Positions 1 through 64,000 of a stretch of DNA of 64,000 nucleotides are shown piece after piece. The notes below the pieces were generated by a model that worked only from the letters and a program-made list of their open reading frames with translations, made no database searches and had not been told where the DNA came from. How positions within the stretch are numbered: the first letter of the stretch is position 1; every line of letters starts with the position of its first letter. The position numbers and the translations under genes are program-made. Source of the stretch: Candidatus Poseidoniaceae archaeon (GTDB lineage: Archaea; Thermoplasmatota; Poseidoniia; Poseidoniales; Poseidoniaceae); contig JADHSC010000007.1 in NCBI GenBank assembly GCA_016777125.1, forward strand, positions 4,323-68,322, written 5' to 3'.

Positions 1-142
1 CAGAATTTGTAGCCCACATGACAGCAGCACCCATTCCAAGGAGAATGGAAACGAAGAGAATAGCGTACAATTTTGTCATTGTACTGTCGTCTTTTGGCAG
101 ATCAAGTTCGACGACAATCTTGTTCTTCTTCTTTCGAGCCAA
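1..142 (-). CDS. 5' part of a membrane protein cut by the window edge; possibly a second TadC/FlaJ-like pilus platform protein
   Basis: Not in the ORF track. Manual translation from a TTG at 142, preceded by SD GGAGGTGA, gives MARKKKNKIVVELDLPKDDSTMTKLYAILFVSILLGMGAAVMWATNS (basic N-terminus then a TM helix). Lies 14 nt after the TadC-like gene on the same strand. Confidence 0.55.
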   Translation of the reverse strand, partial: MARKKKNKIVVELDLPKDDSTMTKLYAILFVSILLGMGAAVMWATNS

Positions 143-156
143 GTCTTGTCACCTCC

Positions 157-1176
157 CTACATATCCTGTTCCTTACTGGATGTGTACACCAGTATGGCAT
201 ACGCTACGTGAATCATCGGAATGAATCCGAGAACAATTCCATAGAGCATGCTTTCCGACATCTGAGCACCTGAACCCGATACCCAGAACATAATGACGAG
301 CATGACGATCAAGAACAGCGGCATTGCAACTGCAACAACAATGTATGATTCAGCCAGCATAGCAATCGATTCAAGGAATTGCTGTAGTCGTGTTCTGTTC
401 TCACGCATGTAGTGTTCCGCTCTGTTTAGGAAGAAGAGTTTCAGTTGACCACCAGCAGTTAGCGTACCAACCATACCTTGGAAGAATTCAGTTAACCACA
501 CAGAAGCAGCACGATCGACACTCATCTTCATCGAAGTAATCAGGTCATATCCAAGCAAGGTAACGTCGCGATACACCAGCGCAGCGTCATCAGCAACATC
601 GCCGTAGATGTCCTTATTCATCGCAAGAGATCTGAAAATCTTCGCAGGTGTTGCATTCGCAGCCGCCATTGCAGCAGTATACGAGGCTGCATATGGAAGG
701 TACTTCTCAATCATATCACCACGTCGCTTTGCTTCGCGTTCTGCTCCACCTTTGTTGAATTTCCAAGCCCCGATTGGAACCAAGACGAATCCTATGATGA
801 GAAGCAAAACCTTGAGTGCTGGTGGGAAGACTTTGGTATCGTAGTCTGGGCAACCGTTTCCTGGCTGTGATTCATCGATAAGCGCTGTGTTCCAGTATTC
901 CCATTCAAAACATACAGCTTGAGTTGCAGGGTCTTGCTGACTTTCCCACAGATCGATGACGCCTATTTCTGGAACGAAGAATAATCCAACCATACCGATT
1001 CCAATTGCAGAAACTACGATGGTTGTTACGAATACTGTGGCCAGATAAACTTCTGGCATCATCGGCATGGATGCTTTGACAAGATCCTTTGAAAGTTTCT
1101 TGTCGCCACGGGCACGTTTCTTGAACACACCGCCAAGGAGGCGATGACAGATACGTTGCCATGCGGTTAAATCCAT
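157..1176 (-). CDS. Type II secretion system F-domain (TadC/FlaJ/PilC-like) membrane platform protein
   Basis: T2SSF-like segment (IEKYLPYAASYTAAMAAANAT..IFRSLA..YG..A..ELFQGMVGTLTAGG) with several TM helices, directly downstream of a FlaI/TadA-type ATPase. Confidence 0.85.
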   Translation of the reverse strand: MDLTAWQRICHRLLGGVFKKRARGDKKLSKDLVKASMPMMPEVYLATVFVTTIVVSAIGIGMVGLFFVPEIGVIDLWESQQDPATQAVCFEWEYWNTALIDESQPGNGCPDYDTKVFPPALKVLLLIIGFVLVPIGAWKFNKGGAEREAKRRGDMIEKYLPYAASYTAAMAAANATPAKIFRSLAMNKDIYGDVADDAALVYRDVTLLGYDLITSMKMSVDRAASVWLTEFFQGMVGTLTAGGQLKLFFLNRAEHYMRENRTRLQQFLESIAMLAESYIVVAVAMPLFLIVMLVIMFWVSGSGAQMSESMLYGIVLGFIPMIHVAYAILVYTSSKEQDM

Positions 1177-1185
1177 AGAAACACC

Positions 1186-2712
1186 TCAGCGTAGACCGTC
1201 AACTCGTGCAAGAACTTCATTCGGACGAACGTAATATTCAGTAATGATTTGTGACACTTGGTCAGCCTTACGAATATCATTGAGAACAAGCCATTCCAAA
1301 ATTCGCTTACGTGTTCTCAATTCACGACGCATCTCGTCTTGTGAATAGTTGATTTTTACCATGATTTTCTCAAGAACATACGACTTACCACTGAAGATGA
1401 AATCGTCAGATGATACGTCCCAACGGAATACTTCGTTGGTAATGACTTCCATCGAGTTTGGATCGATACCAACAATCTCAACAATTTGTTTTGTTCTTCG
1501 AACACGTCGTCCATTGATACGAGTTTGAATCTGAATAACACAGCCTTCAAGTGCAGGCAATAAAACTCGAGGAATATCAATCGGTTTGTTCTCAAGTCGG
1601 TGGACGAGAGAAGGTACGGAGTCAGCGTGAACTGTTGAATACGCACAGTGACCGGTAGCCATTGCTTGGAACAGAACGTATGCTTCAGCACCACGAATCT
1701 CACCGACAATAATGTATTCTGGCCGTTCACGAAGAGCTGCTTTGAGCAACTCGAACTCACCGATCTCTCCCTCGCTTGATTCTCCACCAAACCCTTGCCG
1801 AGTAAGACCCGGGACCCAGTTTGGCTGAGGAATGTTTACTTCACGGGTGGATTCGATTGAAACGATTTTCATTTGCCATGGAATAAAGATACACATAGCA
1901 TTGAGTGTCGTGGTCTTACCGGAAGCGGTACCACCAACGAACAGCATTGGAACTTCATTTTGGAACGCAACCCAAAGATAAGCCACCATCAGAGATGACA
2001 TGGTTCGGAATGCAACAATATCTGCAGGAGAGAACGGATCGTCCTTGAATCGTCGAATACAGAAACAAGAACCGCGAGTTGAAACTTCACGACCTAATTT
2101 CATAACGATACGGGAACCATCCATCAGAGTTGCGTCAAGCAATGGGTCGGCAACGGAAATGTGCTTCCCACATCGTTGTGCGAGTTTAATGACATACGAT
2201 TCAAGTTCATCGTCAGTATCCCAAACAACGGTTGTTTCCACGGATTCGAATTTACGGTGATAAGCGAAAATTGGGACTCCGGTACCGTCGAGAGAAATAT
2301 CCTCAACGTTTGCATCGTTCATCAACACGTCCATCTGGCCGTATCCAATAAGGTCGCGGCGAATGTAATAGAACAATTTGGATTTGGATTTCTTGGTGAT
2401 TTTCATACCGTATGCTTTGATGACCTTGTCCATTGCAGTTCGAAGGTACGCTTCCGGGTTAGCGTCAATTTCTTCGATATTAGCAGTCAACGACCGGATG
2501 AAAATATCCATAATTTCTTCTCTTTGTTCTTGTTCTTTTTTTGTCATCGGTGGTTCGATGATTTGGTAAATGATGTTCAGCGTACGCTTGTCACGTACAA
2601 TTCTTGCAAAGGCATGCGGAGGCATGACTGGGTACTTGTCCAACTCATCATATTGAGCACGTTGTTGAGCTCTTTGACGACCTCGACCGCCTTCACCCTT
2701 CTTCCTTGCCAT
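1186..2712 (-). CDS. Type II/IV secretion system ATPase (FlaI/TadA/PilB-like)
   Basis: Walker A GGTASGKTT, Walker B IIVGEIRG, His box TGHCAYSTVHA, archaeal-type N-terminal domain (YYIRRDLIGYG..DVLMND..VEDIS). Confidence 0.92.
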   Translation of the reverse strand: MARKKGEGGRGRQRAQQRAQYDELDKYPVMPPHAFARIVRDKRTLNIIYQIIEPPMTKKEQEQREEIMDIFIRSLTANIEEIDANPEAYLRTAMDKVIKAYGMKITKKSKSKLFYYIRRDLIGYGQMDVLMNDANVEDISLDGTGVPIFAYHRKFESVETTVVWDTDDELESYVIKLAQRCGKHISVADPLLDATLMDGSRIVMKLGREVSTRGSCFCIRRFKDDPFSPADIVAFRTMSSLMVAYLWVAFQNEVPMLFVGGTASGKTTTLNAMCIFIPWQMKIVSIESTREVNIPQPNWVPGLTRQGFGGESSEGEIGEFELLKAALRERPEYIIVGEIRGAEAYVLFQAMATGHCAYSTVHADSVPSLVHRLENKPIDIPRVLLPALEGCVIQIQTRINGRRVRRTKQIVEIVGIDPNSMEVITNEVFRWDVSSDDFIFSGKSYVLEKIMVKINYSQDEMRRELRTRKRILEWLVLNDIRKADQVSQIITEYYVRPNEVLARVDGLR

Positions 2713-2788
2713 AAACCAAACACCCCAAGCGTTCCTTGACAGGCTGCGCCCGACTATAACCTTTGGTCGCGAAACGATGCAAACGGCG

Positions 2789-3337
2789 CTACATCAGAGC
2801 GTTCAGCCATGTTCGAATTTCATCTTGAAAATGAACAAGATCTTGATTGTTTTCAAGTTGGACATCAGCAGAAGCAATCAAGGATTCAAGGCCCCACCCT
2901 TTTTCTCGCTTATCTCGGGCTTCAAACGTCGCAGTACCACCGTCTTCGCTACGACCTCTCGCTGCCATTCTTGCAAATCGAATTTCCTTTTCTGTGACAA
3001 TAGCAACAGATTGGAATCCATCGCCCCAAGTTGATTTGAAAACATCGTATTCGGCAGTCCCTCGAAGTCCATCGATCAGGACGATAGGATTGTCTTTGAG
3101 TAATTCATCAACTGCTGCAGTGAGGCGGACTGCCAGAACATCATCTCCGAACTCTCGGCGTAAATCTGCTGCGACAATACCAAACACTTCTGGTGCAACC
3201 TCGAGTTCTCTTCGAGCAACTTCTTCTCGAACCATATCCCCCATGGAGCGAACAGGAATCCCATTGTTCGAAAGGACTTGAGCAAACTCTCCCTTTCCTG
3301 AGCCGGGCATGCCACATACTGCGAAGACACGACCCAT
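2789..3337 (-). CDS. Archaeal UPF0200 / dephospho-CoA-kinase-like P-loop NTPase
   Basis: N-terminal P-loop GMPGSGKG, SMGDMVR, LIDGLRG and RGRSEDG motifs. Start set at MGRVF; the ORF track extends to 3367. Confidence 0.8.
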   Translation of the reverse strand: MGRVFAVCGMPGSGKGEFAQVLSNNGIPVRSMGDMVREEVARRELEVAPEVFGIVAADLRREFGDDVLAVRLTAAVDELLKDNPIVLIDGLRGTAEYDVFKSTWGDGFQSVAIVTEKEIRFARMAARGRSEDGGTATFEARDKREKGWGLESLIASADVQLENNQDLVHFQDEIRTWLNALM

Positions 3338-3372
3338 GATTGAAAGGCGATGGCGAGGACTCATCAATGTTG

Positions 3373-5085
3373 TTAGTTATCAAAGGCTGATTTGCCCCAT
3401 CGTCGGTCCATAAGTTTCCAAAGAAGACCAGATGCTCCAATCAGTCCAAGAGAAACAGTAAGCATTCCCCAGAATCCTTGTCGCATTTGTTCACTATCAA
3501 ACGAAACAGATTGTGCATCAAGCCCATCTTCTTGGACTTGAGTGAGCCAACTCTGGTAGAATTCAGTATCGCCTTGAGTGAAAGAGAGAAGGAACAAAGC
3601 GAGCAATGGTAGAACAGTTCCAATCCAGAACCAAGTCATGATCGCACCATCGAAAATTGCTTTGTTTGGACGTAATCCCATCAAGAAAGCGGTCAGTGCT
3701 ACGATGTAAATGGAGTTTGCAAACATGACGATAAGGCCGATTGGAAGCGCACCCCATTCATCGAGTCGCCAAGCCATGATGACCAGGAAGAGGAAGGAAA
3801 TCCATGAAGTTGCAATGAAATAAACGACCACTTTTGCTCGAATCAATTGAGGGACGCTCAAGGGTAATCCATTCATGAAATCTGGACTATCAAGAGCAGT
3901 TAGCCATGAATAGAAATTGAATCCAAAGAATCCAAGGAATGGAGCATATGAAAGTAAATTGATTGGAATTGGAGCATCTGCGAAATCAACAAGCCAGGCC
4001 ATTCCTAGAAGGACGAGGAGAGGAATGGAATAGGAAACGGTCATCTTCTTGAGTGCGCCTGAACGACGTAAATCTACGAATTCTTTTGCAACCAATAATC
4101 GAACATCGCTCTTACCGAGGAATTTCAATCGAGCATAGATTGGCTCGAACATATCTTCATGTTCAATGACCTTGGCTTCAAAGTCATCAAGAATAAGAAC
4201 AGAGGAAACAAGACCGATCATTGCACATCCAAACAAAGAAGCAAGAATCATCCACACTGCTTGTTCTCGCTGGATTGCAAGACCCCACAATCCAAAATCG
4301 ATGTCGAATAGGCCAATTCCAGCCATAATGCCCAATGCCACGACAAGAATTGGTCCAACGATTGTATATGGTCTGCCTCTCATCCACAGTGAAGAGGCGA
4401 GGAAAGACAGAGCAAGACCTTGAGCAATTGTTGTAAACATTGCAATCCATGTCCAAGGAAGAGAAGACCACTGCAGTGGCGTAGAGACACTGTTATCGAA
4501 CTGACCGAGGAATATCCCGACAGCCATTCCCAGAGTAATTGGCGTAAGGATCAGCATTGCATAATACATCAGTTCCTTGGCAAAAAATGCATAGTGCGCC
4601 ATTGAATTTGGCAGCGGTTGAATCGCTGGTGCAGCGATAAGGTGGTTTTTGTTGCCATCTCGTTGTGAAATTGCTTCTCGTCCTCGAAAAGCAAATGTTC
4701 CCATTCCAAGGCTAAACATCAACAAAGGAAGATGGAGGGCAAATCGTAATTGATCCCATGTGAAGGACTTTTCATCCATCTCTGAAGACTGTGCTGCAGA
4801 ATCTCCAACGAGGAATTGAAGTCCAATTGTTGTGATGGTAGTGACCAAAGCCAAGAGAAGTGGGAACAAGACAACTTGACGCTTCTTTGCGAAATCAATG
4901 TTCTCTCTCCATTCCTCTTTGAACATATAACGAAACGTTGTTGAAAAGGCTGCGAACCCTCGTTGAGGCTCAAGAAGAACCACATCAGCAGATGTTGTGC
5001 CAAGAGAAGTTTTGGTAGTCTCTGACGTTCGAGCAACCACTTCATCCCAATCTTGAGAGACGATTGTGGTTGTCGACATGGTCAT
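3373..5085 (-). CDS. Large polytopic membrane protein, probable ABC exporter permease
   Basis: More than 12 hydrophobic segments in two similar halves; overlaps the stop of the ABC ATPase upstream (4-nt ATGA-type coupling). Confidence 0.7.
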   Translation of the reverse strand: MTMSTTTIVSQDWDEVVARTSETTKTSLGTTSADVVLLEPQRGFAAFSTTFRYMFKEEWRENIDFAKKRQVVLFPLLLALVTTITTIGLQFLVGDSAAQSSEMDEKSFTWDQLRFALHLPLLMFSLGMGTFAFRGREAISQRDGNKNHLIAAPAIQPLPNSMAHYAFFAKELMYYAMLILTPITLGMAVGIFLGQFDNSVSTPLQWSSLPWTWIAMFTTIAQGLALSFLASSLWMRGRPYTIVGPILVVALGIMAGIGLFDIDFGLWGLAIQREQAVWMILASLFGCAMIGLVSSVLILDDFEAKVIEHEDMFEPIYARLKFLGKSDVRLLVAKEFVDLRRSGALKKMTVSYSIPLLVLLGMAWLVDFADAPIPINLLSYAPFLGFFGFNFYSWLTALDSPDFMNGLPLSVPQLIRAKVVVYFIATSWISFLFLVIMAWRLDEWGALPIGLIVMFANSIYIVALTAFLMGLRPNKAIFDGAIMTWFWIGTVLPLLALFLLSFTQGDTEFYQSWLTQVQEDGLDAQSVSFDSEQMRQGFWGMLTVSLGLIGASGLLWKLMDRRWGKSAFDN

Positions 5086-5864
5086 TCCTCCTCGTTGGAG
5101 ACTCCCTCGTCGCTCTTTCGCTCAGCTTCTTCAATCGAATGACCGACGAGGCGAATGAAGACATCTTCGAGTGTTTCACTTTCGTTTTCTTTCAAACCGG
5201 TAACTGTGCCTGCTGCTAGAACCTTTCCATTATTGATAATCGCCATGCGATTGCACATTCGTTCTGCCATTTCAAGGACGTGAGAACAAAGGAAAATGGT
5301 CCCTCCGTCCTTGACATGATCCAGAAGCCATTCTCTGCACTTGCGTTGGTAGATAGGATCCAAATTAGCAAATGGTTCATCGAGGAAGAGAAGTTTCGGC
5401 TTGTGGATAAACGCAGAAGCAAGCATCACTTTCTGCCGTTGCCCCTTTGAAAGGTCCTTACACATCGTATCCCGCTTTTCTTGCAGTCCAAACCAATCGA
5501 GCCAATGTTCAACATTTTGTTCAAGATTATCCAGGCCTCTAAGGCGAGCAACAAACTGAAGAAATTCTGCTGGTGTCAAGAATGAAGGAGGAGATTCTGA
5601 TTCGGGAACAATACCGATATTGGCTTTCAGTTTCTGTGGTGAATCTTCTGCATCAATTCCAAGAATTTCAATTTGACCAATCGAGGGGCGGAGTTGACCG
5701 GTTAGAAGTTTAATGAAAGTTGATTTTCCAGCTCCATTTGGACCAAACACTCCGAAGAATTCTCCGGAATGAACCTCAACATTTAGTGGATGGAGAGCGA
5801 CGAAATCACCGTACCTCTTGCCCATATCGACTGCACGAACAAGTGGTTTGCGTTCTTCGCCCAT
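5082..5864 (-). CDS. ABC transporter ATP-binding protein (ABC-2/DrrA-like)
   Basis: Walker A GPNGAGKS, signature LSKGQRQK, Walker B LLFLDEP, H-loop CSH. True start MGEERK at 5864; the longer ORF is antisense overlap with the next gene. Confidence 0.92.
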   Translation of the reverse strand: MGEERKPLVRAVDMGKRYGDFVALHPLNVEVHSGEFFGVFGPNGAGKSTFIKLLTGQLRPSIGQIEILGIDAEDSPQKLKANIGIVPESESPPSFLTPAEFLQFVARLRGLDNLEQNVEHWLDWFGLQEKRDTMCKDLSKGQRQKVMLASAFIHKPKLLFLDEPFANLDPIYQRKCREWLLDHVKDGGTIFLCSHVLEMAERMCNRMAIINNGKVLAAGTVTGLKENESETLEDVFIRLVGHSIEEAERKSDEGVSNEEE

Positions 5865-5958
5865 GCACCTTGGAGCCACCTGATGGTTTTCATTGCTTGC
5901 TTGCAGCAGGTAAGGGAAGCATAGGTGAACTCTTGAACCTCCGTGCAATCCAACCATC

Positions 5959-6801
5959 ATGACGCCTCCACAAACCGATGTGCTCTCCATTGAAACCGTA
6001 CCAGTTGAATCATGTGATGATGGAACTGTTGTTGCTTTAGTCACAATCAATAGGCCAAACAAATTGAACGCTTTGAATTCTGATGTCACCAGTTCGATCA
6101 AAGACATGGTCGCATGGGTTGAACAGACTGACACTGTACGCTGTGTCGTCGTTACTGGAGCGCAACCACTTCCTCCTCCAGAAGGAAAGAGAGCGAAACC
6201 GAACGCATTTGTTGCTGGCGCAGATATCACAGAATTCCTTGGAAGAGGAAGTGAAGAAATCACCGTCATGTTCACTGATAATGCTATCGAGGCTCTATGG
6301 AATATGAGTAAACCAAGTATTGCCATGGTCGATGGATTCGCCCTTGGTGGAGGATTGGAAGTTGCTTGCTCTTGCGACATCCGTATTGCAAGCACTCGCT
6401 CCAAGTTCGGAACGCCTGAAATCAATCTCGGACTTATACCAGGCTATGGAGGCACACAGCGTCTCGTTTCCTTGCTCGGTTATGGCAAAGCATTGGAATT
6501 AGTTATGACCGGAGAGATGATCGGTGCTGAAGAAGCACAACGAATTGGTTTGGTAAATCATGTTACTGAGCCTGAAGAGTTGAACCAACGAGTGATGACG
6601 ATGGCATCATTAATTGCAACAAAATCCAGCAACACCCTTCGAGTTGCTAAGGAAACCCTACGATCAGCTCTGGATGAAGGATTAACCCAAGGTGTGGCTA
6701 CAGAAGCAAAAGCATTTGCAAACCTTTTCGATACTGAAGATAAGGAAATTGGTGTAAAGGCCTTCCTCAACCGCGAAACCGCTGAATGGAAGCACAGATG
6801 A
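5959..6801 (+). CDS. Enoyl-CoA hydratase/crotonase family protein
   Basis: TINRPNKLNALN, AFVAGADI, GFALGGGLEVA, FGTPEINLGLIPGYGGTQRL (both catalytic Glu present). Confidence 0.92.
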   Translation: MTPPQTDVLSIETVPVESCDDGTVVALVTINRPNKLNALNSDVTSSIKDMVAWVEQTDTVRCVVVTGAQPLPPPEGKRAKPNAFVAGADITEFLGRGSEEITVMFTDNAIEALWNMSKPSIAMVDGFALGGGLEVACSCDIRIASTRSKFGTPEINLGLIPGYGGTQRLVSLLGYGKALELVMTGEMIGAEEAQRIGLVNHVTEPEELNQRVMTMASLIATKSSNTLRVAKETLRSALDEGLTQGVATEAKAFANLFDTEDKEIGVKAFLNRETAEWKHR

Positions 6802-7533
6802 TTAGAACCCAACAACCATTTGCCAAGCGATTGCAAATACAGCGACATCAGCGATTGCGTGAGCAATCCAAGCCACCCAAATGCTTCGATATTCGATGTA
6901 TATCCAAGAGAATATTACGCCACCAATAAAGACGCCCAGCGATGCTAGGAAATTCCCTAATGGATCGATAAAGAACGCTAATGCGATGGCGTGATGCAGT
7001 GTAAAAACACCTGCAGACAGAAGAATAGGCAACCATTTTCCGGAAACGAGTTGCTCTATTTTTGATGTGATAAACCATCGGAAGACGAACTCTTCCAATA
7101 CAGAATTAATGAATACCCAAAAGAGGATTGCAAGCATAAGTTTCCATGGCGTTGTCAAACCAAACGGATCTAGAATTTCAATGAGGTCTTCATCACTCAC
7201 TAATGTGTCTCCAAGGAGAACATAGGCAAGCATAATGACAACTGCCATTACAATCCCTAATCCTGCAGAGACAGCCCATCCTCCATTTAACGCTGGAGAA
7301 CGAGAAAAGACGTTTTTATCGATACGTAAATGCCAAAATGCTGGAAGACCGAATATCCATACCTTGGTAAAAATAAACACAACAATGGCCAATACGCCTG
7401 CTTTGAAAGCAAATCCTGTTACGACTGAAACGGTTGGAGCAATCCCAACGAGGATTAATCCAAGTAATGCAAGATTCTTTTGTTGGCTAGAATCATGAGA
7501 TTGAGAATGCATGAGGCAAACTCCTTCACTCAT
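6802..7533 (-). CDS. CPBP (CAAX/Abi) family intramembrane metalloprotease
   Basis: EEFVFR, FTLHH and HAIAD motifs; multiple TMs. Start may be 7512. Confidence 0.85.
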   Translation of the reverse strand: MSEGVCLMHSQSHDSSQQKNLALLGLILVGIAPTVSVVTGFAFKAGVLAIVVFIFTKVWIFGLPAFWHLRIDKNVFSRSPALNGGWAVSAGLGIVMAVVIMLAYVLLGDTLVSDEDLIEILDPFGLTTPWKLMLAILFWVFINSVLEEFVFRWFITSKIEQLVSGKWLPILLSAGVFTLHHAIALAFFIDPLGNFLASLGVFIGGVIFSWIYIEYRSIWVAWIAHAIADVAVFAIAWQMVVGF

Positions 7534-8425
7534 TCATTTCTTCTTTCAATGCTGCAAGGGCGCCCGAAGGTCCTGGAAGAGGGAGTGGTAACGGATTACC
7601 GTCTGGCCCCATCAATGGAGGAAGTTCAAGTGGGTCCTTTTCCAATACCTTCTCAGTCGTAATAACCGCTTCAAATCCTGAATCGAGCGGAGAGCGATAT
7701 TTGAGGACACGTTGATCATCGATACGAATGAATGTTGCACCGTAGATATGTCCCGCCTCGGGCTGAGCAGGTTCATCGAGAACTGCCAATCCATGCCCTT
7801 CTTTTTGAAGAAGTTCGACAAGATCTTCTCGTACTGCGTGTTCTTCCCACATACGTGCACTCGATGCACGAATATCAGCCATCTGAGAACGACGACGAGC
7901 TTCGATTCGTTGTCGAATCTCACTATGCCTCGATGCTCTTTCAGCAACAGTCGCTTGAATATCTGCTTCCTCAACTGATTCTGGACTTACTTCAACAACG
8001 TATTCATCGGCGACGTGGACCGCTTCAACAGTTACGACTGGGAGTTCAACTTCGATCTCATCACTGGTTGTAGCCATCGCAGCTCTTTGAGCTTCTTGGG
8101 CTGCACGTATCTTCGCAGCTTTCCGCTCTTTAAGCGTCATTTTGTCAGGGAGAGGGGCTTCTGCGACCGATTCTTCTTCTGCTTGAGGTTCTGAAGAAGC
8201 AGTTTCTGTTGCAGCTTCAGGTTGCTTTGATAGTATTTGCTTGGCTTCAGGCATAACAAACTTCGGTTGTCCCGAAAAAATGAATGTAAAACCAAGAACA
8301 AGCATGACACCTATTGCCGCATATTGTTCTTGTTCGGCCAACTCTCCCGCCATCGCGAGATAGAAAACCAATACTGCCACAAACGCAAATGCGATTGTAT
8401 TGCGAAGGAATCCCATGCCTATCAA
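7526..8425 (-). CDS. Hypothetical protein: two N-terminal TMs, charged helical region, Pro-rich C-terminus
   Basis: 299-aa ORF filling the gap between co-oriented genes; no recognised family. Confidence 0.7.
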   Translation of the reverse strand: MIGMGFLRNTIAFAFVAVLVFYLAMAGELAEQEQYAAIGVMLVLGFTFIFSGQPKFVMPEAKQILSKQPEAATETASSEPQAEEESVAEAPLPDKMTLKERKAAKIRAAQEAQRAAMATTSDEIEVELPVVTVEAVHVADEYVVEVSPESVEEADIQATVAERASRHSEIRQRIEARRRSQMADIRASSARMWEEHAVREDLVELLQKEGHGLAVLDEPAQPEAGHIYGATFIRIDDQRVLKYRSPLDSGFEAVITTEKVLEKDPLELPPLMGPDGNPLPLPLPGPSGALAALKEEMNE

Positions 8426-8445
8426 ACACTCCAGTCGCTTCGTGC

Positions 8446-9066
8446 TTAAGACGATGATGCCGGCTTTGATTCGTTCAGAATTTGAATCAAACCATCCAAT
8501 GCTTTTCGTCTATGACTAAACATTTCCTTCTCAGTTAAGTCAACATCAGCGAATGTTTTTCCATCTGTCGAATATTCTATTCCATCGATTCGGATTGGAT
8601 GTGGAACGAACACAGGATCGAACCCAAAGCCATCATTACCACTCGCTTGCATGGCAATTTCTCCGTTGCAAATCCCTCGGGAAACATGAACTTCTCCATC
8701 CAACCATAAGGCTGCTACAGCATGGAAGGCTCCATTGCGTTGAGTTGAATCGTTGAGAAGATTGAGTAATCCATTGAACCCTATTGTTTTCAGTGCATAA
8801 GCAGAATAGACGCCAGGGAATCCATCTAATGAATCAACAAATAATCCCGCATCCTCAACAAGTAAAGCATCATGTGGTGAAGGAAGATGTGGAATCGCTT
8901 GTTCAATCTTTGACCGAGCAACGTCCACCAAATCATCTGCTTGAGGCTCACTTATCTCCACCCCTTCAACCTGTAACTGGACCACGTCAAAGCCAAGTGG
9001 TTGCAATGCATGCTTTGCCTCTCGTACCTTTCCAGCGTTTCCAGTCATGAACCATACCGTGCGCAT
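8446..9066 (-). CDS. rdgB: Non-canonical purine NTP pyrophosphatase (Ham1/RdgB)
   Basis: TGNAGKVRE, VEDAGLF, FPGVYS, GFGFDPVF, EKEMFSHRRKA. Confidence 0.92.
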   Translation of the reverse strand: MRTVWFMTGNAGKVREAKHALQPLGFDVVQLQVEGVEISEPQADDLVDVARSKIEQAIPHLPSPHDALLVEDAGLFVDSLDGFPGVYSAYALKTIGFNGLLNLLNDSTQRNGAFHAVAALWLDGEVHVSRGICNGEIAMQASGNDGFGFDPVFVPHPIRIDGIEYSTDGKTFADVDLTEKEMFSHRRKALDGLIQILNESKPASSS

Positions 9067-9150
9067 GGCCTTGCCACATCACCCCCAATTGATGGCTTTT
9101 CGGATTGAATCAGGCACGATGTTGAAGTGTAGCAGGCCTCAGGTTCATCT

Positions 9151-9528
9151 GTGTTGCAACAGATTGGTTTGGTCGCATTGGGTGGAGGCATTGGAGCAGC
9201 GATGCGTTACTTGACTTCAGAATGGCTTGCGACCGATGGTTTTCCATGGGCCACCTTTGTCGTCAATCTCGTAGGATCTCTTTTACTCGGCGCCATAGCT
9301 GTCGCCCTTGCAGAACATGTCGTCTCTCAAAACGTGGCCCTTCTCCTCGGAACAGGCCTGCTTGGAGGCTTGACTACAATGTCTACCTTCTCAGTTGAAA
9401 CAATCCGTATGTTCGATGAACAGCAAAACGGTTTAGCCTTCACCTACATAGGATTAACAATGCTTCTCTGTCCATTAATGGCCTTGATCGGCTGGAGACT
9501 CAGCACAGCAATTACAGCCTCATCCTGA
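9151..9528 (+). CDS. crcB: Fluoride channel Fluc/CrcB
   Basis: GGGIGAAMRY, PWATFVVNLVGS, GLLGGLTTMSTFS; 4 TMs; GTG start. Confidence 0.9.
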   Translation: MLQQIGLVALGGGIGAAMRYLTSEWLATDGFPWATFVVNLVGSLLLGAIAVALAEHVVSQNVALLLGTGLLGGLTTMSTFSVETIRMFDEQQNGLAFTYIGLTMLLCPLMALIGWRLSTAITASS

Positions 9529-9546
9529 CCTTTAAGAAGAAGAAGC

Positions 9547-9981
9547 GTGAGGACACCTCAGATGTCTACCTCAGTGCTGATTGAAAAATTGAACCAAGCC
9601 CTTGGCTGGGAACTACGAGCGATCAACATGTATGCACACTATGCTGCATACATCAGAGGTATTCACAGACTCCAACTCGAACCTCATTTCTCTGCAGAAG
9701 CAAATGAATCGATGGTGCATTCAAACATCGTCCGTTCTGCTATTGTAAAACTTGGTGGCGTTGCTGTTACTGAGCGAAATCAAACCTCGATTCGCCATAC
9801 AACATCTTACTTGGAAATGCTTGCAGAGTCTTTGATTACAGAAACTAAAGCTGCTGAAGTCTATGGGGAATTGATTACAATGATCGAAGAAGATGGGGAT
9901 GCTGATTTGTACGATGCTATCGAACAAATCTATCTCGCTGAGATTCGAAGCGTTGAGGAACTTCGCAGACTTGCTGAATAA
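9547..9981 (+). CDS. Ferritin-like (bacterioferritin-type) four-helix protein
   Basis: LNQALGWEL..Y, EANESMVH, LGG turn, second-half E..KA and AEIRS. Likely ATG at 9562. Confidence 0.75.
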   Translation: MRTPQMSTSVLIEKLNQALGWELRAINMYAHYAAYIRGIHRLQLEPHFSAEANESMVHSNIVRSAIVKLGGVAVTERNQTSIRHTTSYLEMLAESLITETKAAEVYGELITMIEEDGDADLYDAIEQIYLAEIRSVEELRRLAE

Positions 9982-11136
9982 TCAAGCAAGGATGTTTAAC
10001 ATTCGCTCAAGAGCGAGAAGTGAACCCTCTTGAACATCTTGAGTCACACTGATTTGGTTGTGAATCTCTCCATCAACCAACCGTTCTAACAAGTCCATAA
10101 GATACGCTGGATGAATCATGTACATTGTTGAGCAAGGACAAATCTCTGGATCCAGACACTCGATGTGTTTGTCAGGATGTTGGTCTGCAAGTCTAGCAAC
10201 CATGTTAATCTCAGTTCCAATAGCCACCTTGGCTCCTTCTTCTAGATCTGCTACGTAGTTCAAAATGTATTGAGTTGACCCGTTGGCATCAGAAACTTCA
10301 ACGGTTTCTTTTGGGCATTCTGGATGGACAACTACAACACCATCAGGATGACGTTGGCGGAAATCTGCAATTTGAGATGGCTTGAATCGCTTATGGACTG
10401 AACAGAATCCATGCCATAGGATAATTCGAGCCATTGAAAGATCTGAACTTGCACCAATTCCTGGCGTCCATGTAGGCATTTGAGATTCTTCGATACCCAT
10501 TGAAATCCCGGTGTTTCGGCCAAGATGTTGGTCGGGGAAAAACAGAACCGCTCCCTTCGGACCTGCGCGTTCAAACGCCCATTCCAACACCCCAGTTGCG
10601 TTTGATGAAGTGCATACTACGCCACCATGGCGGCCAACAAAATCCTTCAAGTCTGCACTGCTGTTCATGTAGGTTACAGGAACGAGATATGATTCACCTT
10701 CTTCTGCAACGGATGCAGGATTGTCTCGGTGTATTGGGTCTTTCAAATCTGTAGAGGAAAGCATTTCATCCCACGCTTGTTCAACATCAACAAGTGTTGC
10801 CATGTCAGCCATAGAGCAACCAGCCCGTATGTTTGGAAGCATGACGACTTGATCAGGTGATGTCAGTATATCTGCAGACTCTGCCATGAAGTGGACGCCA
10901 CAGAAAATGATGTACTTTGCATCTGAATTTGCTGCTTTTTGACTTAGCATGAAGGAATCTCCAAGGAAATCAGCATGCATAACGATGCTGTCTCGTTGGT
11001 AATGATGTCCAAGAATTAACAAGTCCTCGCCCAACTCTTTCTTCAGTTCAGCAATCCGTTCAGCAATGGCTTGATCTTCAGGAGACATCGAGGTTGAAGA
11101 GAAGTCAACCGCGCACATAGCCAATGATATCGACAT
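9982..11136 (-). CDS. nadA: Quinolinate synthase A
   Basis: ILGHHYQR, IFCGVHFMAESA, AGCSMADM, VTYMNSSA, HGFCSVH, HPEC, GTEINM, CSTMY. Start at 11136 after SD GAGGTTGA. Confidence 0.92.
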   Translation of the reverse strand: MSISLAMCAVDFSSTSMSPEDQAIAERIAELKKELGEDLLILGHHYQRDSIVMHADFLGDSFMLSQKAANSDAKYIIFCGVHFMAESADILTSPDQVVMLPNIRAGCSMADMATLVDVEQAWDEMLSSTDLKDPIHRDNPASVAEEGESYLVPVTYMNSSADLKDFVGRHGGVVCTSSNATGVLEWAFERAGPKGAVLFFPDQHLGRNTGISMGIEESQMPTWTPGIGASSDLSMARIILWHGFCSVHKRFKPSQIADFRQRHPDGVVVVHPECPKETVEVSDANGSTQYILNYVADLEEGAKVAIGTEINMVARLADQHPDKHIECLDPEICPCSTMYMIHPAYLMDLLERLVDGEIHNQISVTQDVQEGSLLALERMLNILA

Positions 11137-11221
11137 GGTATTCAACCTCTCCACTGCGCTGACTGATTTGAACCCTATGCAAACGTTGAACTTATCATAA
11201 CGAGCGGTTTCGGACAGAATA

Positions 11222-11905
11222 ATGGTCTTCATTGACGAACAACGACTTCACCTCGGAGCAGAGGCAGAAGTATGGCGAGGTTCATGGATGGGCCAATCGG
11301 CAATTCGTAAACAACGACGAAATCGCTCTTGGAGACATCCTGATCTCGACGATCGACTCGGACGAAGAAGAATGATCGCTGAAGCAAGATTGTTGGTTCG
11401 ATTGTACCGTAATGGATTGAATGTACCCCTACTGCTTGATTGTGATATGTTTGAACAACAATTGGTCATGAGTCATGTCCAGGGTAAACCGTTGATCGAA
11501 ATCCTCAATGACCCCTCAATACCAGATGATTCGGTCATGAACATTTTGAAAAATACGGGTCAGAGTATTCGTATGCTTCACCGACAAGCTGTTATTCATG
11601 GCGATTTATCGACAAATAACATCATTGTCACACCTGAAAACGAAGCGGTACTCATTGATTTTGGACTCGCTCGAATTGAATATGAAACTGAATTATTCGG
11701 TATAGACCTTCACGTTCTTTTTGAAATTCTTGGTGCATCCCATCCGCATAGAAAGGATGCTATTGATGCTATTATCGAAGGCTATGCTGCATGTGAAGAC
11801 ATTCATGGTCCAGCAGAAAACACACCCGGTGGTCAGCCTGTCGGTATGCAAGATGTGCTCGATCGTTTCAACCTCATTCGGACTCGTGTCCGATATCATG
11901 GTTGA
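11222..11905 (+). CDS. bud32: KEOPS complex kinase Bud32 (stand-alone)
   Basis: GAEAEV, RNRSWRHPDLD..L...R...EAR, HGDLSTNN, LIDFGL, DLHVL. Confidence 0.88.
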   Translation: MVFIDEQRLHLGAEAEVWRGSWMGQSAIRKQRRNRSWRHPDLDDRLGRRRMIAEARLLVRLYRNGLNVPLLLDCDMFEQQLVMSHVQGKPLIEILNDPSIPDDSVMNILKNTGQSIRMLHRQAVIHGDLSTNNIIVTPENEAVLIDFGLARIEYETELFGIDLHVLFEILGASHPHRKDAIDAIIEGYAACEDIHGPAENTPGGQPVGMQDVLDRFNLIRTRVRYHG

Positions 11906-13970
11906 GGAGTTCTTTCTTGTCTTCATCTTGACGCTGAATGATGAAAATGAATGTCAATACAATAAGGACCATTACAGCAAATTGGAGAACAACACTGGAA
12001 TATTTAGCGAGTTCAGTACCACGAGTTAGCACCTTCACAACGAGTTCGCCATCATCTCCTTCTTCAAGATAAACGATACCTTCTTCCACCACAATTGGTG
12101 CATATTGATTGACGCTGTCCGAAGTCAACTGTTCACTAATCTTCGTTTCGAGATTGTATTGGTGTATTTCCCAATCAAGGTATTGGTCGAGAAGATTCGT
12201 CGGATCGAGATGGTCTCGTCCTTCCCAAACAAGATATTCATAGCCCATTGAAATATTGTTAATTGGGAATTTCGCATCGAATGGCATCGATTGTTGGACC
12301 GTTCCACGATCGTAGAGAACAAGCCGATATATTGCAGATACATTGACGATTGTAGCGATGTAGTTTTCATTGAACGCTATGTCAGTAATCGTAGCATTTT
12401 GATAATCAACAATCAATCCCCATTCTTCCAACTTCAGGTCTTGTTCCTCACTTGATGTTGCGTTCATGAAGATGTTTTGCGTACCAGAGATTCCAATCGT
12501 CCCTATGTGAACAGTTGAAGGCATTTCCTTCGAAATCATCACAAGTTCGTTCCCTTGAACTGAAATCATCTCGATGGTTTGACCCGCTGGAAGCATGGGC
12601 AGAACGATGTCTTGGCCTTTGGTATTAACAGCTTGAATTTGGTCATTTGAAGTGTAGATAATGACAGGTTCGCCTTGTAACTCGGTCAATTCCAATCCAT
12701 TCACTCCTGTTTGATTTATGACAAGTAGTGGTTGATTCGGTTTGTTTAGATCCACAAGCATAATCTCTGATTTATTCGCCATAACCAAGTAATTCTCTTT
12801 CAAGGCATACAACGAATCAACATCCATTGTTGGTTGGAGAACAACGATAGCATCATCAGAGGTTGATGAGAGATTGTGAACAAGAACAATGGCAACACCT
12901 GATTGATTGTCGAGTGTTGCAAGCCACCCATCAGAAGCGACTGCTCCTTGAGCAGATTGTACACCCTCTGCTGGTAAATCCTTATTCGTAAGATCCCATG
13001 TAATCACTCCAGCAGTAAGAATGAGAACAATCACAATCATTGCCCCTGTTTCCTTACTTGTTGGTTTTAACAACTTGAGAGTGAATTTTTTGCTACGGTT
13101 AAATACGAATTGGAGTGAATGAATTGGACGTGTTAGAATCGTTGCAAGACGGCTGTTGATGGTTCGTTCATCCAGAACATTCCAAACAGCCGTATTGGAT
13201 TTATCAACCATTTTCACGGTCAAAGCACCGATCATCATTCCGCCTATGATATCGGAGAACCAGTGGATACCAAGGTAAATGATAGCAAATGCAGTCACGA
13301 TGATGTAGATCAGCGTCATGTTTTGGAAGCGCTTCCAGCGACCATCATGATCGTGCTTCCTAAAGGTAAGCCAAATTGAGAATGGTACAGCGATATGGAG
13401 AGAAGGCATGCCGTTTGTAAATGCGTCAATCCTTCTGAACCATGTTTCAATCTCGGGATTTAGAGTGTATGCAATAGCATCCATATCCTCGATGTAAAAC
13501 CCAGTTACTCGAACGTTGAAGAACAGATAGAATGGAATGGCTAAAATGTATACCCATGCGATGCAAAGAGCAATTCTATCTGCCATCCATCGGTCATCGA
13601 AGTAAGCCACGTAGAAGATAGAAGAATACGTGACGAACATAAATCCAGAGATGTAAAAATGGGTCATGACGCTATCAAGCCAATCTGCTCGGAATGTTTC
13701 CTGAACCCATACGACAAGATCGCCCTCAATTGCGTAGATATAGGGTGTCATATCGATTCCAGTTCGAGCCATGAAGATTCGATCAATTTGGTCAAGGAAA
13801 TCCTTGGCATTGTAGATTGAGAGTGCGAGAAGAAGATGCAACCAGTAACGGCGAATGAAATCAACAAAACCTTTCAACGTCATGTTTGCCCATGGTGGCT
13901 TAAAGTAAGGCATTGCAAAGATACCAACTGCCAATGCGCTGATGAGCCAGGTAAGATAGACACCATCCAT
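11874..13970 (-). CDS. PAP2/Aur1 (IPC-synthase-like) phosphatase/phosphotransferase fused to a large extracellular beta-propeller-like domain with a C-terminal TM
   Basis: NGMPSLH and YLGIHWFSD motifs in a multi-TM N-terminal half; about 330-aa beta-rich domain with TolB-like LTSDSVNQYAP; terminal TM plus charged tail. Confidence 0.75.
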   Translation of the reverse strand: MDGVYLTWLISALAVGIFAMPYFKPPWANMTLKGFVDFIRRYWLHLLLALSIYNAKDFLDQIDRIFMARTGIDMTPYIYAIEGDLVVWVQETFRADWLDSVMTHFYISGFMFVTYSSIFYVAYFDDRWMADRIALCIAWVYILAIPFYLFFNVRVTGFYIEDMDAIAYTLNPEIETWFRRIDAFTNGMPSLHIAVPFSIWLTFRKHDHDGRWKRFQNMTLIYIIVTAFAIIYLGIHWFSDIIGGMMIGALTVKMVDKSNTAVWNVLDERTINSRLATILTRPIHSLQFVFNRSKKFTLKLLKPTSKETGAMIVIVLILTAGVITWDLTNKDLPAEGVQSAQGAVASDGWLATLDNQSGVAIVLVHNLSSTSDDAIVVLQPTMDVDSLYALKENYLVMANKSEIMLVDLNKPNQPLLVINQTGVNGLELTELQGEPVIIYTSNDQIQAVNTKGQDIVLPMLPAGQTIEMISVQGNELVMISKEMPSTVHIGTIGISGTQNIFMNATSSEEQDLKLEEWGLIVDYQNATITDIAFNENYIATIVNVSAIYRLVLYDRGTVQQSMPFDAKFPINNISMGYEYLVWEGRDHLDPTNLLDQYLDWEIHQYNLETKISEQLTSDSVNQYAPIVVEEGIVYLEEGDDGELVVKVLTRGTELAKYSSVVLQFAVMVLIVLTFIFIIQRQDEDKKELLNHDIGHESE

Positions 13971-14047
13971 GAGTAGACCTCCTTGTTCATGCGCTGCAGC
14001 CTTGCATTCAAGAAACCTGCACCTGCTTAAGGCTCAGAAAGGGCGAA

Positions 14048-14401
14048 TCACCATGCTCCGTGAACATAAGGGCGTCCACGATCGGGATCATTTCGATGGG
14101 CGAGGTCCCAGATTCTCTCAAATCGATAGATACCGCTCGAACATCCAGTAGCCCATTCAAACGAGAGTGCATAATTCCCTACTGTTTGGACCATTGGCTT
14201 TTGTTTAGGGTACGCTTCGACTGTACGGCGTAATTGCATACTCATTTCATCTTCGTTGCGAAGAGGAGAACATTTTGCACAAGGACAGGCATGTCGAAGG
14301 TCATCGTATGTTACAACAAAGCTTGTTCCATCCTCATAGGTGAGTTCCATATCAGTATCTCTGCGTTCAAGTTTACGCAATTCGAGAATTTCTTCAGCCA
14401 T
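14048..14401 (-). CDS. DUF971 (GBBH N-terminal-like) small metal-binding protein
   Basis: LRHACPCAKC, VGNYAL.F.W..GCSSGIY pattern. Confidence 0.82.
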   Translation of the reverse strand: MAEEILELRKLERRDTDMELTYEDGTSFVVTYDDLRHACPCAKCSPLRNEDEMSMQLRRTVEAYPKQKPMVQTVGNYALSFEWATGCSSGIYRFERIWDLAHRNDPDRGRPYVHGAW

Positions 14402-14410
14402 AGTATCACA

Positions 14411-15427
14411 TCAAATGATTTCCAAACTCGAACCTGAGCCCTGTGCTAATTGTGATTGTACCGAGGATACGACCTTGGCAAATGCAATTGCAGAAGCGCC
14501 ATCAGGTTCGCTAACGATACGATGAACACCATCGTCTCCACCTCGGACAAAGCCCGGATCAAACGGAAGGGCACCTAGGAAAGGTACGCCGAATTCTTCC
14601 GCAGTAGAACGTCCACCGCCTTCTTTGAAAATGTCCAATGTGATATTGAATTTACCTTCTTCATCACAAACTGCACTAAGAGTTCGTCCTGCTGGAGCAG
14701 CGATTTCGACGGTTGACCCTGGTGTTCCTTTGCCGTGAATTGTGTAGCCACTCATGTTCTCAACAACTCCCAAAACAGGAACTTTCAGAGAAGAAGCAAA
14801 TGAGATCGACTTTCTGCTGTCGAGTAATGCCACGTCTTGAGGTGTTGTAACGATGACCATTCCATCGATGTCTGGAAGTGATTGTGCTACAGTCAATGGC
14901 TCATCAGATGTGCCTGGAGGGAAATCAATGATCAGATAATCAAGTTCGCCCCATTCAACATCGCCAATGAATTGTTGAATTGCTCCAAGTTTAATTGGAC
15001 CTCTCCAAACAACGGGAGTGTCTTCGTCTTCGAGGAGGAACGCCATAGAGATGACCTTGACTCCAAGATGGCCTTGTGCGGGGTGAATGCGTCCACCTTC
15101 AACGTGAAGTTTTCGACCATCAAGGCCCATCATCTTCGGTACGTTCGGGCCGGTGATATCGATGTCCAAGATTCCTACTTTGTGGCCTTGTTGTGCAAGA
15201 GCAACTGCAAGTCCTGTTGATACTGTTGACTTTCCAACGCCACCTTTTCCAGAGAGCACCATAATTTTGTGCTTGATTTTCCTTCCGATTTCAGCCATTG
15301 ACATCTTACGCTTCATTTGAGCATAAGCCTGTTCCATTTGCTTTTGTTGAGCAGGATCAGCAGCACTTGGGGCTTCGTCTGCGGGTTCATTTCCAGGAGT
15401 ATGCATAGACACGGGGGAATCCGACAT
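14411..15427 (-). CDS. mrp: Mrp/ApbC/NBP35 family P-loop ATPase with an atypical C-terminal loop
   Basis: SGKGGVGKS, LDIDITGPNVP, VWRGP, DYLIIDFPPGTSD, VTTPQDVA..D, GVVENMS. Start MSDSPV at 15427. Confidence 0.9.
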   Translation of the reverse strand: MSDSPVSMHTPGNEPADEAPSAADPAQQKQMEQAYAQMKRKMSMAEIGRKIKHKIMVLSGKGGVGKSTVSTGLAVALAQQGHKVGILDIDITGPNVPKMMGLDGRKLHVEGGRIHPAQGHLGVKVISMAFLLEDEDTPVVWRGPIKLGAIQQFIGDVEWGELDYLIIDFPPGTSDEPLTVAQSLPDIDGMVIVTTPQDVALLDSRKSISFASSLKVPVLGVVENMSGYTIHGKGTPGSTVEIAAPAGRTLSAVCDEEGKFNITLDIFKEGGGRSTAEEFGVPFLGALPFDPGFVRGGDDGVHRIVSEPDGASAIAFAKVVSSVQSQLAQGSGSSLEII

Positions 15428-15453
15428 AGTGTAGAGCAGATGGGTGGGCTTTT

Positions 15454-15852
15454 TCAAATCACGCTTTTGCTTTGCAGACCATAGCGAAGGAGGAAATGGG
15501 TGACGATTGCCACCAGTGGGAAAACCAGAATCATTGGATTCCATTGCATACCAGCGTACGCCCAACCCAATCCAACTGAAAGTGGAAGGGAAATGAGCGC
15601 CCCAATTTGGAAAGCATCTCTACGAATGGATTGATCCGAATGGATGAGAAAGAAGAGAAACGTCCCACCAAGAAAAAAAGTCTGGATTGTGATCATAGTC
15701 GCTATACTACGAAAGAGAACATCTGCATCGTTGGCCGCAGCAAGGATATGGGCGATGAAAAGAGTTGCATAAAGACCAGCAGAGAAAAGAACCGCTCGGC
15801 GCACTTCTGGCTGCATAGTCCACACTACAAAGCCGAAGTTCAAGAGACTCAC
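15454..15852 (-). CDS. Hypothetical 4-TM membrane protein
   Basis: 132-aa hydrophobic ORF, co-oriented with and 26 nt upstream of mrp. Confidence 0.65.
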   Translation of the reverse strand: MSLLNFGFVVWTMQPEVRRAVLFSAGLYATLFIAHILAAANDADVLFRSIATMITIQTFFLGGTFLFFLIHSDQSIRRDAFQIGALISLPLSVGLGWAYAGMQWNPMILVFPLVAIVTHFLLRYGLQSKSVI

Positions 15853-15893
15853 TATTGAGAAGAGTTCAATATTGATGGGCTATTTCCCAAAAC

Positions 15894-16253
15894 ATGCGTC
15901 TCTTATTCGTCTGCGTGGGGAATTCATGCCGTTCGCAAATGGCTGAAGGTATAGCTCGGCAACTCGGTCATGAGGCTGCAAGTGCAGGAACACACCCTGC
16001 TGACCAAGTTTCTACGCACGCCCTTACGATTCTTGCATCGAAAGGAATTGATACCAGTACGCTCAAACCTAAATCTGTTGATTTATTCAGTGCAGATGAT
16101 TTCGACATGGTCATTTCGATGGGCTGTGGCGTATCATGTCCTGTAATGAGAATTGATCAAGATTGGGAACTGGAAGACCCTGTTGGTCAATCGCTCTCAG
16201 TGTTTGAAGAGACTGCAAAAGAAATAGAGAGACGCTTGAAGTTGCTTGAATAA
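15894..16253 (+). CDS. arsC: Arsenate reductase ArsC (LMW-PTP fold, thioredoxin type)
   Basis: P-loop CVGNSCRSQMAEG, SAGT.P, distal Cys pair MGCGVSCP, W..EDP. Confidence 0.85.
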   Translation: MRLLFVCVGNSCRSQMAEGIARQLGHEAASAGTHPADQVSTHALTILASKGIDTSTLKPKSVDLFSADDFDMVISMGCGVSCPVMRIDQDWELEDPVGQSLSVFEETAKEIERRLKLLE

Positions 16254-16574
16254 TTACTCTTCTTCAACGACCATATCGCCTTCACCAAGAATGTCAATAG
16301 CGATACTGCTAACAGTTTTCATTCGATCATCATCGCCTTTTAATTCAACTGAAGATGTTTCAATGGAATCGATCGTGATCGAAAGGGGTAGGCTAGATGC
16401 GGTGATTCCATGTCGTCTGCGGCATATTTCGGCAACATCAACAGCTCGACTAATCGCAGAACCACGGGCTTGAAGTCTGATGTGGCGATGCCCTTCGTCC
16501 ATTGCCATAACCACTGCCTTGACATAGGCATAGGATGGTTTCTTGCCCACGAATACAACACGAGGTTCTGACAT
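16254..16574 (-). CDS. albA: Alba DNA/RNA-binding protein
   Basis: VFVGKKP..YV, I.L.ARG.AISRAVDVAE, C-terminal VSSI.I. Confidence 0.88.
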   Translation of the reverse strand: MSEPRVVFVGKKPSYAYVKAVVMAMDEGHRHIRLQARGSAISRAVDVAEICRRRHGITASSLPLSITIDSIETSSVELKGDDDRMKTVSSIAIDILGEGDMVVEEE

Positions 16575-16622
16575 GTTTAATCGAACGAACCACGACTATG
16601 TAAAATCTGTTCAATCTAATTT

Positions 16623-16697
16623 TGGTGCGAGCGCCGGGACTCGAACCCGGGTTCAAGCGTTGGCAACGCTCGGTGATAACCACTACACTACGCTCGC
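16623..16697 (-). tRNA. tRNA-Gly(GCC), CCA encoded, no intron
   Basis: Reverse complement GCGAGCG TAGTGTAGTGGTTATCACC GAGCG TTGCCAA CGCTT GAA CCCGG GTTCGAGT CCCGG CGCTCGC A CCA folds as a cloverleaf with anticodon GCC; TTTATA box upstream. Confidence 0.97.
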
Positions 16698-16770
16698 AGG
16701 CAGTAACCAACCCACTAAGCGGGGGTATAAACGATTGTCGGCGGAATCCGATGCTCAAACAAATCGAAGA

Positions 16771-19700
16771 TTATTGGAACCCGAATCTGTCCTGACCTTT
16801 CTCTGGAGGATTGCGTTGCCGAATCATCACAAACGCAGCCGCACCAAGTGCCACTATAGCCACAATTATTGCAATAAATGTAATCGATAACCCATCTCCA
16901 TCACCGAGCAGGTTATCATCATCAGCCTCTGAAACAATCACATCAAAGGATGTTGGCGGGGTAGCCTCACCGTATGAATCAGAAGCCTGTATCTTGATTT
17001 CGTGGAAACTGAGTGGAGTGGATGATCTTACAGAAGCTGCTGCTGTGTAAATTCCATCACCTGCAACACGGTCAAGACCTTGGCCATTATCGTACAACGT
17101 GACCCATTTTTGAGTTTGACTGATGGGTTTTAGAATCCCTAAATCTGCTCGAACAAGAAGGATTCCATCGGCATCTTCTACATTGATTTCGATAGCCTGC
17201 TCTGTGTTTAGATCCTCTCTGATGAGGGCTTCAGTTGTGGCGAGTGAAATCGTAGGCGGTGTATTTTCAACCGTAACGGCCAAGTCTAAATCCGTTGAAC
17301 TCGGTTGGAAATGATGCTCTGAGGCCTGCGTTTTACTCACGAGTATTGTCGCCCCAAGTTCATCCGTAAGTCGAACACTGATGGAACGCACGCCTGGAGC
17401 CATCCCGTAAGGGAGAATCAATTCACACATCCAAAGATCCATCTTCTGACAAGGGATTTCCTCTCCACCGTAAACACGTAAATCAACACCGACAGATGCC
17501 ACACCGTGGTAATCAAGTGCCTCGATGGTCATCAATGTCGCTCCACCGCGAATGACTTCGTTTGGTGAAATTGTCGCACTGAGAATTCGAGGTGCTTGAT
17601 TTTCCACAGTAATGGTGGTCGAAAGTGAATCGCTTTCGAACCATTCATCCGTAGCTTGGGCAGTGATGTTTATTTCACCCACCTGCAAACCATTGACCGA
17701 AACCATCGTTGTCCATTTGTTATCTCCAATTGTTTGGTCCCCGTTAAGACCTCGATCATTCATGTTGACGATACCAAGCCCGAGTGATGAAAGGTCGACT
17801 GTTACGCTGGCAACGTTCCAATCATCATCATCGATTGTAGCAACAAGATGTGCTGGCGAGCCACCTTCTCCAAAGACCAATCCTTCTGAGAGCGAAAGAT
17901 CGGTCACAATTGGAGCTGAATTATCATCAGCGGAAACGATACTTGGTGAAAGGATGACATCCACTGCTTGAGATTCATTGAGGAAAGCGATTTCGTCATC
18001 CTCACCAAAGGCGATTTCAAAGGAACGCGAAGTGCTTGCAAGAAGTCCTGAAAGCGGACCCTGATGGACGATTGAACCAGAAGCAGTACCCGATACACCA
18101 TCGCTGTAAACACCAGTCCATTGAACGACACTGAGGTTCTTTGCATCTCTCGGCTCAACCGCTTCATTGCCTGCAGTGATTGTTAGAACGATTCCATCTT
18201 GTTCGAGCAAGCGAACCACATCGCCCGTATGAATAGGAATCGGAGCTAGGCCCGCTTCTCGTCCAACAGAAATATTGCCTAAGGCATTCTCTGCTTCTGG
18301 AGGAGTTGCATCTGTTTCGATTGGACTTCGCTCAGGACGTTCATCTCCACTTGATGGGTCGGGGCCAGTCTCAGTCCAAACAAGACGAACAGTTCGGTTT
18401 TCCCAATCCGAATGAGTTGCTTGATAGATGTAGGAATCATTGTAATAAGCACCTGCTCCAGAACCACCAAAGAAGTTACTTCCACCAATGCCTGTGACGT
18501 TAAACCAAACTTCATTGTGAATGACGTTAACATCGTGAAGAACCATTGTTTGGTTCATCTGTGTGCCTGTTTGTTCAATCGATTGAACCACTCCAAATGT
18601 TCCTTGAACATCTCCTGAAAGTGTTCCATCAACATGCAAGTCGTCGATGTAGGTGATACCATCAACGACCTTTGTATTGAAATTGTAAACCGAACCATTT
18701 ACGATCATCGTTGCATTTTCATCCTCATCCTCAAATCCAAAGGTTCCATCTCCTTGAAGATGCTCAAGATGTTCAACTCGCACGCCGTTTTCCCATCGCT
18801 CGAGTGTCTCGAACTGATTGAGGTCAAGATCCAATCGAGTTCCTTCATCTACGAGAACAAAGTTTGCTGTTGCTTCGATTTGAGTGTGCTGTAACACACG
18901 TACACCATCGATATCGTTTGTTTCAAGCAATAAGAGACTGATATCTCCATCGACATCCAAACTCCCATCTTCACCTTCGCCTTCAACCATCAAAGACCCA
19001 AAGGCTTCGAGTCGAAGTCGTTCAGACACAATGTTATCGAGATTTGAGCGATTGAGGAGAGCATCAACCACCGTTGCATTAATCGTGGAAATTACGCCAT
19101 CATCGTTGGTTTGGAGGAGAATACCACCGCTGCCGCGTGCTTCGATAACTTGAGAGGTTAACGCCCCTGATACCACTGTTTCATTTTTCCAAAAGGATTC
19201 GAAATTCAAATCTAATACCGTTGTCGAATTATCGGTTATTTCGGTTGTTTGAAGGGTCCCGTTTCCAAGTTCATAGGACTGAAGTACCTCATTGATTCGT
19301 TGTTGCCAACCATTGCCTTCAAACAATAAAACGAATGTTTGGTTTCCTTCTTCGGTTTCATAATTTTGTTCCAAGGACCAAGATGAAGTTGTTGTCACTT
19401 CGTGATCTGCCATCGGTTGATTCCATGAACCGACAACAAAGGTTCGTTGTTCGTTCACAGAAGTCGAAAGAGCAACACCATTGTGACCATTGATGGTCAC
19501 TGAAACAGTGATCGAATCGTTCCACGCTACAACTGAATCGAGGACAATTCGAGCGGTTAATGTCGAGGTTTGATCGAGAAATGTCGTTTGAACTGATGGT
19601 GCTAAATCGTTGCCTGCGCGTAGATGAGATACGCTTACATCGTAATCATGCGACGAAGAATCTCCAAATGTCAAAACATATGCATGCTCATTGGAAAGAG

Positions 19701-19821
19701 AAGATGTGCTTGTCCAATCAGTGGTTATTGATACACTGGGTGTATCTTCCGCTGATGCGAGATATGTAAGCGGAGTAAGGAGGAGAAGAAGAGTGATGGC
19801 CGATGCACGAATCAATCCCAT
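16771..19821 (-). CDS. Large secreted, C-terminally anchored cell-surface protein (beta-repeat region, Ig-like and choice-of-anchor-X-like domains)
   Basis: Signal peptide (ITLLLLLTPLTYLASA); two motifs of the type LYDNG...D..AGDGIYTA / MNDRG..GD...GDNKWT; C-terminal TM plus basic tail. Confidence 0.8.
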   Translation of the reverse strand: MGLIRASAITLLLLLTPLTYLASAEDTPSVSITTDWTSTSSLSNEHAYVLTFGDSSSHDYDVSVSHLRAGNDLAPSVQTTFLDQTSTLTARIVLDSVVAWNDSITVSVTINGHNGVALSTSVNEQRTFVVGSWNQPMADHEVTTTSSWSLEQNYETEEGNQTFVLLFEGNGWQQRINEVLQSYELGNGTLQTTEITDNSTTVLDLNFESFWKNETVVSGALTSQVIEARGSGGILLQTNDDGVISTINATVVDALLNRSNLDNIVSERLRLEAFGSLMVEGEGEDGSLDVDGDISLLLLETNDIDGVRVLQHTQIEATANFVLVDEGTRLDLDLNQFETLERWENGVRVEHLEHLQGDGTFGFEDEDENATMIVNGSVYNFNTKVVDGITYIDDLHVDGTLSGDVQGTFGVVQSIEQTGTQMNQTMVLHDVNVIHNEVWFNVTGIGGSNFFGGSGAGAYYNDSYIYQATHSDWENRTVRLVWTETGPDPSSGDERPERSPIETDATPPEAENALGNISVGREAGLAPIPIHTGDVVRLLEQDGIVLTITAGNEAVEPRDAKNLSVVQWTGVYSDGVSGTASGSIVHQGPLSGLLASTSRSFEIAFGEDDEIAFLNESQAVDVILSPSIVSADDNSAPIVTDLSLSEGLVFGEGGSPAHLVATIDDDDWNVASVTVDLSSLGLGIVNMNDRGLNGDQTIGDNKWTTMVSVNGLQVGEINITAQATDEWFESDSLSTTITVENQAPRILSATISPNEVIRGGATLMTIEALDYHGVASVGVDLRVYGGEEIPCQKMDLWMCELILPYGMAPGVRSISVRLTDELGATILVSKTQASEHHFQPSSTDLDLAVTVENTPPTISLATTEALIREDLNTEQAIEINVEDADGILLVRADLGILKPISQTQKWVTLYDNGQGLDRVAGDGIYTAAASVRSSTPLSFHEIKIQASDSYGEATPPTSFDVIVSEADDDNLLGDGDGLSITFIAIIVAIVALGAAAFVMIRQRNPPEKGQDRFGFQ

Positions 19822-19876
19822 GTGTCATCCATGAGTCCACTCCTCTCTAAGGGTGTTGCTCTAATGCTTGTCTAAG

Positions 19877-20839
19877 TCAAAGGTCAAGAAGGTATGCAAA
19901 GAGGAGCGGTACGACGATGGTAGCATCGCTTTCTACAACGAACGTAGGCGTGTTAACACCAATTTTACCCCACGTGATTTTTTCACTCGGAGGAGCGCCA
20001 GAATAGCCTCCATAAGATGGAGTTGATTCACTGATTTGTCCAAACCAAGACCAAAGCGGTACATCTTTTTCCATATCTTGATTGAGAAGTGGAACTACGC
20101 ATATTGGGAAATCACCTGCAATGCCTCCACCGATTTGGAGGAAGGCCAAGGAAGTCTCTTGATGCTCATACCATGGTGCTAATTCCATCATGTAATGGAT
20201 ACCAGAAAGCACACAATCTGAAGAGATTGTTCCTTCAAGGCAACGTGCTGCGAAAATATTCCCTGTGGTTGAATCCTCCCAACCAGGTACAAAGAGTGGC
20301 AAATCTGCTTCTGCAGCTGCTAAAAGCCAAGAGGAACTCTTGTCACCTTCGATTGATTCATCGAGATCAGAAGAGCGTAACATGTCGTAAAAGTACGCAT
20401 GAGGCAAGTGACGTTCTTGATGTGCTGTAGCACTTGACCATCGTTTCATCAAATGCTTTTCAATAGCACGAATGGCAACATCTTCAGGGATACAGACATC
20501 TGTAACTCGATTCATTTTCTTATCCAGTAGGGCTTTTTCATCTTCAACTGAAAGGGTTCGCCAGTCCTCAATTTGTTCGTAATAAGGTAAGGCAACCATT
20601 CTGAAAACATCCTCTTCCAAGTTTGCACCTGTGCAAGATATTCCTGCAACATATCCTTTCCGAATCAATGGAGCCAAAACCTGACCAATTCCTGCGGTAC
20701 TCATTGCTCCTGCGAGTGTTATGAACAGTTTTCCACCATCGTCAAGATGTTGTTTCAGAGAAGCAGCCATGCGCTTCAACTGACCTGCATTAAAATGCTG
20801 GAAATAGTGCTCGATGAAGGCAGACATTGACATTCTCAA
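19877..20839 (-). CDS. Deoxyhypusine-synthase-like protein of the bacterial type (probable homospermidine synthase)
   Basis: TLAGAMSTA, TGANLEED, NRVTD, DST.G, GGGIAGDFPICVVP, YSGAPPSEKITWGK (catalytic Lys), SDATIV. Confidence 0.85.
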   Translation of the reverse strand: MRMSMSAFIEHYFQHFNAGQLKRMAASLKQHLDDGGKLFITLAGAMSTAGIGQVLAPLIRKGYVAGISCTGANLEEDVFRMVALPYYEQIEDWRTLSVEDEKALLDKKMNRVTDVCIPEDVAIRAIEKHLMKRWSSATAHQERHLPHAYFYDMLRSSDLDESIEGDKSSSWLLAAAEADLPLFVPGWEDSTTGNIFAARCLEGTISSDCVLSGIHYMMELAPWYEHQETSLAFLQIGGGIAGDFPICVVPLLNQDMEKDVPLWSWFGQISESTPSYGGYSGAPPSEKITWGKIGVNTPTFVVESDATIVVPLLFAYLLDL

Positions 20840-21222
20840 TCCTCCAGATGAAGGAAACGGTTGACCTTCTGTTCTTGCATGAGTACAAGGCCTGGTATTT
20901 CCAATTCAAGTACTGCTTTCAAATCTACAACTATTCCACTAGGATCGGTGCCTCCACACGTAAACGCATCTATGGCAAGCCAACCAAGTTCGCTGTAACA
21001 ATGAGCTGTGAGGTGGCTTTCATCTAAGAGAACGACAGCAGCAAAACCGGGTGGTGAGGTGATGCCATCGAACAATTCAACGTGCGCATGGACTTCTGTT
21101 GCAGTGCTTCGTTCAACGACCTCTTTCAAAATGTTAAGAACCCAATTTCCATCTTGATGCTCTGCTGGAAAGAATCTGTTGTAGTCAAGGAAGATATGCT
21201 GGCCGTGAGCGTTTGTTGACAT
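20836..21222 (-). CDS. Pyruvoyl-dependent AdoMetDC-fold (class 1b) decarboxylase proenzyme; substrate uncertain
   Basis: GQHIFLD, PPGFAAVVLLDESHLTAHCYSE (E-S cleavage site), AIDAFTCG. Start MSTNAH at 21222. Confidence 0.85.
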   Translation of the reverse strand: MSTNAHGQHIFLDYNRFFPAEHQDGNWVLNILKEVVERSTATEVHAHVELFDGITSPPGFAAVVLLDESHLTAHCYSELGWLAIDAFTCGGTDPSGIVVDLKAVLELEIPGLVLMQEQKVNRFLHLED

Positions 21223-21227
21223 AGTGT

Positions 21228-22235
21228 TCACTCCGCTCTTGATTTTCTGAAAATCGTTGGTGTTGTGGTTGGCCGGTGTGCCCCTTCTGTTTCCCGCAAG
21301 AGGTCCCATCGCCCTTCCTTGCGAGCCTTTGCATGGCTTGCGACAATCTTTGTTGCGAGCATTGCTGCTGTAAATTGGGTCAGAGGCGTATCTATTTGTG
21401 GGACGATTTCATTGACATCAGCACTGACAACAACTGCCTTTGAGGCACTGAAAAGAGTCTGAATCGTTTGTTGGACTTGCCAAAAGGTTAGGCCTCCAGG
21501 TACAGGAGTCCCTGTAGCAGGGACGAGTGCCCCGTCCAATCCATCGATGTCAATGGTCAGATGAACAGGTCCTTCGATTGAATCTAAGAGGTCAAGCCAA
21601 GCCTGCCAATGTGTTGCACCTTGACATGGAGATTGGGTATCTTGAGCAAAGAATGTCGTGATACGTTCATCTGAGAGCATGCGTTCATGCTCTTCTTTGC
21701 TGAAAGCACGGATTCCAACTTGCAATAATCGCCCTACTCCTGCATCGAGTGCTCGTGCTGCTGCACAGGCATGTGAATAGGGTTCGTCGTCAAGTTCAGA
21801 TCGCAAATCACCGTGAGCATCGATTTGGACCACAGTAAGATTGGACAGATCATTGTGAACCAGTGGATGATTCCGAACAGCTTCCATGAGAGGAGGAAGA
21901 ATCCCGTGTTCTCCGCCAAGTGTGAGTGGGAAACAATCACCGTTGAACCATGGATTGAGATAACCAACCATGGAATCAAGTTGATGGAGTAACGTTGGTT
22001 CTTCTCCATCCCAAGCCTTTGCAGTATGAATGGCGAGACCTGCAGGAAGGTCCTCCTTCAGTTCAGCATCATATAATTCGACTTGTCCAGATGCTTCTAT
22101 GCAAGCATTTGGGCCTCTTGAGGTACCTGTTCCGTAAGATGTTGTTAATTCATACGGAAGAGAAAGGACAACGATATCGACACCCTTTTCTATAGGCTCG
22201 AGCCCCAAAAAAGTGTGGTCGCCGGACGGTTGCAT
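21228..22235 (-). CDS. speB: Agmatinase (ureohydrolase family)
   Basis: PYELTTSYGTGTSRGP, GGEHG, IDAHGD, IDIDGLD, PATGTPVPGG, ADVNE. Confidence 0.85.
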   Translation of the reverse strand: MQPSGDHTFLGLEPIEKGVDIVVLSLPYELTTSYGTGTSRGPNACIEASGQVELYDAELKEDLPAGLAIHTAKAWDGEEPTLLHQLDSMVGYLNPWFNGDCFPLTLGGEHGILPPLMEAVRNHPLVHNDLSNLTVVQIDAHGDLRSELDDEPYSHACAAARALDAGVGRLLQVGIRAFSKEEHERMLSDERITTFFAQDTQSPCQGATHWQAWLDLLDSIEGPVHLTIDIDGLDGALVPATGTPVPGGLTFWQVQQTIQTLFSASKAVVVSADVNEIVPQIDTPLTQFTAAMLATKIVASHAKARKEGRWDLLRETEGAHRPTTTPTIFRKSRAE

Positions 22236-22401
22236 TCTGCCAAGCGCGCTGTTTTCTGTTCTTAAGAGTTCTTCAATATAATGCTCAAAAAACCTTCAGG
22301 ACACCCTATTTCATGAAAAAGTGGCGATGTGTTAATATAGTCCGGGGAACAATATACAATAGTGTTCTCGGACAGTAATGTCCGGGGAGGGGGAAAAAAC
22401 G

Positions 22402-22821
22402 ATGGGAATGACACTACAATCACTGACACAAGCAATACAACAGCATATCGATACAGGGATGGATGCTGAAGTCGCTGCCGGAATGGCAGAACACGCATTA
22501 GGATTCTTTGGATTCTATAATCGAATTATTGATAATGCATTGGAACCTACAGACCGTAACTTGTTTTACATGTTCCAGGACTATGATTTACTCACAACAG
22601 AGTCTGAAGAGACAACACTCTGGGATGGAAGAGAATGGAGAATTCACTATTGGAAATTTAAGCCAGACCTCAAAGAGCGCATGGAGTCCTATATGCAGCG
22701 CCAGCGCCAACCAGAAGATATCGATCCATTTGCAGACGTTTACGGAACCGATGGTCGATCGATTTGGACAAGAGAATCTGAAAAGGTTGCAAATCCAAAT
22801 GCTTTCACAAGCGATTGGTGA
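22402..22821 (+). CDS. Conserved Thermoplasmatota hypothetical protein (resembles DUF6015)
   Basis: FFGFYNRIIDNALEP.DR..FY.......LL.TE.EE.TL.DGREWRIHYW pattern recalled from Thermoplasmata; SD GGGAGGGGG before the ATG at 22402. Confidence 0.6.
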   Translation: MGMTLQSLTQAIQQHIDTGMDAEVAAGMAEHALGFFGFYNRIIDNALEPTDRNLFYMFQDYDLLTTESEETTLWDGREWRIHYWKFKPDLKERMESYMQRQRQPEDIDPFADVYGTDGRSIWTRESEKVANPNAFTSDW

Positions 22822-22851
22822 AGGTACAATCAAAGCGTTTTTGGCAGAAGG

Positions 22852-24234
22852 GTGGTTGGTCAACCCATGCGAGTCGCCGTAGGTTTAGTCCTGTGCATGT
22901 TCCTCGCAAGTATTCCAATAGCCAGTGCACAATCTGATTCAACTGAACAGGAAAAGTGGCCAGGAGACCCAATAGATAGCCATATTCACTTAACTTGGGC
23001 TACATTAACGCTTGATGTCAATGACTGGGCAGACGAATATCCTGAAATCGTTGATGTAACGAGTGTCGGTGAATCTGAACTTGGAAAATCGCTGTGGGTT
23101 GTTCGACTTTCAGATTGGTCGAACGAGACCAAACCGAATGGGGATATCAAAGAAATCGTCTACATTGACGGTGGCCATCATGGAAACGAATATCTTGGTA
23201 CTGCACTGGCATACTTGTCGGCAAAATGGTACATTAACGGATGGGCTGAAGGCAATGAAGAAGCGATTAATGTGCTTCAAAATACTGAACTTCACATCCT
23301 GATCATGCTCAATCCTGATGGCAATGATATCGATACTCGATGGAACATTAACCAAGTGGACTTGAACCGAAACTATGACCACTACTGGAACACATGCCCC
23401 ACCACACAACCGGGTAGCAGTGCTTTCAGTGAGGCTGAAACGTCGGCGAATTCAAATTACATGAATACGGTCGTTCCTGATGCTGACTTGTACGTCACAA
23501 TGCATACTGGTGTTTGGATTATGCTCTATCCTTGGGGCAAGTGGCCTGATCAGCCTTCCGATTGGGAACTGTACCATCAAATCAGAGAGGATGTCCAAGA
23601 GAATATCTCGAGCATACCGATTCAAAATGCAAACCAAGGATTGTATCCAAACTGTGGAACAAGCAGAGATTATGGCTACGGGGTCATGGGATATCCTACC
23701 TTCACCTTTGAAACCGATGATGAACAATTTGTTCCAGGATCGTTTGAGAACTTGAATGAACGATTAGGAGAAGAGATGGATGTTATGCGATACCTCATCG
23801 ACAACGTATGGTATTGGAGAGCTCGTTTGGATGTTCGAGCAATCGATATTGCAGGAGATACCCTTACTCTCGATGTGGGTAACCAAGGACAAGCATCGAC
23901 CTCAAATGCAACCTTGCAATACCTTTCCTCTAATGGCGAAGTTACCTGGACTTCATCCACGTTCTCAGTCAACGCAACGAATGCGTCTCTACTGGAAATG
24001 GATTCAAGCAATCTCTCCTTAGAAGGCGGCGGTTCTTGGCAGTTGTATTACCAAATTCGAGTCATTGATGCCTCTCGCTGGGTTTCTGAGCCTATTGAAG
24101 TTGAAGCCGTTGTATCAACAACAGATGAATCATCCAGCCTGCTCATCGGCTATGGTATTTTCAATCCAATCGCTATCATCGGCGCCTTGGCTGTTGTTTC
24201 TCTGTTCAAGAAAGATGAACAAGATGAAGAGTAA
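22852..24234 (+). CDS. Secreted M14 zinc carboxypeptidase with a C-terminal membrane anchor
   Basis: Signal peptide, HHGNE (HxxE), NPDG, DLNRNY, FSEAE, TMHTG, LYPWG, GTSRDY, FTFET; C-terminal TM. Confidence 0.88.
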   Translation: MVGQPMRVAVGLVLCMFLASIPIASAQSDSTEQEKWPGDPIDSHIHLTWATLTLDVNDWADEYPEIVDVTSVGESELGKSLWVVRLSDWSNETKPNGDIKEIVYIDGGHHGNEYLGTALAYLSAKWYINGWAEGNEEAINVLQNTELHILIMLNPDGNDIDTRWNINQVDLNRNYDHYWNTCPTTQPGSSAFSEAETSANSNYMNTVVPDADLYVTMHTGVWIMLYPWGKWPDQPSDWELYHQIREDVQENISSIPIQNANQGLYPNCGTSRDYGYGVMGYPTFTFETDDEQFVPGSFENLNERLGEEMDVMRYLIDNVWYWRARLDVRAIDIAGDTLTLDVGNQGQASTSNATLQYLSSNGEVTWTSSTFSVNATNASLLEMDSSNLSLEGGGSWQLYYQIRVIDASRWVSEPIEVEAVVSTTDESSSLLIGYGIFNPIAIIGALAVVSLFKKDEQDEE

Positions 24235-24306
24235 TACTCTTTCTTGGCTGAAAGTTAGTCGCAAGGTTTCAAGTGCTCCAAGTACTTGGCAGTAACCGGT
24301 GAAACC

Positions 24307-25806
24307 ATGAAAATTAATGTCAGTTCAAGCCACAACATCGACGGAACGCTTATCCTACCTCTTTTCGAAGGCACAGAAATAGTCCCAGAAGCACATGCAA
24401 CTGGGCTACATGTTGCTCTTAAGAGCCAAATTAATCGAGTTCTTGCGGATGGTGATTTCAAAGCAAAGGCAAAGTCAACAATGACGCTTGTTGGCGGTGA
24501 AGGTGGAAAAGCAATGCTTGTTGGACTTGGAAAGGAAGACGATGCTGATCTCCATGCTTACAGAAAAGCTGGTGCTGCTGTCGTTGCTGCTCGTAAGAAG
24601 GCACATGGTACAGACCTCACAGTTCGATTCTCAGGAGCCCCTGTTGATTCCATGGGCGCCTTTGGCGAAGGTATGATGCTTCGAGATTACTCCTATGATA
24701 ACTACAAGATGAAGGATGATGATGATGAAGAAGGAGAGCGCCTTGTTCGTATCACCTGTGATGAAGGCCAAGAAGCTGAACTTGAAGCACTCATCGATAT
24801 CCACGAAGGAGTCGTCTCTGGCGTCCATCTTTCTCGTGATCTTGGAAACTGTCCACCAAACGATATGTATCCAGAAGCATTTGCTGACATGGCCTGGGAA
24901 TGGGCAAAGGATTACGATAACGTGAAGGTTACAATCATCAATTATGAGCAAGCTGTAAAGGCTGGAATGGGTGGACTGGTCGCCGTCGGTATGGGTTCAT
25001 CCCGCAAACCATGTATGGTCATCTACGAAATGAATCATGAAGTTGAAGGCCGTTGCCCTCTCCTTGTTGGAAAGGGAATTACATTCGACACAGGTGGTAT
25101 TTCACTCAAGCCAGGTGCAAACATGGATGAAATGAAGTATGACATGGGCGGATCTGCTACTGTCTTTGGAACCATGCAAGCTCTTGCTGCAACTGGATAC
25201 GAAGGAAAGGTCGTAGCGATTACATGCATGGCTGAGAACATGCCTGCTGCAAACGCTCAACGTCCTGGAGACGTCATTACAACACTCTCTGGCAAGACCA
25301 TTGAAGTGCTCAACACCGATGCTGAAGGCCGATTGGTTCTTTCTGACGGATTGTGGAAGGCTGGAGAATTCGATCCTGAATTCATCATCGACTTTGCAAC
25401 ACTTACCGGTGCTTGTGTTGTCGCTCTTGGCCATGAAGCAACAGGACTCTGGTCCAATGATGATGACTTCAGAACAAAGATTCACGAAGCGGGTAATGCA
25501 GTTGATGAATTGGCTTGGCCAATGCCTCTACTTCCAGCATTCGAGAAGGAAATGACCAACTCAAAGATTGCAGATACTCGCAACCTTGGTGCAGGTCGTT
25601 ATGGTGGAGCAAACACAGCTGCTGCCTTCCTCAAGCAATTCGTTCCAAATCGTAACTACGACAAGGATGGAGAACAAATCACATGGGCTCACATGGATAT
25701 CGCAGGAACATACTGGGGTGCTAAGACCAACACTATGGTTGGAAATGGCGCAACTGGAATACACGTTCGCACCATGTACCATTTGATTACGAACTATAAG
25801 AACTGA
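24307..25806 (+). CDS. pepA: Leucyl aminopeptidase (M17)
   Basis: VGKGITFDTGG, MKYDMGG, NTDAEGRL, ATLTGA, WAHMDIAG. Confidence 0.93.
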   Translation: MKINVSSSHNIDGTLILPLFEGTEIVPEAHATGLHVALKSQINRVLADGDFKAKAKSTMTLVGGEGGKAMLVGLGKEDDADLHAYRKAGAAVVAARKKAHGTDLTVRFSGAPVDSMGAFGEGMMLRDYSYDNYKMKDDDDEEGERLVRITCDEGQEAELEALIDIHEGVVSGVHLSRDLGNCPPNDMYPEAFADMAWEWAKDYDNVKVTIINYEQAVKAGMGGLVAVGMGSSRKPCMVIYEMNHEVEGRCPLLVGKGITFDTGGISLKPGANMDEMKYDMGGSATVFGTMQALAATGYEGKVVAITCMAENMPAANAQRPGDVITTLSGKTIEVLNTDAEGRLVLSDGLWKAGEFDPEFIIDFATLTGACVVALGHEATGLWSNDDDFRTKIHEAGNAVDELAWPMPLLPAFEKEMTNSKIADTRNLGAGRYGGANTAAAFLKQFVPNRNYDKDGEQITWAHMDIAGTYWGAKTNTMVGNGATGIHVRTMYHLITNYKN

Positions 25807-25819
25807 GTGTTGTGATCTT

Positions 25820-26569
25820 ATGAAACTGAATACTCCACTGATTGGAGTAGTCATTCTCATGACACTCACATCTGGATGTCTTGGCTCGGTTCAGGATAAT
25901 GAAAAGGCGAATGGACTCGTCGTGACGACCGATACCAACCTCGATCAGATTGTAACCGTCTATGATCAAGGAGAACTTATTCAACAAGAAGATGGAACAA
26001 TAATGTTTGATTTCTCTGATTCAGTATTTTCAGAAGAAATTCTTTCCTTCGGCATCTCTCCAGGAGATGGACGTGAAGACATTATCATCGATGCTACTGA
26101 AACTTCAGAAATAGAAGTCACTTACGACAGACATGGCTACTACACGGTCAATGCTTTCGCAATCGATATCAATGGTGAAAGAGAATCTACAGCGATTGTG
26201 ATAACAATCGAGCAAGAAATCACGTGGACTGAAGCGAATACTGGAAGTCCCGAAATATTCTATTTTGAGGCTGAACCAGGGAATGAACTTCCTTCTCCAT
26301 CGTATTTCATATTGAATTCTACCGTTGAAAACCCAAGTTCAATCATTGGGATTGATGGGCGTTCAGTAAGCGTCTCATGGTCGGTTGTAAATCCAGATGG
26401 ACCGTGTTTGAGTGAATCAAGATCAATCGAAGATGGAGATTCAACAACATGGAACACCCTGCATTTTAGTCCAGTTGGAATGCATGAACTTGAATTGGTT
26501 ATTGATGATGGACAAGATACCATCAATGTTGAGCATAAGGTCTCAATTCGATACGAACTTGTCGAATGA
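25820..26569 (+). CDS. Putative lipoprotein with PKD/Ig-like beta domains
   Basis: Euryarchaeal lipobox-like LTSGCLG after a hydrophobic stretch; PKD-like FDFSDS...PGDG...YDRHG.Y.V. Confidence 0.65.
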   Translation: MKLNTPLIGVVILMTLTSGCLGSVQDNEKANGLVVTTDTNLDQIVTVYDQGELIQQEDGTIMFDFSDSVFSEEILSFGISPGDGREDIIIDATETSEIEVTYDRHGYYTVNAFAIDINGERESTAIVITIEQEITWTEANTGSPEIFYFEAEPGNELPSPSYFILNSTVENPSSIIGIDGRSVSVSWSVVNPDGPCLSESRSIEDGDSTTWNTLHFSPVGMHELELVIDDGQDTINVEHKVSIRYELVE

Positions 26570-26570
26570 A

Positions 26571-27071
26571 TCATTCATCGATGAAGTCAACTTTCCCAGT
26601 CTCAACATCGTACATTGCCCCTTGAACAACTACGTTTGATTTGAGTAGTGGATTGTTTCGAAGCGTTTTCACATCACGAGTCAACTTTTCCATTTGATTA
26701 TCAATTACAGATGGAGTGAATTGTGAAGCATCAACACCTGTGTTCGATTGAATAGCATCCCTTACACCTTCCAATGTAGCTGCAGCCATGCCACACTGGG
26801 TGTGTTGCATGATGAGGATTCGATCACAATCAAGAATGTGGTTTGCTACAATAATGTCACTCTCAATGGCAGAATTGAGTTGACCACCACCATTTCGAAG
26901 AACTTTCATGTCTCCTAATTCCATACCAAGTGCTTGATGTGGCAAGATACGGCAATCCATACAGGTGAGCAAAAGCATCTTTTTTGCAGGCAATCCAGGT
27001 ACATCCTTTCCAGGAAATGCAGCAACATAATCTGAATTTGACTCAGCAATATCAGAAAAATCATCACTCAT
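26571..27071 (-). CDS. Beta-class carbonic anhydrase (Cab/clade D type)
   Basis: TCMDCR (CxDxR), VLRNGGG, HTQCG (HxxC), YDVETG. Confidence 0.88.
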   Translation of the reverse strand: MSDDFSDIAESNSDYVAAFPGKDVPGLPAKKMLLLTCMDCRILPHQALGMELGDMKVLRNGGGQLNSAIESDIIVANHILDCDRILIMQHTQCGMAAATLEGVRDAIQSNTGVDASQFTPSVIDNQMEKLTRDVKTLRNNPLLKSNVVVQGAMYDVETGKVDFIDE

Positions 27072-27125
27072 ACTATTCGCCTTAAGTAACCGATAACGCA
27101 AAGGCATTTGATGTTTTTTTATGCA

Positions 27126-27141
27126 GTAACACTTTTGTTAC
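27126..27141. promoter_or_regulatory. Perfect inverted repeat GTAACA-N4-TGTTAC upstream of the carbonic anhydrase gene
   Basis: Directly visible, 55-70 nt upstream of the minus-strand start at 27071. Confidence 0.4.
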
Positions 27142-27196
27142 CGAAAGGATACTTGGTTTCAGTTCAGGCTCTGTCAAATGAGATTGATAGAGATGA

Positions 27197-27385
27197 TTAG
27201 ATCGGGCATGTCGAATGTCCGAATAATTTGTAAAATGGACAAAAACCAACTGCGGATGTGAGCAGGCTCCAGCATCCTAATCCAAGCAGTAAAACGTCCC
27301 AATTAAACTCGGATGCATATTCTACACCCACCATCACGAAGCCTCCAAAAACTCGGACCAGTCTATCGTTTCCACTTAGATTCAT
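27197..27385 (-). CDS. DUF2892 (YgaP-like) small membrane protein
   Basis: MN....DR..R, two TMs, T..VGFCPFY..FG.STC. Confidence 0.8.
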   Translation of the reverse strand: MNLSGNDRLVRVFGGFVMVGVEYASEFNWDVLLLGLGCWSLLTSAVGFCPFYKLFGHSTCPI

Positions 27386-27522
27386 GGGTATTCACTGATT
27401 AAAAATTCTCCCTACGCGCCTATAAATGCCTGTTTTATCTGTTTATTCGGTTATTATTCAAGAAACCTGACGCTGTATTCGATTTCGTTAGGTTCATATA
27501 TGCCCCCGCTCTCGGAACTATG

Positions 27523-27535
27523 TAACCTCGGGTTA
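27523..27535. promoter_or_regulatory. Palindrome TAAC-N5-GTTA upstream of hsp20-dnaK; candidate heat-shock repressor operator
   Basis: Sequence gTAACctcggGTTAa, about 25 nt downstream of TATA-like TTCATATA (27493-27500) and 15 nt before the ATG. Confidence 0.5.
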
Positions 27536-27550
27536 AGTAGTGGTGAAACG

Positions 27551-28252
27551 ATGACTGCAGACGATTGGGAAGAGAAAATGCTTGACCAACTTGAGAAGCT
27601 CTTGTCCAACATGGGCATGAATATGAGCCGTGAACAACTCAGAGGTCTACTGAAGCAGTTTCGATCCCAATTCGAAGCAATGGGAATTGACGAAGAACGT
27701 ATTGCGAAGGGTGATGTGAACTTTAATTTCGATTTGAGCAGCCTCAAGGACATGTTCCAACCAGGCATGGATTTTGGTGAATTGTTCAAGAACATGGGCG
27801 TTGATGTCCGTGTCGATACAGCACCAGTTGAGATTCAGACTCCAGAAAACGACGATGAAGAGAACCTCACACTCCCTGCAGACGATATCTATCTCGAAGG
27901 TTGGAACATGAGCGTCACTGTTGATTTTGCTAAGAAAGGTGAAATTGAACAAGATCAAGTCGAATTGAACCTTATCGATGGAGGCACGCTTGTCGAAGTC
28001 CATAGGTCTACACAACTTGCTCCACTTGCTCGGATTGAACTCCCTCATGCTTGCGAAGATGTTGTTGATTTCACGCTGAATAACGGTATCCTCGATATCA
28101 CACTGCGATTGATTCCTCCTGAGGAGGCCTTCGCAGCACTGCCGCCAGGTGAAGACGGCGACGATTCTATTCCCCAACAATCCGACATTACCATCGATGT
28201 TGCAGACGATGACGATGATGATGACGATGATGGAGGAATCCCCATTCTGTGA
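27551..28252 (+). CDS. Hsp20/alpha-crystallin-domain small heat-shock protein with a long N-terminal extension
   Basis: C-terminal beta sandwich ending RIELP..C....[12 protein letters not shown], terminal IXI motif (IPIL), first gene before dnaK. Confidence 0.7.
28205..28231 (+). repeat. GAY trinucleotide run encoding nine Asp in the Hsp20-like C-terminus
   Basis: gac gat gac gat gat gat gac gat gat. Confidence 0.9.
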
Positions 28253-28266
28253 AAGGAGATGAACAA

Positions 28267-30153
28267 ATGAGTAAAGTAATTGGAATTGATTTAGGAACAA
28301 CAAACAGCTGTGTAGCAACCATCGAAAACGGTGAACCAATCGTTATTGCAAACGCAGAGGGCGCAAGAACCACTCCTTCTGTCGTTGCATTTAGCAAAGA
28401 TGGAGAACGACTTATCGGAATTACCGCCAAGCGACAAGCGGTAACGAACCCTGAACGAACCATGATCTCTGTCAAGAGACATATGGGGACTGACTGGAAT
28501 ACGAAAATCGATGACACCGATTACACGCCTCAAGAAATCTCTGCGTTTATTCTTCAAAAGTTGAAGGCTGATGCTGAAGCATATCTCGGTGTTGAAGTCA
28601 AGCAAGCGGTCATCACATGTCCTGCATACTTCACTGACGCTCAACGAAAGGCAACCAAGGATGCTGGCCGTATTGCAGGGATGGATGTTCTTCGAATCAT
28701 CAACGAACCTACCGCAGCAGCTCTCGCCTATGGTGCTGACAAAGGAGATGACCAAACCATCCTCGTCTACGACTTGGGTGGAGGTACTTTCGACGTATCG
28801 GTTCTTGAAATCTACAACGTTGATGGTCAACCTCAGATTGAAGTAAAGGCCACGGCTGGAAACAATAAACTCGGTGGCGATGATTTCGATGACCGTGTTA
28901 TTGAATGGCTTGTGAGCGAATTCAAGCGAGAAACTGGCATTGATCTCTCCAAGGACAATCAAGCAATGAGCCGCCTCAAGGAAGCTGCTGAGAAAGCGAA
29001 AATTGAACTCTCTGGAACACAATCGTCTCAGATCAATCTTCCATTCATTACAATGAAGGACGGAAATCCAGAACACCTCGATATCACACTCTCTCGTGCA
29101 CGATTTGAGGATTTGATTGCAAAGCATATCGAAGACACAATGGGTCCAACCCGTCAAGCAATGAAAGATGCTGGTATGAAGAAAGGCGATGTAGACAAGG
29201 TCATTCTTGTCGGCGGTTCAACCCGTGTCCCTGCTGTACAAACCGCCATCGAAAACGAAACTGGAAAGGCACCTTACAAGGGAATTAATCCTGATGAAGC
29301 AGTTGCTATGGGCGCTGCACTTCAAGCAGGAATCATCGCTGGTGATGATGGCGTATCCGACATTCTTCTTCTCGATGTAACACCTCTTACACTCGGGATC
29401 GAGACGCTCGGTGGAGTCACAACAACAATGATCGAGCGAAACACAACAATCCCTGCTCGAAGAAGTGAAATCTTTTCAACCGCAAGCGATAATCAGCCTG
29501 CTGTAGAGATTCACGTCCTTCAGGGTGAACGAGAATTCGCAAAGGATAACACAACCCTTGGTCAATTCCACCTCTCTGACATACCACCTGCTCCTCGTGG
29601 AGTCCCTCAAGTTGAGGTTACCTTCGACATTGACGCAAACGGTATCGTTAACGTGAGTGCAAAGGATATGGGTACTGGAAAAGAACACTCCATCAAGATT
29701 GAATCTCAAACATCCTTGAGCGAAGAAGATATTCAAAGCAAGATTGCAGAAGCTGAAAACTTCGCAGAAGAAGACAAGCGCAGAAAAGCAAAGGTCGAAT
29801 TGCGAAATATGGCAGATCAAATCGTCTACCAAACTCGCCGAACCCTCGATGAAAATGAGGACAAACTCGATGCTGCTGATCTTGAACCGGTTCGTGAGAA
29901 ACTCACTGAACTTGAAGCACTTGTCCAAGATGGAGAAGGAAAGCCAATCGATTACGATGCAATGGATGAAGCTACAATTCAAGCAAAGGTCAAGGAAGTT
30001 GAGGAATCAATGCATGCAATCTCATCCAAACTCTATGAGGCTGCTGCTGCTGAAATGGCTGAATCAGAAAACGATGAAGGAGATGGAAACATCAACGTTG
30101 AAAGTGACGATGTTGTTGATGCTGACTTCGAAGTTGTCGATGAAGAAGACTGA
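28267..30153 (+). CDS. dnaK: Chaperone DnaK (Hsp70)
   Basis: [67 protein letters not shown]. Confidence 0.98.
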
Positions 30154-30190
30154 GCATCGGACTTATGTGCACGGCTCAGGTGGATTGTCT

Positions 30191-31801
30191 ATGAGCGAAG
30201 CCCCTATCCTTGAGGAGACGGACCGAACCACTGGACGAGATGCCCTTCGCAAGAACATCCAGGCTGCAATTGCATTGGCCGGAGCAGTTCGCTCAACACT
30301 TGGTCCTAAGGGTCTTGACAAACTCTTGGTCGATGATGAAGGCCGCAGTATGGTGACCAATGATGGAATCACTGTTCTTGAGTCTGCGAAAGTCGAGCAT
30401 CCAATTGCACATATGTTGATTTCAGCCAGTGCAACGCAAGACCAAACGGTTCGAGATGGGACGACAACAACCGTTCTTCTCGCTGCTGAATGGTTGCAAA
30501 ATGCTTGGCATTTAGTCGTACAAGGTGTACACCCTGCCACTATTGCCCGAGGATATCGAATCGCTGAGCAATTCTGCCGAGATGCGATGCCAGAACTCTG
30601 CGTTGAAGCATCAAAGGAACAAATTCTTGCAGCGACAAAGACATCTTTGGCAGGAAAGTTGCATACTCAAATGCAATCTGTCATAGCGAATTGTGCTGTT
30701 ACTGCAGCTGAGACCATTGCCATGGGATCGAAAGGAAAGATTGTTGCTGATCCAACCCGCGTCAAGGTCGTCACTCGAAATGGACCTACAATCGATGAGT
30801 CCAATCTCATCACTGGTCTCGCACTTTCAAAGAAACGGGCGCATCGTGACATGCCCTCAACACTCGGCGCAGGATCAATCCTTCTGGTCGATGGTGGACT
30901 TGAACTACGCTCAATGAGTACTGATGTGAAACTAAATGTCACTTCGACTGAAGTCCTTCAATCGTTTAGAGATGCTGAACATGAACGACTCCTCAAACAA
31001 GTCGAGAAATTGTCAGAACTCGGTATTAACGTCCTTGCCTGTCGAGAAGGTATTGATGATGCAATGCATTCCCATCTCGTAAAAGCAGGTATCCAATCAT
31101 TCCGCAGAGTTGCAAAGAGTGACTTGGAATTGCTTGCAAGAGGTTGTGGAGCATTGCTTGTTCCAAGCATCCATCAGGCTCGAGAAAATGATGTTGGAGT
31201 CTTCATCAAGAGTTACTGTGAACGATGGGGCGATTCAGAACAATGGATACTAGAAGCAGACGAAGGTGGAGCAACATTTGTTGCGACAGGAAGTACTGAA
31301 ACCGTTGTTAGTGAAGTAGAACGATGCTTTGCAGATGCGCTAGGCGTTGCTTGCAAATTGATGGAATCACCCAAACTTGTCCCTGGCGGTGGTGCAACAT
31401 ACATCGCATTAGCTCGTCGACTCCGTCGTTTTGCTGAAACCGTTCCGGGAAGAGAACAACTCGCTATCGAAGCATTTGCTGATGGTTTGGAAACGGTTCC
31501 TCGTGTACTTGCAGAAAATGCTGGTATGGATCCAATCGATACGCTCTTGCAAATTGTTTCGCTTCAATCAACACAAAATGATGATTCAATCGGATTAAAC
31601 GTGATTACGAGAGTTCCAGAAAATATGATCGAATGCGAAGTGGTTGAACCTTCCCGCGTTCTTGAGCAAGCAATCTCTGGTGCATGTGAAGCCTCAGTTG
31701 CTGTATTACGTATTGATGATGTCCTCTGGGCACGACAGGAAATCAGCGTCCCAGAAGATGTTCAAGCATCACTTGACGGCACCGCTCCAGATCGTAGATG
31801 A
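30191..31801 (+). CDS. Divergent group II chaperonin (thermosome) subunit
   Basis: STLGPKGLDK, TNDGITVL, DGTTT, PGGGA, LAENAGMD, LRIDD. True start MSEAP at 30191. Confidence 0.9.
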   Translation: MSEAPILEETDRTTGRDALRKNIQAAIALAGAVRSTLGPKGLDKLLVDDEGRSMVTNDGITVLESAKVEHPIAHMLISASATQDQTVRDGTTTTVLLAAEWLQNAWHLVVQGVHPATIARGYRIAEQFCRDAMPELCVEASKEQILAATKTSLAGKLHTQMQSVIANCAVTAAETIAMGSKGKIVADPTRVKVVTRNGPTIDESNLITGLALSKKRAHRDMPSTLGAGSILLVDGGLELRSMSTDVKLNVTSTEVLQSFRDAEHERLLKQVEKLSELGINVLACREGIDDAMHSHLVKAGIQSFRRVAKSDLELLARGCGALLVPSIHQARENDVGVFIKSYCERWGDSEQWILEADEGGATFVATGSTETVVSEVERCFADALGVACKLMESPKLVPGGGATYIALARRLRRFAETVPGREQLAIEAFADGLETVPRVLAENAGMDPIDTLLQIVSLQSTQNDDSIGLNVITRVPENMIECEVVEPSRVLEQAISGACEASVAVLRIDDVLWARQEISVPEDVQASLDGTAPDRR

Positions 31802-31833
31802 ACGCAATTTAGAGTTTTCCAAATCATAACCAC

Positions 31834-31847
31834 CCTATAAATATAGG
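31834..31847 (+). promoter_or_regulatory. TATA box embedded in the palindrome CCTATA-AA-TATAGG upstream of HMG-CoA synthase
   Basis: Directly visible, 17 nt before the ATG at 31865. Confidence 0.45.
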
Positions 31848-31864
31848 AAATTCAGCGGGAAGAC

Positions 31865-33421
31865 ATGGTCAAAGTTGGGATTGACGATGTGGCGATTCAT
31901 TTTCCTCGCCTCTTCATGGACATGCGAGATTTCGCAGAAATGAGAGGCGCAGATTATGGTAAATTGAACAAAGGACTCGGATTAGAAGCAATGGCTATTC
32001 CAGATGTTCACGAAGATACAGCAACAATGGGCGCCATGGCAGTCATGCGTTTAATCGATCGAAATGGTATTGATCCACGAACGATTGGAAGAATGTATTT
32101 AGGTACAGAATCCGCTTTAGACGGGGCAAAACCAACTGCAACATACATCCTCGATATGCTTACTCAACGATATCAAGACCGTTTTGGAGAGGATTGTTTT
32201 CGAAACTGTGACGTAGTCGATATGACCTTCGCTTGTATCGGGGCTGTTGACGCCCTTCACACAACACTCGATTGGGCTGCACGCACAACCCCCGAAGATG
32301 AGCGAGTTGGAGTTGTTATCTTCTCTGATAATGCAAAATATGATCTTGAGTCAAGTGGAGAATACACACAAGGTGCTGGCGGTGGAGCGCTTCTGATTCG
32401 TCAGAATCCAAGACTCATGGAAATTCCAGATTGCTGGGGCGTCTCAACGACTCCAGTTCATGATTTCTTCAAACCACGTCGAAACGTCAGTCTTCGAAGT
32501 GTCATTACAAACGTCATGCAACTTGCTCAAGAGACTGGTCAATCCCTCAAGAACGGCATTGTTGAGCGAATGGTCAAACACCTTCCTGAATCCACAGTTC
32601 GTCGTCTGGGAATCTTCGCTCACGGAGAAGAATCGGTTAACGTACATCGAGATGAACCCGTCTTTGATGGTCAATTCTCAAATCGCTGTTACCAGCAAGC
32701 TGTCCGTCAGGCGTTTTACAACTTCAGTGAACGGGCAATAAAGCAAAAGCGATGGGATCCTGAACTCGATACTCGCTTTACCCAACAATGGTCTCGAATC
32801 ATCATGCATTTACCGTATGCATTCCAAGCAAAACGAATGTTCCCTGATGTCTTTCGACACGATCGAATCGACACAGACATGTGGCCAAATGTTGTTGAAC
32901 AGATTGGAGAACAACCAAAAAAACCGAATTCTGATGATCCTGAAACTCTTATTGCATGGGAAAAGGAAATGGATGGCTATCGAAGAGCAATTTCAAAAAC
33001 CGATGAATATCTCCAATTCCACAAAGAGCGTATTGAGAAAGGTCAACGTGCTTCAAGCCTGATTGGAAATCAATACACTGGATCAATTTTCCTTGCGCTC
33101 ATGTCAACGTTTGAATCCGATCTCGAAGACAACTCAAGCCTTGAGGGAGAATTGTTCGGACTCTGTGGATACGGTTCAGGAGCGAAGGCGAAAGTCTTCG
33201 AAGGCAAGGTTGCGCCTCAGTGGCGAGAAGTCGTTGCTCGCTGGCAACTCTTCGAACGTCTTGCTGGACGTGTTGCAATCGACGAAATCACCTATGAAAA
33301 TCTACACAAAGGCTTGCAAGAGAACAGTGTTGTTGCTCCACGTGGTGAATTCGCCTTGGTAAACATTAGCGAAGAAGGCAACGATGAAGGTGCTCGAACC
33401 TACAAATGGATTTCACAATAA
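31865..33421 (+). CDS. mvaS: Hydroxymethylglutaryl-CoA synthase (bacterial type)
   Basis: VGID, GLG, ED...M, GTES..D.AKP, FACIGA (catalytic Cys), GEYTQGAG, PVFDGQFS, HLPY, GNQYTGS, GYGSG. Confidence 0.9.
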   Translation: MVKVGIDDVAIHFPRLFMDMRDFAEMRGADYGKLNKGLGLEAMAIPDVHEDTATMGAMAVMRLIDRNGIDPRTIGRMYLGTESALDGAKPTATYILDMLTQRYQDRFGEDCFRNCDVVDMTFACIGAVDALHTTLDWAARTTPEDERVGVVIFSDNAKYDLESSGEYTQGAGGGALLIRQNPRLMEIPDCWGVSTTPVHDFFKPRRNVSLRSVITNVMQLAQETGQSLKNGIVERMVKHLPESTVRRLGIFAHGEESVNVHRDEPVFDGQFSNRCYQQAVRQAFYNFSERAIKQKRWDPELDTRFTQQWSRIIMHLPYAFQAKRMFPDVFRHDRIDTDMWPNVVEQIGEQPKKPNSDDPETLIAWEKEMDGYRRAISKTDEYLQFHKERIEKGQRASSLIGNQYTGSIFLALMSTFESDLEDNSSLEGELFGLCGYGSGAKAKVFEGKVAPQWREVVARWQLFERLAGRVAIDEITYENLHKGLQENSVVAPRGEFALVNISEEGNDEGARTYKWISQ

Positions 33422-33422
33422 C

Positions 33423-34382
33423 TCAATGTTCTTCTGAGAGACCATCAAGCATTGCTTTAACCATCGCTTCAAGACCATAGTTGGGAGACCAGTCCCACTC
33501 CTTCTTTGCTACAGAACCATCAATGGAATCAGGCCATGAATCAGCATACTTCTGGCGAACATCTGGAACAAAATCACATTTGAAACCGTCCACTTCTTGT
33601 GAAATAGCATCAGCCAGTTCCTTAGCGGTAAACGAATGACAATCGATGTTGTATCCTGCTCTTGACGGACCAAGTGCATCACTCTGCGCATCCATTAACA
33701 TCAGAGTTGCCTTGATTGCATCGTCCATGTACAACATAGGCAGACGTGTATCAGGTCGAACAAAGCATTCGTAGTAACCATGATTGATTGCAGCGGAGAA
33801 GATTTCAACAGCATAGTCTGTTGTCCCTCCACCTGCTGGCGCCTTGTATGAAATAAGCCCAGGATAACGAATACCACGAACGTCAATTCCATAGTTGTCC
33901 CCATATTCCTTGGCAAGAGATTCTCCACTTACCTTGGTTTCCCCATAGACGGTTGTCGGATTCAGATCTGTAACCTGTGGAGCATGTTTTGGAGCATCTG
34001 GGCCAAAAACGGCGATCGAAGAAGGTGAGAAAACTCGTAATGAACACTTCTTTGCAGCCTCGAAAACCGATATTGTCCCTCCAACGTTTACTTTTCTGCA
34101 GAGTTCAGGGTTTTTCTCTCCCGTAGCGGAAAGCAACGCTGCTAAGTGATATACAGTCCCTATATCCTCATCAGTGCACAATTTGATGATCGAATCAGTA
34201 TCTAACACATCCAAAGTCACATAGGGGCCTTTACTGGTTGAATTCTGCTCGTTAATACTGCGGATATCCGAGGCGATTACTGAAGACGTACCGTGTTTAT
34301 CTCTCAGAGAGTCGACAAGTTCTGTACCAATCTGACCTAATGCTCCAGTGACCAGAATTTTTTCCCCTTTGGCTTCCGACAT
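33423..34382 (-). CDS. tdh: L-threonine 3-dehydrogenase (SDR/epimerase type)
   Basis: ILVTGALGQIGTEL, HLAALLSATGE, PSSIAVFG, YGETK, RYPGLIS, GGGTTDYAV, LPMLYM.D, A.SWP. Confidence 0.85.
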   Translation of the reverse strand: MSEAKGEKILVTGALGQIGTELVDSLRDKHGTSSVIASDIRSINEQNSTSKGPYVTLDVLDTDSIIKLCTDEDIGTVYHLAALLSATGEKNPELCRKVNVGGTISVFEAAKKCSLRVFSPSSIAVFGPDAPKHAPQVTDLNPTTVYGETKVSGESLAKEYGDNYGIDVRGIRYPGLISYKAPAGGGTTDYAVEIFSAAINHGYYECFVRPDTRLPMLYMDDAIKATLMLMDAQSDALGPSRAGYNIDCHSFTAKELADAISQEVDGFKCDFVPDVRQKYADSWPDSIDGSVAKKEWDWSPNYGLEAMVKAMLDGLSEEH

Positions 34383-34445
34383 CGTTCATCACCTTAGCCA
34401 ATATTGATATGGTATGCGCGACGGCCTAAAAGCCCGTTGATAGAG

Positions 34446-36068
34446 TTGAAGTACGTAATTGTCAGCGGAGGAGTGCTCAGTGGATTGGGCAAAGGTGTCA
34501 CTGCAAGTAGCATTGGCGTCCTCATGAAAAGCGCTGGACTGCGAGTAACTTCTGTCAAAATAGATCCGTATCTTAACAGCGATGCAGGAACAATGAGCCC
34601 GTTTGAACACGGAGAAGTCTTTGTTTTAGACGACGGCGGCGAGGTAGATTTGGACCTCGGCAACTATGAACGATTCCTCGACCTCAATCTTGCTCGCGAT
34701 AATAATCTCACAACAGGAAAAATTTACTCCAAGGTTATTGAAGCTGAACGTCGAGGCGATTATCTTGGAAAAACCGTTCAAGTGATTCCGCATGTGACTG
34801 ATGCAGTACAAGACTGGATTGAGGATGTTGCAAAGCGTCCTGCAGATGGAAGTGACCTTTCTCCAGACGTATGCATTGTTGAACTGGGTGGTACTGTTGG
34901 TGATATTGAAAGTGCACCATATCTGGAAGCCTTACGACAATTCCAATTCCGTGCTGGTAGAGAGAACGTCATCTTCGTTCACGTTTCACTCGTACCTGTG
35001 ATGGGGCCTGTTGGTGAACAGAAAACAAAGCCAACACAACACACTGTTAAGGAATTAATGGGATTAGGAATCACTCCAGATGTTCTTGTTTGCCGTTCAA
35101 GTAAGCCATTAACGCAGGAAACTCGAGACAAACTCGCTGCATTCTGCCATGTGGATTCTAAAGCCGTCTTTTCGACACATGATGTTCCTAACATCTACCA
35201 TGTACCCTTGATGCTTGAAGAGCAAGGTTTCTGTAATATCCTGGATATCGATTGCAATAAAACAGAAATTCTATCCAATTGGAAAAAGATGGCGCATCAT
35301 CTTGACCAACTGGAAGAAGAAGTCCATATTGGAATGGTTGGGAAGTACACCGGCCTTTCTGATGCGTATTTGTCTGTCATAAAATCACTTCAACATGCAG
35401 CGATTGCAGTTGATAGAAAACTTCGTATCGATTGGATTGAAGCGAGCGATCTCGAAGGAAACAACGATTCTGAATCATGGTCTCTTCTCAAGAACGCTCA
35501 CGGCGTCCTTGTCCCTGGTGGATTTGGAGACCGTGGTATCGAAGGAAAGATTCTAGCAGCACAATATGCTCGAGAAAACAACGTCCCCTACCTTGGAATC
35601 TGCCTAGGATTGCAAGTCGCAACCATCGAGTTCTGTCGAAATGTATTGGGAATAAACGATGCAACATCAACTGAATTTGAACCCGATGCAGCAAATCCTG
35701 CTGTTATCTTCATGCCTGAAATCTCCAAGACCCATCTTGGAGGAACAATGCGCCTTGGTTCTCGACCAACCATCTTCCAAGTGGATGATTGTGTGACACG
35801 TCGACTCTATGGTGGATTAGCACAGGTGGATGAGCGACATCGACATCGTTACGAAATTAATCCTGATCTTGTCGATCAAATCGAACAAGCTGGATTGAAA
35901 TTTGTCGGAAAAGACGAGAGTGGACAACGCTGCGAGATCTTTGAACTCGATAACCATCCATTCTTTGTTGGTGTTCAGTATCATCCTGAATTCAAATCAA
36001 GGCCTGGACGACCAAGTCCGCCGTTCCTTGGCCTACTTCTCGCCTCAAGTGGACAAGAATTGCCTTAA
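34446..36068 (+). CDS. pyrG: CTP synthase
   Basis: [63 protein letters not shown]. Probable TTG start at 34446. Confidence 0.97.
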
Positions 36069-37234
36069 GATTCGAGGATACGAATGACTCGTGTTGTTCG
36101 ATAGCCTTGTAATAATTTTATGAAACGACGCTGTTGATATTCTTCATCGAGTGAAGGATCGCCTGTATCAATACGAACACTGGATAGGCCAAGAAGCTTT
36201 GACGGAGTTGCAACTCCGAGGATTGATTCAAACCCAATGGCTCGAAGAACATCTGGAGAAAGTTGCAAGTTACCCCTTCCAATAAGGAATCCTTGACCGC
36301 CCATTGGGGATAAAAGAAGAATACGAGGCCCTTCGTATCCGACAAGATGTTGCAACAATTGTTGTTCATTCAAATCAGAATGGATTGTTCCTTTGTGTTG
36401 AATATCGATTCCAAGAAGCGTTAATTCCACGTTTAGATGCTCTCCCATTCTTCGCAGCGTACCTCCGCTACCCCAAATGACCATCAGTTCAGGTTCATCA
36501 TCGATCAAGTTCCCAATATGATTGGCTAATCCTTCGATTGTATCGGATTCAGAAGCACGTTCAACTTGTTCCTTTGCTCCTTGCATGAATCGAGGACTGG
36601 AAGGGGTCCAGGCCTCTCCATACATGCGAACCTTCCATTCACCTTTCTGATAGGTTTCCTCGTCCAAGTCCATGACTTCTGTAATGGCCACCATCAAATC
36701 GCCTTGAAGAAAAGCGAGTAATACTTCGGCCGAGGCTTTTGGAGTGGTTGCAAAGCAACCAGAATGCATCTTTACACCGCCAGGAACACCGATCAATGGC
36801 GTTTCATTCCCATCAAGGGCATTGACGATATCTCGAGTCGTTCCATCGCCTCCAGCGTAGAGTATCACATCAACCTCAGCTTCAAGAAGATCCTGGACAA
36901 GATGAGATGTATCTTGGGCTGTTGATTCAGTTGGAGATTCTTTTCGCTGTTCATATTCAAACCCATCAAGCCAATCACCACCCATGCGTCCAGACCATGC
37001 AACGAGAGTAGGTGAAACTCCAATTCGGTTCAAACTGGAAGCAAGAAGTTCCTTGAAGTTAGAAATACATTGTTGCATACGAGGCCCTGCACGATCGACT
37101 GCTCCTGCTTCACGGGCTTCTTTGGCACGCCCATCGCTTCCTTTGAAGCCAAGACGACCGCCGAGTCCGGCATCAGGATTGACGACAATACCGATACGCA
37201 TATCCATACGGAGTCGCCCCTCATTTTCAATCAT
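36065..37234 (-). CDS. ATP-NAD kinase family protein (archaeal COG3199-like)
   Basis: [57 protein letters not shown]. Confidence 0.8.
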
Positions 37235-37315
37235 TGCTCACAGGCAAGGGAAGAAATGAGCTGAACATAATGCAAGAAACCGATGCCTTGAAGTTCTCTA
37301 AAGCGATGGGAATAC

Positions 37316-37609
37316 ATGGTCAAAGAGTCAGCTCCCGACGAAATCGTTCTCGATGACATCATGGAAGAAGGCATGAAAAATATCGGAAAAGGAGAAGCAG
37401 TCCCCGTAAATGAGGAGGTTGTAGTCGAAGAACCCAAGGAGGAGGCGAACACGAATCCTCAATTCGGTTTCAAGCTAGAACCTGTTCAAGCAGAAGAAGA
37501 ATTTGTTGTTGCTCCAGAAAAAGAGGAAGAAGAAGTTCCAAAGAAGGAACAAGTCATTCTCGATAAACCGTCACAAAGTATGGATGATGACATCATCGTT
37601 GAATGGTGA
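37316..37609 (+). CDS. Small, very acidic, probably disordered protein
   Basis: 97-aa E/D-rich ORF filling the intergenic gap before thrS; ends DDDIIVEW. Confidence 0.65.
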   Translation: MVKESAPDEIVLDDIMEEGMKNIGKGEAVPVNEEVVVEEPKEEANTNPQFGFKLEPVQAEEEFVVAPEKEEEEVPKKEQVILDKPSQSMDDDIIVEW

Positions 37610-37665
37610 ATTTAATCGGCGGATTCATCAATGGGACCGTAGACGAAGGAATACGAGGCGTATCA

Positions 37666-39687
37666 ATGTCGATGGTCAATGTAACCCTGCCTGACGGAAC
37701 AGTCAACGAATATGCAGCAGGAATTACGGCTGGTGAAGTCGTTATTGATGCTCTAGGAAAGAAGCATGGATGCTTAGCAGCCCGTATTGACGGAGTTGAG
37801 CGTGACTTCTCTGCATCTCTTGATAGCGACTGCAACGTAGAAGGTATCCTCGCCTCCAGTGATGAAGGAATTCATATTCTTCGACACAGTGCTGCCCACT
37901 TGCTTGCTCAAGCGGTCATGGAGATCTATCCTGATGCAAAACCAACCATTGGGCCTGCAATAGATCGTGGATTCTACTATGACTTTGCAATGGAACCGAT
38001 TGCAGTAAGCGACCTTAAGGCCATTGAGAAGAAAATGCATGAACTCGCACGACGGAACATTCAGGTCGAGAGAGTTGAACTTGAAGAACAGGAACTTCGT
38101 GACCATTTCCAATCGAATGAATACAAGATTGAAATTATCGATGACAAGTTGGAAGATGGAGATGGTTCAACCATCTACAAGCAAGGTGAATGGTACGACC
38201 TGTGCCTTGGCCCCCACGTACCGAGCACTGCTAAGTTGATGTTTAGCCGACTCACATCCGTATCCTCTGCCTACTGGAGAGGCGACCAATCTCGTGAACA
38301 ACTAGTTCGAATCTATGGGATTGTTGAGCCCACAAAGGAAGCACTCAAGGCGACTCTGAATCGAATGGAACAAGCCAAACTCCGTGACCATCGTAAACTC
38401 GGAAAGGATTTGCAATTATTCCATGTCGATGAGGAAGTTGGACAAGGACTCATCCTGTGGACGCCAAGAGGAGCCGTTGTTCGTCAAGAGTTACAAGATT
38501 TCATTTCCCATCATCTTCGTCGCCAAGGCTACGATCAAGTGTTTACCCCACATATTGGAAAACTCGATTTGTATCGAACATCTGGCCATTTCCCATATTA
38601 CCAAGAAAGCCAGTATCCGCCACTCATTGAACGCGATTTGATGAAGAAATTGGCTGATGAAGGCTGTTCCTGTTCTGAATTATCGAACATGATGAACAGT
38701 GGTGATATCGACGGATATATGCTCAAACCAATGAACTGTCCTCATCACGTCAAAATCTATGCTTCACAAGCACGTTCATATCGTGATTTACCTTTGAGGC
38801 TCGCTGAATTCGGTACGGTCTATCGATGGGAACAATCCGGTGAGATTTCGGGTATGACTCGTGTTCGAGGATTCACTCAAGATGACGCTCACCTGTTCGT
38901 TACTGAAGACCAAATTGGGGCTGAAGTCATGGGTTGTATTGAATTGGTTCAGACTATTTTTGATGTCCTTGGAATGCATGATTATCGCGTCCGTGTCGGT
39001 CTACGAGACCCGGATTCTGACAAATACGTCGGTGATTCTGAGCGCTGGGATCGAGCGGAAGAAGCATGTCGTGCTGCAGCTGCTAAACTTGGTGTAAATT
39101 GGTCAGAAGAAGAAGGAGAAGCCGCTTTCTACGGTCCTAAAATTGACTTTGTCGTTAAGGACGTTATCGGTCGTGAATGGCAACTTGGAACTGTTCAAGT
39201 TGATTATAATCTTCCAGAACGATTTGACCTTTGGTACAAAGGAAATGATGGGGAAAACCATCGCCCAGTTATGATTCATCGCGCACCATTTGGTTCCATG
39301 GAGCGATTTTGTGGAGTCCTTATCGAACATTTCGCTGGTAAGTTCCCTACATGGCTTTCTCCAACACAAATTCACATTCTTACCATTTCGGAGAAGCACA
39401 AGCAGTATGCCGCAGAGGTTGCTGAAAAGTTACGGGACCAAAATGTTCGTGTGAAAATCGATGATGGTGATGATACCATCGGAAAGAAGATTCGAACACA
39501 TCGCAAGATGCGTCCTGCGTACATGATGATTCTTGGTGATGGTGAAATGAATAACAATTGTGTCTCATTACGCTCAAGAACGGGATCACAAATTTCTGAC
39601 GTTCCACTCGATAAGTTCGTTGATGATATTGTAAAAGAGATTAGCGAAAAGGTTTCACAACCAAGTCTGGTTCCTGATTCTGAGTGA
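37666..39687 (+). CDS. thrS: Threonyl-tRNA synthetase, bacterial type
   Basis: TGS domain (LPDG), HSAAHLLAQA, GFYYD, DLC.GPH, RDHRKLG, KPMNCPHH, TRVRGFTQDDAH, AFYGPKID, HRAPFGS.ERF. Confidence 0.97.
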   Translation: MSMVNVTLPDGTVNEYAAGITAGEVVIDALGKKHGCLAARIDGVERDFSASLDSDCNVEGILASSDEGIHILRHSAAHLLAQAVMEIYPDAKPTIGPAIDRGFYYDFAMEPIAVSDLKAIEKKMHELARRNIQVERVELEEQELRDHFQSNEYKIEIIDDKLEDGDGSTIYKQGEWYDLCLGPHVPSTAKLMFSRLTSVSSAYWRGDQSREQLVRIYGIVEPTKEALKATLNRMEQAKLRDHRKLGKDLQLFHVDEEVGQGLILWTPRGAVVRQELQDFISHHLRRQGYDQVFTPHIGKLDLYRTSGHFPYYQESQYPPLIERDLMKKLADEGCSCSELSNMMNSGDIDGYMLKPMNCPHHVKIYASQARSYRDLPLRLAEFGTVYRWEQSGEISGMTRVRGFTQDDAHLFVTEDQIGAEVMGCIELVQTIFDVLGMHDYRVRVGLRDPDSDKYVGDSERWDRAEEACRAAAAKLGVNWSEEEGEAAFYGPKIDFVVKDVIGREWQLGTVQVDYNLPERFDLWYKGNDGENHRPVMIHRAPFGSMERFCGVLIEHFAGKFPTWLSPTQIHILTISEKHKQYAAEVAEKLRDQNVRVKIDDGDDTIGKKIRTHRKMRPAYMMILGDGEMNNNCVSLRSRTGSQISDVPLDKFVDDIVKEISEKVSQPSLVPDSE

Positions 39688-39752
39688 AAAATCAGTCTCT
39701 GGATACTGCTTTTATTCGCATTCAATTAAAAGCAAAATGTGTTAGGAGAATC

Positions 39753-42314
39753 ATGCCGGCTCCATCTATCATCGGCGGTTTTTCCGTCGTTGCGATTGTG
39801 CCGCTGATTCTAGCAGCAGCAATCGCACTGCTGTTTTGGAGAACGGTTGTCCCTCGTCAATTACGAGGTTTACAAGTTGCTTTTGAAACGGGACCGAAGC
39901 GGTATGAAGTCCATACGATCACTTCCACATTTGGAGAGGCTCGAGACCTTCTGCAAAGCAGAGGGATGCGTTTTGGTGTTGCAACATATCTTTTTGCACT
40001 AACTGGAGCCCTTTTGCTCTTTTTTGAATATCTCATCACTTCACAAGGTTGGAGTGAGGGATACCATGCCCCGAATATCGCTCTTGCTTTGATTCTCATT
40101 GTTTGGCCAGCAATCATCTCTTCTGGCTCTTCTTTGGGAGCACAAATCATCAAGCCGGTTGGTCATGGGCGTGCTCGATTACAAGAAGCGAGTCGTGCTC
40201 GTTCGTATGCCTACGTGGCATTGACTGTCTTTTGGTTCTGTGGCGTAGCTATCTTGTATACGATTCTTGATGCCAGAGGTGTCTCCTCTGATCGTAAACT
40301 GAGTGTGTGCCTACTCCTCGCGTTCTCACCATCCATCATCGCCTATGGACGTGTTTTGGGTACATCCTGGCAAGCATTGCGTCAGTCATCATCTCAGATT
40401 GCGAAAGGAAGAGCCTCACCATTCCACAATCATATTCCGAATGCTCGACAGCAAGTGATTGCACGAATTGTTCATATCAACACAATAGCAATGCCTATTG
40501 TTGCGATCAATACATTGATTTCTCTTGTTGCAATTTTTGTCTCTCCTGAACTATTTACACACTCAGAACGTGTACTTGAACTTCCAGAATATCGGGAACA
40601 GGCCACGATTATGGAAGAAGGCGGCGTGCTTGGTTTCTTCCTTATCGAGTTGTTTTCCAATATTTCAGAACCTGGTCTTCGAGTCCCTCTGGTTTCAGCG
40701 ATTCTGTTATTCCTTCTTCTCAACGTTGCCCTCGTTGGCTTCCTGTTCGTTTATGAAGTAGCACGTATTCTTTTCTTGGATGTTCAAGATGTTTCTGGAA
40801 GAGGTGGCATTCGACTTGCAGACAGCCGATTGCTTCGAGCAGAACGAAGTCAACAAGCAAAAGTCCTGAACTTTTGTTTCACTGGATTCGCTGGCCAATC
40901 CATGCTCTTGTTAGCACTAGCGATGATCACATTCTGGGATTCGAGTTTCCTATCTCAAGGAGATCAATGTGGAGCATGGGAGGACACGTTATGCGCAGTT
41001 GTTACCAAAGATGCCATGGAAGAATTGACCTGGATGCTTGCTGCTGGCGGACAAGTCGGATTCCTCTTCATTTGGCTAACATCCTTACAAGTCGGTTCAA
41101 AGCTCGACGATATTTCCTTTGACGCTTCAATCAGTGAACAAAGAGATATGCTCACGCAGATGGAAGATGTCATTTATCTCAAGCAAAAGCCATTCACTGA
41201 ATTAGTAGCAAAGGATTCTTGGACACGAGCAATCGAGCAATTCGATGATATTCTCAACACGAGTGAAGATTCGATGCAAGGTCTTGATCTGTTGAGAGAA
41301 ACCGGAGCAAGGATGCAACTCTTTGCTGGATTAAATCGATGGGAAGAGGCTGAAGAATACGCAGTCTCTATGCTTGCTCTTCAAGGAGGTCGTGAAGCCC
41401 AAGTTGCCCGTTTGGTATTGGCTGCTGCAAGCATAACCCAGCGAGATCTACCTGAGGCAGCCCCTCGACTGTCCCTCCTCAACAAGAGTGATGTTGAAGC
41501 TGCTCGCTTGCACTGGTTTGCTGCTGTCCTTAATCGAAAGAGAGAGGTCCCTGTAACGTCCCAACCTATTCTGAGTATTGATCCGTTAATGAGACGAAAC
41601 ATCGATTTGTTACGACGTACATCTGTCGGTGAGCCTCGTCCTGCAAAGGCAACTAAGAATTCACCTCCTTACAGAATGATGTTGCTCGGTGACTGTGCAA
41701 GAATGCGTTTAGCAGGTCGTCATGAAGAAGCGATTACAATGCTGGAAGATTTCATGAAGAAATTTGAGAATCATTCAGACTACCCTACTTCATCTTGGTC
41801 TCAAGGGAAGGTGGTTCTTGCACTGATGCACTTGGATTCGAGCCGCCCAAACACTGCTGTTCGTATTGCTCGCGAATTACGTACTACTGAACCTCGGCAT
41901 CCGCATGTTCGTTCTCTGGTCAGAATCCTTCACGAGTTAGGACATATGGATGCAATGGGAAGTGAATCAACTGGTATTACGATGCTGATTGATTCAGGAG
42001 AAGACTGGGTGAAAGATTGGCCACTCGTCCACACTGTTCAAGTCTCACCGAGATTGAGTAGTTCTCGCTCTCTCAAGCATGCTGCAATGGCGAACGTTTG
42101 GATTACACACTCACCCGACCAATCCGTGGCTAAATATTACAACAAGCGATCTGCTTGGAAGCGAATTCCATACAATTCGAATGAGAAGGAAACACCTACA
42201 GGATTGTATCTCCATCTCTATGGAATCATTGCAACAATCGGAGGAATGCCGGTTGATCTTGGTCTTCCAGCAGGACTTGATATTGAAGCCCTTGAGAATA
42301 GAGGCCTTCTTTGA
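39753..42314 (+). CDS. Large polytopic membrane protein with a C-terminal TPR-like helical domain, function unknown
   Basis: About 9-11 TMs then about 400 aa of helical repeats (RWEEAE, RHEEAI..LE, AVRIARELR..EP.HP); SD AGGAGA before the ATG at 39753. Confidence 0.75.
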   Translation: MPAPSIIGGFSVVAIVPLILAAAIALLFWRTVVPRQLRGLQVAFETGPKRYEVHTITSTFGEARDLLQSRGMRFGVATYLFALTGALLLFFEYLITSQGWSEGYHAPNIALALILIVWPAIISSGSSLGAQIIKPVGHGRARLQEASRARSYAYVALTVFWFCGVAILYTILDARGVSSDRKLSVCLLLAFSPSIIAYGRVLGTSWQALRQSSSQIAKGRASPFHNHIPNARQQVIARIVHINTIAMPIVAINTLISLVAIFVSPELFTHSERVLELPEYREQATIMEEGGVLGFFLIELFSNISEPGLRVPLVSAILLFLLLNVALVGFLFVYEVARILFLDVQDVSGRGGIRLADSRLLRAERSQQAKVLNFCFTGFAGQSMLLLALAMITFWDSSFLSQGDQCGAWEDTLCAVVTKDAMEELTWMLAAGGQVGFLFIWLTSLQVGSKLDDISFDASISEQRDMLTQMEDVIYLKQKPFTELVAKDSWTRAIEQFDDILNTSEDSMQGLDLLRETGARMQLFAGLNRWEEAEEYAVSMLALQGGREAQVARLVLAAASITQRDLPEAAPRLSLLNKSDVEAARLHWFAAVLNRKREVPVTSQPILSIDPLMRRNIDLLRRTSVGEPRPAKATKNSPPYRMMLLGDCARMRLAGRHEEAITMLEDFMKKFENHSDYPTSSWSQGKVVLALMHLDSSRPNTAVRIARELRTTEPRHPHVRSLVRILHELGHMDAMGSESTGITMLIDSGEDWVKDWPLVHTVQVSPRLSSSRSLKHAAMANVWITHSPDQSVAKYYNKRSAWKRIPYNSNEKETPTGLYLHLYGIIATIGGMPVDLGLPAGLDIEALENRGLL

Positions 42315-44105
42315 TTAGACACGTCTTCGAAGACGTTCCATCGCTGCATCTGCCTGACCAAGTTGTTCCAATGCATCCGCAACTTGTCCTTCTTCGAGAC
42401 GATCTGCAGCGAGGGCAATCGCTGCATCTGTATTCTTCATGTCCTCATCGGTTGCAGGAAGGTTCGATGCTTCGCATTGATTGCGAAGTACTGCCCATTC
42501 TTCGCGAACGAATGTGAGTAATGTGTTTGCTTCATCTTGTTCATTTCCGAGAGCATCCAGGTCGATTGTTAAACGTTCAAGCAGCGTTGCTGCATGACTC
42601 CATTGACGCTCATCTGCTGCTTTCTGAACAGATGTGAAACGAAGCATCCAGGTATCAGAATCTGAGAAACCTTCGAAACGGGCGAGGAGTTTCTTTCGCT
42701 GACGCAAAGCACGACGGACACTGTCCATTGCTTCTCGTTCAATATTAATGACTCGCATGATACCTTCTCCAAGACCAATGGCTTGTCCAGTATCACCTGC
42801 TTCAAGTGCGGATTCTGCTTGATCCATGCGATGCTCGAGATCTGTCAGATCGAATCCTTCTGCTGCTTTTAGGGCCTTAGCAGCATCTTTCAAGACAACT
42901 TCTGCACGTTCTTTAGCATCACCATCTGCTTGAAGTTGAATCGGTATGACGACAGCGAGTTCGAATGCCTTCTTCGGAGCCTCTCGTTCAAGTTGCTTAC
43001 GAGCATCTCGAATGATTCCTCTCATAGTGTCAATAGCAGCACCGGACTGGCCTGTCAGTAATTCATTTGCATGATTGATAGCCCCTTCTGCTTGAGCCCA
43101 CCAGGTGACGATTTCTTGGGCCCGAATCTTTGCTTGACGGTACAAGGCCTCTGCTTCTCGTAACGAACCAAGCGAGGCTTCTCTTTGACCCATTTCGTAG
43201 GATTTACGTGGGCGCTTAGCAAGTGGTGTGAGGTCTTCAGCATGTTCGATAACCGCTAGAGCCTCTGTGCGAACAACATCGACGTCACCTGCAAGAGAAA
43301 GCGAACGGTCAATGTCTTCATCTGCTTCAGCGAGAAGGCGCATTCCGAAAGCGGGATCAATATGCCCTTCTTCTTTAGCCGTCGTCACCAAACTGCTTGC
43401 TTGGTCCACTGCTGCTCCTTCTGAGCGGAGAATAAGAATTCGATTTTCAAGTCGATCAAGTTCTGTTCTGAAGGCTTTTCTTTCATGACGCAAATTATCT
43501 CCAGCAATCCAGAGATAAGCGACCTGAAGAAGAACAACTGCTGTTAGCAAAGGATGCAGCCAGTCGCTTGGAGATTGAATCCATGTTTCTTCTGCTCGAT
43601 CTCCAACAAGAACACCGAGGACTGTAAGACCGCCAAGTGCAGTCATCATCGCTCGGAATCGCATAACATCGATTCCACCACGAAGTGTCTTAGCAGAACT
43701 TTTCAACATTGCAAAACCAAGACCAAGTAAGAGAATACACGCGAGGATTTCGCTTGGTTCCGTCCCATAGGAGCGTATTGCAAACATCATCAAGAGGGGC
43801 CAAAACATACTGGATGCTGCACCTACACGTGTTCTTGCCTTTGGATCATCGAGAATTAAATCCTGGAGAACAATCCCCCAGAGGATGACAAGTATCGGCA
43901 TTCCCAATCCTGAGAGAAGTTCGGCGTCTCCCGAGAAGGCCTCCTTTAGCGTCGGCCAAGCTAGCCATACGGCTCCAGAGAGACACATTAAGGCACAAAT
44001 CGTACTCAGGCGCTCGATTCGCTGGATACGAAGGAGACGTTCAGCCTTGATAGCTTCCTCAACATCTCCCCAGAGCATAAGTTGACGGACGGGTGTTTTC
44101 GTCAT
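42315..44105 (-). CDS. Membrane protein (about 6 TMs) with a long Ala/Glu-rich helical-repeat C-terminus
   Basis: Hydrophobic N-terminal third, then about 390 aa of helical repeats; start MTKTPV. Confidence 0.75.
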   Translation of the reverse strand: MTKTPVRQLMLWGDVEEAIKAERLLRIQRIERLSTICALMCLSGAVWLAWPTLKEAFSGDAELLSGLGMPILVILWGIVLQDLILDDPKARTRVGAASSMFWPLLMMFAIRSYGTEPSEILACILLLGLGFAMLKSSAKTLRGGIDVMRFRAMMTALGGLTVLGVLVGDRAEETWIQSPSDWLHPLLTAVVLLQVAYLWIAGDNLRHERKAFRTELDRLENRILILRSEGAAVDQASSLVTTAKEEGHIDPAFGMRLLAEADEDIDRSLSLAGDVDVVRTEALAVIEHAEDLTPLAKRPRKSYEMGQREASLGSLREAEALYRQAKIRAQEIVTWWAQAEGAINHANELLTGQSGAAIDTMRGIIRDARKQLEREAPKKAFELAVVIPIQLQADGDAKERAEVVLKDAAKALKAAEGFDLTDLEHRMDQAESALEAGDTGQAIGLGEGIMRVINIEREAMDSVRRALRQRKKLLARFEGFSDSDTWMLRFTSVQKAADERQWSHAATLLERLTIDLDALGNEQDEANTLLTFVREEWAVLRNQCEASNLPATDEDMKNTDAAIALAADRLEEGQVADALEQLGQADAAMERLRRRV

Positions 44106-44185
44106 GAAACCACCGACGATTTGCATCCAAATCTGCAACAATGTTCATGGGTATGCTTGGATGGTTGCGTAGAAGGGGACTTGAA

Positions 44186-45130
44186 ATGAAAGGGCTCATC
44201 ACGATGGACGATTTAACCAATGAAGACATTCTCAGCATCCTAGATGATGCTGCACGTTTGCTTCCAGTTGCACGAGGGAAGACGTATCTCCCTCTCCTTG
44301 AAGGCAAGATTCTAGGAAACCTATTCTTCGAACCAAGTACACGCACACGAATGTCATTCGAGACTGCAATGAAGCGATTGGGCGGTGATGTGGTTAACTT
44401 AGGCGATGTAAAAACGTCCTCTGTGGTAAAGGGTGAAACACTGTTTGACACCATTCAGATGGTTGATGGCTACACGGACATAATTGCAATGCGCCATCCC
44501 AGACAGGGTGCTGCACGATACGCTCAGGATGCTGCACGCGTACCAATTCTAAACGGTGGAGATGGTGCTGGACACCACCCTACACAAACCATGCTCGATC
44601 TGTTCACAATTTTGCAATCCCATGGTACTCTCGAGGGATTAACAGTTGTCCTTGCGGGAGATCTACGGTACGGCCGAACCGTCCACAGCCTATCTCATGC
44701 ATTGGTTCGATTTGGTTGCAAACTCATTCTCTCCTCTCCTGAACTCCTACGTATGCCGACTGAAATTATCGCGGACTTACGGGAACATGGTGCTGATGTT
44801 ATCGAGACAGAAGACCTACTTGGCAACATAAATGATGCAGATGTGGTGTACATGACACGGATTCAGAAAGAACGCTTTGCAGATGAAGATGAATACACAA
44901 AGGTTGCAGGAGCGTACAAACTTCATGACAGAGATGTTGCAAATGTCAAAGCTGAGATGATTATCATGCATCCACTTCCACGTGTTGATGAGATTCATCC
45001 AAGCGTTGATTCGACTCGACACGCACGGTATTTCGAACAAGCCTTCAACGGTGTTGTTGCTCGAATGGCTCTTCTTTGCAGATTGTTGAACATCGAAGTT
45101 CCTGCTGAAATTCATGGAGGTGAGGCTTGA
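44186..45130 (+). CDS. pyrB: Aspartate carbamoyltransferase catalytic subunit
   Basis: FFEPSTRTRMSFE, KGETL.DT, MRHP, NGGDG..HHPTQ, GDLRYGRTVHSL, YMTRIQKERF, MHPLPR. Confidence 0.97.
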   Translation: MKGLITMDDLTNEDILSILDDAARLLPVARGKTYLPLLEGKILGNLFFEPSTRTRMSFETAMKRLGGDVVNLGDVKTSSVVKGETLFDTIQMVDGYTDIIAMRHPRQGAARYAQDAARVPILNGGDGAGHHPTQTMLDLFTILQSHGTLEGLTVVLAGDLRYGRTVHSLSHALVRFGCKLILSSPELLRMPTEIIADLREHGADVIETEDLLGNINDADVVYMTRIQKERFADEDEYTKVAGAYKLHDRDVANVKAEMIIMHPLPRVDEIHPSVDSTRHARYFEQAFNGVVARMALLCRLLNIEVPAEIHGGEA

Positions 45131-45606
45131 TGGCTGACGAACATAACATGAGAAGAGTCACTGCAATTCGAAATGGAACTGTTATTGATCACATTCCATC
45201 AGGACAGTCACTGAAAGTTCTCGAACTCCTTAACATCGCTCGAGATACCTCTGTCCCTGTATCCTTAGTCATGAACGTCCCTTCAAAGAAGATGGGTTCG
45301 AAGGACATCGTCAAAGTCGAAGATCGTGAATTGACGCAGACTGAATTAGATCGACTCGCCCTTGTAGCACCTGATTCGAGTATTGCGATTATTCGCGCAT
45401 ATACTGTTGCAGAGAAACTTGAAGTTAATCTTGGAAAAGAAGTACGCAATGTTGTCCAATGCACATTCTCGAACTGTATTACACAGAACCTACGCGAACC
45501 ACTTCCACATCGACTACGAGTTACTAGCACCGATCCTCTGACACTTCGTTGCCATTATTGCCAACGACCACAGGACTTGGACGAATTGATTCACAATTTA
45601 CTCTAA
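45127..45606 (+). CDS. pyrI: Aspartate carbamoyltransferase regulatory subunit
   Basis: I.NGTVIDHI, NVPSKKMG.KDIVK.E, Zn ligands CTFSNCIT and CHYC. Confidence 0.95.
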   Translation: MMADEHNMRRVTAIRNGTVIDHIPSGQSLKVLELLNIARDTSVPVSLVMNVPSKKMGSKDIVKVEDRELTQTELDRLALVAPDSSIAIIRAYTVAEKLEVNLGKEVRNVVQCTFSNCITQNLREPLPHRLRVTSTDPLTLRCHYCQRPQDLDELIHNLL

Positions 45607-46617
45607 ATCTACATCGAGTAAATCTCGCATATCGCATGCTTTGCATGTTGCACCAGATGTAGGAGAACCGCAGCGCTGACACTTCATTGGATGTGATCGA
45701 ACTGGAGAAGGTTCTTGCTTTGCCACCATCTTAATCTGGTCAGCCATTCGTACAAGACTATGACGAGTACCTGGTACATCTTGCTCCATTTGCGCAACAA
45801 GATCTCTGTACCTCCATCGAAGAGCACCTTGAGCGTAAGGGCATTCTTCATGATGCATTGGAAGTTCCTTATGCATTGCAAGGAGGTGAATCTCTTGCTC
45901 TGGAATCCAACGGAGTGGAACGATTCTCGGAGGCAATCCGTCAACTGGTGAATCTGTATGAGGAGCGAGTCGAAGTGTTCTGTCGATGTCTCCATTCGCC
46001 ATATTCATCAACACTGTTTGAGCCATATCGTCGAGATTATGTCCAAGAGCCATGACATCTGCGTTGACTTGTGCAGCAAGTGCGTTAATTCCTTGCCTTC
46101 GAAACACGCCGCAGTATGAGCATGGCATTGTTGAAGCCCCTGTATTCTTCTCAGTAACCATAGGCAATCGGCGAACAACTTCGTCCATTTGATGGAATTC
46201 AAGAGATTCGTATGATGTGGTGATGAATTCAACCCCAAGGTCTTCACAAAGATCGATTGCACATTGCATCGATGGAGGGCGGTACCCTTCGATTCCTTCA
46301 TCCACACAACCTGCAACAATTCTGACATCTCGACGCTTACCAACAAGATCGACGATCATTGTGAGCAGTACAGCAGAGTCTTTACCGCCGGATATAGCTA
46401 CGAATATGGTCGTATCTTTTGATTTATCAAGAATAAGTTGCTTACGTAGTTCTCTTCCAACCTTTTTGCGAATTGATTGTTCGAGATGATTCCCACATAG
46501 AACACGTCCAGAGTAGGCTTGCTCTACAACAGCATCTTTTCCACAGACATCACAGACAGGAGCCTGAAAAAGTGTCTGCGTGGGTTCCGCCATGGCAATT
46601 GGTCTCAATTCCACCAT
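45598..46617 (-). CDS. ncsA: tRNA 2-thiolation protein NcsA/TtuA (TIGR00269-like)
   Basis: N-terminal CxxC...C..H, PP-loop SGGKDS, CSYCGVFRR, GHNLDD, CPYA, C-terminal CxxC..CxxC. Start may be 46593. Confidence 0.88.
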   Translation of the reverse strand: MVELRPIAMAEPTQTLFQAPVCDVCGKDAVVEQAYSGRVLCGNHLEQSIRKKVGRELRKQLILDKSKDTTIFVAISGGKDSAVLLTMIVDLVGKRRDVRIVAGCVDEGIEGYRPPSMQCAIDLCEDLGVEFITTSYESLEFHQMDEVVRRLPMVTEKNTGASTMPCSYCGVFRRQGINALAAQVNADVMALGHNLDDMAQTVLMNMANGDIDRTLRLAPHTDSPVDGLPPRIVPLRWIPEQEIHLLAMHKELPMHHEECPYAQGALRWRYRDLVAQMEQDVPGTRHSLVRMADQIKMVAKQEPSPVRSHPMKCQRCGSPTSGATCKACDMRDLLDVDLE

Positions 46618-46648
46618 TAAACGCCTCCGCTTGACATCTTTTTACAAA

Positions 46649-46684
46649 TCAAAAATCCAATTGGAAATTCAAAAATCCAATTGG
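46649..46684. repeat. Two exact 16-bp direct repeats TCAAAAATCCAATTGG (period 20 bp), each containing the palindrome CCAATTGG
   Basis: Copies at 46649-46664 and 46669-46684, plus a degenerate third copy (TCAAAAAAAAT) at about 46691, in the AT-rich divergent ncsA/Roadblock intergenic region. Confidence 0.85.
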
Positions 46685-46874
46685 TTAATTTCAAAAAAAA
46701 TAGTGAAACAGGGCTTGGCAAAGCGCGGTAAAACAAGCCTTGAATGTTATCCGCGCCCGCTCAAATCTCAAAATGCAGTTGGGATTTTCAAACAGGTCGA
46801 CAAATCCCCCTACGGGGGAATAGTTTCGGGAAAGTTCTTGAATGGTACGCTGTTGTGAAGGGGTTTGAGCAACC

Positions 46875-47216
46875 ATGCTGGACAGTGTTTTTTCTGGTCT
46901 TTGTGAAATCAAAGATGCGCGTCATGTTCGGCTTTTCGACCAGTTCGGAAATGAACTTGCTACGACGAAGCGATGGCCCGAATCTCTTCAAGAACAGCGT
47001 GCTGAGTTGGCTCAGTGTGCTTCAGTTGCCACTTCTTTGGGACTTGGAGAACTTCATGAAGTATGGATCGAATCAAGACGACTTACCGTCATTGACCAGA
47101 TTGATACTGGCGTATTTGCTGCCCTTTCAGGCAAAAACGGTACCAAAGGTATCTGGCGTTATCAACTAGCACGTCAACGACAGCGAATAAACGCAACAAA
47201 AACACAGGTGATTTGA
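46875..47216 (+). CDS. Roadblock/LC7 (MglB-like) small protein
   Basis: 113 aa with helix - beta hairpin (VRLFDQFG) - helix ending SLGLGEL - three strands - helix (GIWRYQL), the Roadblock topology. Confidence 0.6.
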   Translation: MLDSVFSGLCEIKDARHVRLFDQFGNELATTKRWPESLQEQRAELAQCASVATSLGLGELHEVWIESRRLTVIDQIDTGVFAALSGKNGTKGIWRYQLARQRQRINATKTQVI

Positions 47217-50200
47217 TGTTTGATTTACCCCACAGCGAACAAATAGATGAAGAATTAGACGTATCACCAGGTACGATTCAACCGTTTGAAAACGGCTACA
47301 TTACCACCTGGGTTGGTCGAAGAAAAACACCCTATGGCCACAGACTCATTCGAGCAGGACGAGTTATTGGATGGCTTTGCGAGGGAGATAGTGCAACAAA
47401 ACTCCTAGGAGGAGCCGATGCTCGTAAGGCCCTAGAAGCTGCAGAAGAAGGATCTCACAGACTTGTGGGCTATGCTTGTTCACTCAGAGGTCTTGGCTCA
47501 CTAGCCACCCTCATTCCAGAGGCTTTTGAATTCCAAGCAGATGTTCAAGGTCTTTCATCAGGTTCGTCACTAACCGATCGACTCTTCGCTCGAAACATTT
47601 CTGCCGTTCTTTCCACACTTGAAGGATACGACCATGTTCGAGGAGCCCTTGCAGCAGATCAAGGAATTCTCATCGATAGTGCAGGCGATCTTCCAGGCAA
47701 GGCGGAAGAACTTGCTACAAGCATCTCCTCTCTTTCTGATTCGATGGCATCCCATCAATCCACATTAGGTGGAACTGAACAAGGGTATGCTACTCTGAAG
47801 ATGGGAGATGCATCAGTTTTGCTTGCATCGAGTAGCACGATTGTCATTGCAATTTGGACTGAACTCGATACCAATCATGCACGCCTTTTGACAGACCTAA
47901 CCGCTCAACTTGATGGCGAGATTGGAACCTATGCAGAAGGAGCAGCCACACTTCCTGATGGATTCATCCTCAGAGAAGGAAAGGGGGGCTCTGATGCAGT
48001 AATGTCAATGCTAGCTGCCTCGCTTGAAGAACAAGTTACAGGTCATCTCAAAGCAGGTGCAAGCGACAAGGCTGTATCACTTGCAGTCGTCAAAGGAATT
48101 CCTGTGGCAATGGCTGCAAATGGACAATCCTTTGATGATGCTATGATGGGTTTGACCGAAAGTAAGCGTATTTTGAAACTTCACCGCCTTGCTTCAGGAA
48201 CGACTGTTTCTTCTTCGACAGGTGATGTTGAAGCCTTTTCGCTGCAAGGTTTTGTTGAAGCCCTATCCTCTGTACGAACTCGTTCTGAAAAGCGAAAGGA
48301 ATCGATGATGCATCGGCTCATGACCATGTATGGGTTTGAAATTGGGCTTGATCTTGTTCGACAACAACGAAGTAAGGTCTCCATACAAATCGATGGGGCT
48401 GAAGCGAGCAAGGGCTTACCAGCCGCCTCTCCGGTTGCTGGAGTTGATGCTGGATTGAGACGCCGTCTTGAAGAGGCTGAACTTCGCTCAGACTCACTTC
48501 TGCGAACAAATGCGGGCTTAACTACTCAATTACAAGATGCTGAAAAGCAGAGAACTGAGGCGCTTATTCGTCTTGATGAAATAAAGGAATCTTCTGGAGA
48601 TCAATCAGTAACAATTCAATCAAAGAACGATGAACTCAATCGTGTTCAAGTGACCGTTTCAGAATCAAGAACACGAATGGAACAAGCCGAAGAACGAGCA
48701 GATCGTTTAATGCGACGTGTAAGTGAACTTGAGCATCAACTGAGCGAACGTGCTGGTGAACTCGCTAAGGCTCTTGGAAATGCTACAAGCAGTGAAGAAC
48801 TTCGAAATGAATTGGAAGAACTTGCCTCGAATGAAGCTTCTACTCGAGCTGAACTTGAATCAAATGCACAGAAGTTGTCATCAGTCCGTGATCAAATCGA
48901 TACAGAGGAACGACGACTACGTGCCCTTGAGGAGCAAATCACTTCAATGCGAGAACGTCAAGCAACTATGCAAAGTAAATCCAATGTTTCTGAAGAGAAA
49001 GTTCGGGCAGCAGAAGCGAAACTTGACCAAATTGATGCGGAAACCATTGCAAGTCGGAGAAGAGCAGAAGAAGAGCGGAATCGACTTGCTGAAGATGAAG
49101 CTCGAAGAATGCAACTTCATTCTGAAATGCGTGAACTCATGACCGAGAGAAGAGACATCTTGACCGAATTGGGCAACCTAGGTGCTCGTCGAGGGAATGC
49201 AGAAACCGAATTATCTGGTCTTATCAGTCGAGCAGAAGCCCTTACTGAAGCACATGAAGAAGCTGTTTCTGATATTGCTGAAGCAGAACGATTGAGAGCA
49301 CGTCTTTCAGAAGAACCGCTCGCTCAAGCATTGCTCAACGACGATTCAACATTCAGAGGATTAGGCCCAGTCATTGAGCGTCTTGAACAAGCACGAACTC
49401 TTGGATACTCTGTTATCCTTCTCGACCGTGCAGTAGAACGCGCATTACAAGTGGTTCAATCTACAGTCGACCATATTGCTGCAACTCCACGAAATCTCCT
49501 GAGCAGTGAAGTAATGACACTTCTCGAACGACAAGTTCCTCAAACGGCAGGTGCAGTGCGTGGACTTGCTCGATGGTCCGTTCAGCAGCGATTGGAAAAC
49601 CAACTCGGTGAAACTGTAGGCCACCTCATCTTGGATTTGGAAGGTATTCTCGAAGATTATGATCGTTCGATTACAATGCTGAGACGTATGCGAAATGTTC
49701 TCGACCAATTGGGTCAACTCGGAGCGCCTCCAGAAGAAATCGATGCTCTGCGTATGAACTGTATGCGTCCTGAAGCATTACCAAGTGTCGCTGTAGAGAC
49801 GCGACGATTGATTCGTATTGCACTTGATGACATTTATCTTGAAGCCGATCAAAGAGATGCTGGTGAAGCAATTGCTCTTGAACAGACTGCAGGAGTGCTT
49901 GAAGAACTTCTCACGCAAATCGATGCATCTGGGTTGACAAAAGGTGTTCCAAGAGGTTCTATGTGGGATTTCCAACGAGACGGATACCTTCCGTTTGAAA
50001 GAACTGCGATTCCAGTTGGTCAAAGAACACCTGTCATGGACGATATGATTCAACATATTCAGCCTACTTTAGTCCTCGATGAAAGCGTATCACTTGATGC
50101 CGAGCCTGCTCCAGAAGTGATCACTGAAGGTGGATGGGAAGAGATGCCTGCTCCTGTTGATGAAGAAGTGGCAGCGGTTGAGGAAGAACACGTTTCTGAA

Positions 50201-50356
50201 GTACGCCGTCCGGTGGAAGAAGATCGAGTCGATCTTGAAGCAGAATTAGCACGTCTTGATGCTGAGCGGAATGTGCGTGGAGCAAAATCCCCTGAGGTAA
50301 AGGTAGATCCACACCTTGCTGCGCTTGAAAACCAACTTTCAGAGTTGGATTTTTGA
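47213..50356 (+). CDS. Multidomain protein: PATAN/DUF2226-like, Roadblock, PATAN-like, about 290-aa coiled coil, helical domain, acidic tail
   Basis: Heptad-rich E/R/A/L stretch at about 48450-49310; Roadblock-like segment about 47597-47913; no Walker motifs, so not an SMC ATPase. Confidence 0.75.
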   Translation: MMFDLPHSEQIDEELDVSPGTIQPFENGYITTWVGRRKTPYGHRLIRAGRVIGWLCEGDSATKLLGGADARKALEAAEEGSHRLVGYACSLRGLGSLATLIPEAFEFQADVQGLSSGSSLTDRLFARNISAVLSTLEGYDHVRGALAADQGILIDSAGDLPGKAEELATSISSLSDSMASHQSTLGGTEQGYATLKMGDASVLLASSSTIVIAIWTELDTNHARLLTDLTAQLDGEIGTYAEGAATLPDGFILREGKGGSDAVMSMLAASLEEQVTGHLKAGASDKAVSLAVVKGIPVAMAANGQSFDDAMMGLTESKRILKLHRLASGTTVSSSTGDVEAFSLQGFVEALSSVRTRSEKRKESMMHRLMTMYGFEIGLDLVRQQRSKVSIQIDGAEASKGLPAASPVAGVDAGLRRRLEEAELRSDSLLRTNAGLTTQLQDAEKQRTEALIRLDEIKESSGDQSVTIQSKNDELNRVQVTVSESRTRMEQAEERADRLMRRVSELEHQLSERAGELAKALGNATSSEELRNELEELASNEASTRAELESNAQKLSSVRDQIDTEERRLRALEEQITSMRERQATMQSKSNVSEEKVRAAEAKLDQIDAETIASRRRAEEERNRLAEDEARRMQLHSEMRELMTERRDILTELGNLGARRGNAETELSGLISRAEALTEAHEEAVSDIAEAERLRARLSEEPLAQALLNDDSTFRGLGPVIERLEQARTLGYSVILLDRAVERALQVVQSTVDHIAATPRNLLSSEVMTLLERQVPQTAGAVRGLARWSVQQRLENQLGETVGHLILDLEGILEDYDRSITMLRRMRNVLDQLGQLGAPPEEIDALRMNCMRPEALPSVAVETRRLIRIALDDIYLEADQRDAGEAIALEQTAGVLEELLTQIDASGLTKGVPRGSMWDFQRDGYLPFERTAIPVGQRTPVMDDMIQHIQPTLVLDESVSLDAEPAPEVITEGGWEEMPAPVDEEVAAVEEEHVSEVRRPVEEDRVDLEAELARLDAERNVRGAKSPEVKVDPHLAALENQLSELDF

Positions 50357-50365
50357 GGTGATGAA

Positions 50366-50602
50366 ATGACCGATACTCTTCTTGGTAGAAACGAAACAGT
50401 AGGTTCAACATATCCAATGTGGCTTGACCGAGTCATCTTCATTCTTGCAATCGTTGGATTTGTATTTCTCAACCAATACATGTGGGAGGCCATTGGTTCA
50501 ACCTGGCTTCAATGGGTTGCATCGGTTGGATTAGCCATTCTCTTACTCATTATGACGGAAGTAAGTGGAAGAATCATCCAAATGCTTCGAGCAAATGGTT
50601 GA
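50366..50602 (+). CDS. Small two-TM membrane protein
   Basis: 78 aa, SD GAGGTGA, 9 nt after the coiled-coil gene. Confidence 0.75.
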   Translation: MTDTLLGRNETVGSTYPMWLDRVIFILAIVGFVFLNQYMWEAIGSTWLQWVASVGLAILLLIMTEVSGRIIQMLRANG

Positions 50603-51805
50603 TTAGAATTTCTTTTCTTCGACTGGAGCCTCTGTCTTATTTCCAAGAGACTCGATCAAGCCCCAGACTCTCTCCCAAGGGATGAAGAAACGCATCACTG
50701 CAATTAGGCTAAGGAAGAGAAGCGCAGAGATGACCAATCCATAGGTCAGCGACAATTCGATAGATTCTGAAACTTGAGCAGCCCATTGGCTACCCGTGGA
50801 TGAACTTACTACCTCCAAGAGAACACTATGGAACCCAAGAGCGATCATCGTCATTAGTCCAGTTATCGTCAGGAATCCTGCTGTGTGACGTAAATGACCG
50901 TTGAGAACATTGTCCATTTGTTTGACATATTCTGGGTCTCTCTTGCAAGATTCAGGCAATCTGTAAGCGTATTCGAGATAACGGATGACACCGAAACCTG
51001 ATTCTTGGAATACCATGATTAAAACAGCAATGAGAATCAATGAGAGTTGCTCGGGTGTTACCAAATCAAATCCAAATATGCCTATCGTCGGATCGCTGAC
51101 TTGTGTTTCAAGCGTTTTCAGATTCGCTCCCCAATCACCTAACTGACTCTTAATCAGTGGGAACGTAAGGATTGCGTGTATACCAAGGAAGAGGAGAGTA
51201 AACCCGATTGCCCAACCAATTGAACGTCTTGATAGCCCCCAAATACCACGTGTACCCATAATCACAGGCAAGAGATAGACAAAGAGAATGACAAGAGAGA
51301 GAATCATCAAGAGAGGCCATTCAAGTGTCTTGAGTTCACCCTCGGAAGGAGCTCTGAAATCAAGTGAGAAAATCATTGAAGGGACCCAAGTCAAGAGGAG
51401 ACGACCGACAAGAGAGACCATGAGCAAAATGATGAAACCAAGTTTGATTCTTTGCTGTAGTTTTGGTGATTGGAATGCCATTAATGCCATTGAACCACCG
51501 AGAAGGAGTCCCAGAATAATTGGGACATAGAATCGAGCAAGTCCTTGTCTGCCTTCTCCAGTAATCCAGTCCCCAATCGGAACTTCTCCGACAAGAGATT
51601 CCAGCGTTTCAAAAACCATTGTGTGGTCAATACTGTTGACAACATAGGTTGAAACGACCTCAAGATACATCCAAACAAGAGCAATTGTTGCTACAACTTG
51701 TAGCGTGATAATTTGCCACTGCTTCCTCAGCATCTTCAGATGAAGGGTACGTGGCCGTCCGCCAAGAAGGGAAACATCACTCTGAGGATCAACTTCACCT
51801 GCCAT
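50603..51805 (-). CDS. Polytopic membrane protein, function unknown
   Basis: 400 aa, about 9-10 TMs, abuts the DUF58 gene. Confidence 0.75.
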   Translation of the reverse strand: MAGEVDPQSDVSLLGGRPRTLHLKMLRKQWQIITLQVVATIALVWMYLEVVSTYVVNSIDHTMVFETLESLVGEVPIGDWITGEGRQGLARFYVPIILGLLLGGSMALMAFQSPKLQQRIKLGFIILLMVSLVGRLLLTWVPSMIFSLDFRAPSEGELKTLEWPLLMILSLVILFVYLLPVIMGTRGIWGLSRRSIGWAIGFTLLFLGIHAILTFPLIKSQLGDWGANLKTLETQVSDPTIGIFGFDLVTPEQLSLILIAVLIMVFQESGFGVIRYLEYAYRLPESCKRDPEYVKQMDNVLNGHLRHTAGFLTITGLMTMIALGFHSVLLEVVSSSTGSQWAAQVSESIELSLTYGLVISALLFLSLIAVMRFFIPWERVWGLIESLGNKTEAPVEEKKF

Positions 51806-53059
51806 CTAGAATCCCCTCACTTGCAGAATAGCCTGAGACAAATCCATGTCCGGCATCCAATCAATAACTTGTGCCCCTGAACCCGCAAGAGTTGTCAAAC
51901 GGTTTTGGCGTTCAAGTTTGAGGACTTCATAGGACATACGAGGAATACGAGAAACAAGACGCTCGAAATCAATACTCGAAGGCGATAATACAGTGACTTC
52001 GTGACCTCGTCCAACAAGGTCTCGAACTGCGGCAGGGACTGTACCGTCACCTTCACATGATGAGATGATGAAGACTGGGCTGCCTCGACTGAATCTACCG
52101 CTCAATGAATTGGTGACTGCTTGCAAGGGCATACTTCCTTCTGGTTTTACTCCAGCAAGTGAACTGAGGATTTTGAAATACTGCTTATCGCCAGTATCTG
52201 GAGGAAGATAGGACAAACCATCTCCATAGATGCTTAGAGCAACGCTATCACGTCGCTTTAGGAAGAATGCTGCAAGGCTAGCTGCACTTACTGTACCCAT
52301 TTCGAGTGGATTCTTCAGAACAGTTCCAATTCGTGAAACATCTCTCGAGTCGAGAAGAATATAGAGATCAGTAACTGCATCTCGACACTTTTCGTTAACC
52401 ATCAGATCACCTGTTCGAGCAAATGCTTTCCAATTGATGTTCTTGAACGGGTCTCCGGGGACGTATTCTCTTAAGGAATAGAATTCAGACCCTTGCCCTG
52501 GTGTTCTCAGAGTGGTTGCTCCAGTGTACATCTTTGGCGTACGTGAACGAAGGAATGCTTCCTCTACTTCCTTGATTTGAGGGAAGATGACGATATCAGA
52601 ATGGTGATCAACATACATATCTTCTACGCCCAGATTGAACGTGTTGCGAACACGGAGAGATACTGGTCCCAGAGAGTAGTGTCCGCGAAGCGGGCATCGA
52701 AGGACGTAACGGATTCGTGCACTTTCACCTGGTTTGAGGTTGAGGCGCATCTGATTGAGTCCGCTTCGAAGTTTCATCTCGTGAGGGATGTTATCGTACA
52801 CATCGAGAAGTTGAGTACGTCGATTGCTACGATTAGTGACGAGTAGTTCGACATACAGATCATCTCCTTTGTACAAGTTATCTGCTGAAAGAGTACGCTG
52901 TACCTCGATATCACCATGACCGGATACCCATGAATTCACGACGATGAAAGTGATGAGAGCAAGACCAAGAATCATCATTTGATTATTGGTAATCATCATC
53001 CCAATGAGGATGAGTGCAATACCTCCAGTGAAGGTGAATGCTGCTTTACGTGTCCACAT
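51806..53059 (-). CDS. DUF58 (vWA-like) family protein
   Basis: N-terminal TMs, Ig-like part (RGHYSLGP), G.GSEFYSLREYVPGD..KNINWKA.AR, ILLD; SD AGGTGAG before the ATG at 53059. Confidence 0.88.
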   Translation of the reverse strand: MWTRKAAFTFTGGIALILIGMMITNNQMMILGLALITFIVVNSWVSGHGDIEVQRTLSADNLYKGDDLYVELLVTNRSNRRTQLLDVYDNIPHEMKLRSGLNQMRLNLKPGESARIRYVLRCPLRGHYSLGPVSLRVRNTFNLGVEDMYVDHHSDIVIFPQIKEVEEAFLRSRTPKMYTGATTLRTPGQGSEFYSLREYVPGDPFKNINWKAFARTGDLMVNEKCRDAVTDLYILLDSRDVSRIGTVLKNPLEMGTVSAASLAAFFLKRRDSVALSIYGDGLSYLPPDTGDKQYFKILSSLAGVKPEGSMPLQAVTNSLSGRFSRGSPVFIISSCEGDGTVPAAVRDLVGRGHEVTVLSPSSIDFERLVSRIPRMSYEVLKLERQNRLTTLAGSGAQVIDWMPDMDLSQAILQVRGF

Positions 53060-53064
53060 TGTGC

Positions 53065-54681
53065 TCACCTACGCCCCCAAGCTTTGATTCGCTTCACGAG
53101 TGCAACAGATTGCTCAAGAGAGTATTTTCCTGGTTCTATGGCAAATTTAGCGAGAACTGGATCTTCGATTAAACCCACCAATTCTTTGGCAGACATAGCG
53201 TGGAATTCGTCTCTTGTTAGCCCATTTTGATTACGAACCTTAGAGAGGAATACCTGCCGTATTTTCTCAGTTTTCGCATAATAGGTGTATCTGTTTGCAT
53301 CTCCAAATCCGTAGTAAATGATACTGAAAATATGGCGCCATGGTTCTGGGTCTCGCTTCTTGAGAAGTACACCTTCGAAGGTGATGAAGAGAACAACAAA
53401 CAGAGCGAGCATTGCAAGCCCTTCTCCAGTAAAGTAGACCAAAAGGAAGTACACTGTGTTGTAGGAATCCGCTAAGAGGGCGTTTTGAGGGTGACGACTT
53501 TCATCAAAGATAACCATTGCATTCTCAGCAGGTTGTCCTGTCTCTCCATCTTTTGTACTCATCAACGATTCAGAAATGACATCAAGCGCCCACTTTCTGT
53601 TATCGTTAGCAGGCATATCTTTGCTTTGTTCCCCGTATTTCCCCTCATTGAATCCTTCGTAGTCGTAAATAGCATTGATTAGTGAACTACCATCTGCGAT
53701 GAAGAAGACTCTGCCTCCTTCATCTGGATCACAACTCGATGAAGCACAGGCTTCGATTGAGAGATTGAATTGACCCGACAGGTCGGGTGTTTCGCTTGTT
53801 TGTTCGTTACCAATCCAAAGATATCCATCACCATTGACGTCAACAGTTGCTTGATTACTGGTAACTGCTCGAACGTTTACATCATTGAGAGCGCCCTTTA
53901 CACCAGGTACAATTTCAAGTCCTGTCACGTTGTTGAGGAGCATTGTATAGGTAGCGTTGTATTCGATTCGGCCAAGTTCTCCTGAACTCTTAACCCAATG
54001 GTGGGAGCAGAGACCTGCTTCTTTGAGAGTCATCGATTCACCATCAAGTTCACTGCATGGATGTGGGCCAGTGACATCAGACCAACGCTCGTGTTGATCG
54101 ATTGTTGTTGGATCAAGTGTTGTCCCATTCATCCCACAAGGACTTGCTTGCATGCACATCCAGATGTAATTATAATCCAACTCTGCCACATAATTTGTGT
54201 CTTGCAGTTGGTATCCAGAGTAACGTACCCCGTATGCCTCTCCGATACTTCCTGCATAACCAAAGTCTTCCAAGACGATAACAGTCCCACCATTGTCGAC
54301 GAATTCGACGATTGCATCAACTTCTGAAGGTGAGTAACCATCTTCTGTAGCTATCGTAATGAAACCATCTTCATCGAACTGCGGAAAAGAAAGCGTATCC
54401 CTTTCTACTCCTGCAACAACAAATGTTGTATTTCGAGGATCTTCAATGTCAGCCAACAACAGAGGGCTGCTTACAAGTGATCGTGTTTCGACGCCCATAT
54501 CGTTGATGTCTTCACGGAAGGCAGACATGTCATTCCAGTCGTCATCGTATGCAGACAGTTGTTCTGACTGACTGATATTGATAAAATTCTGAAGAACGGT
54601 GAGAAGAAGGATGCCGAGAACAGCCCAGAATGCAACCTGAAGCCCGATTCGGTTCAGATTCCTTGCTCGTTCCGCCGCCAT
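53065..54681 (-). CDS. DUF4350/GldG-like extracellular domain membrane protein
   Basis: N-terminal TM, S.Y...WND.S.FR, EVDAIVEFVDNGGTVIVLEDFG, GRVFFIADGS..IN, N..W, VIFDESRH, second TM. Confidence 0.7.
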   Translation of the reverse strand: MAAERARNLNRIGLQVAFWAVLGILLLTVLQNFINISQSEQLSAYDDDWNDMSAFREDINDMGVETRSLVSSPLLLADIEDPRNTTFVVAGVERDTLSFPQFDEDGFITIATEDGYSPSEVDAIVEFVDNGGTVIVLEDFGYAGSIGEAYGVRYSGYQLQDTNYVAELDYNYIWMCMQASPCGMNGTTLDPTTIDQHERWSDVTGPHPCSELDGESMTLKEAGLCSHHWVKSSGELGRIEYNATYTMLLNNVTGLEIVPGVKGALNDVNVRAVTSNQATVDVNGDGYLWIGNEQTSETPDLSGQFNLSIEACASSSCDPDEGGRVFFIADGSSLINAIYDYEGFNEGKYGEQSKDMPANDNRKWALDVISESLMSTKDGETGQPAENAMVIFDESRHPQNALLADSYNTVYFLLVYFTGEGLAMLALFVVLFITFEGVLLKKRDPEPWRHIFSIIYYGFGDANRYTYYAKTEKIRQVFLSKVRNQNGLTRDEFHAMSAKELVGLIEDPVLAKFAIEPGKYSLEQSVALVKRIKAWGRR

Positions 54682-54778
54682 TTCACTCACCTGCTAGAAC
54701 ACCGTTCAGACAAAGACGGGCTCACATCGGTTTAGAAGGTTGTCCAATCGTGTTGGCAAAATGCTCATCCATGCATCA

Positions 54779-55021
54779 TCAAATTTTCAGCAAAATAACT
54801 TGCCCAAATGAAGATACATCAGTTGAAGGAATGTACACATTTCCATCCTTTGAGGGATAAGAAACACGGCTTACATCCAAGTTGTTTCCAAAAGCAATAA
54901 CGAGGTCTGAAATCTCTCCGTTTGAAATGTCTATGACAAAATCAACAAGGGTTCCAACTTCCTTTCCTTTTCGATCTTGGACGATACGCCCAATCATTTC
55001 TTTACCGAAACTGGATTCCAT
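54779..55021 (-). CDS. Single PRC-barrel protein (CdpB-like family)
   Basis: GR.V.D..G.EVG.L.D..ID...G.I..L.I ... IP...V...G..I.L pattern, 80 aa. Confidence 0.85.
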   Translation of the reverse strand: MESSFGKEMIGRIVQDRKGKEVGTLVDFVIDISNGEISDLVIAFGNNLDVSRVSYPSKDGNVYIPSTDVSSFGQVILLKI

Positions 55022-55074
55022 ATGCTTCGCCTTGTATCATCGACAGAGCAGGAAGGACTTGACCGTTTCCTTGC

Positions 55075-57300
55075 TCACATTGTTTCCATACCGAAACCGT
55101 AATCACGAGTTCGCTTGATGTTGGAAAGTCCTGATGTCAATCGAGTTTCCATCTTTTGATAGTACTCAAGCATCTCAGGAGTAACTGTAGGACGGACTCG
55201 TGTGACTGCATCGTCGAAATGCTTCTTAGAGACTTTCTTCTTTCCAGCACGCATTGCAATGAGGGCTGCTTCACGGCACACTGCTTCAATGTCTGCTCCA
55301 GTAAATCCTTCCATGCTCGAGAGAATATCCTTGAAAGAGAATTTGGATAATGGCATTCCCTCCGAGTGAATCAGGAAAATGGCTTCTCTGGCTGGAGCAT
55401 CTGGAGGAGGGACGTGGAGAACACGTTCAAATCGACCGCTTCGCAAGAGTGCGGGATCAATCATCTCAGGTCTGTTTGTTGCAGCTACGACGATAACGCC
55501 GTCAAGTGATTCGACACCATCCATGCTGGCAAGCAATTGGTTGACAACTCTGTTTCCAACATCACTGCCTTCACCATTGGATGAACTTCTCATGCTTGCT
55601 ATCGATTCAAATTCATCAAGGAAGATAATCGAAGGCGATGATTGCTTTGCCTTCTTGAAGATTTCACGAATTCCTCGTTCTGATTCCCCAACCCACTTCG
55701 AAATCATCTCCGGACCTTTTATCGAGATGAAATTCGCTTGAGCTTCGTTGGCGATTGCCTTGGCAAGGAGCGTTTTTCCAGTACCTGGAGCACCGAACAA
55801 AACAATTCCTCGAGGTGGCTTAATGTTGAAATGTTCAAAGATTTCGGGCTTCGTTAGTGGCCATTCGACAGATTCCTTCAGTCGATCTTTGACTTCTTCA
55901 AGGCCACCTACTTCATCCCATTCAATTGCGGGAATCTCGACGTAAATTTCTCGGAGTGCAGATGGTTCAACTTCTTTGATTGCATATCGGAAGTCATCCA
56001 TTCGCACTTCCATCTTTTCAAGAACTTCTGGAGGTATTGTTTCTTCTTCCAAGTCAATCTCTGGAAGGTATCTGCGGAGAGATTTCATTGCTGCCTCTCG
56101 AACGAGTGCTGCAAGATCTGCACCAACGAAACCGTAGGTGTTGTCGAGAACCCAATTGATTTCAAAATCATCTGCTATCGGCATTTGACGTGTGTGCACG
56201 TCCATGATTTCTTGACGTCCTTCACGGTCTGGAACACCAATTTCGATTTCTCGGTCGAATCTGCCAGGTCGGCGGAGAGCAGGGTCGAGCGCATCTCTTC
56301 GGTTGGTTGCTCCGATGACAACAACATTGTCACGGCCTTGCATTCCATCCATCAATGTGAGCATTTGAGCGACAACACGTCGTTCAACTTCACCACTGAC
56401 ATCTTCACGCTTAGGACAAATCGAATCAATTTCATCAATGAAGATGATTGCAGGCGAGTTTTCGCTTGCTTCGTCAAAGATTTCTCGAAGTTGTTTTTCT
56501 GATTCTCCGTAATACTTGGAGATGATTTCTGGGCCGTTGATGGATTTGAAGTGAGCGTTCACTTCTGTAGCAACAGCCTTTGCAATCATCGTTTTTCCAG
56601 TTCCTGGAGGACCGTGAAGTAAAACGCCCTTAGGAGCATCAATTCCGAGTCTTCGGAACAACTCAGGATGTTTAAGAGGAAGTTCAATCATTTCACGAAC
56701 CTTTTGCAATTGTTGACCAATTCCACCAACATCCTCGTACGTGATACCTTCCGATTGACCAACGTCTTCGTCGTCGATGGCTTCATCTTTGATGATGATA
56801 TCAGTATCACTGGTTACTTTCACAATTCCTTTTGGAGTGGTTTGAACGACTGCGAAAGGCAAGGCTTCTGCGAACAACGTCATACCCGGAATGAAAATTC
56901 TGTCTCCTGCCATTACTGGGCGCTTTGAGAGACCTCTGCGAGCGAATCCTTCAATCCCGGGCCCGAATTTTACTTTCTGCTTGTTCGCCATGACAGGAGA
57001 AAGTGTGAGTTTTGTGCATTCTTTCGCTTCTGCTTTGATGACGTCGACTCGGTCCCCTAGGCTTACACCTGCGTTCTTTCTGATAATTCCATCAATCCGA
57101 ACAATGTCCATTTTAGCATCTTCAGGGCGGCTTCGCCAGTAGATTGCAGCAGTCGAACGCTTTTCACCACGAATTTCGACAATGTCACCTGGTTTGAGGT
57201 CGAGACCATGGTCTCCTGAAATTCGTGCTCTTCCGTGTCCTACATCGGATGGAATTGCCTTTGCTACTCTCAATGAAACTCCGTCATCATCGCCGCTCAT
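55075..57300 (-). CDS. cdc48: Cdc48/VAT AAA+ ATPase
   Basis: N-domain plus two AAA modules: GPPGTGKT / FIDEIDSI / [11 protein letters not shown] and GAPGTGKT / FLDEFES / LLRSGRFE. Confidence 0.97.
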
Positions 57301-57409
57301 GGGTAGTCTAAATCCTCAGGGTACTAAAACAGTTAGATGAAGAAATCCGCTTTTTATCTGCATGAAAATCCATCGTAGACTTCATGGAGGGAGTTGGACT
57401 CGGACGTTC

Positions 57410-59038
57410 ATGGTCCACGTACTCGAAGCTGGTCTCACCTACCTTGAAGCAAACAATCCAAACAACCGCCCCGCTGTTAAGGGATTCAATATCATCAACG
57501 GGCAGTTGACCGAAGCAAGCGATGGTTCAACGTTCGAATCCCGCAATCCTGCAATCCTCAATGATACGCTCGGAACATTTCCTCTTTCAACAAAAGACGA
57601 TGTCCATGCTGCCTTGGATGCTGCTCATGCTGCATTCCCGTCATGGGCTGCAACTCCTGCACCAACCCGTGGCCAAATCATTGGAAACATGGGGAGACTC
57701 CTCATGGAACATAAGGATGCAATTGTTGCATTGGAAACCAGAGAGATTGGAAAGACCCTGAAAGAATCTGCAGGATCTGTTCAGGAAGCCATCGATACAT
57801 GTCTCTTCTTCCAATCCGAAGGAAGAAGACTCTATGGTCAAACAGTCAACTCCGAACTGCCTGACAAGGAACTGTTCACCTACCGAAGACCGCTTGGTGT
57901 CTGTGGAATCATCAACGCTTGCAACTTCCCTGCAGCCGTTCCATTCTGGAAGATGATTCCTGCGATTATGTGCGGAAACACCTGTGTTTGGAAGAGTCCA
58001 CAAGATGCTCCTTTGCTCTCCTTTGCTCTGGCTCGAATTATGCATGAATCTGGACTTCCTGATGGAGTCATCAATCTCGTTCACGGAAAAGGTAGCGGCG
58101 CAGGACAATACCTGGTCGATGCAGTTGACGAAGGCCGTGTCAACAAAATCTCCTTTACAGGTTCAACAGAAGTCGGTAAGATGATCGGCGAAGTTTGTGG
58201 ACGAAATCTCGTCTCATGTTCTCTTGAACTTGGAGGAAAGAACCCTCTTGTTGTTATGCCAAGTTCAAACCTCGATAATGCCGTAGAAGGTGCTTACTGG
58301 GGAGCATTTGGAACCGCAGGACAACGTTGTACATCTCTAGGGAACCTCATTATCCACAAAGATGTCTATGATGAATTCATGACGAAATTCATGGCAAAGG
58401 TAGAAGAAACAAAGATTGGGGATTCTCTTGTCCACGACGGTGTTCTTTACGGCCCAATGCTTTCTGAAAAGTACGCCAAGGATTTCCTAATAGGCGTAGA
58501 GATGTGCCTTGAATCTGGTGCTAAGCAAATCTTCGGCCAAGGCCGAATTACCAGTGATAACAAGCCAACAAACTTCCATGGAACCGCAGAAGATGGTGTG
58601 TTCATGTGGCCACACGTCTTCACAGAAGTTACTGAGGACATGAAGTGTTTCCACGAGGAAGTCTTTGGTCCAGCAGTCACTATTTGCAAAGCAAACGATT
58701 TCGATCATGCTTTGCATCTCGCCAACGCTAGCCCATACGGACTCTCCTCTGCCATATACACAAACGATCGATTGGAAGCATATCGATTCAAGACTGGTAT
58801 CAAGGCGGGTATGACTGGAATCAACAACTCAACAACTGGTGCTGAAGCCCACCTTCCGTTCGGTGGAGTCAAAGGCTCCGGAAACGGCACACGTGAATCC
58901 GGTATTTGGGTTATTGAAGCCTATTCATACTGGCATGCAGTCAACGATGAGCTCTCAGGTAAACTTCAACTGGCACAAATGGATGTCGAAGAAGTGGAAA
59001 TGGTCGAAGCACAGGTTGACTGGACAGAATTGGCCTAA
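57410..59038 (+). CDS. Aldehyde dehydrogenase family protein
   Basis: SRNPA, NFP, SFTGSTEVG, LELGGKNP, GTAGQRCTS (catalytic Cys), EEVFGP, PFGGVKGSGNG.RE. Confidence 0.92.
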   Translation: MVHVLEAGLTYLEANNPNNRPAVKGFNIINGQLTEASDGSTFESRNPAILNDTLGTFPLSTKDDVHAALDAAHAAFPSWAATPAPTRGQIIGNMGRLLMEHKDAIVALETREIGKTLKESAGSVQEAIDTCLFFQSEGRRLYGQTVNSELPDKELFTYRRPLGVCGIINACNFPAAVPFWKMIPAIMCGNTCVWKSPQDAPLLSFALARIMHESGLPDGVINLVHGKGSGAGQYLVDAVDEGRVNKISFTGSTEVGKMIGEVCGRNLVSCSLELGGKNPLVVMPSSNLDNAVEGAYWGAFGTAGQRCTSLGNLIIHKDVYDEFMTKFMAKVEETKIGDSLVHDGVLYGPMLSEKYAKDFLIGVEMCLESGAKQIFGQGRITSDNKPTNFHGTAEDGVFMWPHVFTEVTEDMKCFHEEVFGPAVTICKANDFDHALHLANASPYGLSSAIYTNDRLEAYRFKTGIKAGMTGINNSTTGAEAHLPFGGVKGSGNGTRESGIWVIEAYSYWHAVNDELSGKLQLAQMDVEEVEMVEAQVDWTELA

Positions 59039-59154
59039 TCGTTAGATTCTGTACCCGTTTTCTTCCTAAAATAACAAGAGGCTAAAGGGCCAACCTCAAA
59101 GACCCCGAGTTCTTGGATAAAGCATTCCCAGTTTATGGGAGGGCGTGAACTTCA

Positions 59155-59964
59155 ATGGGCGAAGGCATCAAACTTCCAGTTATCAACGGCTTGGGCCGAA
59201 CAGATCGAATAGACAAATGGTGGACGCAACCTCTTGCAATGGGTATTGCACTCACTGCGGCGCTCATCTACACAGCATGGCGACTCATCATCTTCCCAGA
59301 CAGTATCTCTTACGAACTTGAAGGTTCCAAGGTCATGTCGCCTATTTTCTCTCCAAACATCTTGGAGTGGGACCTTTTTGGCCTCAATGAATGGGACCAT
59401 CCCGGTTGGGTCAATGCTGCAATTCTTGTCCTTTGGATTCCGTTCGGTTTCCGTGGAACCTGCTACTACATGCGTCGAGTCTACTACAGAACCTTCTTCG
59501 CAAGTCCTACGGCTTGCTGGGTTGACGAACCTGACATCAACAAGAAAATTGGATACGGTGGAGAAAAGCGCTTATTCATTTTCAATAACCTTCACAGATA
59601 TTTCCTCTATGCTGCAATCATTATCATCGCCATCAAATGGTGGGATGTTACGCACACACTCCATTTTGACGCGGGATGGGGATTCTCCTTTGGTACATTC
59701 ATCATGGCGACTGAAGCGTTCTTGTTGACCATGTACGTCACATCATGTCACGCTTTGCGCCACCTTGCTGGTGGAAGTTTAGATCGCTGGGTTAGCGGCA
59801 TCTCTGCTCTTCGTGGAAAACTCTTCAAGAAAATCAGCATATTCAACCGATCACACGGCTTTTGGTTCTGGACCAGCCTTGGGTTCGTATTCTTAGGCGA
59901 CTTGTGGACGCTTGCGGTGGCTGAAGGGCACATCAATGACATGGCCTTCGTAATATTGGGGTGA
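59155..59964 (+). CDS. Succinate dehydrogenase membrane anchor, mycobacterial Sdh1 (Rv0249c-like) type
   Basis: SPIFSP, P.GFR.TCYY.RR.YYR.F...P..C, NNLHRY, SCHALRH..GG, H..W.W.SL; first gene of the sdh cluster. Confidence 0.8.
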
Positions 59965-59968
59965 AGAA

Positions 59969-61825
59969 ATGAGCGAAGAATATGTGAAACACGAATATGA
60001 TGTCGTTGTCATCGGTGCAGGTGGAGCCGGACTACGTGCTGCAATTGAAGCTGCACGCAGTGGTGCTAAAACCGCAATTATTACCAAATCTCTTCTTGGA
60101 AAAGCACACACTGTCATGGCCGAAGGTGGTTGTGCTGCTGCTTTGCAAAACGCTGATCCTCGTGATGGATGGAAGGTTCACTTCCACGACACCATGAAAG
60201 GAAGTAAGTGGCTTGCTGACTGGCGTATGGCTGAATACCATGCTAAGGAAGCTCCTGACCGGGTACGTGAACTCGAACAATGGGGCGCAGTCTTTGACCG
60301 CACACCAAAGCAACTCATCAATCAACGAAACTTTGGAGGACACACTTTTCCTCGACTCGCTCACGTCGGAGACTCAACTGGACTCGAAATCATTCGTACA
60401 CTGCAAGAACGTGGCATCCACGAAGGGATTGATATCTTCATGGAATACACGGTTCGTCATCTTCTCAAGGAAGGCGACCGTGTAACAGGATGTGTTGCTT
60501 ACACCCGCGTTGATGGTGAATTCCATGCCTTCTCTGCAAAGTCTGTCATCTTAGCTACTGGCGGAATTACTCGATGCTGGAGCGTATGCTCTGGTTCCTG
60601 GGAGTACACGGGAGATGGACATGCTTTGGCAATGTGGGCTGGTGCTGAATTACGTGACATGGAATTCATTCAATTCCATCCGACTGGTATGGTTTGGCCT
60701 CCATCTGTACGTGGAATCCTCGTTACAGAAGGTGTTCGCGGTGAAGGTGGACGCCTCACCAACAGTGAAGGAGAGCGTTTCATGTTCGATTATGTCCCTG
60801 ATACGTTCAAGGGCGATCATGCAGAAACAATCGAAGAATCAGACAAATGGGTCGAAGAAGTTGTTAGTGGAAAACTTGCAACTGTTCGCCGCCCACCCGA
60901 ACTCCTAACTCGAGACGTTGTTGCTAAAGCGATCAAGGCTGAAGTCGGTGCAGGAAGAGGCTCCGAACACGGAGGAGCATACCTCGACATCTCTCACCGT
61001 GGTCCAGAAGCCATCAAGAAGAAATTACCTTCAATGTATCACCAATTCATGGAATTGGCTGGTGTTGACATTACAAAAGACAAGATGGAAGTCGGTCCAA
61101 CGGCTCACTACGTCATGGGAGGAATCCTCGTAAATGCAGAAACTCAAGAATCAACTGTTCCAGGTTTGTATGCCTGTGGAGAAGCTGCAAGTGGATTACA
61201 CGGTGCAAACCGCCTTGGTGGAAACTCATTGTCTGATCTCATTACCTTTGGAAAGCGTGCTGGTGAATTCGCCTCAAAGCGTTCCAACGATTTGGCTCAA
61301 CCTTCAATCGATGATGCTCAAGTCAAAGCAGCGATTGAAGAAATGATTCAACCACTTAACAAGGAAGGTGGAGAAAATCCTGGAGTCATATATGACGAAA
61401 TGAGAGAATTGATGCAAAACAAAGTTGGAATCATTCGTACCAAGAAGGAACTCGAAGAAGCTCTTGTAGAACTTAATGACTTCAAGAAGCGAGCCCTTGC
61501 TTCATTCCCAGGAACATCTCGACGCTACAATTCTGGATGGCATCAAGCCCTCGACTTGATCAATATGGCTGATGTATCCATCGCATGTGCTCTTGCTGCA
61601 CTCACACGTGAGGAAAGCAGAGGCGGACATACTCGTGAAGATATGCCTGTCCCTGAAGATGAATATTGGGGCAAGACTCTGAACATCATCTGGATGGAAG
61701 AAGGAGAAGTAAAGATTCGACAAGAGCCTGTAGAAGAGATGAGAGATGATCTCAAAGATGCAATCAAGGAAGTCAAAGATATGATTGCTGAACGGGCAGA
61801 AGAGCAAACAGGAGGTGGCAAGTAA
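59969..61825 (+). CDS. sdhA: Succinate dehydrogenase/fumarate reductase flavoprotein subunit
   Basis: [67 protein letters not shown]. Confidence 0.95.
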
Positions 61826-62592
61826 TGTCATTAAAAGGAAAAAAGCAGTCATTCAAGGTCGCCCGTGGAGAAGACGGAGAAACAACGATGGAAGATTACG
61901 AAATCACTCTCGATGAAGGAATGGTTGTTCTCGATTGTATTCATCGAATCCAACACGAAAAGGAACCTGATATGGCCGTTCGCTGGAACTGTAAAGCAGG
62001 AAAGTGTGGTTCTTGTTCAGCAGAAATTAACGGTCGTCCACGCTTGATGTGTATGACCCGTATGAGTGACGTTGTAGCAGAAACACCCGAAGGGCAACCT
62101 ATTGAAATTCGTCCAATGAAGGCATTCCCACACATCAAAGATCTTGTAACAGATGTTCAATGGAATTACGATATTGCTCAGAAAATTGCTCCGATTAATG
62201 GTCCTGAAGAAATGAATTGGAAGTTCAATCAAATGGAAGCAGACAGAGTACAACACTTCCGTGAGTGTATCGAATGTTTCCTTTGTGTCAACACATGTCA
62301 CGTACTAAGAGATCACGAGATGTTTGACGACTTTGCTGGACCAAGAAACCTTGTCCGACTTGCGCAGTATGAAATGCATCCCCTCGATACAGAAGACCGT
62401 ATTCCTGAGATAAAGAAGGAATTCGGAATCGAATACTGTAACATCACCAAATGTTGCACAGAGGTTTGTCCTGCCGGAATTCAGATCACTGATGATGCGA
62501 TAATTCAGCTCAAAGAACGCGTTGTTGATCGCTATTATGACCCACTACAGCGAATTTGGAGAACCATTACTCGAAAGAAGGTTCGATACTGA
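61825..62592 (+). CDS. sdhB: Succinate dehydrogenase/fumarate reductase iron-sulfur subunit
   Basis: NCKAGKCGSC...LMC, CIECFLCVNTC, CNITKCCTEVCP. Confidence 0.95.
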   Translation: MSLKGKKQSFKVARGEDGETTMEDYEITLDEGMVVLDCIHRIQHEKEPDMAVRWNCKAGKCGSCSAEINGRPRLMCMTRMSDVVAETPEGQPIEIRPMKAFPHIKDLVTDVQWNYDIAQKIAPINGPEEMNWKFNQMEADRVQHFRECIECFLCVNTCHVLRDHEMFDDFAGPRNLVRLAQYEMHPLDTEDRIPEIKKEFGIEYCNITKCCTEVCPAGIQITDDAIIQLKERVVDRYYDPLQRIWRTITRKKVRY

Positions 62593-62673
62593 TACAATTT
62601 CCTTTCAAAAGAAACCACTTTTGGCACCCATGAAAACATAGCGTCATATACTCGCTTACCTGATGTTATTGGC

Positions 62674-62889
62674 ATGGACAGAACATTATCAGACATAAAG
62701 AGAGAGTTTTCAACCGCCAGTACTGCAGGTTATATTCTAGGCTTCCTAGGCCTATCGATCATCGCTGTAACACAGTTAACTGCACTCATGCCGTTGCTCT
62801 TTGCACCAACGGTTTGTGGGACATTAGGAGTTCTTCTCTACAAATCTCAAATCAACAACAAGCAAATCAACATCGTAACAAATGCCTAG
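62674..62889 (+). CDS. Small two-TM hypothetical protein
   Basis: 71 aa with two hydrophobic segments. Confidence 0.55.
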   Translation: MDRTLSDIKREFSTASTAGYILGFLGLSIIAVTQLTALMPLLFAPTVCGTLGVLLYKSQINNKQINIVTNA

Positions 62890-63096
62890 ATTTGACAAGT
62901 GATATCTTTCACAATCAGAGGGTAGCGTCTGACAAGACCCACTGCGAACCCTTTGATTTGTCATTACCTGAGCAATGGGTATTCGGATAGACCCTTTGGC
63001 AATGAGGTAAAACACTTACATTAACCTTTGAAAAATACATTTGATACTTATGAAAGTAGGAAGAAGACATAAAGGGGCAAACATAAACCAACAAAT

Positions 63097-64000
63097 ATGA
63101 AGGGACTAAAGGCAATATCTCTTGTATTCTTTTTGCTTATTCAGATCGTCTCACATGGAGTTCATGAACAAATTCATTCTCCGAATGATGAAATGGCTTT
63201 GGAACCATTGAATAAAATGTTCCAATCTGGGAATAATTCATCTTCAAATAATACCGGAGGAAACAACACATCCAATGACTCCCATTGCTTGACTTTAGCG
63301 AATTTCACCATAAGTCAATCACATTATGTAAACCTAGAATTGGTAAATATTTGTAATAAATCGTTAAACTATCCTGGAGTAAATGCATCATCTAATAATT
63401 CAAATGTCTATGGGTTTCTGAACTACACAAATTGGTTTTACATGATTCCAGCTAACTCAACTTACAACATGAGTTGGCAATTATCGTTCAATCAATCTCT
63501 TACAACCCCAACAAGTATCACAATTAATTTTGAAGCTGCGATTTTGAACTGTGGAACAAATGGTTCATGGCACGACTGTCCGACATCGAACTTATCGTAT
63601 ACTTTCACTTATACTCCTCCAGTAATCAGGCTGGTGATTTTATCAACCTCGTTTTACAATAACTCCAACGATATCATAACTCTAACGCATCGATCTGAAA
63701 ATTATTCAGGATATGTGAACTGGAGTTACACATCAACAAACGGCACAGTCTCTAACACATCGACATACTCAAGTTCTTCAGCGAGAACAACCTACCTTTA
63801 TCCACAAGTTTTCGGCTCGATCCAAATATGTGGTACAATAACGAATATCACATCTGCATGTACGACAATACAGCGCTCAATTCGGACTCTCCAAGGCTCA
63901 ATACTCTCTCCTATGACTAATCTCTCAACAAATCAAAGTTCCGTAACTCTCGAGTACTTTGGGAGCAATTACCTTAGTGGTTCTGTTACATTAAATCAAC
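63097..64000 (+). CDS. 5' part of a secreted Asn/Ser/Thr-rich surface glycoprotein, running off the window
   Basis: Not in the ORF track. Manual translation from the ATG at 63097 is open to the end: MKGLKAISLVFFLLIQIVSHG...GNNSSSNNTGGNNTSNDSHC...; signal peptide and many N-x-S/T sequons. Confidence 0.85.
   Translation, partial: MKGLKAISLVFFLLIQIVSHGVHEQIHSPNDEMALEPLNKMFQSGNNSSSNNTGGNNTSNDSHCLTLANFTISQSHYVNLELVNICNKSLNYPGVNASSNNSNVYGFLNYTNWFYMIPANSTYNMSWQLSFNQSLTTPTSITINFEAAILNCGTNGSWHDCPTSNLSYTFTYTPPVIRLVILSTSFYNNSNDIITLTHRSENYSGYVNWSYTSTNGTVSNTSTYSSSSARTTYLYPQVFGSIQICGTITNITSACTTIQRSIRTLQGSILSPMTNLSTNQSSVTLEYFGSNYLSGSVTLNQ

Follow-up and report, generated by a model that had tools for sequence, protein, structure and literature searches.

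How can an ATPase of the Mrp/NBP35 class act in Fe-S cluster maturation when the cysteines for the cluster are missing from it, and does the protein of the neighbouring gene supply them instead? This question is raised by two adjacent genes in a stretch of 64,000 nucleotides from a Candidatus Poseidoniaceae archaeon, called the window below. Family signatures of Mrp/NBP35 proteins are a deviant Walker A motif with a signature lysine and a CxxC motif that follows ENMS and serves to bridge a [4Fe-4S] cluster (PMC6345978). A first-pass annotation had described the first gene product as an Mrp protein with an Ig-like insert in place of the Fe-S-binding CxxC, the second as a cysteine-rich DUF971 protein, and the two together as a possible split Fe-S carrier. 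The features of the ATPase gene are as follows.

14411–15427, minus strand: gene of the Mrp/NBP35-class P-loop ATPase without CxxC (P0001), 338 aa and stop; PF10609, E 2.6e-89
15227–15253, minus strand: deviant Walker A SGKGGVGKS, residues 59–67, including the signature Lys61; invariant in family alignment A3
14633–14746, minus strand: beta-rich insert in place of the CxxC loop, predicted as a four-stranded half-Ig module; residues 228–265, delimited in A3
14666–14668, minus strand: codon of the sole Mrp cysteine, C254, within the insert; clade-specific
14414–14425, minus strand: conserved C-terminal tail LEII; L335, E336, and I337 invariant in orthologue alignment A1

The ATG at 15427 agrees with the MSDSP/MADSP starts of the orthologues in A1. 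PF10609 matched the protein with 299 bits (cut-off 27.1) in two segments, with the break at residue 229/231, and PDB entries 2PH1, 6G2G, and 3KB1 were found by phmmer at E 1e-53 to 1e-54. ApbC (8ZKC, E 1.7e-24) and Cfd1 (E 5.5e-22) were matched by fold in Foldseek. Residues S59, K61, G62, G63, V64, G65, and K66 of the Walker A motif are invariant in the 41 sequences of A3, and all nucleotide-binding motifs are, as judged from the sequence, retained. Against the NCBIfam equivalog models, the protein falls short of the cut-off both for ApbC (NF008669, 206 bits vs. 348) and for MrpORP (NF041136, 319 bits vs. 450). Mean pairwise identity of the ATPase core is 94.6% among orthologues from 68 species, and the core is thus under strong purifying selection. 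The N-terminus is predicted by AlphaFold2 as a disordered tail followed by a single helix (residues 25–49), and no match to DUF59/FeS_assembly_P (PF01883) was obtained in the Pfam profile search. At the other end, the LEII tail follows a variable linker modelled with low confidence, and residues 333–338 have pLDDT below 50. When the whole Mrp protein was compared with the 64-kb window in tblastn, no second Mrp paralogue was found there.

After ENMS (residues 223–226), the protein reads GYTIHGKGTPGSTVEIAAPAGRTLSAVCDEEGKFNITLDIF (residues 227–267, nt 14627–14749), in agreement with the first-pass annotation, and both this sequence and A3 confirm that the CxxC is absent. The insert lies exactly at the position of the CxxC loop of 2PH1, 3KB1, and Cfd1 6G2G. 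It has about 34–36 residues where the PDB relatives have 7–9 (A3 and pairwise alignments); the relatives align to Mrp residues 49–229 and pick up again at 264–266, going from residue 195 to 205 in 2PH1 and from 198 to 206 in 6G2G. Strands were predicted by AlphaFold2 at residues 228–233, 239–243, 249–253, and 259–264 with pLDDT of 84–95, and these four would make up about half of an Ig sandwich. The beta structure itself, as modelled, is thus in agreement with the first-pass annotation. Big_6 (PF17936) matched the insert with E 4.2e-6 and 27.3 bits, just under the cut-off of 27.6, and with profile positions 12–55 of 83 only. A precomputed match to the same profile exists in 41 of 120 orthologue clusters, and a biofilm surface protein (PDB 7DM0) matches at E 8.6e-5. 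Judged by these profile and sequence matches, the Ig-like resemblance appears statistically real, yet borderline.

The insert was found in every Poseidoniales (MGII) orthologue seen, that is, in 120 protein clusters and at 70 species loci, which rules out an assembly artefact or a strain-specific element, the possibility named in the first-pass annotation as one that would overturn it. Its mean pairwise identity is only 60.6% vs. 94.6% in the ATPase core, and the conserved positions among the 68 orthologues are Gly, Pro, and core residues, with no conserved surface visible. A copy from a neighbouring surface-protein gene was also considered and rejected, as tblastn of the insert against the 64-kb window matched only the insert itself. 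C254, correctly noted before as the one cysteine of the whole protein, is Ala in 27, Cys in 26, and Thr in 11 of the 68 orthologues, and in 43 of 70 species there is no cysteine anywhere in the Mrp protein. This clade-restricted residue is therefore ruled out as a cluster ligand, and with it the other outcome that the first-pass annotation had named as overturning its reading, namely that this cysteine suffices alone; the ATPase cannot be the source of cysteine ligands.

The features of the second gene and of the gene pair are as follows.

14402–14410, minus strand: intergenic spacer from Mrp stop to DUF971 start, exactly 9 nt
14048–14401, minus strand: DUF971/GBBH-like_N gene (P0002), Cys4 variant, 117 aa; PF06155, E 2.2e-16
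14270–14287, minus strand: CPCAKC motif, residues 39–44, with C39, C41, and C44
14141–14143, minus strand: codon of Cys87 in GCSSGIY, at the position of the conserved His of the family; invariant Cys in alignment A2
14051–14071, minus strand: conserved C-terminal tail PYVHGAW, absent from other DUF971 proteins
13984–15427, minus strand: metatranscriptome contig over exactly both genes, 1444 nt; run X6, cDNA RNA-Seq

The DUF971 gene is located directly downstream of Mrp at all 70 testable loci, i.e., those with upstream DNA available. The spacer of 9 nt, as given in the first-pass annotation, occurs at 52 of them and one of 10 nt at 11 (9–10 nt at 63 loci). The same pair was also found at the more distant loci L001–L004. 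The X6 contig begins precisely at the Mrp ATG, ends 64 nt beyond the DUF971 stop, and is a candidate leaderless bicistronic mRNA. Contigs in runs X1, X5, and X7 also cross the junction of the two genes, and the spanning contigs come from three studies. Membrane-protein genes flank the pair on both sides (PAP2 at 11874–13970 and a 132-aa membrane ORF at 15454–15852), and the flanking genes vary between lineages. Positions 1–34 kb of the window contain no Suf or DUF59 genes.

PF06155 matched the DUF971 protein with 60.8 bits (cut-off 22.8). Its fold matches in Foldseek were 2L6N, 2L6P, and 3LUU, followed by the N-domain of gamma-butyrobetaine hydroxylase BBOX1, which was reached by the fold search alone and not by profile search. 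In the BBOX1 structures, the homologous site holds a mononuclear Zn with three Cys and a His as ligands. C39, C41, C44, and C87 are invariant in the 21 sequences of A2, down to 48% identity, and DUF971 of this Cys4 type is encoded in 209 GTDB species genomes. The position of Cys87 is occupied by His in 3LUU, 2L6N, 2L6P, and P0527 and in the fused domains of P0359 and P0385, as the first-pass annotation had expected of the family. By sequence comparison, CxCxxC is the ordinary motif of the family, and the His-to-Cys change alone is special to the Poseidoniales lineage. With ligands so closely spaced, CxCxxC is a better fit to one metal ion than to a cubane cluster. In the C-terminal tail, Y112, V113, H114, G115, A116, and W117 are each at least 90% conserved in A2, with pLDDT below 50 at residues 113–117; 3LUU, P0359, and P0385 lack this tail. 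DUF971 is the third module of HCF101-type Fe-S factors of plastids, apicomplexans, and many bacteria, and its function has been called elusive (PMC7980591, PMC11838916). A functional link of stand-alone bacterial DUF971 to Mrp has been reported from cofitness (10.1101/072470), and DUF971 of the genus Shewanella is reported cofit with Mrp.

We tentatively regard the pair as a Poseidoniales HCF101-like Fe-S maturation module divided between two co-transcribed genes, in which DUF971 provides thiolate ligands in trans. Such ligands must come in trans because most Mrp orthologues have no cysteine at all, and their source is most probably the invariant Cys4 site of the partner. The split carrier of the first-pass annotation is partly supported: what is shown are the loss of the CxxC and of all cysteines from the ATPase, the conserved insert with its predicted beta structure, the adjacency at 70 of 70 loci, the RNA spanning both genes, and the four invariant cysteines. 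Its other part, in which DUF971 would make up for the missing CxxC, is weakened by several results. The same CxCxxC, with His, is present in DUF971 domains fused to Mrps with an intact CxxC (P0359, P0385), and so the motif is not evidently compensatory. Compensation is further weakened by the Shewanella DUF971 2L6N, which has no Cys motif, by P0246, a Cys-free sister lineage without an adjacent DUF971, and by the loss of the CxxC in 34 of 116 family representatives.

The survey of the family gave no general rule. Mrps without CxxC are not always accompanied by DUF971, as the first-pass annotation had asked, because P0246, P0314, P0324, and P0321 have no such neighbour, and DUF971 does not simply go with CxxC loss, because P0359 and P0385 carry both CxxC and DUF971. 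In a second Cys-free Mrp, P0303, a DUF971 gene begins 1 nt past the stop, whereas downstream of P0306, the sister of P0303 with CxxC, there is none. The gene of a bacterial insert-type Mrp extends into the beginning of a gene for a 4-Cys zinc ribbon. Both arrangements are independent parallels to the Poseidoniales pair. An adjacent Mrp-DUF971 pair is located also on a bacterial-like contig (L091). A single origin of all beta-insert Mrps was rejected, as they fall into four separate positions in a FastTree phylogeny of the ATPase core from which the loop was masked; good support (1.0) is limited to the Poseidoniia clade, and deep nodes are weak. Horizontal transfer, loss, or convergence may account for the spread of the insert. 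When P0257, the nearest CxxC-bearing relative, was used as query, the few named among its best 120 matches were from Thermoplasmata, Methanomassiliicoccales, and Halobacteriota, and none was from Poseidoniales. No paper describing a Cys-free, beta-insert Mrp with a DUF971 variant was found in the literature.

These data bear also on another explanation, which we consider somewhat unlikely: a cluster-free, ATP-driven adaptor or chaperone in Fe-S maturation or repair that docks apo-targets or carriers, with only structural Zn at the Cys4 site of DUF971. The fold of DUF971, similar to the BBOX1 N-domain and 3LUU, agrees with it, as do the independence of CxCxxC from the CxxC status of the Mrp, the existence of a Cys-free DUF971 (2L6N), and the frequency of CxxC loss in the family. 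The Cys-free Mrps without adjacent DUF971 (P0246, P0314, and P0324) suggest that ATPases of this class are able to function with no ligands of their own. Against a structural role, an order-wide His-to-Cys change and four invariant cysteines would then serve stability only, and the nearest precedent, HCF101, is a cluster-binding protein (PMC2805927).

Delivery of a single ion (Fe, Zn, Ni, or Co) by a metallochaperone similar to HypB/HypA, in which ATP-dependent dimerisation alters the metal affinity of the Cys4 partner, seems improbable. Thermococcus HypB has no CxxC and acts on HypA, which bears a Zn(Cys)4 site, a parallel that favours this model together with the spacing of the four DUF971 cysteines, which suits a mononuclear metal. 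The ATPase-type HypB of Thermococcus is also structurally close to the Mrp protein (phmmer E 1.3e-30; Foldseek TM 0.87–0.90 on target). Opposed to this, the Mrp is far nearer in sequence to ApbC, Cfd1, and AF Mrps (E 1e-51 to 1e-54) than to HypB, HypA and DUF971 are not related, and genes for hydrogenase, urease, or other Ni enzymes and hyp/hyd genes are absent near the pair in positions 1–34 kb of the window. Moreover, the genetic evidence published for DUF971 connects it with Fe-S factors (10.1101/072470). Finally, a metal-free role in MinD/ParA-like positioning or as a membrane switch, with the insert as a new interaction surface and DUF971 as an adaptor, is very improbable: the loss of all cysteines, the typical use of Ig-like modules as interaction domains, and the membrane-protein genes on both sides would agree with it, but the archaeal MinD model scores 79 bits vs. 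319 for MrpORP and 206 for ApbC, the Mrp shows no evident amphipathic membrane helix at its C-terminus, the flanking genes change between lineages, and the literature links DUF971 and Mrp in the matter of Fe-S clusters.

Returning to the HCF101-like module, we infer that Mrp and DUF971 form a complex, where the insert lies and what it does there, which metal is bound, and even that Fe-S clusters take part. The ATPase would be an intact ATP-dependent dimerising Mrp/NBP35 engine no longer able to ligate a cluster itself, and its CxxC loop, located in relatives on the two-fold axis of the dimer, would have been swapped for a fast-evolving four-stranded half-Ig module. On ATP binding the dimer would close, and both inserts would meet at the two-fold axis as a platform. 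Two DUF971 subunits would be recruited there, with the cluster or iron held on or between them; ATP hydrolysis would then open the dimer, and the cargo would be passed to apo-proteins. A more specific version, in which two inserts and two DUF971 subunits form a shielded chamber for a transferable Fe-S cluster ligated wholly in trans by DUF971 cysteines, is unlikely as it stands. If true, the His-to-Cys change would give an all-thiolate site, and a cluster on a separate subunit would be a first among Mrp-class carriers. It would then possibly represent an adaptation of these abundant surface-ocean archaea to oxic, bright, and iron-poor water, and a biochemical role would be assigned to DUF971 in HCF101-type proteins generally.

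Evolution has here split the modules and removed every cysteine of the ATPase, and the pair is a natural system for testing the role of DUF971. Because the ATPase is stripped of cysteines, DUF971 must be the site of any metal or cluster that the complex contains, and two small soluble proteins should therefore suffice for such a test. The CxxC, which is usually listed among the family signatures, is dispensable throughout an abundant order of marine archaea; at least four Mrp lineages have a recurrent half-Ig beta-insert that can fill the position. [4Fe-4S] delivery in Poseidoniales departs from the textbook model if this Mrp is the only one they have.

Among known systems, Thermococcus HypB (3VX3, 5AUN) with HypA is alike in outline, as a CxxC-less ATPase with a small Cys4 metal partner, but the fold of the partner is different, hydrogenase context is missing in the Poseidoniales pair, and the sequence similarity is much lower than to ApbC/Cfd1. 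With stand-alone bacterial DUF971 proteins (3LUU and Shewanella/Pseudomonas 2L6N and 2L6P) the Poseidoniales DUF971 shares family and fold; it differs from them in Cys instead of His as the fourth ligand, an extra helix after CxCxxC, and the PYVHGAW tail. The carriers Mrp, ApbC, Nbp35, Cfd1, and Ind1 (8ZKC, 6G2G, 2PH1, 3KB1) have fold and ATPase motifs in common with the Poseidoniales Mrp (E 1e-51 to 1e-54 by sequence, 1e-21 to 1e-24 in Foldseek), which in contrast to the canonical ones has no CxxC, carries a half-Ig module of about 36 residues at that place, and stays below the equivalog cut-offs. HCF101 has the arrangement DUF59-ATPase-DUF971 and no C-terminal cluster site, yet it binds and transfers [4Fe-4S] (PMC2805927, PMC5890173, PMC7980591). 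An Mrp-class ATPase without C-terminal CxxC and an associated DUF971 are common to both systems. Unlike in HCF101, DUF971 is here a separate ORF 9 nt downstream and not a C-terminal fusion, DUF59 is missing from the Mrp, and a beta-insert, which HCF101 does not have, is present. The cluster ligands of HCF101 are its own cysteines in the DUF59 and ATPase parts (C128, C347, C419), of which the Poseidoniales ATPase has none, whereas plant DUF971 is without CxCxxC and the Poseidoniales DUF971 carries four invariant cysteines.

The Mrp/NBP35-type ATPase and its DUF971 partner are both coded on the minus strand of the window with a spacer of 9 nt. The coordinates and quoted sequence of the first-pass annotation were correct.

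Features of the window (position, strand, description)
14411-15427, minus: Mrp/NBP35-type ATPase gene, 338 aa
14048-14401, minus: DUF971 gene, 117 aa
15454-15852, minus: multi-pass membrane ORF, 132 aa, no Pfam match, just upstream of Mrp
16771-19821, minus: surface protein, secreted or anchored, 1016 aa, no Pfam match
157-2712, minus: T2SSF- and T2SSE-type genes (archaeal type IV pilus or archaellum assembly platform and ATPase), left end of the window

Mrp matched PF10609 (NUBPL/ParA iron-transfer NTPase, E 2.6e-89) in two stretches with a break at residue 229/231. Solved structures AF2382 (2PH1), Cfd1 (6G2G), AF_226 (3KB1), and ApbC (8ZKC) were matched at E 1e-51 to 1e-54; the structure alignments end at residue 228-229, and the three printed ones (2PH1, 6G2G, 3KB1) restart at 264-266. 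In an alignment of 41 sequences, the stretch from ENMSG[FY]x to [DI]IF holds C-P-x-C-G-x-x-x-x in relatives; in the window Mrp it is without CxxC and about 36 residues long, longer by a net 27 or so. The same alignment shows three elements to be intact and without variation: the deviant Walker A, the switch Asp residues, and DxPPGT(S/G)DE. The C-terminus carries a conserved LEI[IV] beyond a variable linker, and the sole Cys, C254, lies within the insert. If translation began at a TTG, the Mrp ORF would extend to 15565 and overlap the 132-aa membrane ORF; this longer reading is probably unused.

In the AlphaFold2 model computed from the family alignment (mean pLDDT 86.9), the insert forms four predicted beta-strands at 228-233, 239-243, 249-253, and 259-264 (pLDDT 84-95). 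Its resemblance to Ig-like domains, claimed in the first-pass annotation, was borne out, but the Pfam Big_6 match is just under threshold (E 4.2e-6, 27.3 bits vs cut-off 27.6) and spans profile positions 12-55 of 83. Further matches were 7DM0 (E 8.6e-5), which is a biofilm surface protein, and a model of adhesin repeats, and by our own count 41 of 120 orthologue clusters have a precomputed Big_6 match. Because of these borderline, partial matches, the label "Ig-like" is fair, but for about half a domain only. Mean pairwise identity is 60.6% in the insert, 94.6% in the ATPase core, and 85% in the C-terminal part, and the insert is the fastest-evolving folded part of Mrp. What is conserved in it is Gly, Pro, and core residues (G232, P236, P245, G247, G258, F260, T263, D265), a sequence pattern suggestive of a structural role, not of ligand binding or catalysis. 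In canonical members, the CxxC loops of two protomers are opposed on the dimer two-fold axis and bridge the [4Fe-4S] cluster (PMC6345978), so that by analogy the two inserts would have to meet there in the closed dimer.

Matches with a source organism name came from Candidatus Poseidoniales, Poseidoniaceae, or Poseidonia (Marine Group II archaea). Identity to the query Mrp is 78-90% in the best 120 protein clusters, and all 15 clusters aligned from them have the insert. When one genome was scanned for each GTDB species, 209 genomes proved to encode Cys4-type DUF971; 80 loci were kept, and 70 hold enough upstream DNA for assessment. Insert-type Mrp is directly upstream of DUF971 in 70/70, with a spacer of 9 nt in 52 and of 10 nt in 11, and DUF971 is an obligate partner of this Mrp type. 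The same pair occurs in more distant Poseidoniales loci (Mrp 74%, DUF971 about 48-57% identity). The ATPase has no Cys in 43 of the 70 loci and one in 26, mostly in a single clade, the window's own (25/26); the remaining locus has a frameshift. Since the Cys is clade-confined, 43 ATPases being Cys-free, and the insert is order-wide, found throughout the Poseidoniales orthologues seen, two explanations allowed for earlier fail: a strain-specific or artefactual insert, and an insert Cys sufficing as cluster ligand. The ATPase is a strongly constrained engine unable to supply thiolates.

In the single MAG of locus L061 (JAYQOB010000008.1), the Mrp frame breaks within the insert (…GNFSGRLISSKKAAARRR), probably by a frameshift error of the long-read, polished assembly and not as a real pseudogene. 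The Poseidoniales gene pair is also on contigs L024 and L026, and L071 has a tblastn match plus Mrp (68-88% DUF971 identity); their MAG titles, Salipiger bermudensis, Rhodobiaceae bacterium, and Verrucomicrobiales bacterium, are probably due to binning contamination.

The DUF971 partner matched PF06155 (GBBH-like_N) with 60.8 bits. Its model (pLDDT 79.6) has the fold of DUF971 structures 2L6N, 2L6P, and 3LUU, with the N-terminal domain of gamma-butyrobetaine hydroxylase as the next match. Across 21 sequences, with identities as low as 48%, C39, C41, and C44 (CPCAKC) and C87 (GCSSG) do not vary. CxCxxC is what the family normally has (PMC7980591), and it is C87 that is unusual: His is at the equivalent position in 3LUU, 2L6N, and 2L6P, in Mrp-fused DUF971 proteins P0359 and P0385, and in stand-alone P0527. 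Two features are specific to the lineage: an added helix past the motif, and the conserved C-terminal tail DPDxGxPYVHGAW, which is modelled with low confidence.

Both genes and the spacer are covered by contigs from four marine metatranscriptome runs of three studies, and Mrp and DUF971 appear to be co-transcribed. One contig of 1444 nt (cDNA RNA-Seq run) is exactly 13984-15427; its ends are the A of the Mrp start codon ATG and a point 64 nt beyond the stop codon of DUF971, the extent expected of a leaderless bicistronic mRNA in an archaeon, although such contigs are strandless, may include DNA, and can have ends that are assembly effects. Neighbour genes code for Ham1, CrcB, ferritin-like protein, NadA, Bud32/RIO-type kinase, PAP2 membrane protein, and the 132-aa membrane ORF, and further for LMW phosphatase, Alba, the 1016-aa surface protein, and polyamine/hypusine functions; no Suf or DUF59 genes were found in 1-34 kb of the window. 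NadA, a [4Fe-4S] enzyme, is near Mrp across the class, including distant Poseidoniales and the lineage of the related Mrp P0246, on varying strands; this is conserved synteny, not an operon. The ferritin-like (Dps-type) gene adjoins NadA (9547-11232), about 3 kb from the pair. A 130-aa ORF is at the position of the membrane ORF in loci L002 and L004, and unannotated proteins similar in size to the surface protein are at its position in L001-L004.

In an exhaustive HMMER search covering 1.84 billion representatives, 19,762 matches were obtained. Among 116 assessable proteins (from the best 150 and a few added), 82 have CxxC, 19 a short Cys-less loop, and 15 a long loop; with 34 thus CxxC-less, loss of CxxC as such is common in the family. 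A beta-insert of this kind (…G.[TV][IL].G…V.[LI]…D..G.F…[LIV]D[LIV]F..GG) is shared by four other groups.

Further beta-insert groups
P0246: sister lineage, 62% identity, Cys-free, Alba/NadA/Bud32 synteny common to the window
P0251
P0313/P0398/P0401: bacterial DUF59-Mrp
P0321/P0402: bacterial DUF59-Mrp

In a loop-masked tree these groups do not form one clade, and only the Poseidoniales plus P0246 clade is well supported. The P0246 gene (L005/L006, 5001-6026) has a longer insert of about 45 aa without Cys and keeps the Alba-Mrp...NadA-Bud32 order; the gene after it codes for a peptidyl-prolyl isomerase, not DUF971.

Neighbours of CxxC-less Mrps vary by lineage, but small Cys-bearing or Fe-S-related partners are recurrent. 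The gene of P0398, which is without CxxC, ends (stop codon, 4621) in an overlap with the start of a 4-Cys zinc-ribbon gene (DUF6487, L007 4621-4839, 72 aa, MQCPKCQ...YRCIECG), and a homologous gene is 26 nt downstream of P0401 on a related contig (L090 1282-1488); P0398 and DUF6487 may parallel the window pair, again joining an ATPase to a small Cys4 protein. P0321 stands after a ferredoxin gene, Cys-free P0314 is near Fur, ferritin, and DUF59 genes, and Cys-free P0324 adjoins a NuoB-like gene. P0303 (L091 1545-2730) is a Cys-free short-loop Mrp (ENMSYLMHGNERIDIF), after which a canonical CxCxxC/His DUF971 starts after 1 nt; in P0306 (L094), the nearest relative with CxxC, the downstream gene is an unrelated one, not DUF971. 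A simple rule linking CxxC loss to DUF971 was not upheld, as Cys-free P0246 is without adjacent DUF971 and two fused Mrp-DUF971 proteins retain CxxC.

The first-pass observation is confirmed, and the split Fe-S carrier proposed from it is partly supported: the pairing of a Cys-poor or Cys-free ATPase with an invariant-Cys4 DUF971 fits it, but a general rule for CxxC loss does not follow. The main rival, a structural Zn site in a cluster-free adaptor, is rather unlikely; for it speak the Cys4 site, whose homologue in BBOX1, which the fold search matched, is a mononuclear Zn site, the lack of the motif in some DUF971 proteins, and the Cys-free Mrps that occur without DUF971. A mononuclear metallochaperone like HypB/HypA is a mechanistic analogue, with ATPase-type HypB a close structural neighbour of Mrp, and is improbable here. 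A MinD-like role without metal is very unlikely.

The pair is valuable mainly because nature here offers a clean system in which DUF971 function can be tested. With a thiolate-less ATPase, an obligate Cys4 partner, and published Fe-S links, a split HCF101-like module is favoured, tentatively and at somewhat under even chances; in it, the DUF971 Cys4 site would give ligands in trans to the Cys-free engine. DUF971 shows cofitness with Mrp, BolA, and YggX (10.1101/072470). The published domain architecture of HCF101 links the Mrp-DUF971 pair to Fe-S metabolism, and HCF101 itself, which lacks the C-terminal site, can bind a [4Fe-4S] cluster and pass it on (PMC2805927, PMC5890173).

Follow-up and report, generated by a model that had tools for sequence, protein, structure and literature searches.

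Gene clusters of the kind described here have been reported from marine archaea. Li, Liang, Phillips and Michael (2023, JBC 299:105005; PMC10407285), who chose their genomes for the lack of the spermidine synthase gene speE, described a speDA-speB-speY cluster on the Marine Group II/III fosmid KM3_15_H06 and in Candidatus Poseidoniales isolate 70165, and drew its pathway from arginine to homospermidine via putrescine. Two SpeD homologues from this cluster, AIF02979 and DAC51064, were purified, and arginine was the only substrate decarboxylated, with SAM, ornithine and lysine left unused; neither protein complements an E. coli speD mutant. The same study found that the Marine Group II (MGII) SpeDA clade emerged from SpeD independently of the crenarchaeal clade, and that a proline invariant in true S-adenosylmethionine decarboxylases (AdoMetDC) is lost in SpeDA (its Fig. 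8).

The nearest bacterial counterpart is the SpeY, or diagmatine, pathway, known from the SpeY proteins (including Thermus thermophilus CdmS and those of Winogradskyella algicola, Caldilinea aerophila and Capsulimonas corticalis) and their associated ureohydrolases (Kobayashi 2024; Li et al. 2026, PMC13625781). In the latter study seven bacterial SpeYs, that of W. algicola among them, each joined two agmatines into N1,N9-bis(guanidino)homospermidine (G44G; synonyms diagmatine and caldomycin), and homospermidine was obtained only when a ureohydrolase was present. The purified SpeY-linked SpeB proteins of W. algicola and C. aerophila hydrolyzed G44G but were inactive on agmatine, and the authors argued that a true agmatinase would deprive SpeY of its substrate.

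Two further archaeal systems resemble parts of this arrangement. A SpeD paralog of Saccharolobus solfataricus is an AdoMetDC-fold, pyruvoyl-dependent arginine decarboxylase (Giles and Graham 2008, as cited by Li et al. 2023); it differs from MGII SpeDA in being an independent, recent duplication that stands beside a true SpeD and that feeds a spermidine-type pathway instead of a SpeY cluster. In Haloferax volcanii, an organism without spermidine, genes of the agmatinase family and of the deoxyhypusine synthase (DHS, or DS) family are paired (Prunetti 2016); that cluster, however, adjoins the gene for aIF5A, the PdaD-type arginine decarboxylase is encoded elsewhere, and HVO_2297 is taken as the candidate canonical DHS.

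The DNA analyzed here (hereafter the window) is 64 kb long and comes from an archaeon of the Poseidoniaceae (Marine Group II), an assignment with which the matches to homologues agree. The features that concern us are the following.

22235-21228, minus strand: speB-like ureohydrolase gene, 335 aa (PF00491, E 1.9e-49)
21222-20836, minus strand: speDA, encoding an AdoMetDC-fold (SpeD class 1b) proenzyme, 128 aa (PF02675, E 2.2e-14)
20839-19877, minus strand: speY, encoding a DHS-like NAD-dependent enzyme, 320 aa from TTG 20839 (PF01916, E 1.2e-40)
22236-22377, no strand: divergent intergenic region between speB and a DUF6015 gene, 142 nt, presumed promoter region

The preliminary description of this DNA had placed the three genes in one operon, and the open reading frames, their strand and coordinates, and the 5 nt that separate speB from speD in the sequence all agree with it. 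The same description gave a 4-nt overlap between speD and speY, which needs the TTG start at 20839. An alternative start, ATG 20833, lies two codons inside the TTG, gives a protein of 318 aa and has a GGAGG 7 nt upstream; we regard it as the likelier of the two, in which case the overlap becomes a 2-nt gap. The three genes are tightly coupled whichever start applies. For the proenzyme, the 128-aa start is supported by the length of nearly all Poseidoniales SpeD homologues (125-133 aa), and a 157-aa version beginning at 21309 was rejected on the same grounds. The order speB, speD, DHS-like gene recurs in 38 of 43 Poseidoniales-type loci drawn from the genomes of different species, the operon being interrupted by contig ends in the remaining five, so the arrangement is not due to chance. 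Marine metatranscriptome contigs span every gene junction of the operon without a break, although carried-over DNA could contribute to them. One such contig over the operon stops at 22276, and a TATA-like TTATATT occupies minus-strand positions 22281-22275, which places it 40-46 nt ahead of the speB ATG; the intergenic region presumably holds the speB promoter. Within the operon Rfam matched neither a riboswitch nor a leader, the sole match in the window being one tRNA-Gly, and scans for sigma-70 promoters and terminators, models that are inapplicable to archaea, gave results at or below chance.

The locus shares with the KM3_15_H06 and isolate 70165 clusters their archaeal order, the three gene families, a SpeD-fold protein of about 125-133 aa and, over the 64 kb of the window, the lack of speE, and differs from them in the species or strain of origin. 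The best solved relatives of the window SpeDA are the Thermotoga maritima SpeD structures 1vr7 and 1tlu, in an alignment to which the self-processing Ser69 (the E-S motif, in DE-S-H), His74 and Cys89 correspond to T. maritima S63, H68 and C83. The T. maritima HTWPE is replaced by HCYSE, so that the AdoMetDC-conserved Pro71 becomes Ser77; from the text of Li et al. (2023), we infer that Pro71 is the proline marked in their Fig. 8. The window protein is 52-90% identical to its Poseidoniales homologues, among them DAC60406 and DAC28102, two TPA entries of the same MAG study, and its taxon, gene cluster, length and family suggest that it is orthologous to the assayed AIF02979 and DAC51064. That an AdoMetDC-fold enzyme occupies the slot of the arginine decarboxylase, as first proposed for this locus, is thus in keeping with the arginine-only activity of those two proteins. 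The comparison with Sulfolobus offered alongside that proposal holds as an analogy, but the MGII enzyme arose separately from the crenarchaeal one. Capsulimonas corticalis likewise has an arginine decarboxylase derived from SpeD, although MGII SpeDA represents a different emergence of that activity from SpeD.

As in the bacterial pathway, the window speY is encoded beside genes for an arginine decarboxylase and a SpeB-family ureohydrolase, here in an archaeal host. The preliminary description had held the DHS homologue to be of the bacterial (SpeY) type and not the type that modifies aIF5A, and motifs, identities and phylogeny all bear this out. The protein carries both GGGIAGDFPICVVP and EKITWGK. 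It shares 50-57% identity with SpeYs from many bacteria (55% with that of Winogradskyella) and only 24-26% with canonical archaeal DHS. Its best NCBIfam match is NF001980, "homospermidine biosynthesis protein" (144 bits, under the cut-off for that model), and all DHS equivalog models score it far under their cut-offs (NF002006, 110.9 against 434; TIGR00321, 109.7 against 304). In a tree of 56 SpeY sequences, the genus Winogradskyella included, and five canonical DHS sequences, it falls among the SpeYs, in a large clade of mostly bacterial members that a long branch (SH-aLRT 100) divides from canonical archaeal DHS; the MGII SpeY clade within it has a support of 99.

The active site distinguishes the two types further. 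With canonical archaeal DHS (8put and 7cmc; NF002006 and TIGR00321) the window SpeY shares the PF01916 fold, the imine-forming lysine, the W-G-K motif and the Asp/Glu of the NAD site, but GGGxxKH is replaced by GGGIAGDF plus a six-residue insertion, and the substitutions D243N, D313Y and L316Y are present. In human numbering, K329 (K292 here), W327 (W290) and E323 (E286) are retained, while K287 is changed to Gly and H288 to Asp, exactly as in bacterial SpeY, so that the GGGxxKH pattern is lost. The MGII and Winogradskyella SpeYs have in common GGGIAGDFPICVVP, K287G, H288D, D243N, D313Y and D316Y, together with [E/D]-S at human T308-A309 and the retained K329, W327 and E323. At all mapped positions but one (human N292, which is Asn here and Tyr there) the window protein is identical to two Winogradskyella SpeYs. 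Judging from this signature, the window SpeY is probably an agmatine-coupling G44G synthase; as the characterized protein comes from the congener W. algicola, the functional assignment is made at the level of the genus.

The speB-like product has only 28-30% identity to its Winogradskyella homologues. When it is aligned with Thermoplasma volcanium agmatinase (3pzl), which is also its closest solved structure, the motifs GGEH, DAHGD and DIDGLD of the binuclear Mn site of the arginase fold are all seen to be preserved. The agmatinase model TIGR01230 is the best-scoring model for the protein, but its 158.6 bits fall short of the 174.3 needed for equivalog level, and NF002564 gives 101.7 against 302. 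In phylogenetic analysis, the SpeY-linked SpeBs of Bacteroidota and Chlamydiota came out, with weak support (SH-aLRT 82, long branches), as the sister group of the protein, and E. coli SpeB was distant from it. Since all SpeB types tested so far can hydrolyze G44G, the specificity of the enzyme is not readable from its sequence; given its context, it is most likely the last enzyme of the pathway, a G44G (diagmatine) ureohydrolase, and not a plain agmatinase.

Taken together, we consider it probable that the speB-speDA-speY operon of Poseidoniales converts arginine to agmatine, agmatine to G44G, and G44G to homospermidine. The SpeDA proenzyme would cleave itself between Glu68 and Ser69, generating a pyruvoyl cofactor, and the mature enzyme would decarboxylate L-arginine to agmatine, a reaction demonstrated for proteins of the same cluster from the same order and predicted for the copy in the window. 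Archaea require agmatine for the agmatidine of tRNA-Ile, and SpeDA would provide agmatine for this use as well. The NAD-dependent SpeY, acting through K292, would then join two agmatines into G44G, a step suggested by the Winogradskyella-type SpeY, to which it is 55% identical and whose active-site signature it shares. Finally, the speB-like Mn ureohydrolase would strip both guanidino groups as urea, leaving sym-homospermidine, as gene context and the specificity of bacterial SpeY-linked SpeB homologues suggest. The "agmatinase" is put last because the bacterial SpeYs tested couple agmatines, the two purified SpeBs linked to such enzymes act on G44G and not on agmatine, and the window SpeY bears the same signature. 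Such a route is independent of PLP and S-adenosylmethionine, and putrescine is probably not an intermediate.

The order originally suggested for this locus, arginine to agmatine to putrescine to homospermidine, is not supported by the comparison with the bacterial enzymes (Li et al. 2026) and the signature of the window SpeY and is probably wrong, although homospermidine stands as the likely end product, one already published for such clusters in this archaeal order. In that scheme the speB-like product would be a true agmatinase, and SpeY would condense putrescine, either two molecules or one with another donor. This was the textbook view of speA-speB-speY clusters until 2024, it is the pathway drawn by Li et al. 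(2023), and it agrees with TIGR01230 as best model and T. volcanium agmatinase as nearest structure for the ureohydrolase. We nevertheless consider it unlikely, in that all seven bacterial SpeYs assayed accumulated G44G, the MGII protein carries the entire active-site signature of that group, the TIGR01230 score falls under the equivalog cut-off, and a true agmatinase would, by the argument of Li et al. (2026), starve SpeY. Still more improbable, and very unlikely in our view, is a reading in which the 128-aa protein acts as a genuine S-adenosylmethionine decarboxylase and feeds an unlinked aminopropyltransferase, with the spermidine so formed as the substrate of the DHS-like protein. The family goes by the name AdoMet decarboxylase in Pfam and NCBIfam, and database records label the homologues accordingly; the 63.4 bits scored with TIGR03330, however, lie under its cut-off of 75.65, the invariant proline is a serine, the assayed Poseidoniales proteins decarboxylated arginine and failed to restore spermidine in E. 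coli ΔspeD, and speE is missing both from the window and, by the choice of Li et al. (2023), from the genomes that they examined.

A different role altogether would be a Haloferax-like module for the modification of aIF5A, in which an agmatine-derived group is transferred to the aIF5A lysine and trimmed to deoxyhypusine by the agmatinase-like enzyme, thereby serving translation and not the pool of free polyamines. In Haloferax, where an agmatine-dependent route has been proposed (PMC5178350), the genes for aIF5A and DHS are clustered with the agmatinase-like gene, which is essential; in addition, a separate canonical DHS gene was absent from the neighborhood of the MGII operon (below). We hold this reading to be quite unlikely, somewhat more so than the putrescine route. 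The window SpeY sits deep within the SpeY clade, is far closer to the SpeY of bacteria, which have no aIF5A, than to the archaeal DHS of the aIF5A type, and is without the canonical K287/H288 pair. Unlike in Haloferax, a Pfam scan of the window reading frames found no aIF5A gene near the operon; moreover, Haloferax possesses two DS-family genes, the second of which has been proposed to act in homospermidine formation (PMC5178350).

Genes that might complete or replace parts of the pathway were sought in the window and beyond it. When every open reading frame of at least 90 aa in the 64-kb window was compared with Pfam, no spermidine synthase was found, as had been said of this locus before, nor was a second AdoMet_dc (SpeD) gene, a second DS-family gene or PdaD; within the same 64 kb there was no other arginine or ornithine decarboxylase. 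A six-frame phmmer search of the window with a canonical archaeal DHS query matched the speY gene alone. Contig walks within the same species reached about 25 kb to one side of the operon and about 52 kb to the other, and no further DS gene appeared over that distance: to the left, all assemblies carrying these genes stop about 5 kb past the window start, and to the right, five long contigs of the species add 10 kb. In a second MGII lineage (PATD01000038.1) no DS gene was seen over the 16.5 kb to the contig end or over 43 kb on the opposite side. A profile made from five canonical DHS sequences and run against a large collection of proteins gave, among the matches listed, proteins of Thermococci, Methanococci and Sulfolobales and none of Poseidoniales, and a contig scan based on two aligned archaeal DHS of solved structure, for which poor patterns had been chosen, gave only Thermococcus loci and one DPANN locus. 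On the subject of hypusine or DHS in Marine Group II, our literature searches turned up no work other than Li et al. (2023).

The operon is one that is already known: it is the Marine Group II cluster, published and in part biochemically tested in 2023, whose most likely product is homospermidine made from arginine. The central proposal of the preliminary description was right but not new, in that Li et al. (2023) had described and partly assayed the cluster, and, with the outline established then, the window adds one further member only. The additions are modest: the conservation of gene order across about 40 Poseidoniales species, and an archaeal SpeY with the Winogradskyella active-site signature. 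As this signature is of the agmatine-coupling type found in W. algicola, the published putrescine scheme will probably have to be redrawn via G44G.

Marine Group II ranks with the most abundant archaeal groups in the surface ocean, and the operon indicates that the polyamine of its members is probably homospermidine, and not spermidine, made without PLP or S-adenosylmethionine. Because Poseidoniales appear to be without spermidine synthase, we raise the possibility, more speculative than the pathway itself and on balance doubtful, that the operon is the cell's only source of the aminobutyl donor for deoxyhypusination of aIF5A, with homospermidine feeding a separate canonical DHS, or with SpeY itself acting on aIF5A via an agmatine-derived intermediate that the SpeB-like enzyme trims. 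If true, a horizontally acquired "bacterial" polyamine module would be tied to an essential modification of an archaeal translation factor, which would also settle whether agmatine-dependent enzymes of the DHS type exist in archaea, as asked by Li et al. (2026).

The operon consists of three minus-strand open reading frames, placed as the preliminary description had placed them:

22235-21228, minus strand: speB-like gene, 335 aa; PF00491, E = 1.9e-49; TIGR01230 (agmatinase), 158.6 bits, just under the cut-off of 174.3
21222-20836, minus strand: SpeD-fold gene (speDA), 128 aa; PF02675, E = 2.2e-14; TIGR03330, 63.4 bits, under the cut-off of 75.65
20839-19877, minus strand: deoxyhypusine synthase (DHS)-like gene (speY), 320 aa; PF01916, E = 1.2e-40; top NCBIfam model NF001980 ("homospermidine biosynthesis protein"), 144 bits

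The claimed 5-nt spacing between the speB stop and the speD ATG was read directly from the sequence. The 4-nt overlap of the speD stop with the DHS-like start is possible with a TTG start, but an ATG at 20833, two codons after the TTG and with GGAGG 7 nt ahead of it, is the more plausible start. Because nearly all close homologues of the SpeD-fold protein are 125-133 aa long, we take its 128-aa start to be correct. With the DHS-like protein as query, species-representative genomes yielded 43 Poseidoniales-type loci (54-96% identity); the gene order is intact in 38, and the remaining five are cut off by contig ends, indicating a conserved operon rather than a chance neighbourhood. Marine metatranscriptome contigs, in which carried-over DNA is possible, run unbroken over all the operon's gene junctions, which fits its expression as a single unit. 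An acidic surface-type ORF of 1016 aa (16771-19821, minus strand), with a signal-like segment at its N-terminus, a membrane anchor at its C-terminus and no match in Pfam, begins 55 nt after speY, and a tRNA-Gly(GCC) gene lies at 16623-16697 (minus strand). One metatranscriptome contig of 5555 nt begins at 22276 and, judged by its length, would end near 16722, just short of this tRNA gene; speB, speDA, speY and the 1016-aa ORF, all of which it would span, may thus form a four-gene transcript.

Within 19877-22821 the operon is directed away from the DUF6015, M14 peptidase and M17 peptidase genes, while in PATD01000038.1, from a second Marine Group II (MGII) lineage, it runs in the same direction as M14 and M17 and has DUF6015 on its other side. 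As the flanking genes are otherwise syntenic, this difference points to a local inversion of the operon block. Assemblies carrying the left-hand genes all stop at one point, about 5 kb past the window start, after an aldehyde dehydrogenase gene, and contigs of other Poseidoniaceae species likewise stop 22-24 kb downstream of speY, which suggests a repeat or hypervariable island left of the window. At the other end (62600-64000), G+C falls to 0.39 past sdhB; an open-ended 301-aa ORF (63097-63999) has no Pfam match, five contigs of the same species have differing small ORFs at its site, and the region looks like a strain-variable insertion site. An ORF matching PF10712 ("NAD-specific glutamate dehydrogenase"; 28291-29157, minus strand, E = 1e-51) is very likely spurious, lying antisense within a clear Hsp70/DnaK gene (28249-30153, plus strand; PF00012, E = 5e-233). 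Two contigs with the archaeal operon in identical order (70-72% identity) sit in metagenome-assembled genomes (MAGs) labelled Salipiger bermudensis and Rhodobiaceae, and identical SpeY sequences turn up in bins under the names Patescibacteria and Methanosarcinales; misbinning in public MAGs is the probable cause of these labels.

The operon and its arginine decarboxylase have been known since Li et al. (2023), who looked for SpeD homologues in genomes lacking SpeE. In the uncultured marine group II/III euryarchaeote KM3_15_H06 they found a candidate speDA in one cluster with speB and speY, and the genes are arranged identically in a Ca. Poseidoniales MAG (PMC10407285). Neither archaeal homologue restored spermidine synthesis in E. 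coli ΔspeD; both purified proteins were active on L-arginine, not on ornithine or lysine (kcat/Km 64 and 180 M-1 s-1), and their clade, which also holds proteins of Gimesia, Solirubrobacter and two stramenopile algae, differs in origin from the Sulfolobus ArgDC (PMC10407285). The window protein bears the features used in that study: Ser69 (processing), His74 and Cys89 align to T. maritima S63, H68 and C83, and the proline that the study appears to mark as invariant in true AdoMetDC (HTWPE in T. maritima) is serine (HCYSE). Judged by taxon, gene cluster, length and family, it is a probable orthologue of the two assayed proteins. The suggestion of an AdoMetDC-fold enzyme acting as arginine decarboxylase was right, and already published for this cluster. 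Comparison of all window ORFs of at least 90 aa with Pfam revealed no spermidine synthase, in agreement with the absence of speE noted previously, and no second AdoMetDC, PdaD, aIF5A or second DS-family (PF01916) gene in the 64 kb. Those homologues that bear names come from Candidatus Poseidoniaceae or Poseidoniales MAGs, and the window also encodes the archaeal markers thermosome, Alba and archaeal-type HMG-CoA synthase.

The DHS-like protein is identified by its sequence as SpeY, not as an aIF5A-type DHS, upholding its description as bacterial in type. Its identity to SpeY is 55% for two Winogradskyella species and 51% for Obscuribacterales and Woesearchaeota, much the same as for a second MGII subclade (54%); with archaeal DHS it is only 24-26%, and all DHS equivalog models score far under their cut-offs. 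Maximum-likelihood analysis places the MGII sequences together in a single clade (support 99) within a mostly bacterial SpeY clade of 56 rows, from which five canonical archaeal DHS sequences are split by a very long branch (100). At 23 positions mapped to human DHS numbering, MGII and Winogradskyella SpeY agree at all except N292 (Asn in MGII, Tyr in Winogradskyella). Both retain the catalytic lysine K329 (K292 in the window protein), W327 and E323, and share D243 to Asn, D313 to Tyr and Tyr at position 316, as well as K287 to Gly and H288 to Asp inside GGGIAGDFPICVVP, a motif that also contains a six-residue insertion. Gly-Asp at SpeY residues 242-243, in place of the canonical K287/H288, extends through the entire GGGIAGDF clade, bacterial and archaeal. 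SpeYs of this type make N1,N9-bis(guanidino)homospermidine (diagmatine; G44G) despite the absent histidine, by a mechanism apparently not described in the literature cited here.

Homospermidine as the likely product stands, but the proposed order, in which agmatine would pass through putrescine, is probably wrong and needs revision in light of work on bacterial SpeYs (Kobayashi et al. 2024, PMC10981699; Li et al. 2026, PMC13625781). SpeY of T. thermophilus and six other bacterial SpeYs, including that of W. algicola, couple two agmatines to G44G, and homospermidine forms solely if a ureohydrolase is present; the SpeB homologues linked to SpeY in W. algicola and C. aerophila, once purified, act on G44G with undetectable activity on agmatine, and a true agmatinase would, in the authors' argument, deprive SpeY of its substrate (PMC10981699, PMC13625781). 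By homology and context, the operon's route would most likely lead from arginine to agmatine by SpeDA, from agmatine to G44G by SpeY and from G44G to homospermidine by the SpeB-like enzyme, most likely without putrescine as an intermediate. The Mn-site motifs of the SpeB-like protein are intact, and a tree makes it sister to SpeY-linked SpeB homologues of Bacteroidota and Chlamydiota, with weak support (82) and long branches, E. coli SpeB being distant in the same tree; with the Winogradskyella homologues it shares only 28-30% identity. We infer that G44G is its probable substrate.

SpeY would necessarily act in aIF5A modification if it were the sole DS-family gene in Poseidoniales. In Haloferax, aIF5A and DHS lie in a cluster with an agmatinase-like gene that is essential, and a route to deoxyhypusine that depends on agmatine has been proposed (PMC5178350). 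A six-frame phmmer search of the window with two solved archaeal DHS sequences matched only the gene at 19877-20839. Contig walks in the window species, which reached about 25 kb from the operon in one direction and about 52 kb in the opposite one, and a 43-kb walk in the second MGII lineage found no canonical DHS, and a pattern scan and profile search for canonical DHS gave matches in other archaeal orders only, none in MGII. Yet the signature of the window SpeY is bacterial in type, the protein falls in the SpeY clade and no aIF5A gene lies nearby; for these reasons, on the sequence evidence alone, we regard a role in aIF5A modification as very improbable. In a weaker form of the aIF5A reading, itself rather improbable, a separate DHS would draw its aminobutyl groups from the operon's homospermidine, the organism being without spermidine.

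Follow-up and report, generated by a model that had tools for sequence, protein, structure and literature searches.

Three neighbouring genes of the Poseidoniaceae DNA analysed here (a stretch of 64 kb, hereafter "the window"), which we refer to as g1, g2 and g3, combine a Roadblock platform domain with a coiled coil that has kept its length despite a sequence drift to ~30% identity. Our tentative reading, to which we assign a probability of roughly 0.45, is that the three genes form an operon for a membrane-associated coiled-coil scaffold that is specific to the Poseidoniales; the architecture is new and has a known platform domain as its basis, the function is what we infer, and the role in polarity or the cytoskeleton for which a preliminary description of this DNA had proposed the genes is unproven. 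All three open reading frames of that description have been recovered, and the features of the locus are the following:

46723-46874, + strand: conserved leader/promoter region upstream of g1, defined by motif conservation
46723-46756: inverted repeat GCGCGGTAAAAC...TTATCCGCGC in the g1 leader
46776-46782: CAGTTGG in the g1 leader
46806-46818: hairpin CCCCCTACGGGGG in the g1 leader, clade-limited
46831-46842: AAAGTTCTTGAA in the g1 leader
~10 nt ahead of the ATG: TTGAG in the g1 leader
46875-47216, + strand: g1, 113 aa, stand-alone Roadblock/LC7 protein
47213-50356, + strand: g2, 1047 residues, consisting of head, rod, C-terminal domain (C-domain) and tail
47213-47548, + strand: g2 domain D1, residues 1-112, compact and β-rich with two helices (AF2 pLDDT 85-92)
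47585-47914, + strand: g2 Roadblock/LC7 domain, residues 125-234 (AF2, Foldseek and Pfam matches of homologues)
47960-48277, + strand: g2 domain D3, residues 250-355, α/β, in the order b-a-bbb-a-b-a (AF2)
48287-48457, + strand: g2 neck helix (residues 359-386) and flexible linker of variable length (387-415) (AF2)
48458-49312, + strand: g2 coiled-coil rod, residues 416-700, 285 aa (heptads, length invariance)
49313-50017, + strand: g2 C-terminal helical domain, residues 701-935 (conservation, AF2)
50018-50356, + strand: g2 acidic linker (residues 936-1000), two short conserved helices and stop codon (composition, AF2, tail catalogue)
50366-50602, + strand: g3, 78 aa, two transmembrane (TM) segments

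Judging from the sequence, the three genes are coupled like an operon. The 9-nt gap that had been reported ahead of g3 is present, while the 4-nt overlap that had been reported between g1 and g2 holds only when g2 is counted from a TTG codon; counted from the ATG at position 47216, which is used by all homologues and is probably the true start, the overlap amounts to 1 nt (stop/start TGATG). Shine-Dalgarno-like motifs precede both g2 (AGGTGAT) and g3 (GAGGTGAT, located 4 nt ahead of the g3 ATG), and together with the stop/start overlap they indicate translational coupling; in addition, both gene junctions are crossed by single metatranscriptome contigs, which are strandless and possibly include DNA. 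Upstream of g1, the linear motifs of the leader are unchanged across 45 diverse loci; no Rfam family matched the leader, RNAalifold gave no consensus structure for it, and the CCCCCTACGGGGG hairpin shows pairing in only ~45% of cells.

The g2 family is small: 1.84 billion proteins contain 77 clusters of it at the level of 50% identity. Its named relatives all belong to the Poseidoniales or to unclassified archaea, save for one contig that is probably mis-binned; the operon, whose position is conserved, appears to be restricted to the Poseidoniales. The full-length architecture of g2 is retained down to 32% identity, and the expectation that the three genes would be conserved together in related genomes has been borne out across the order: g1 adjoins g2 in 71 of the 72 testable species (the lone miss, L076, has a frameshifted g1), g3 is located downstream of g2 in 74 of 75 species, and the linkage survives at 32% g2 identity. 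g3 is missing in L082, and in the divergent lineage L087, g2 is present without g1 or g3 at this locus.

The assignment of g1 to the Roadblock family is confirmed by its orthologues, 13 of 24 of which match the Pfam family PF03259 (Robl_LC7; best E=3e-5), with no Robl_LC7 match being obtained for the window copy itself. When the g1 profile is compared with the PDB, three of the top five matches are Roadblock proteins (7f8m, 7ct3, which is MglC, and 7yh1), aligned end to end at E values of 0.14-0.55; g1 corresponds to the long Roadblock form with a C-terminal helix, and its invariant residues are P35, E62, W64, E66, G86, W94 and R95.

The Roadblock segment that had been recognized inside g2 is likewise real: residues 125-234 are modelled by AF2 in the order a-bb-a-bbb-a (mean pLDDT 78), the best 50 Foldseek matches of the g2 head model in the PDB are all Roadblock, MglB or LAMTOR structures (E ~1e-5, target TM 0.6-0.8), and the matches of the segment to Asgard Roadblocks, MglB and LAMTOR reach target TM values of 0.7-0.77. 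At the level of Pfam, Robl_LC7 is not matched by the window copy of g2, and is matched by 5 of 15 g2 homologues (best E=2e-4); two of the matches, at g2 residues 132-215, score 19.9 and 13.8 bits, under the gathering score of 23. One homologue (P0132) is labelled "Roadblock/LC7/MglB family" by JGI, and the alignment of g1 with the g2 Roadblock domain by hhalign is in register (P=0.003).

The two domains that flank the Roadblock domain, D1 and D3, are both compact α/β domains that are modelled confidently by AF2, and neither of them matches any PDB sequence; D1 has no Pfam match in the window copy, and we assign neither domain to a family. The preliminary description had considered their first motifs (LPHS.. 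in D1 and LPDG.. in D3) to mark mutually related domains of the PATAN type. Neither part of this proposal is upheld: the profile-profile comparison of D1 with D3 gives P=0.11 over 15 residues, i.e. no detectable similarity, and PF14332, searched at E values up to 10, is matched by none of 15 N-terminal regions, 14 isolated D3 segments and 14 isolated D1 segments, on which basis we have rejected a PATAN identity by sequence. We know of no solved PATAN structure. PF09987 (DUF2226), one of the two families that had been named in advance, is weakly matched by one of the 14 isolated D1 segments (P0068, residues 22-78 aligned to positions 30-83 of 252), with E=0.096 and 12.6 bits, compared to a cutoff of 22.

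The neck of g2 is a helix in the AF2 model, followed by a stretch with pLDDT <50, and the indels of the neck and linker are confined to residues 389-409. The heptad stretch of about 290 aa that had been described next in g2 is substantiated, at ~285 aa; it is almost devoid of proline and glycine and resembles models of SMC/Rad50 arms. Not a single indel occurs within the rod (residues 416-700) among 75 homologues, and the same holds for the whole of residues 410-884 in 75 sequences. Inside the rod, residues 496-525 (nt 48698-48787) form a conserved island; the C-terminal end of the rod (residues 636-700), which AF2 models as a single helix, is also conserved.

The helical domain and the acidic tail that had been described in g2 are both present, the latter as an acidic linker with a conserved C-terminal peptide. 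Conservation within the protein is highest in the C-domain, which reaches 74% identity where the whole of g2 has ~50%, and the AF2 model of this domain is all-helical with pLDDT mostly 80-90; its best Foldseek match in the PDB has E=0.8, and no consistent Pfam match has been obtained. The acidic, disordered linker varies in length from 32 to 94 aa over the family; the tail is modelled with pLDDT <50, followed by the two helices, whose motifs are DLEAELARLD and ...LE..L.(D/E)(L/I)(D/E), the latter with a hydrophobic C-terminal residue. The two hydrophobic segments expected of g3 have been found, with the conserved motifs YP(L/M)W.(E/D)(R/K) ahead of TM1 and E..GR..Q behind TM2; both of its ends are probably cytoplasmic, and the g3 family is an orphan with no consistent match in Pfam.

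Since Roadblock domains act as dimeric platforms, we infer that g1 would pair or stack with the Roadblock domain of g2, so that one end of a ~40-nm rod would carry a platform, although a parallel g2 dimer could make a Roadblock homodimer alone, without g1. This platform might recruit or regulate an NTPase that is encoded elsewhere, or else a ligand that is not a GTPase; the C-domain and the tail peptide at the opposite end may dock another partner, which could be g3 at the membrane, and a defined spacing or packing register would follow from the fixed length of the rod. The rates of divergence bear on the association of the genes: the residual divergence of g1 correlates with that of the g2 domains at r=0.38-0.64, compared to -0.30 to 0.37 for its neighbours, and it is the whole of g2, and not the Roadblock domain in particular, with which g1 co-varies; for g3, no rate co-variation with g2 has been seen.

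The surroundings of the genes bear on two other explanations. The entire region of ~20 kb, from PyrBI and TtuA to DUF58, DUF4350 and CDC48, is collinear in the Poseidoniales even at 32% g2 identity, so that adjacency alone lends little weight to a functional module; g3, and possibly g1, might merely lie next to g2 because the gene order is frozen, which would agree with the lack of rate co-variation of g3 and with the losses in L082 (g3) and L087 (g1 and g3). We consider this very unlikely, given the translational coupling that is indicated at the junctions, the retention of g3 downstream even where an FG-GAP gene intervenes between g2 and g3, the co-variation of g1 with g2 beyond the species signal, and the presence in both g1 and g2 of a platform domain that is known to act as a dimer. 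It is also conceivable that g1 and g2 act as an MglB-like GAP/GEF, or as a Ragulator-style anchor, for a Ras-like GTPase that is encoded elsewhere, setting polarity or positioning pili or the archaellum: structurally, MglB, LAMTOR and Asgard Roadblocks come closest, small GTPases are common binding partners of Roadblock dimers, and archaeal Roadblock genes are frequent in type IV pilus loci (PMC4858521). The neighbours of g1-g2-g3, however, are housekeeping genes, and no part of the window suggests a connection with pili, archaella or division. No GTPase has been found in the 64 kb, in agreement with the preliminary description (Walker A and NKxD motifs do not occur together in any open reading frame of the window), and no small GTPase is listed among the called genes of the related ~20 kb loci, whereas mglA and mglB are usually adjacent genes (PMC4316618). 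An adjacent cognate GTPase, as in MglB-type systems, has therefore been rejected for the window and the related loci, a partner elsewhere in the genome being possible; Roadblock and longin dimers are platforms mostly, but not always, for GTPases (PMC10933270, PMC4316618), some of these proteins working without them (PMC10933270), and we regard the GTPase-regulator explanation as decidedly unlikely.

The rod, in turn, bears on two further explanations. Rods of intermediate filaments have a fixed length and conserved ends, owing to their assembly register, and the central heptad rod of g2 is likewise conserved in length; g2 could be an intermediate-filament-like protein whose rods pack laterally and with a stagger to form a polymer, with the Roadblock head and g1 as accessories. 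The head-rod-tail layout, the rod that is free of indels through a drift to ~30% identity, and the internal conserved island together with the conserved rod end are consistent with this, but a fixed length suits a ruler or spacer just as well, and the highest conservation is located in the globular C-domain, not in the rod ends alone; the crescentin-rod Pfam match that one homologue provides in its favour is itself merely "faint", and filament formation of this kind appears doubtful to us. Alternatively, the rod might fold back on itself in antiparallel fashion, like an SMC/Rad50 arm that lacks its ATPase, with a bend near residue 522 that brings the head beside the C-domain. The strict conservation of rod length, the helix-break motif G-(D/N)-A-x-S that occurs near residue 522 inside the conserved island, and the generic likeness to SMC/Rad50 arms would fit such a bend; nevertheless, the arms around residue 522 would be unequal (~105 aa versus 173 aa), the variable, disordered linker 387-415 would need to pair with a conserved helix, no Walker A motif has been found in g2, and the SMC/Rad50 matches are limited to the arm region, at ~30-32 bits against cutoffs of 567-1087, as is typical of any coiled coil. 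On the last two grounds, g2 has been rejected as an SMC/Rad50 protein, and the fold-back itself seems highly improbable.

A more far-reaching reading, which we hold to be unlikely, would make g1-g2-g3 an element of cell architecture that is specific to the Poseidoniales: a coiled-coil ruler or filament subunit with a fixed length of ~40 nm, anchored to the membrane via g3, with a Roadblock platform that acts without a GTPase and a C-domain that represents a new fold family and docks a core cellular machine. Few archaea of the surface ocean are as abundant as the Poseidoniales (Marine Group II); to our knowledge, none of them has been brought into culture, and almost nothing is known of their cell biology. 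For these organisms, g1-g2-g3 is a concrete candidate, amenable to cloning, for an element with a structural or positioning role, and g2 supplies a conserved domain of 235 residues without recognisable relative. The Roadblock platform domain is ancient, and GTPase scaffolds ranging from MglB to Ragulator are centred on it; if it is true that the Roadblock pair needs no GTPase, a prokaryotic example would be added to the GTPase-independent uses of this platform.

Among the known systems, the PATAN proteins (DUF4388, PF14332; PatA, PixE) were brought into the comparison by D3, which had been judged PATAN-like and contains a helix, three strands, a helix and a strand; the models of D3 and D1 have no α-clip insertion, and neither a REC domain nor pilus genes lie nearby. 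PATAN genes are known beside mglB-like genes (PMC4316618). Crescentin, FilP and Scy, which are bacterial proteins rich in coiled coil and resembling intermediate filaments, have in common with g2 the head-rod-tail layout and the long heptad rod, which in g2 is of fixed length with conserved segments; they have no Roadblock heads, their homology to g2 does not exceed that of generic coiled coils, and, in contrast to typical intermediate filaments, the head and the C-domain of g2 are conserved globular domains.

Both g1 and the g2 domain find their best matches, in structure and in sequence, among the Asgard Roadblocks (7yh1, 9jue, 7f8m; PMC10933270), which have the long form that includes a C-terminal helix; these, however, are stand-alone homodimers or GTPase fusions, none of which has the D1-Roadblock-D3-rod-C-domain layout. 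MglB and MglC (Myxococcus xanthus / Thermus), the Roadblock GAP of the MglA polarity switch, have in common with our proteins the Roadblock/LC7 fold with a C-terminal helix, and MglB chains match the g2 domain with E ~1e-5, target TM 0.7-0.76 and 20% identity; MglB is a single-domain homodimer whose gene adjoins that of its GTPase, mglA, whereas here one Roadblock is embedded in a coiled-coil protein of 1047 aa and the other is encoded by a small gene of its own, with no GTPase gene nearby. Ragulator/LAMTOR (MP1-p14, LAMTOR2/3, 4/5), where Roadblock heterodimers serve as a membrane-tethered scaffold at the lysosome, and whose LAMTOR chains match g2 structurally, is eukaryotic, with lipidated LAMTOR1 holding it in place and Rag GTPases as its ligands, while the tether here would be a coiled coil with a two-TM protein and the heterodimer is a putative one; its logic is nevertheless analogous to the one that we propose, in that a Roadblock pair is combined with an extended tether and a membrane anchor.

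The three open reading frames (ORFs) of the module have been found at the positions that the preliminary description assigned to them:

46875-47216, + strand: g1, a small stand-alone Roadblock gene (113 aa)
47213-50356, + strand: g2, the gene of a large multidomain protein (1047 aa)
50366-50602, + strand: g3, the gene of a two-transmembrane (two-TM) protein (78 aa)

The longest ORF of g2 begins with a TTG codon, four bases inside g1; since all g2 homologues share the N-terminus MF.LP, translation almost certainly begins from the ATG of 47216, so that the g1/g2 junction reads TGATG, with a one-base overlap of stop and start and a preceding Shine-Dalgarno-like AGGTGAT. The ATG of g3 is located nine bases past the g2 stop and four bases past GAGGTGAT. 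These junctions are the signature of genes within an operon. The locus is covered by Logan assemblies of marine metatranscriptomes, where single contigs cross both junctions (X7, 46722-47595; X8, 47079-47437 and 50018-50725), these contigs being without strand information and possibly including DNA. At its other end, g3 converges with the gene of a 400-aa multi-pass membrane protein (- strand, 50603-51805), with zero bases between the two stops (window 50600-50605); there is therefore no space for a terminator, and the convergent transcripts have to overlap or end within the opposite gene.

The conservation of the region upstream of g1 (window 46723-46877) exceeds that of the g1 protein itself: CAGTTGG (46776-46782), AAAGTTCTTGAA (46831-46842) and TTGAG (~10 nt ahead of the ATG) show little or no variation across 45 diverse Poseidoniaceae loci, and the window's own clade also has an inverted repeat whose loop varies, GCGCGGTAAAAC...TTATCCGCGC (46723-46756). 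A structured RNA has been rejected for this region, where neither an Rfam match, nor a tRNA, nor a consensus fold was found, and where the hairpin is limited to one clade and performs no better than slid controls; since the Rfam match and the consensus fold are absent, the motifs are probably linear signals of a promoter, an operator or a leader. The divergent intergenic region of TtuA and g1 contains two copies, 4 nt apart, of a perfect 16-nt direct repeat, TCAAAAATCCAATTGG (46649-46684), which may be a transcription-factor site; CAATTG-like cores recur in this intergenic region of other clades.

Direct scans of the window proteins against Pfam and NCBIfam have given no Roadblock or PATAN matches, and the Roadblock assignments needed orthologues and structure prediction. 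The AlphaFold2 model of g2 residues 1-415, built on 15 diverse homologues (mean pLDDT 78), contains three domains, followed by a neck:

g2 residues 1-112: D1, beta-rich, with two helices
g2 residues 125-234: middle (Roadblock) domain, a-bb-a-bbb-a
g2 residues 250-355: D3, b-a-bbb-a-b-a
g2 residues 359-386: neck helix, then a disordered linker

The comparison of this model with the PDB by Foldseek has returned 89 matches at E<=0.001, the best 50 of which are all Roadblock/LC7 structures, with target TM-scores of 0.6-0.8 across ~110 columns, including the Asgard structures 7yh1, 9jue and 7f8m, MglB of M. xanthus and LAMTOR/MP1-p14. Pfam Robl_LC7 is matched, under its gathering score, by 5 of the 15 homologous N-terminal regions (residues 132-215 and 151-215), and one g2 homologue has independently been named "Roadblock/LC7/MglB family" by JGI; the Roadblock segment proposed within g2 is thus borne out. 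The same can be said of g1 as a stand-alone Roadblock protein: PF03259 is matched by 13 of 24 g1 orthologues (best E=3e-5), and the profile of these 24 diverse orthologues places 7f8m, MglC (7ct3) and 7yh1 within its top five PDB matches (E 0.14-0.55 each). Profile-profile comparisons at Neff about 2 were uninformative, and the deeper ones have backed a single pair, g1 with the Roadblock domain of g2, which align in register (P=0.003); both are long-form Roadblock domains, as PMC10933270 uses the term, with a helix at the C-terminus.

D1 and D3, which had been described as related PATAN-like domains, are real domains that are modelled confidently, but none of the tests that we have run supports a PATAN assignment, and the two domains show no similarity to each other in profile-profile comparison of alignments of 77 sequences. 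PF14332 is unmatched at E up to 10, both by whole g2 N-terminal regions and by the isolated domains; searches of PDB sequences with D1 alone or D3 alone returned nothing, and a viral fold library gave only weak longin matches. The D1 of the most distant member (P0068), one single D1, matches PF09987/DUF2226 at E=0.096, a value that is negligible alone; we keep it as a lead, because DUF2226 is one of two families that had been singled out beforehand from 24,736 models. Our literature search has found no description of DUF2226.

The rod and the C-terminal part of g2 agree with the preliminary description, i.e. a long heptad stretch followed by a helical domain and an acidic tail. In the model of the C-terminal 412 residues (pLDDT 77, all-helical), the rod helix enters a bundle of long helices (~701-935), after which a disordered acidic linker leads to two short helices at the end of the protein. 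This model has no counterpart in the PDB by Foldseek (best E=0.8, with TM no higher than about 0.28), and the domain has no consistent Pfam match; it is the best-conserved part of g2, 74% identical where the whole protein is about 50% identical, and 56% identical in the most distant members. The terminal peptide is also conserved, as (D/E)LE..L.(D/E)(L/I)(D/E) with a hydrophobic residue in final position. In g3, the motifs YPLW.ER and E..GR..Q flank the two TM segments on the positive-charge side; a DUF6684 match, found in the window copy only, out of 20 members, was taken as chance.

The rod (residues 416-700) has strong heptad periodicity and is nearly devoid of Pro and Gly; among the Pfam and NCBIfam scans of the window, it alone is matched by SMC/Rad50 arm models, far under the cutoffs. 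In 75 full-length members (26 non-redundant at under 80% identity, the most distant being 32% identical to the window protein), residues 410-884, the entire rod included, are without a single insertion or deletion, although the identity of the rod is just 30-41%; the acidic linker, by contrast, varies from 32 to 94 residues. As there are no indels at such identity, the alignment indicates that the length of the rod is under strict selection. Inside the rod, residues 496-525 form a conserved island (RRVSELEHQL.ERA.ELAKALG) that contains a helix-break-like G-(D/N)-A-x-S, and the C-terminal end of the rod (636-700) is also conserved.

When 1.84 billion representative proteins were searched exhaustively with the g2 N-terminal profile (HMMER), only 77 clusters were matched, about a dozen of them full-length (1020-1089 aa), and no genuine relatives from outside; P0120 and P0123, considered as remote relatives in which D3-like units are repeated, proved to be adhesins with YadA and Ig repeats, i.e. 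spurious matches. Relatives are encoded by 156 GTDB species representatives; the best 80 carry the labels Poseidoniales, Poseidoniaceae or unclassified archaea, and the closed MG-II chromosome CM001443 is among them. The contig NZEQ01000033.1, named "Verrucomicrobiales bacterium isolate ARS100", carries the full Poseidoniales-type region (PyrBI, TtuA, g2, g3, DUF58) and is probably mis-binned archaeal DNA. In two pilon-polished long-read loci (L001, L076), frameshifts split g2, PyrB, an ArsP-like gene (L001) and g1 (L076); short "stand-alone" g2 N-terminal proteins (e.g. P0044, 354 aa) in the databases are artefacts of assembly or of contig ends and not a separate architecture.

The window neighbours are housekeeping genes (ThrRS, DnaK, thermosome, SdhA, aldehyde dehydrogenase, PyrBI, TtuA). 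A minus-strand cluster (50603-54690) encodes the 400-aa membrane protein (no Pfam match), a DUF58 protein and a DUF4350 protein; its collinearity with g1-g3 extends across the order, no MoxR ATPase has been found next to it, and we have found no evidence of its functional link to g2. A VMAP-C (vWA-MoxR associated) match in 2 of 15 g2 members (E=0.12) is not significant and leaves a DUF58/DUF4350 link unsupported. A PRC-barrel gene precedes CDC48 in related loci; the CDC48 of the window is located at 55075-57300. Three large ORFs have no significant Pfam match:

16771-19821, - strand: 1016 aa
39684-42314, + strand: 876 aa
42315-44141, - strand: 608 aa

In the protein of 608 aa, hydrophobic segments at the N-terminus are combined with a long C-terminal part that is helical and charged; many related genomes have conserved it at the same position (44-98% identical), and it moves with PyrBI where the block is inverted.

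The conservation of the three genes together has held across related genomes: of the 72 testable species, 71 have a g1-sized ORF adjoining g2, the frameshifted L076 being the only one without, and a g3-sized ORF follows g2 in 74 of 75. This adjacency says little, because the entire ~20 kb, from PyrB-PyrI-TtuA to the 400-aa membrane protein, DUF58, DUF4350, PRC and CDC48, is collinear even at 32% g2 identity, as would be expected if the synteny, mainly that of g3, were without function, an explanation that we regard as improbable. Consistent with looser coupling, the divergence of g3 has no comparable correlation with that of g2 once the species signal is removed using five flanking genes, g3 is missing in L082, and a Logan contig of 69% GC (L087) keeps PyrB-PyrI-TtuA-g2 with no g1 or g3 ORF detected by HMM at this position; in this contig, an Fe-S protein gene follows g2, whose C-terminal peptide is altered and extended (...ELEAELAEIEQELARLGY). 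Against it, g1 and g3 keep their positions despite their faster evolution (27-45% identity versus 60-92% for their neighbours), a clear g3 homologue still lies downstream of an FG-GAP gene inserted past g2 in L083, and the residual divergence of g1 tracks the g2 domains except D3 (r=0.38-0.64) more than the neighbours (-0.30 to 0.37). The inserted gene (L083 11182-12856; also in L084) overlaps the g2 stop; its product is an FG-GAP repeat protein of 448 aa that has hydrophobic segments at its ends.

The fixed length of the rod fits a spacer or ruler, in-register lateral packing of the intermediate-filament type, or an arm that folds back; an intermediate-filament-like g2 polymer seems unlikely to us, and an arm folded back on itself very unlikely. 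That g1 and g2 are an MglB-like regulator of a distant GTPase is decidedly unlikely, since the window has no small GTPase gene, as the preliminary description had stated (the window's only P-loop ORFs encode CDC48, an ATPase of the Mrp/NUBPL type and three other proteins of 447-508 aa), whereas mglB-like genes usually adjoin their GTPase and sometimes PATAN genes (PMC4316618). PATAN domains bind the pilus motor (bioRxiv 2021.06.11.447907) and archaeal pilus loci contain Roadblock genes (PMC4858521); none of these contexts, GTPase-adjacent, PATAN or pilus-locus, is present at the window locus, there are no pilus, archaellum or division genes in the window, and nothing in this analysis ties g1-g2-g3 to pili, division or polarity.

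The best-supported reading, to which we give a probability of about 0.45, is that g1-g2-g3 encode a Roadblock-platform scaffold; what we observe is a pair of Roadblock domains, an operon-type coupling and a conserved architecture, and from these we infer the function of the module. The proteins are annotated publicly as hypothetical, and our literature search has found no description of the module: the Roadblock platform domain is well known, while the D1-Roadblock-D3-rod-C-domain arrangement with a separate Roadblock gene and a two-TM gene is undescribed in the sources searched. The module can be cloned and is a good starting point for the cell biology of an archaeal order that is abundant and uncultured; its one unusual property is the indel-free rod. 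In the scaffold reading, g1 would pair or stack with the Roadblock domain of g2, in the manner of the Roadblock domains in the dimers of MglB, LAMTOR and Rag; the rod would dimerise and set a constant distance of ~40 nm (285 residues, about 0.15 nm per residue); and a second partner, which might be g3 at the membrane, would bind to the conserved C-domain and the tail peptide. An acidic flexible linker with a short conserved tip is a common partner-recruiting device, as in the tails of SSB or FtsZ, to which the acidic linker and end peptide of g2 are likened here by analogy only.
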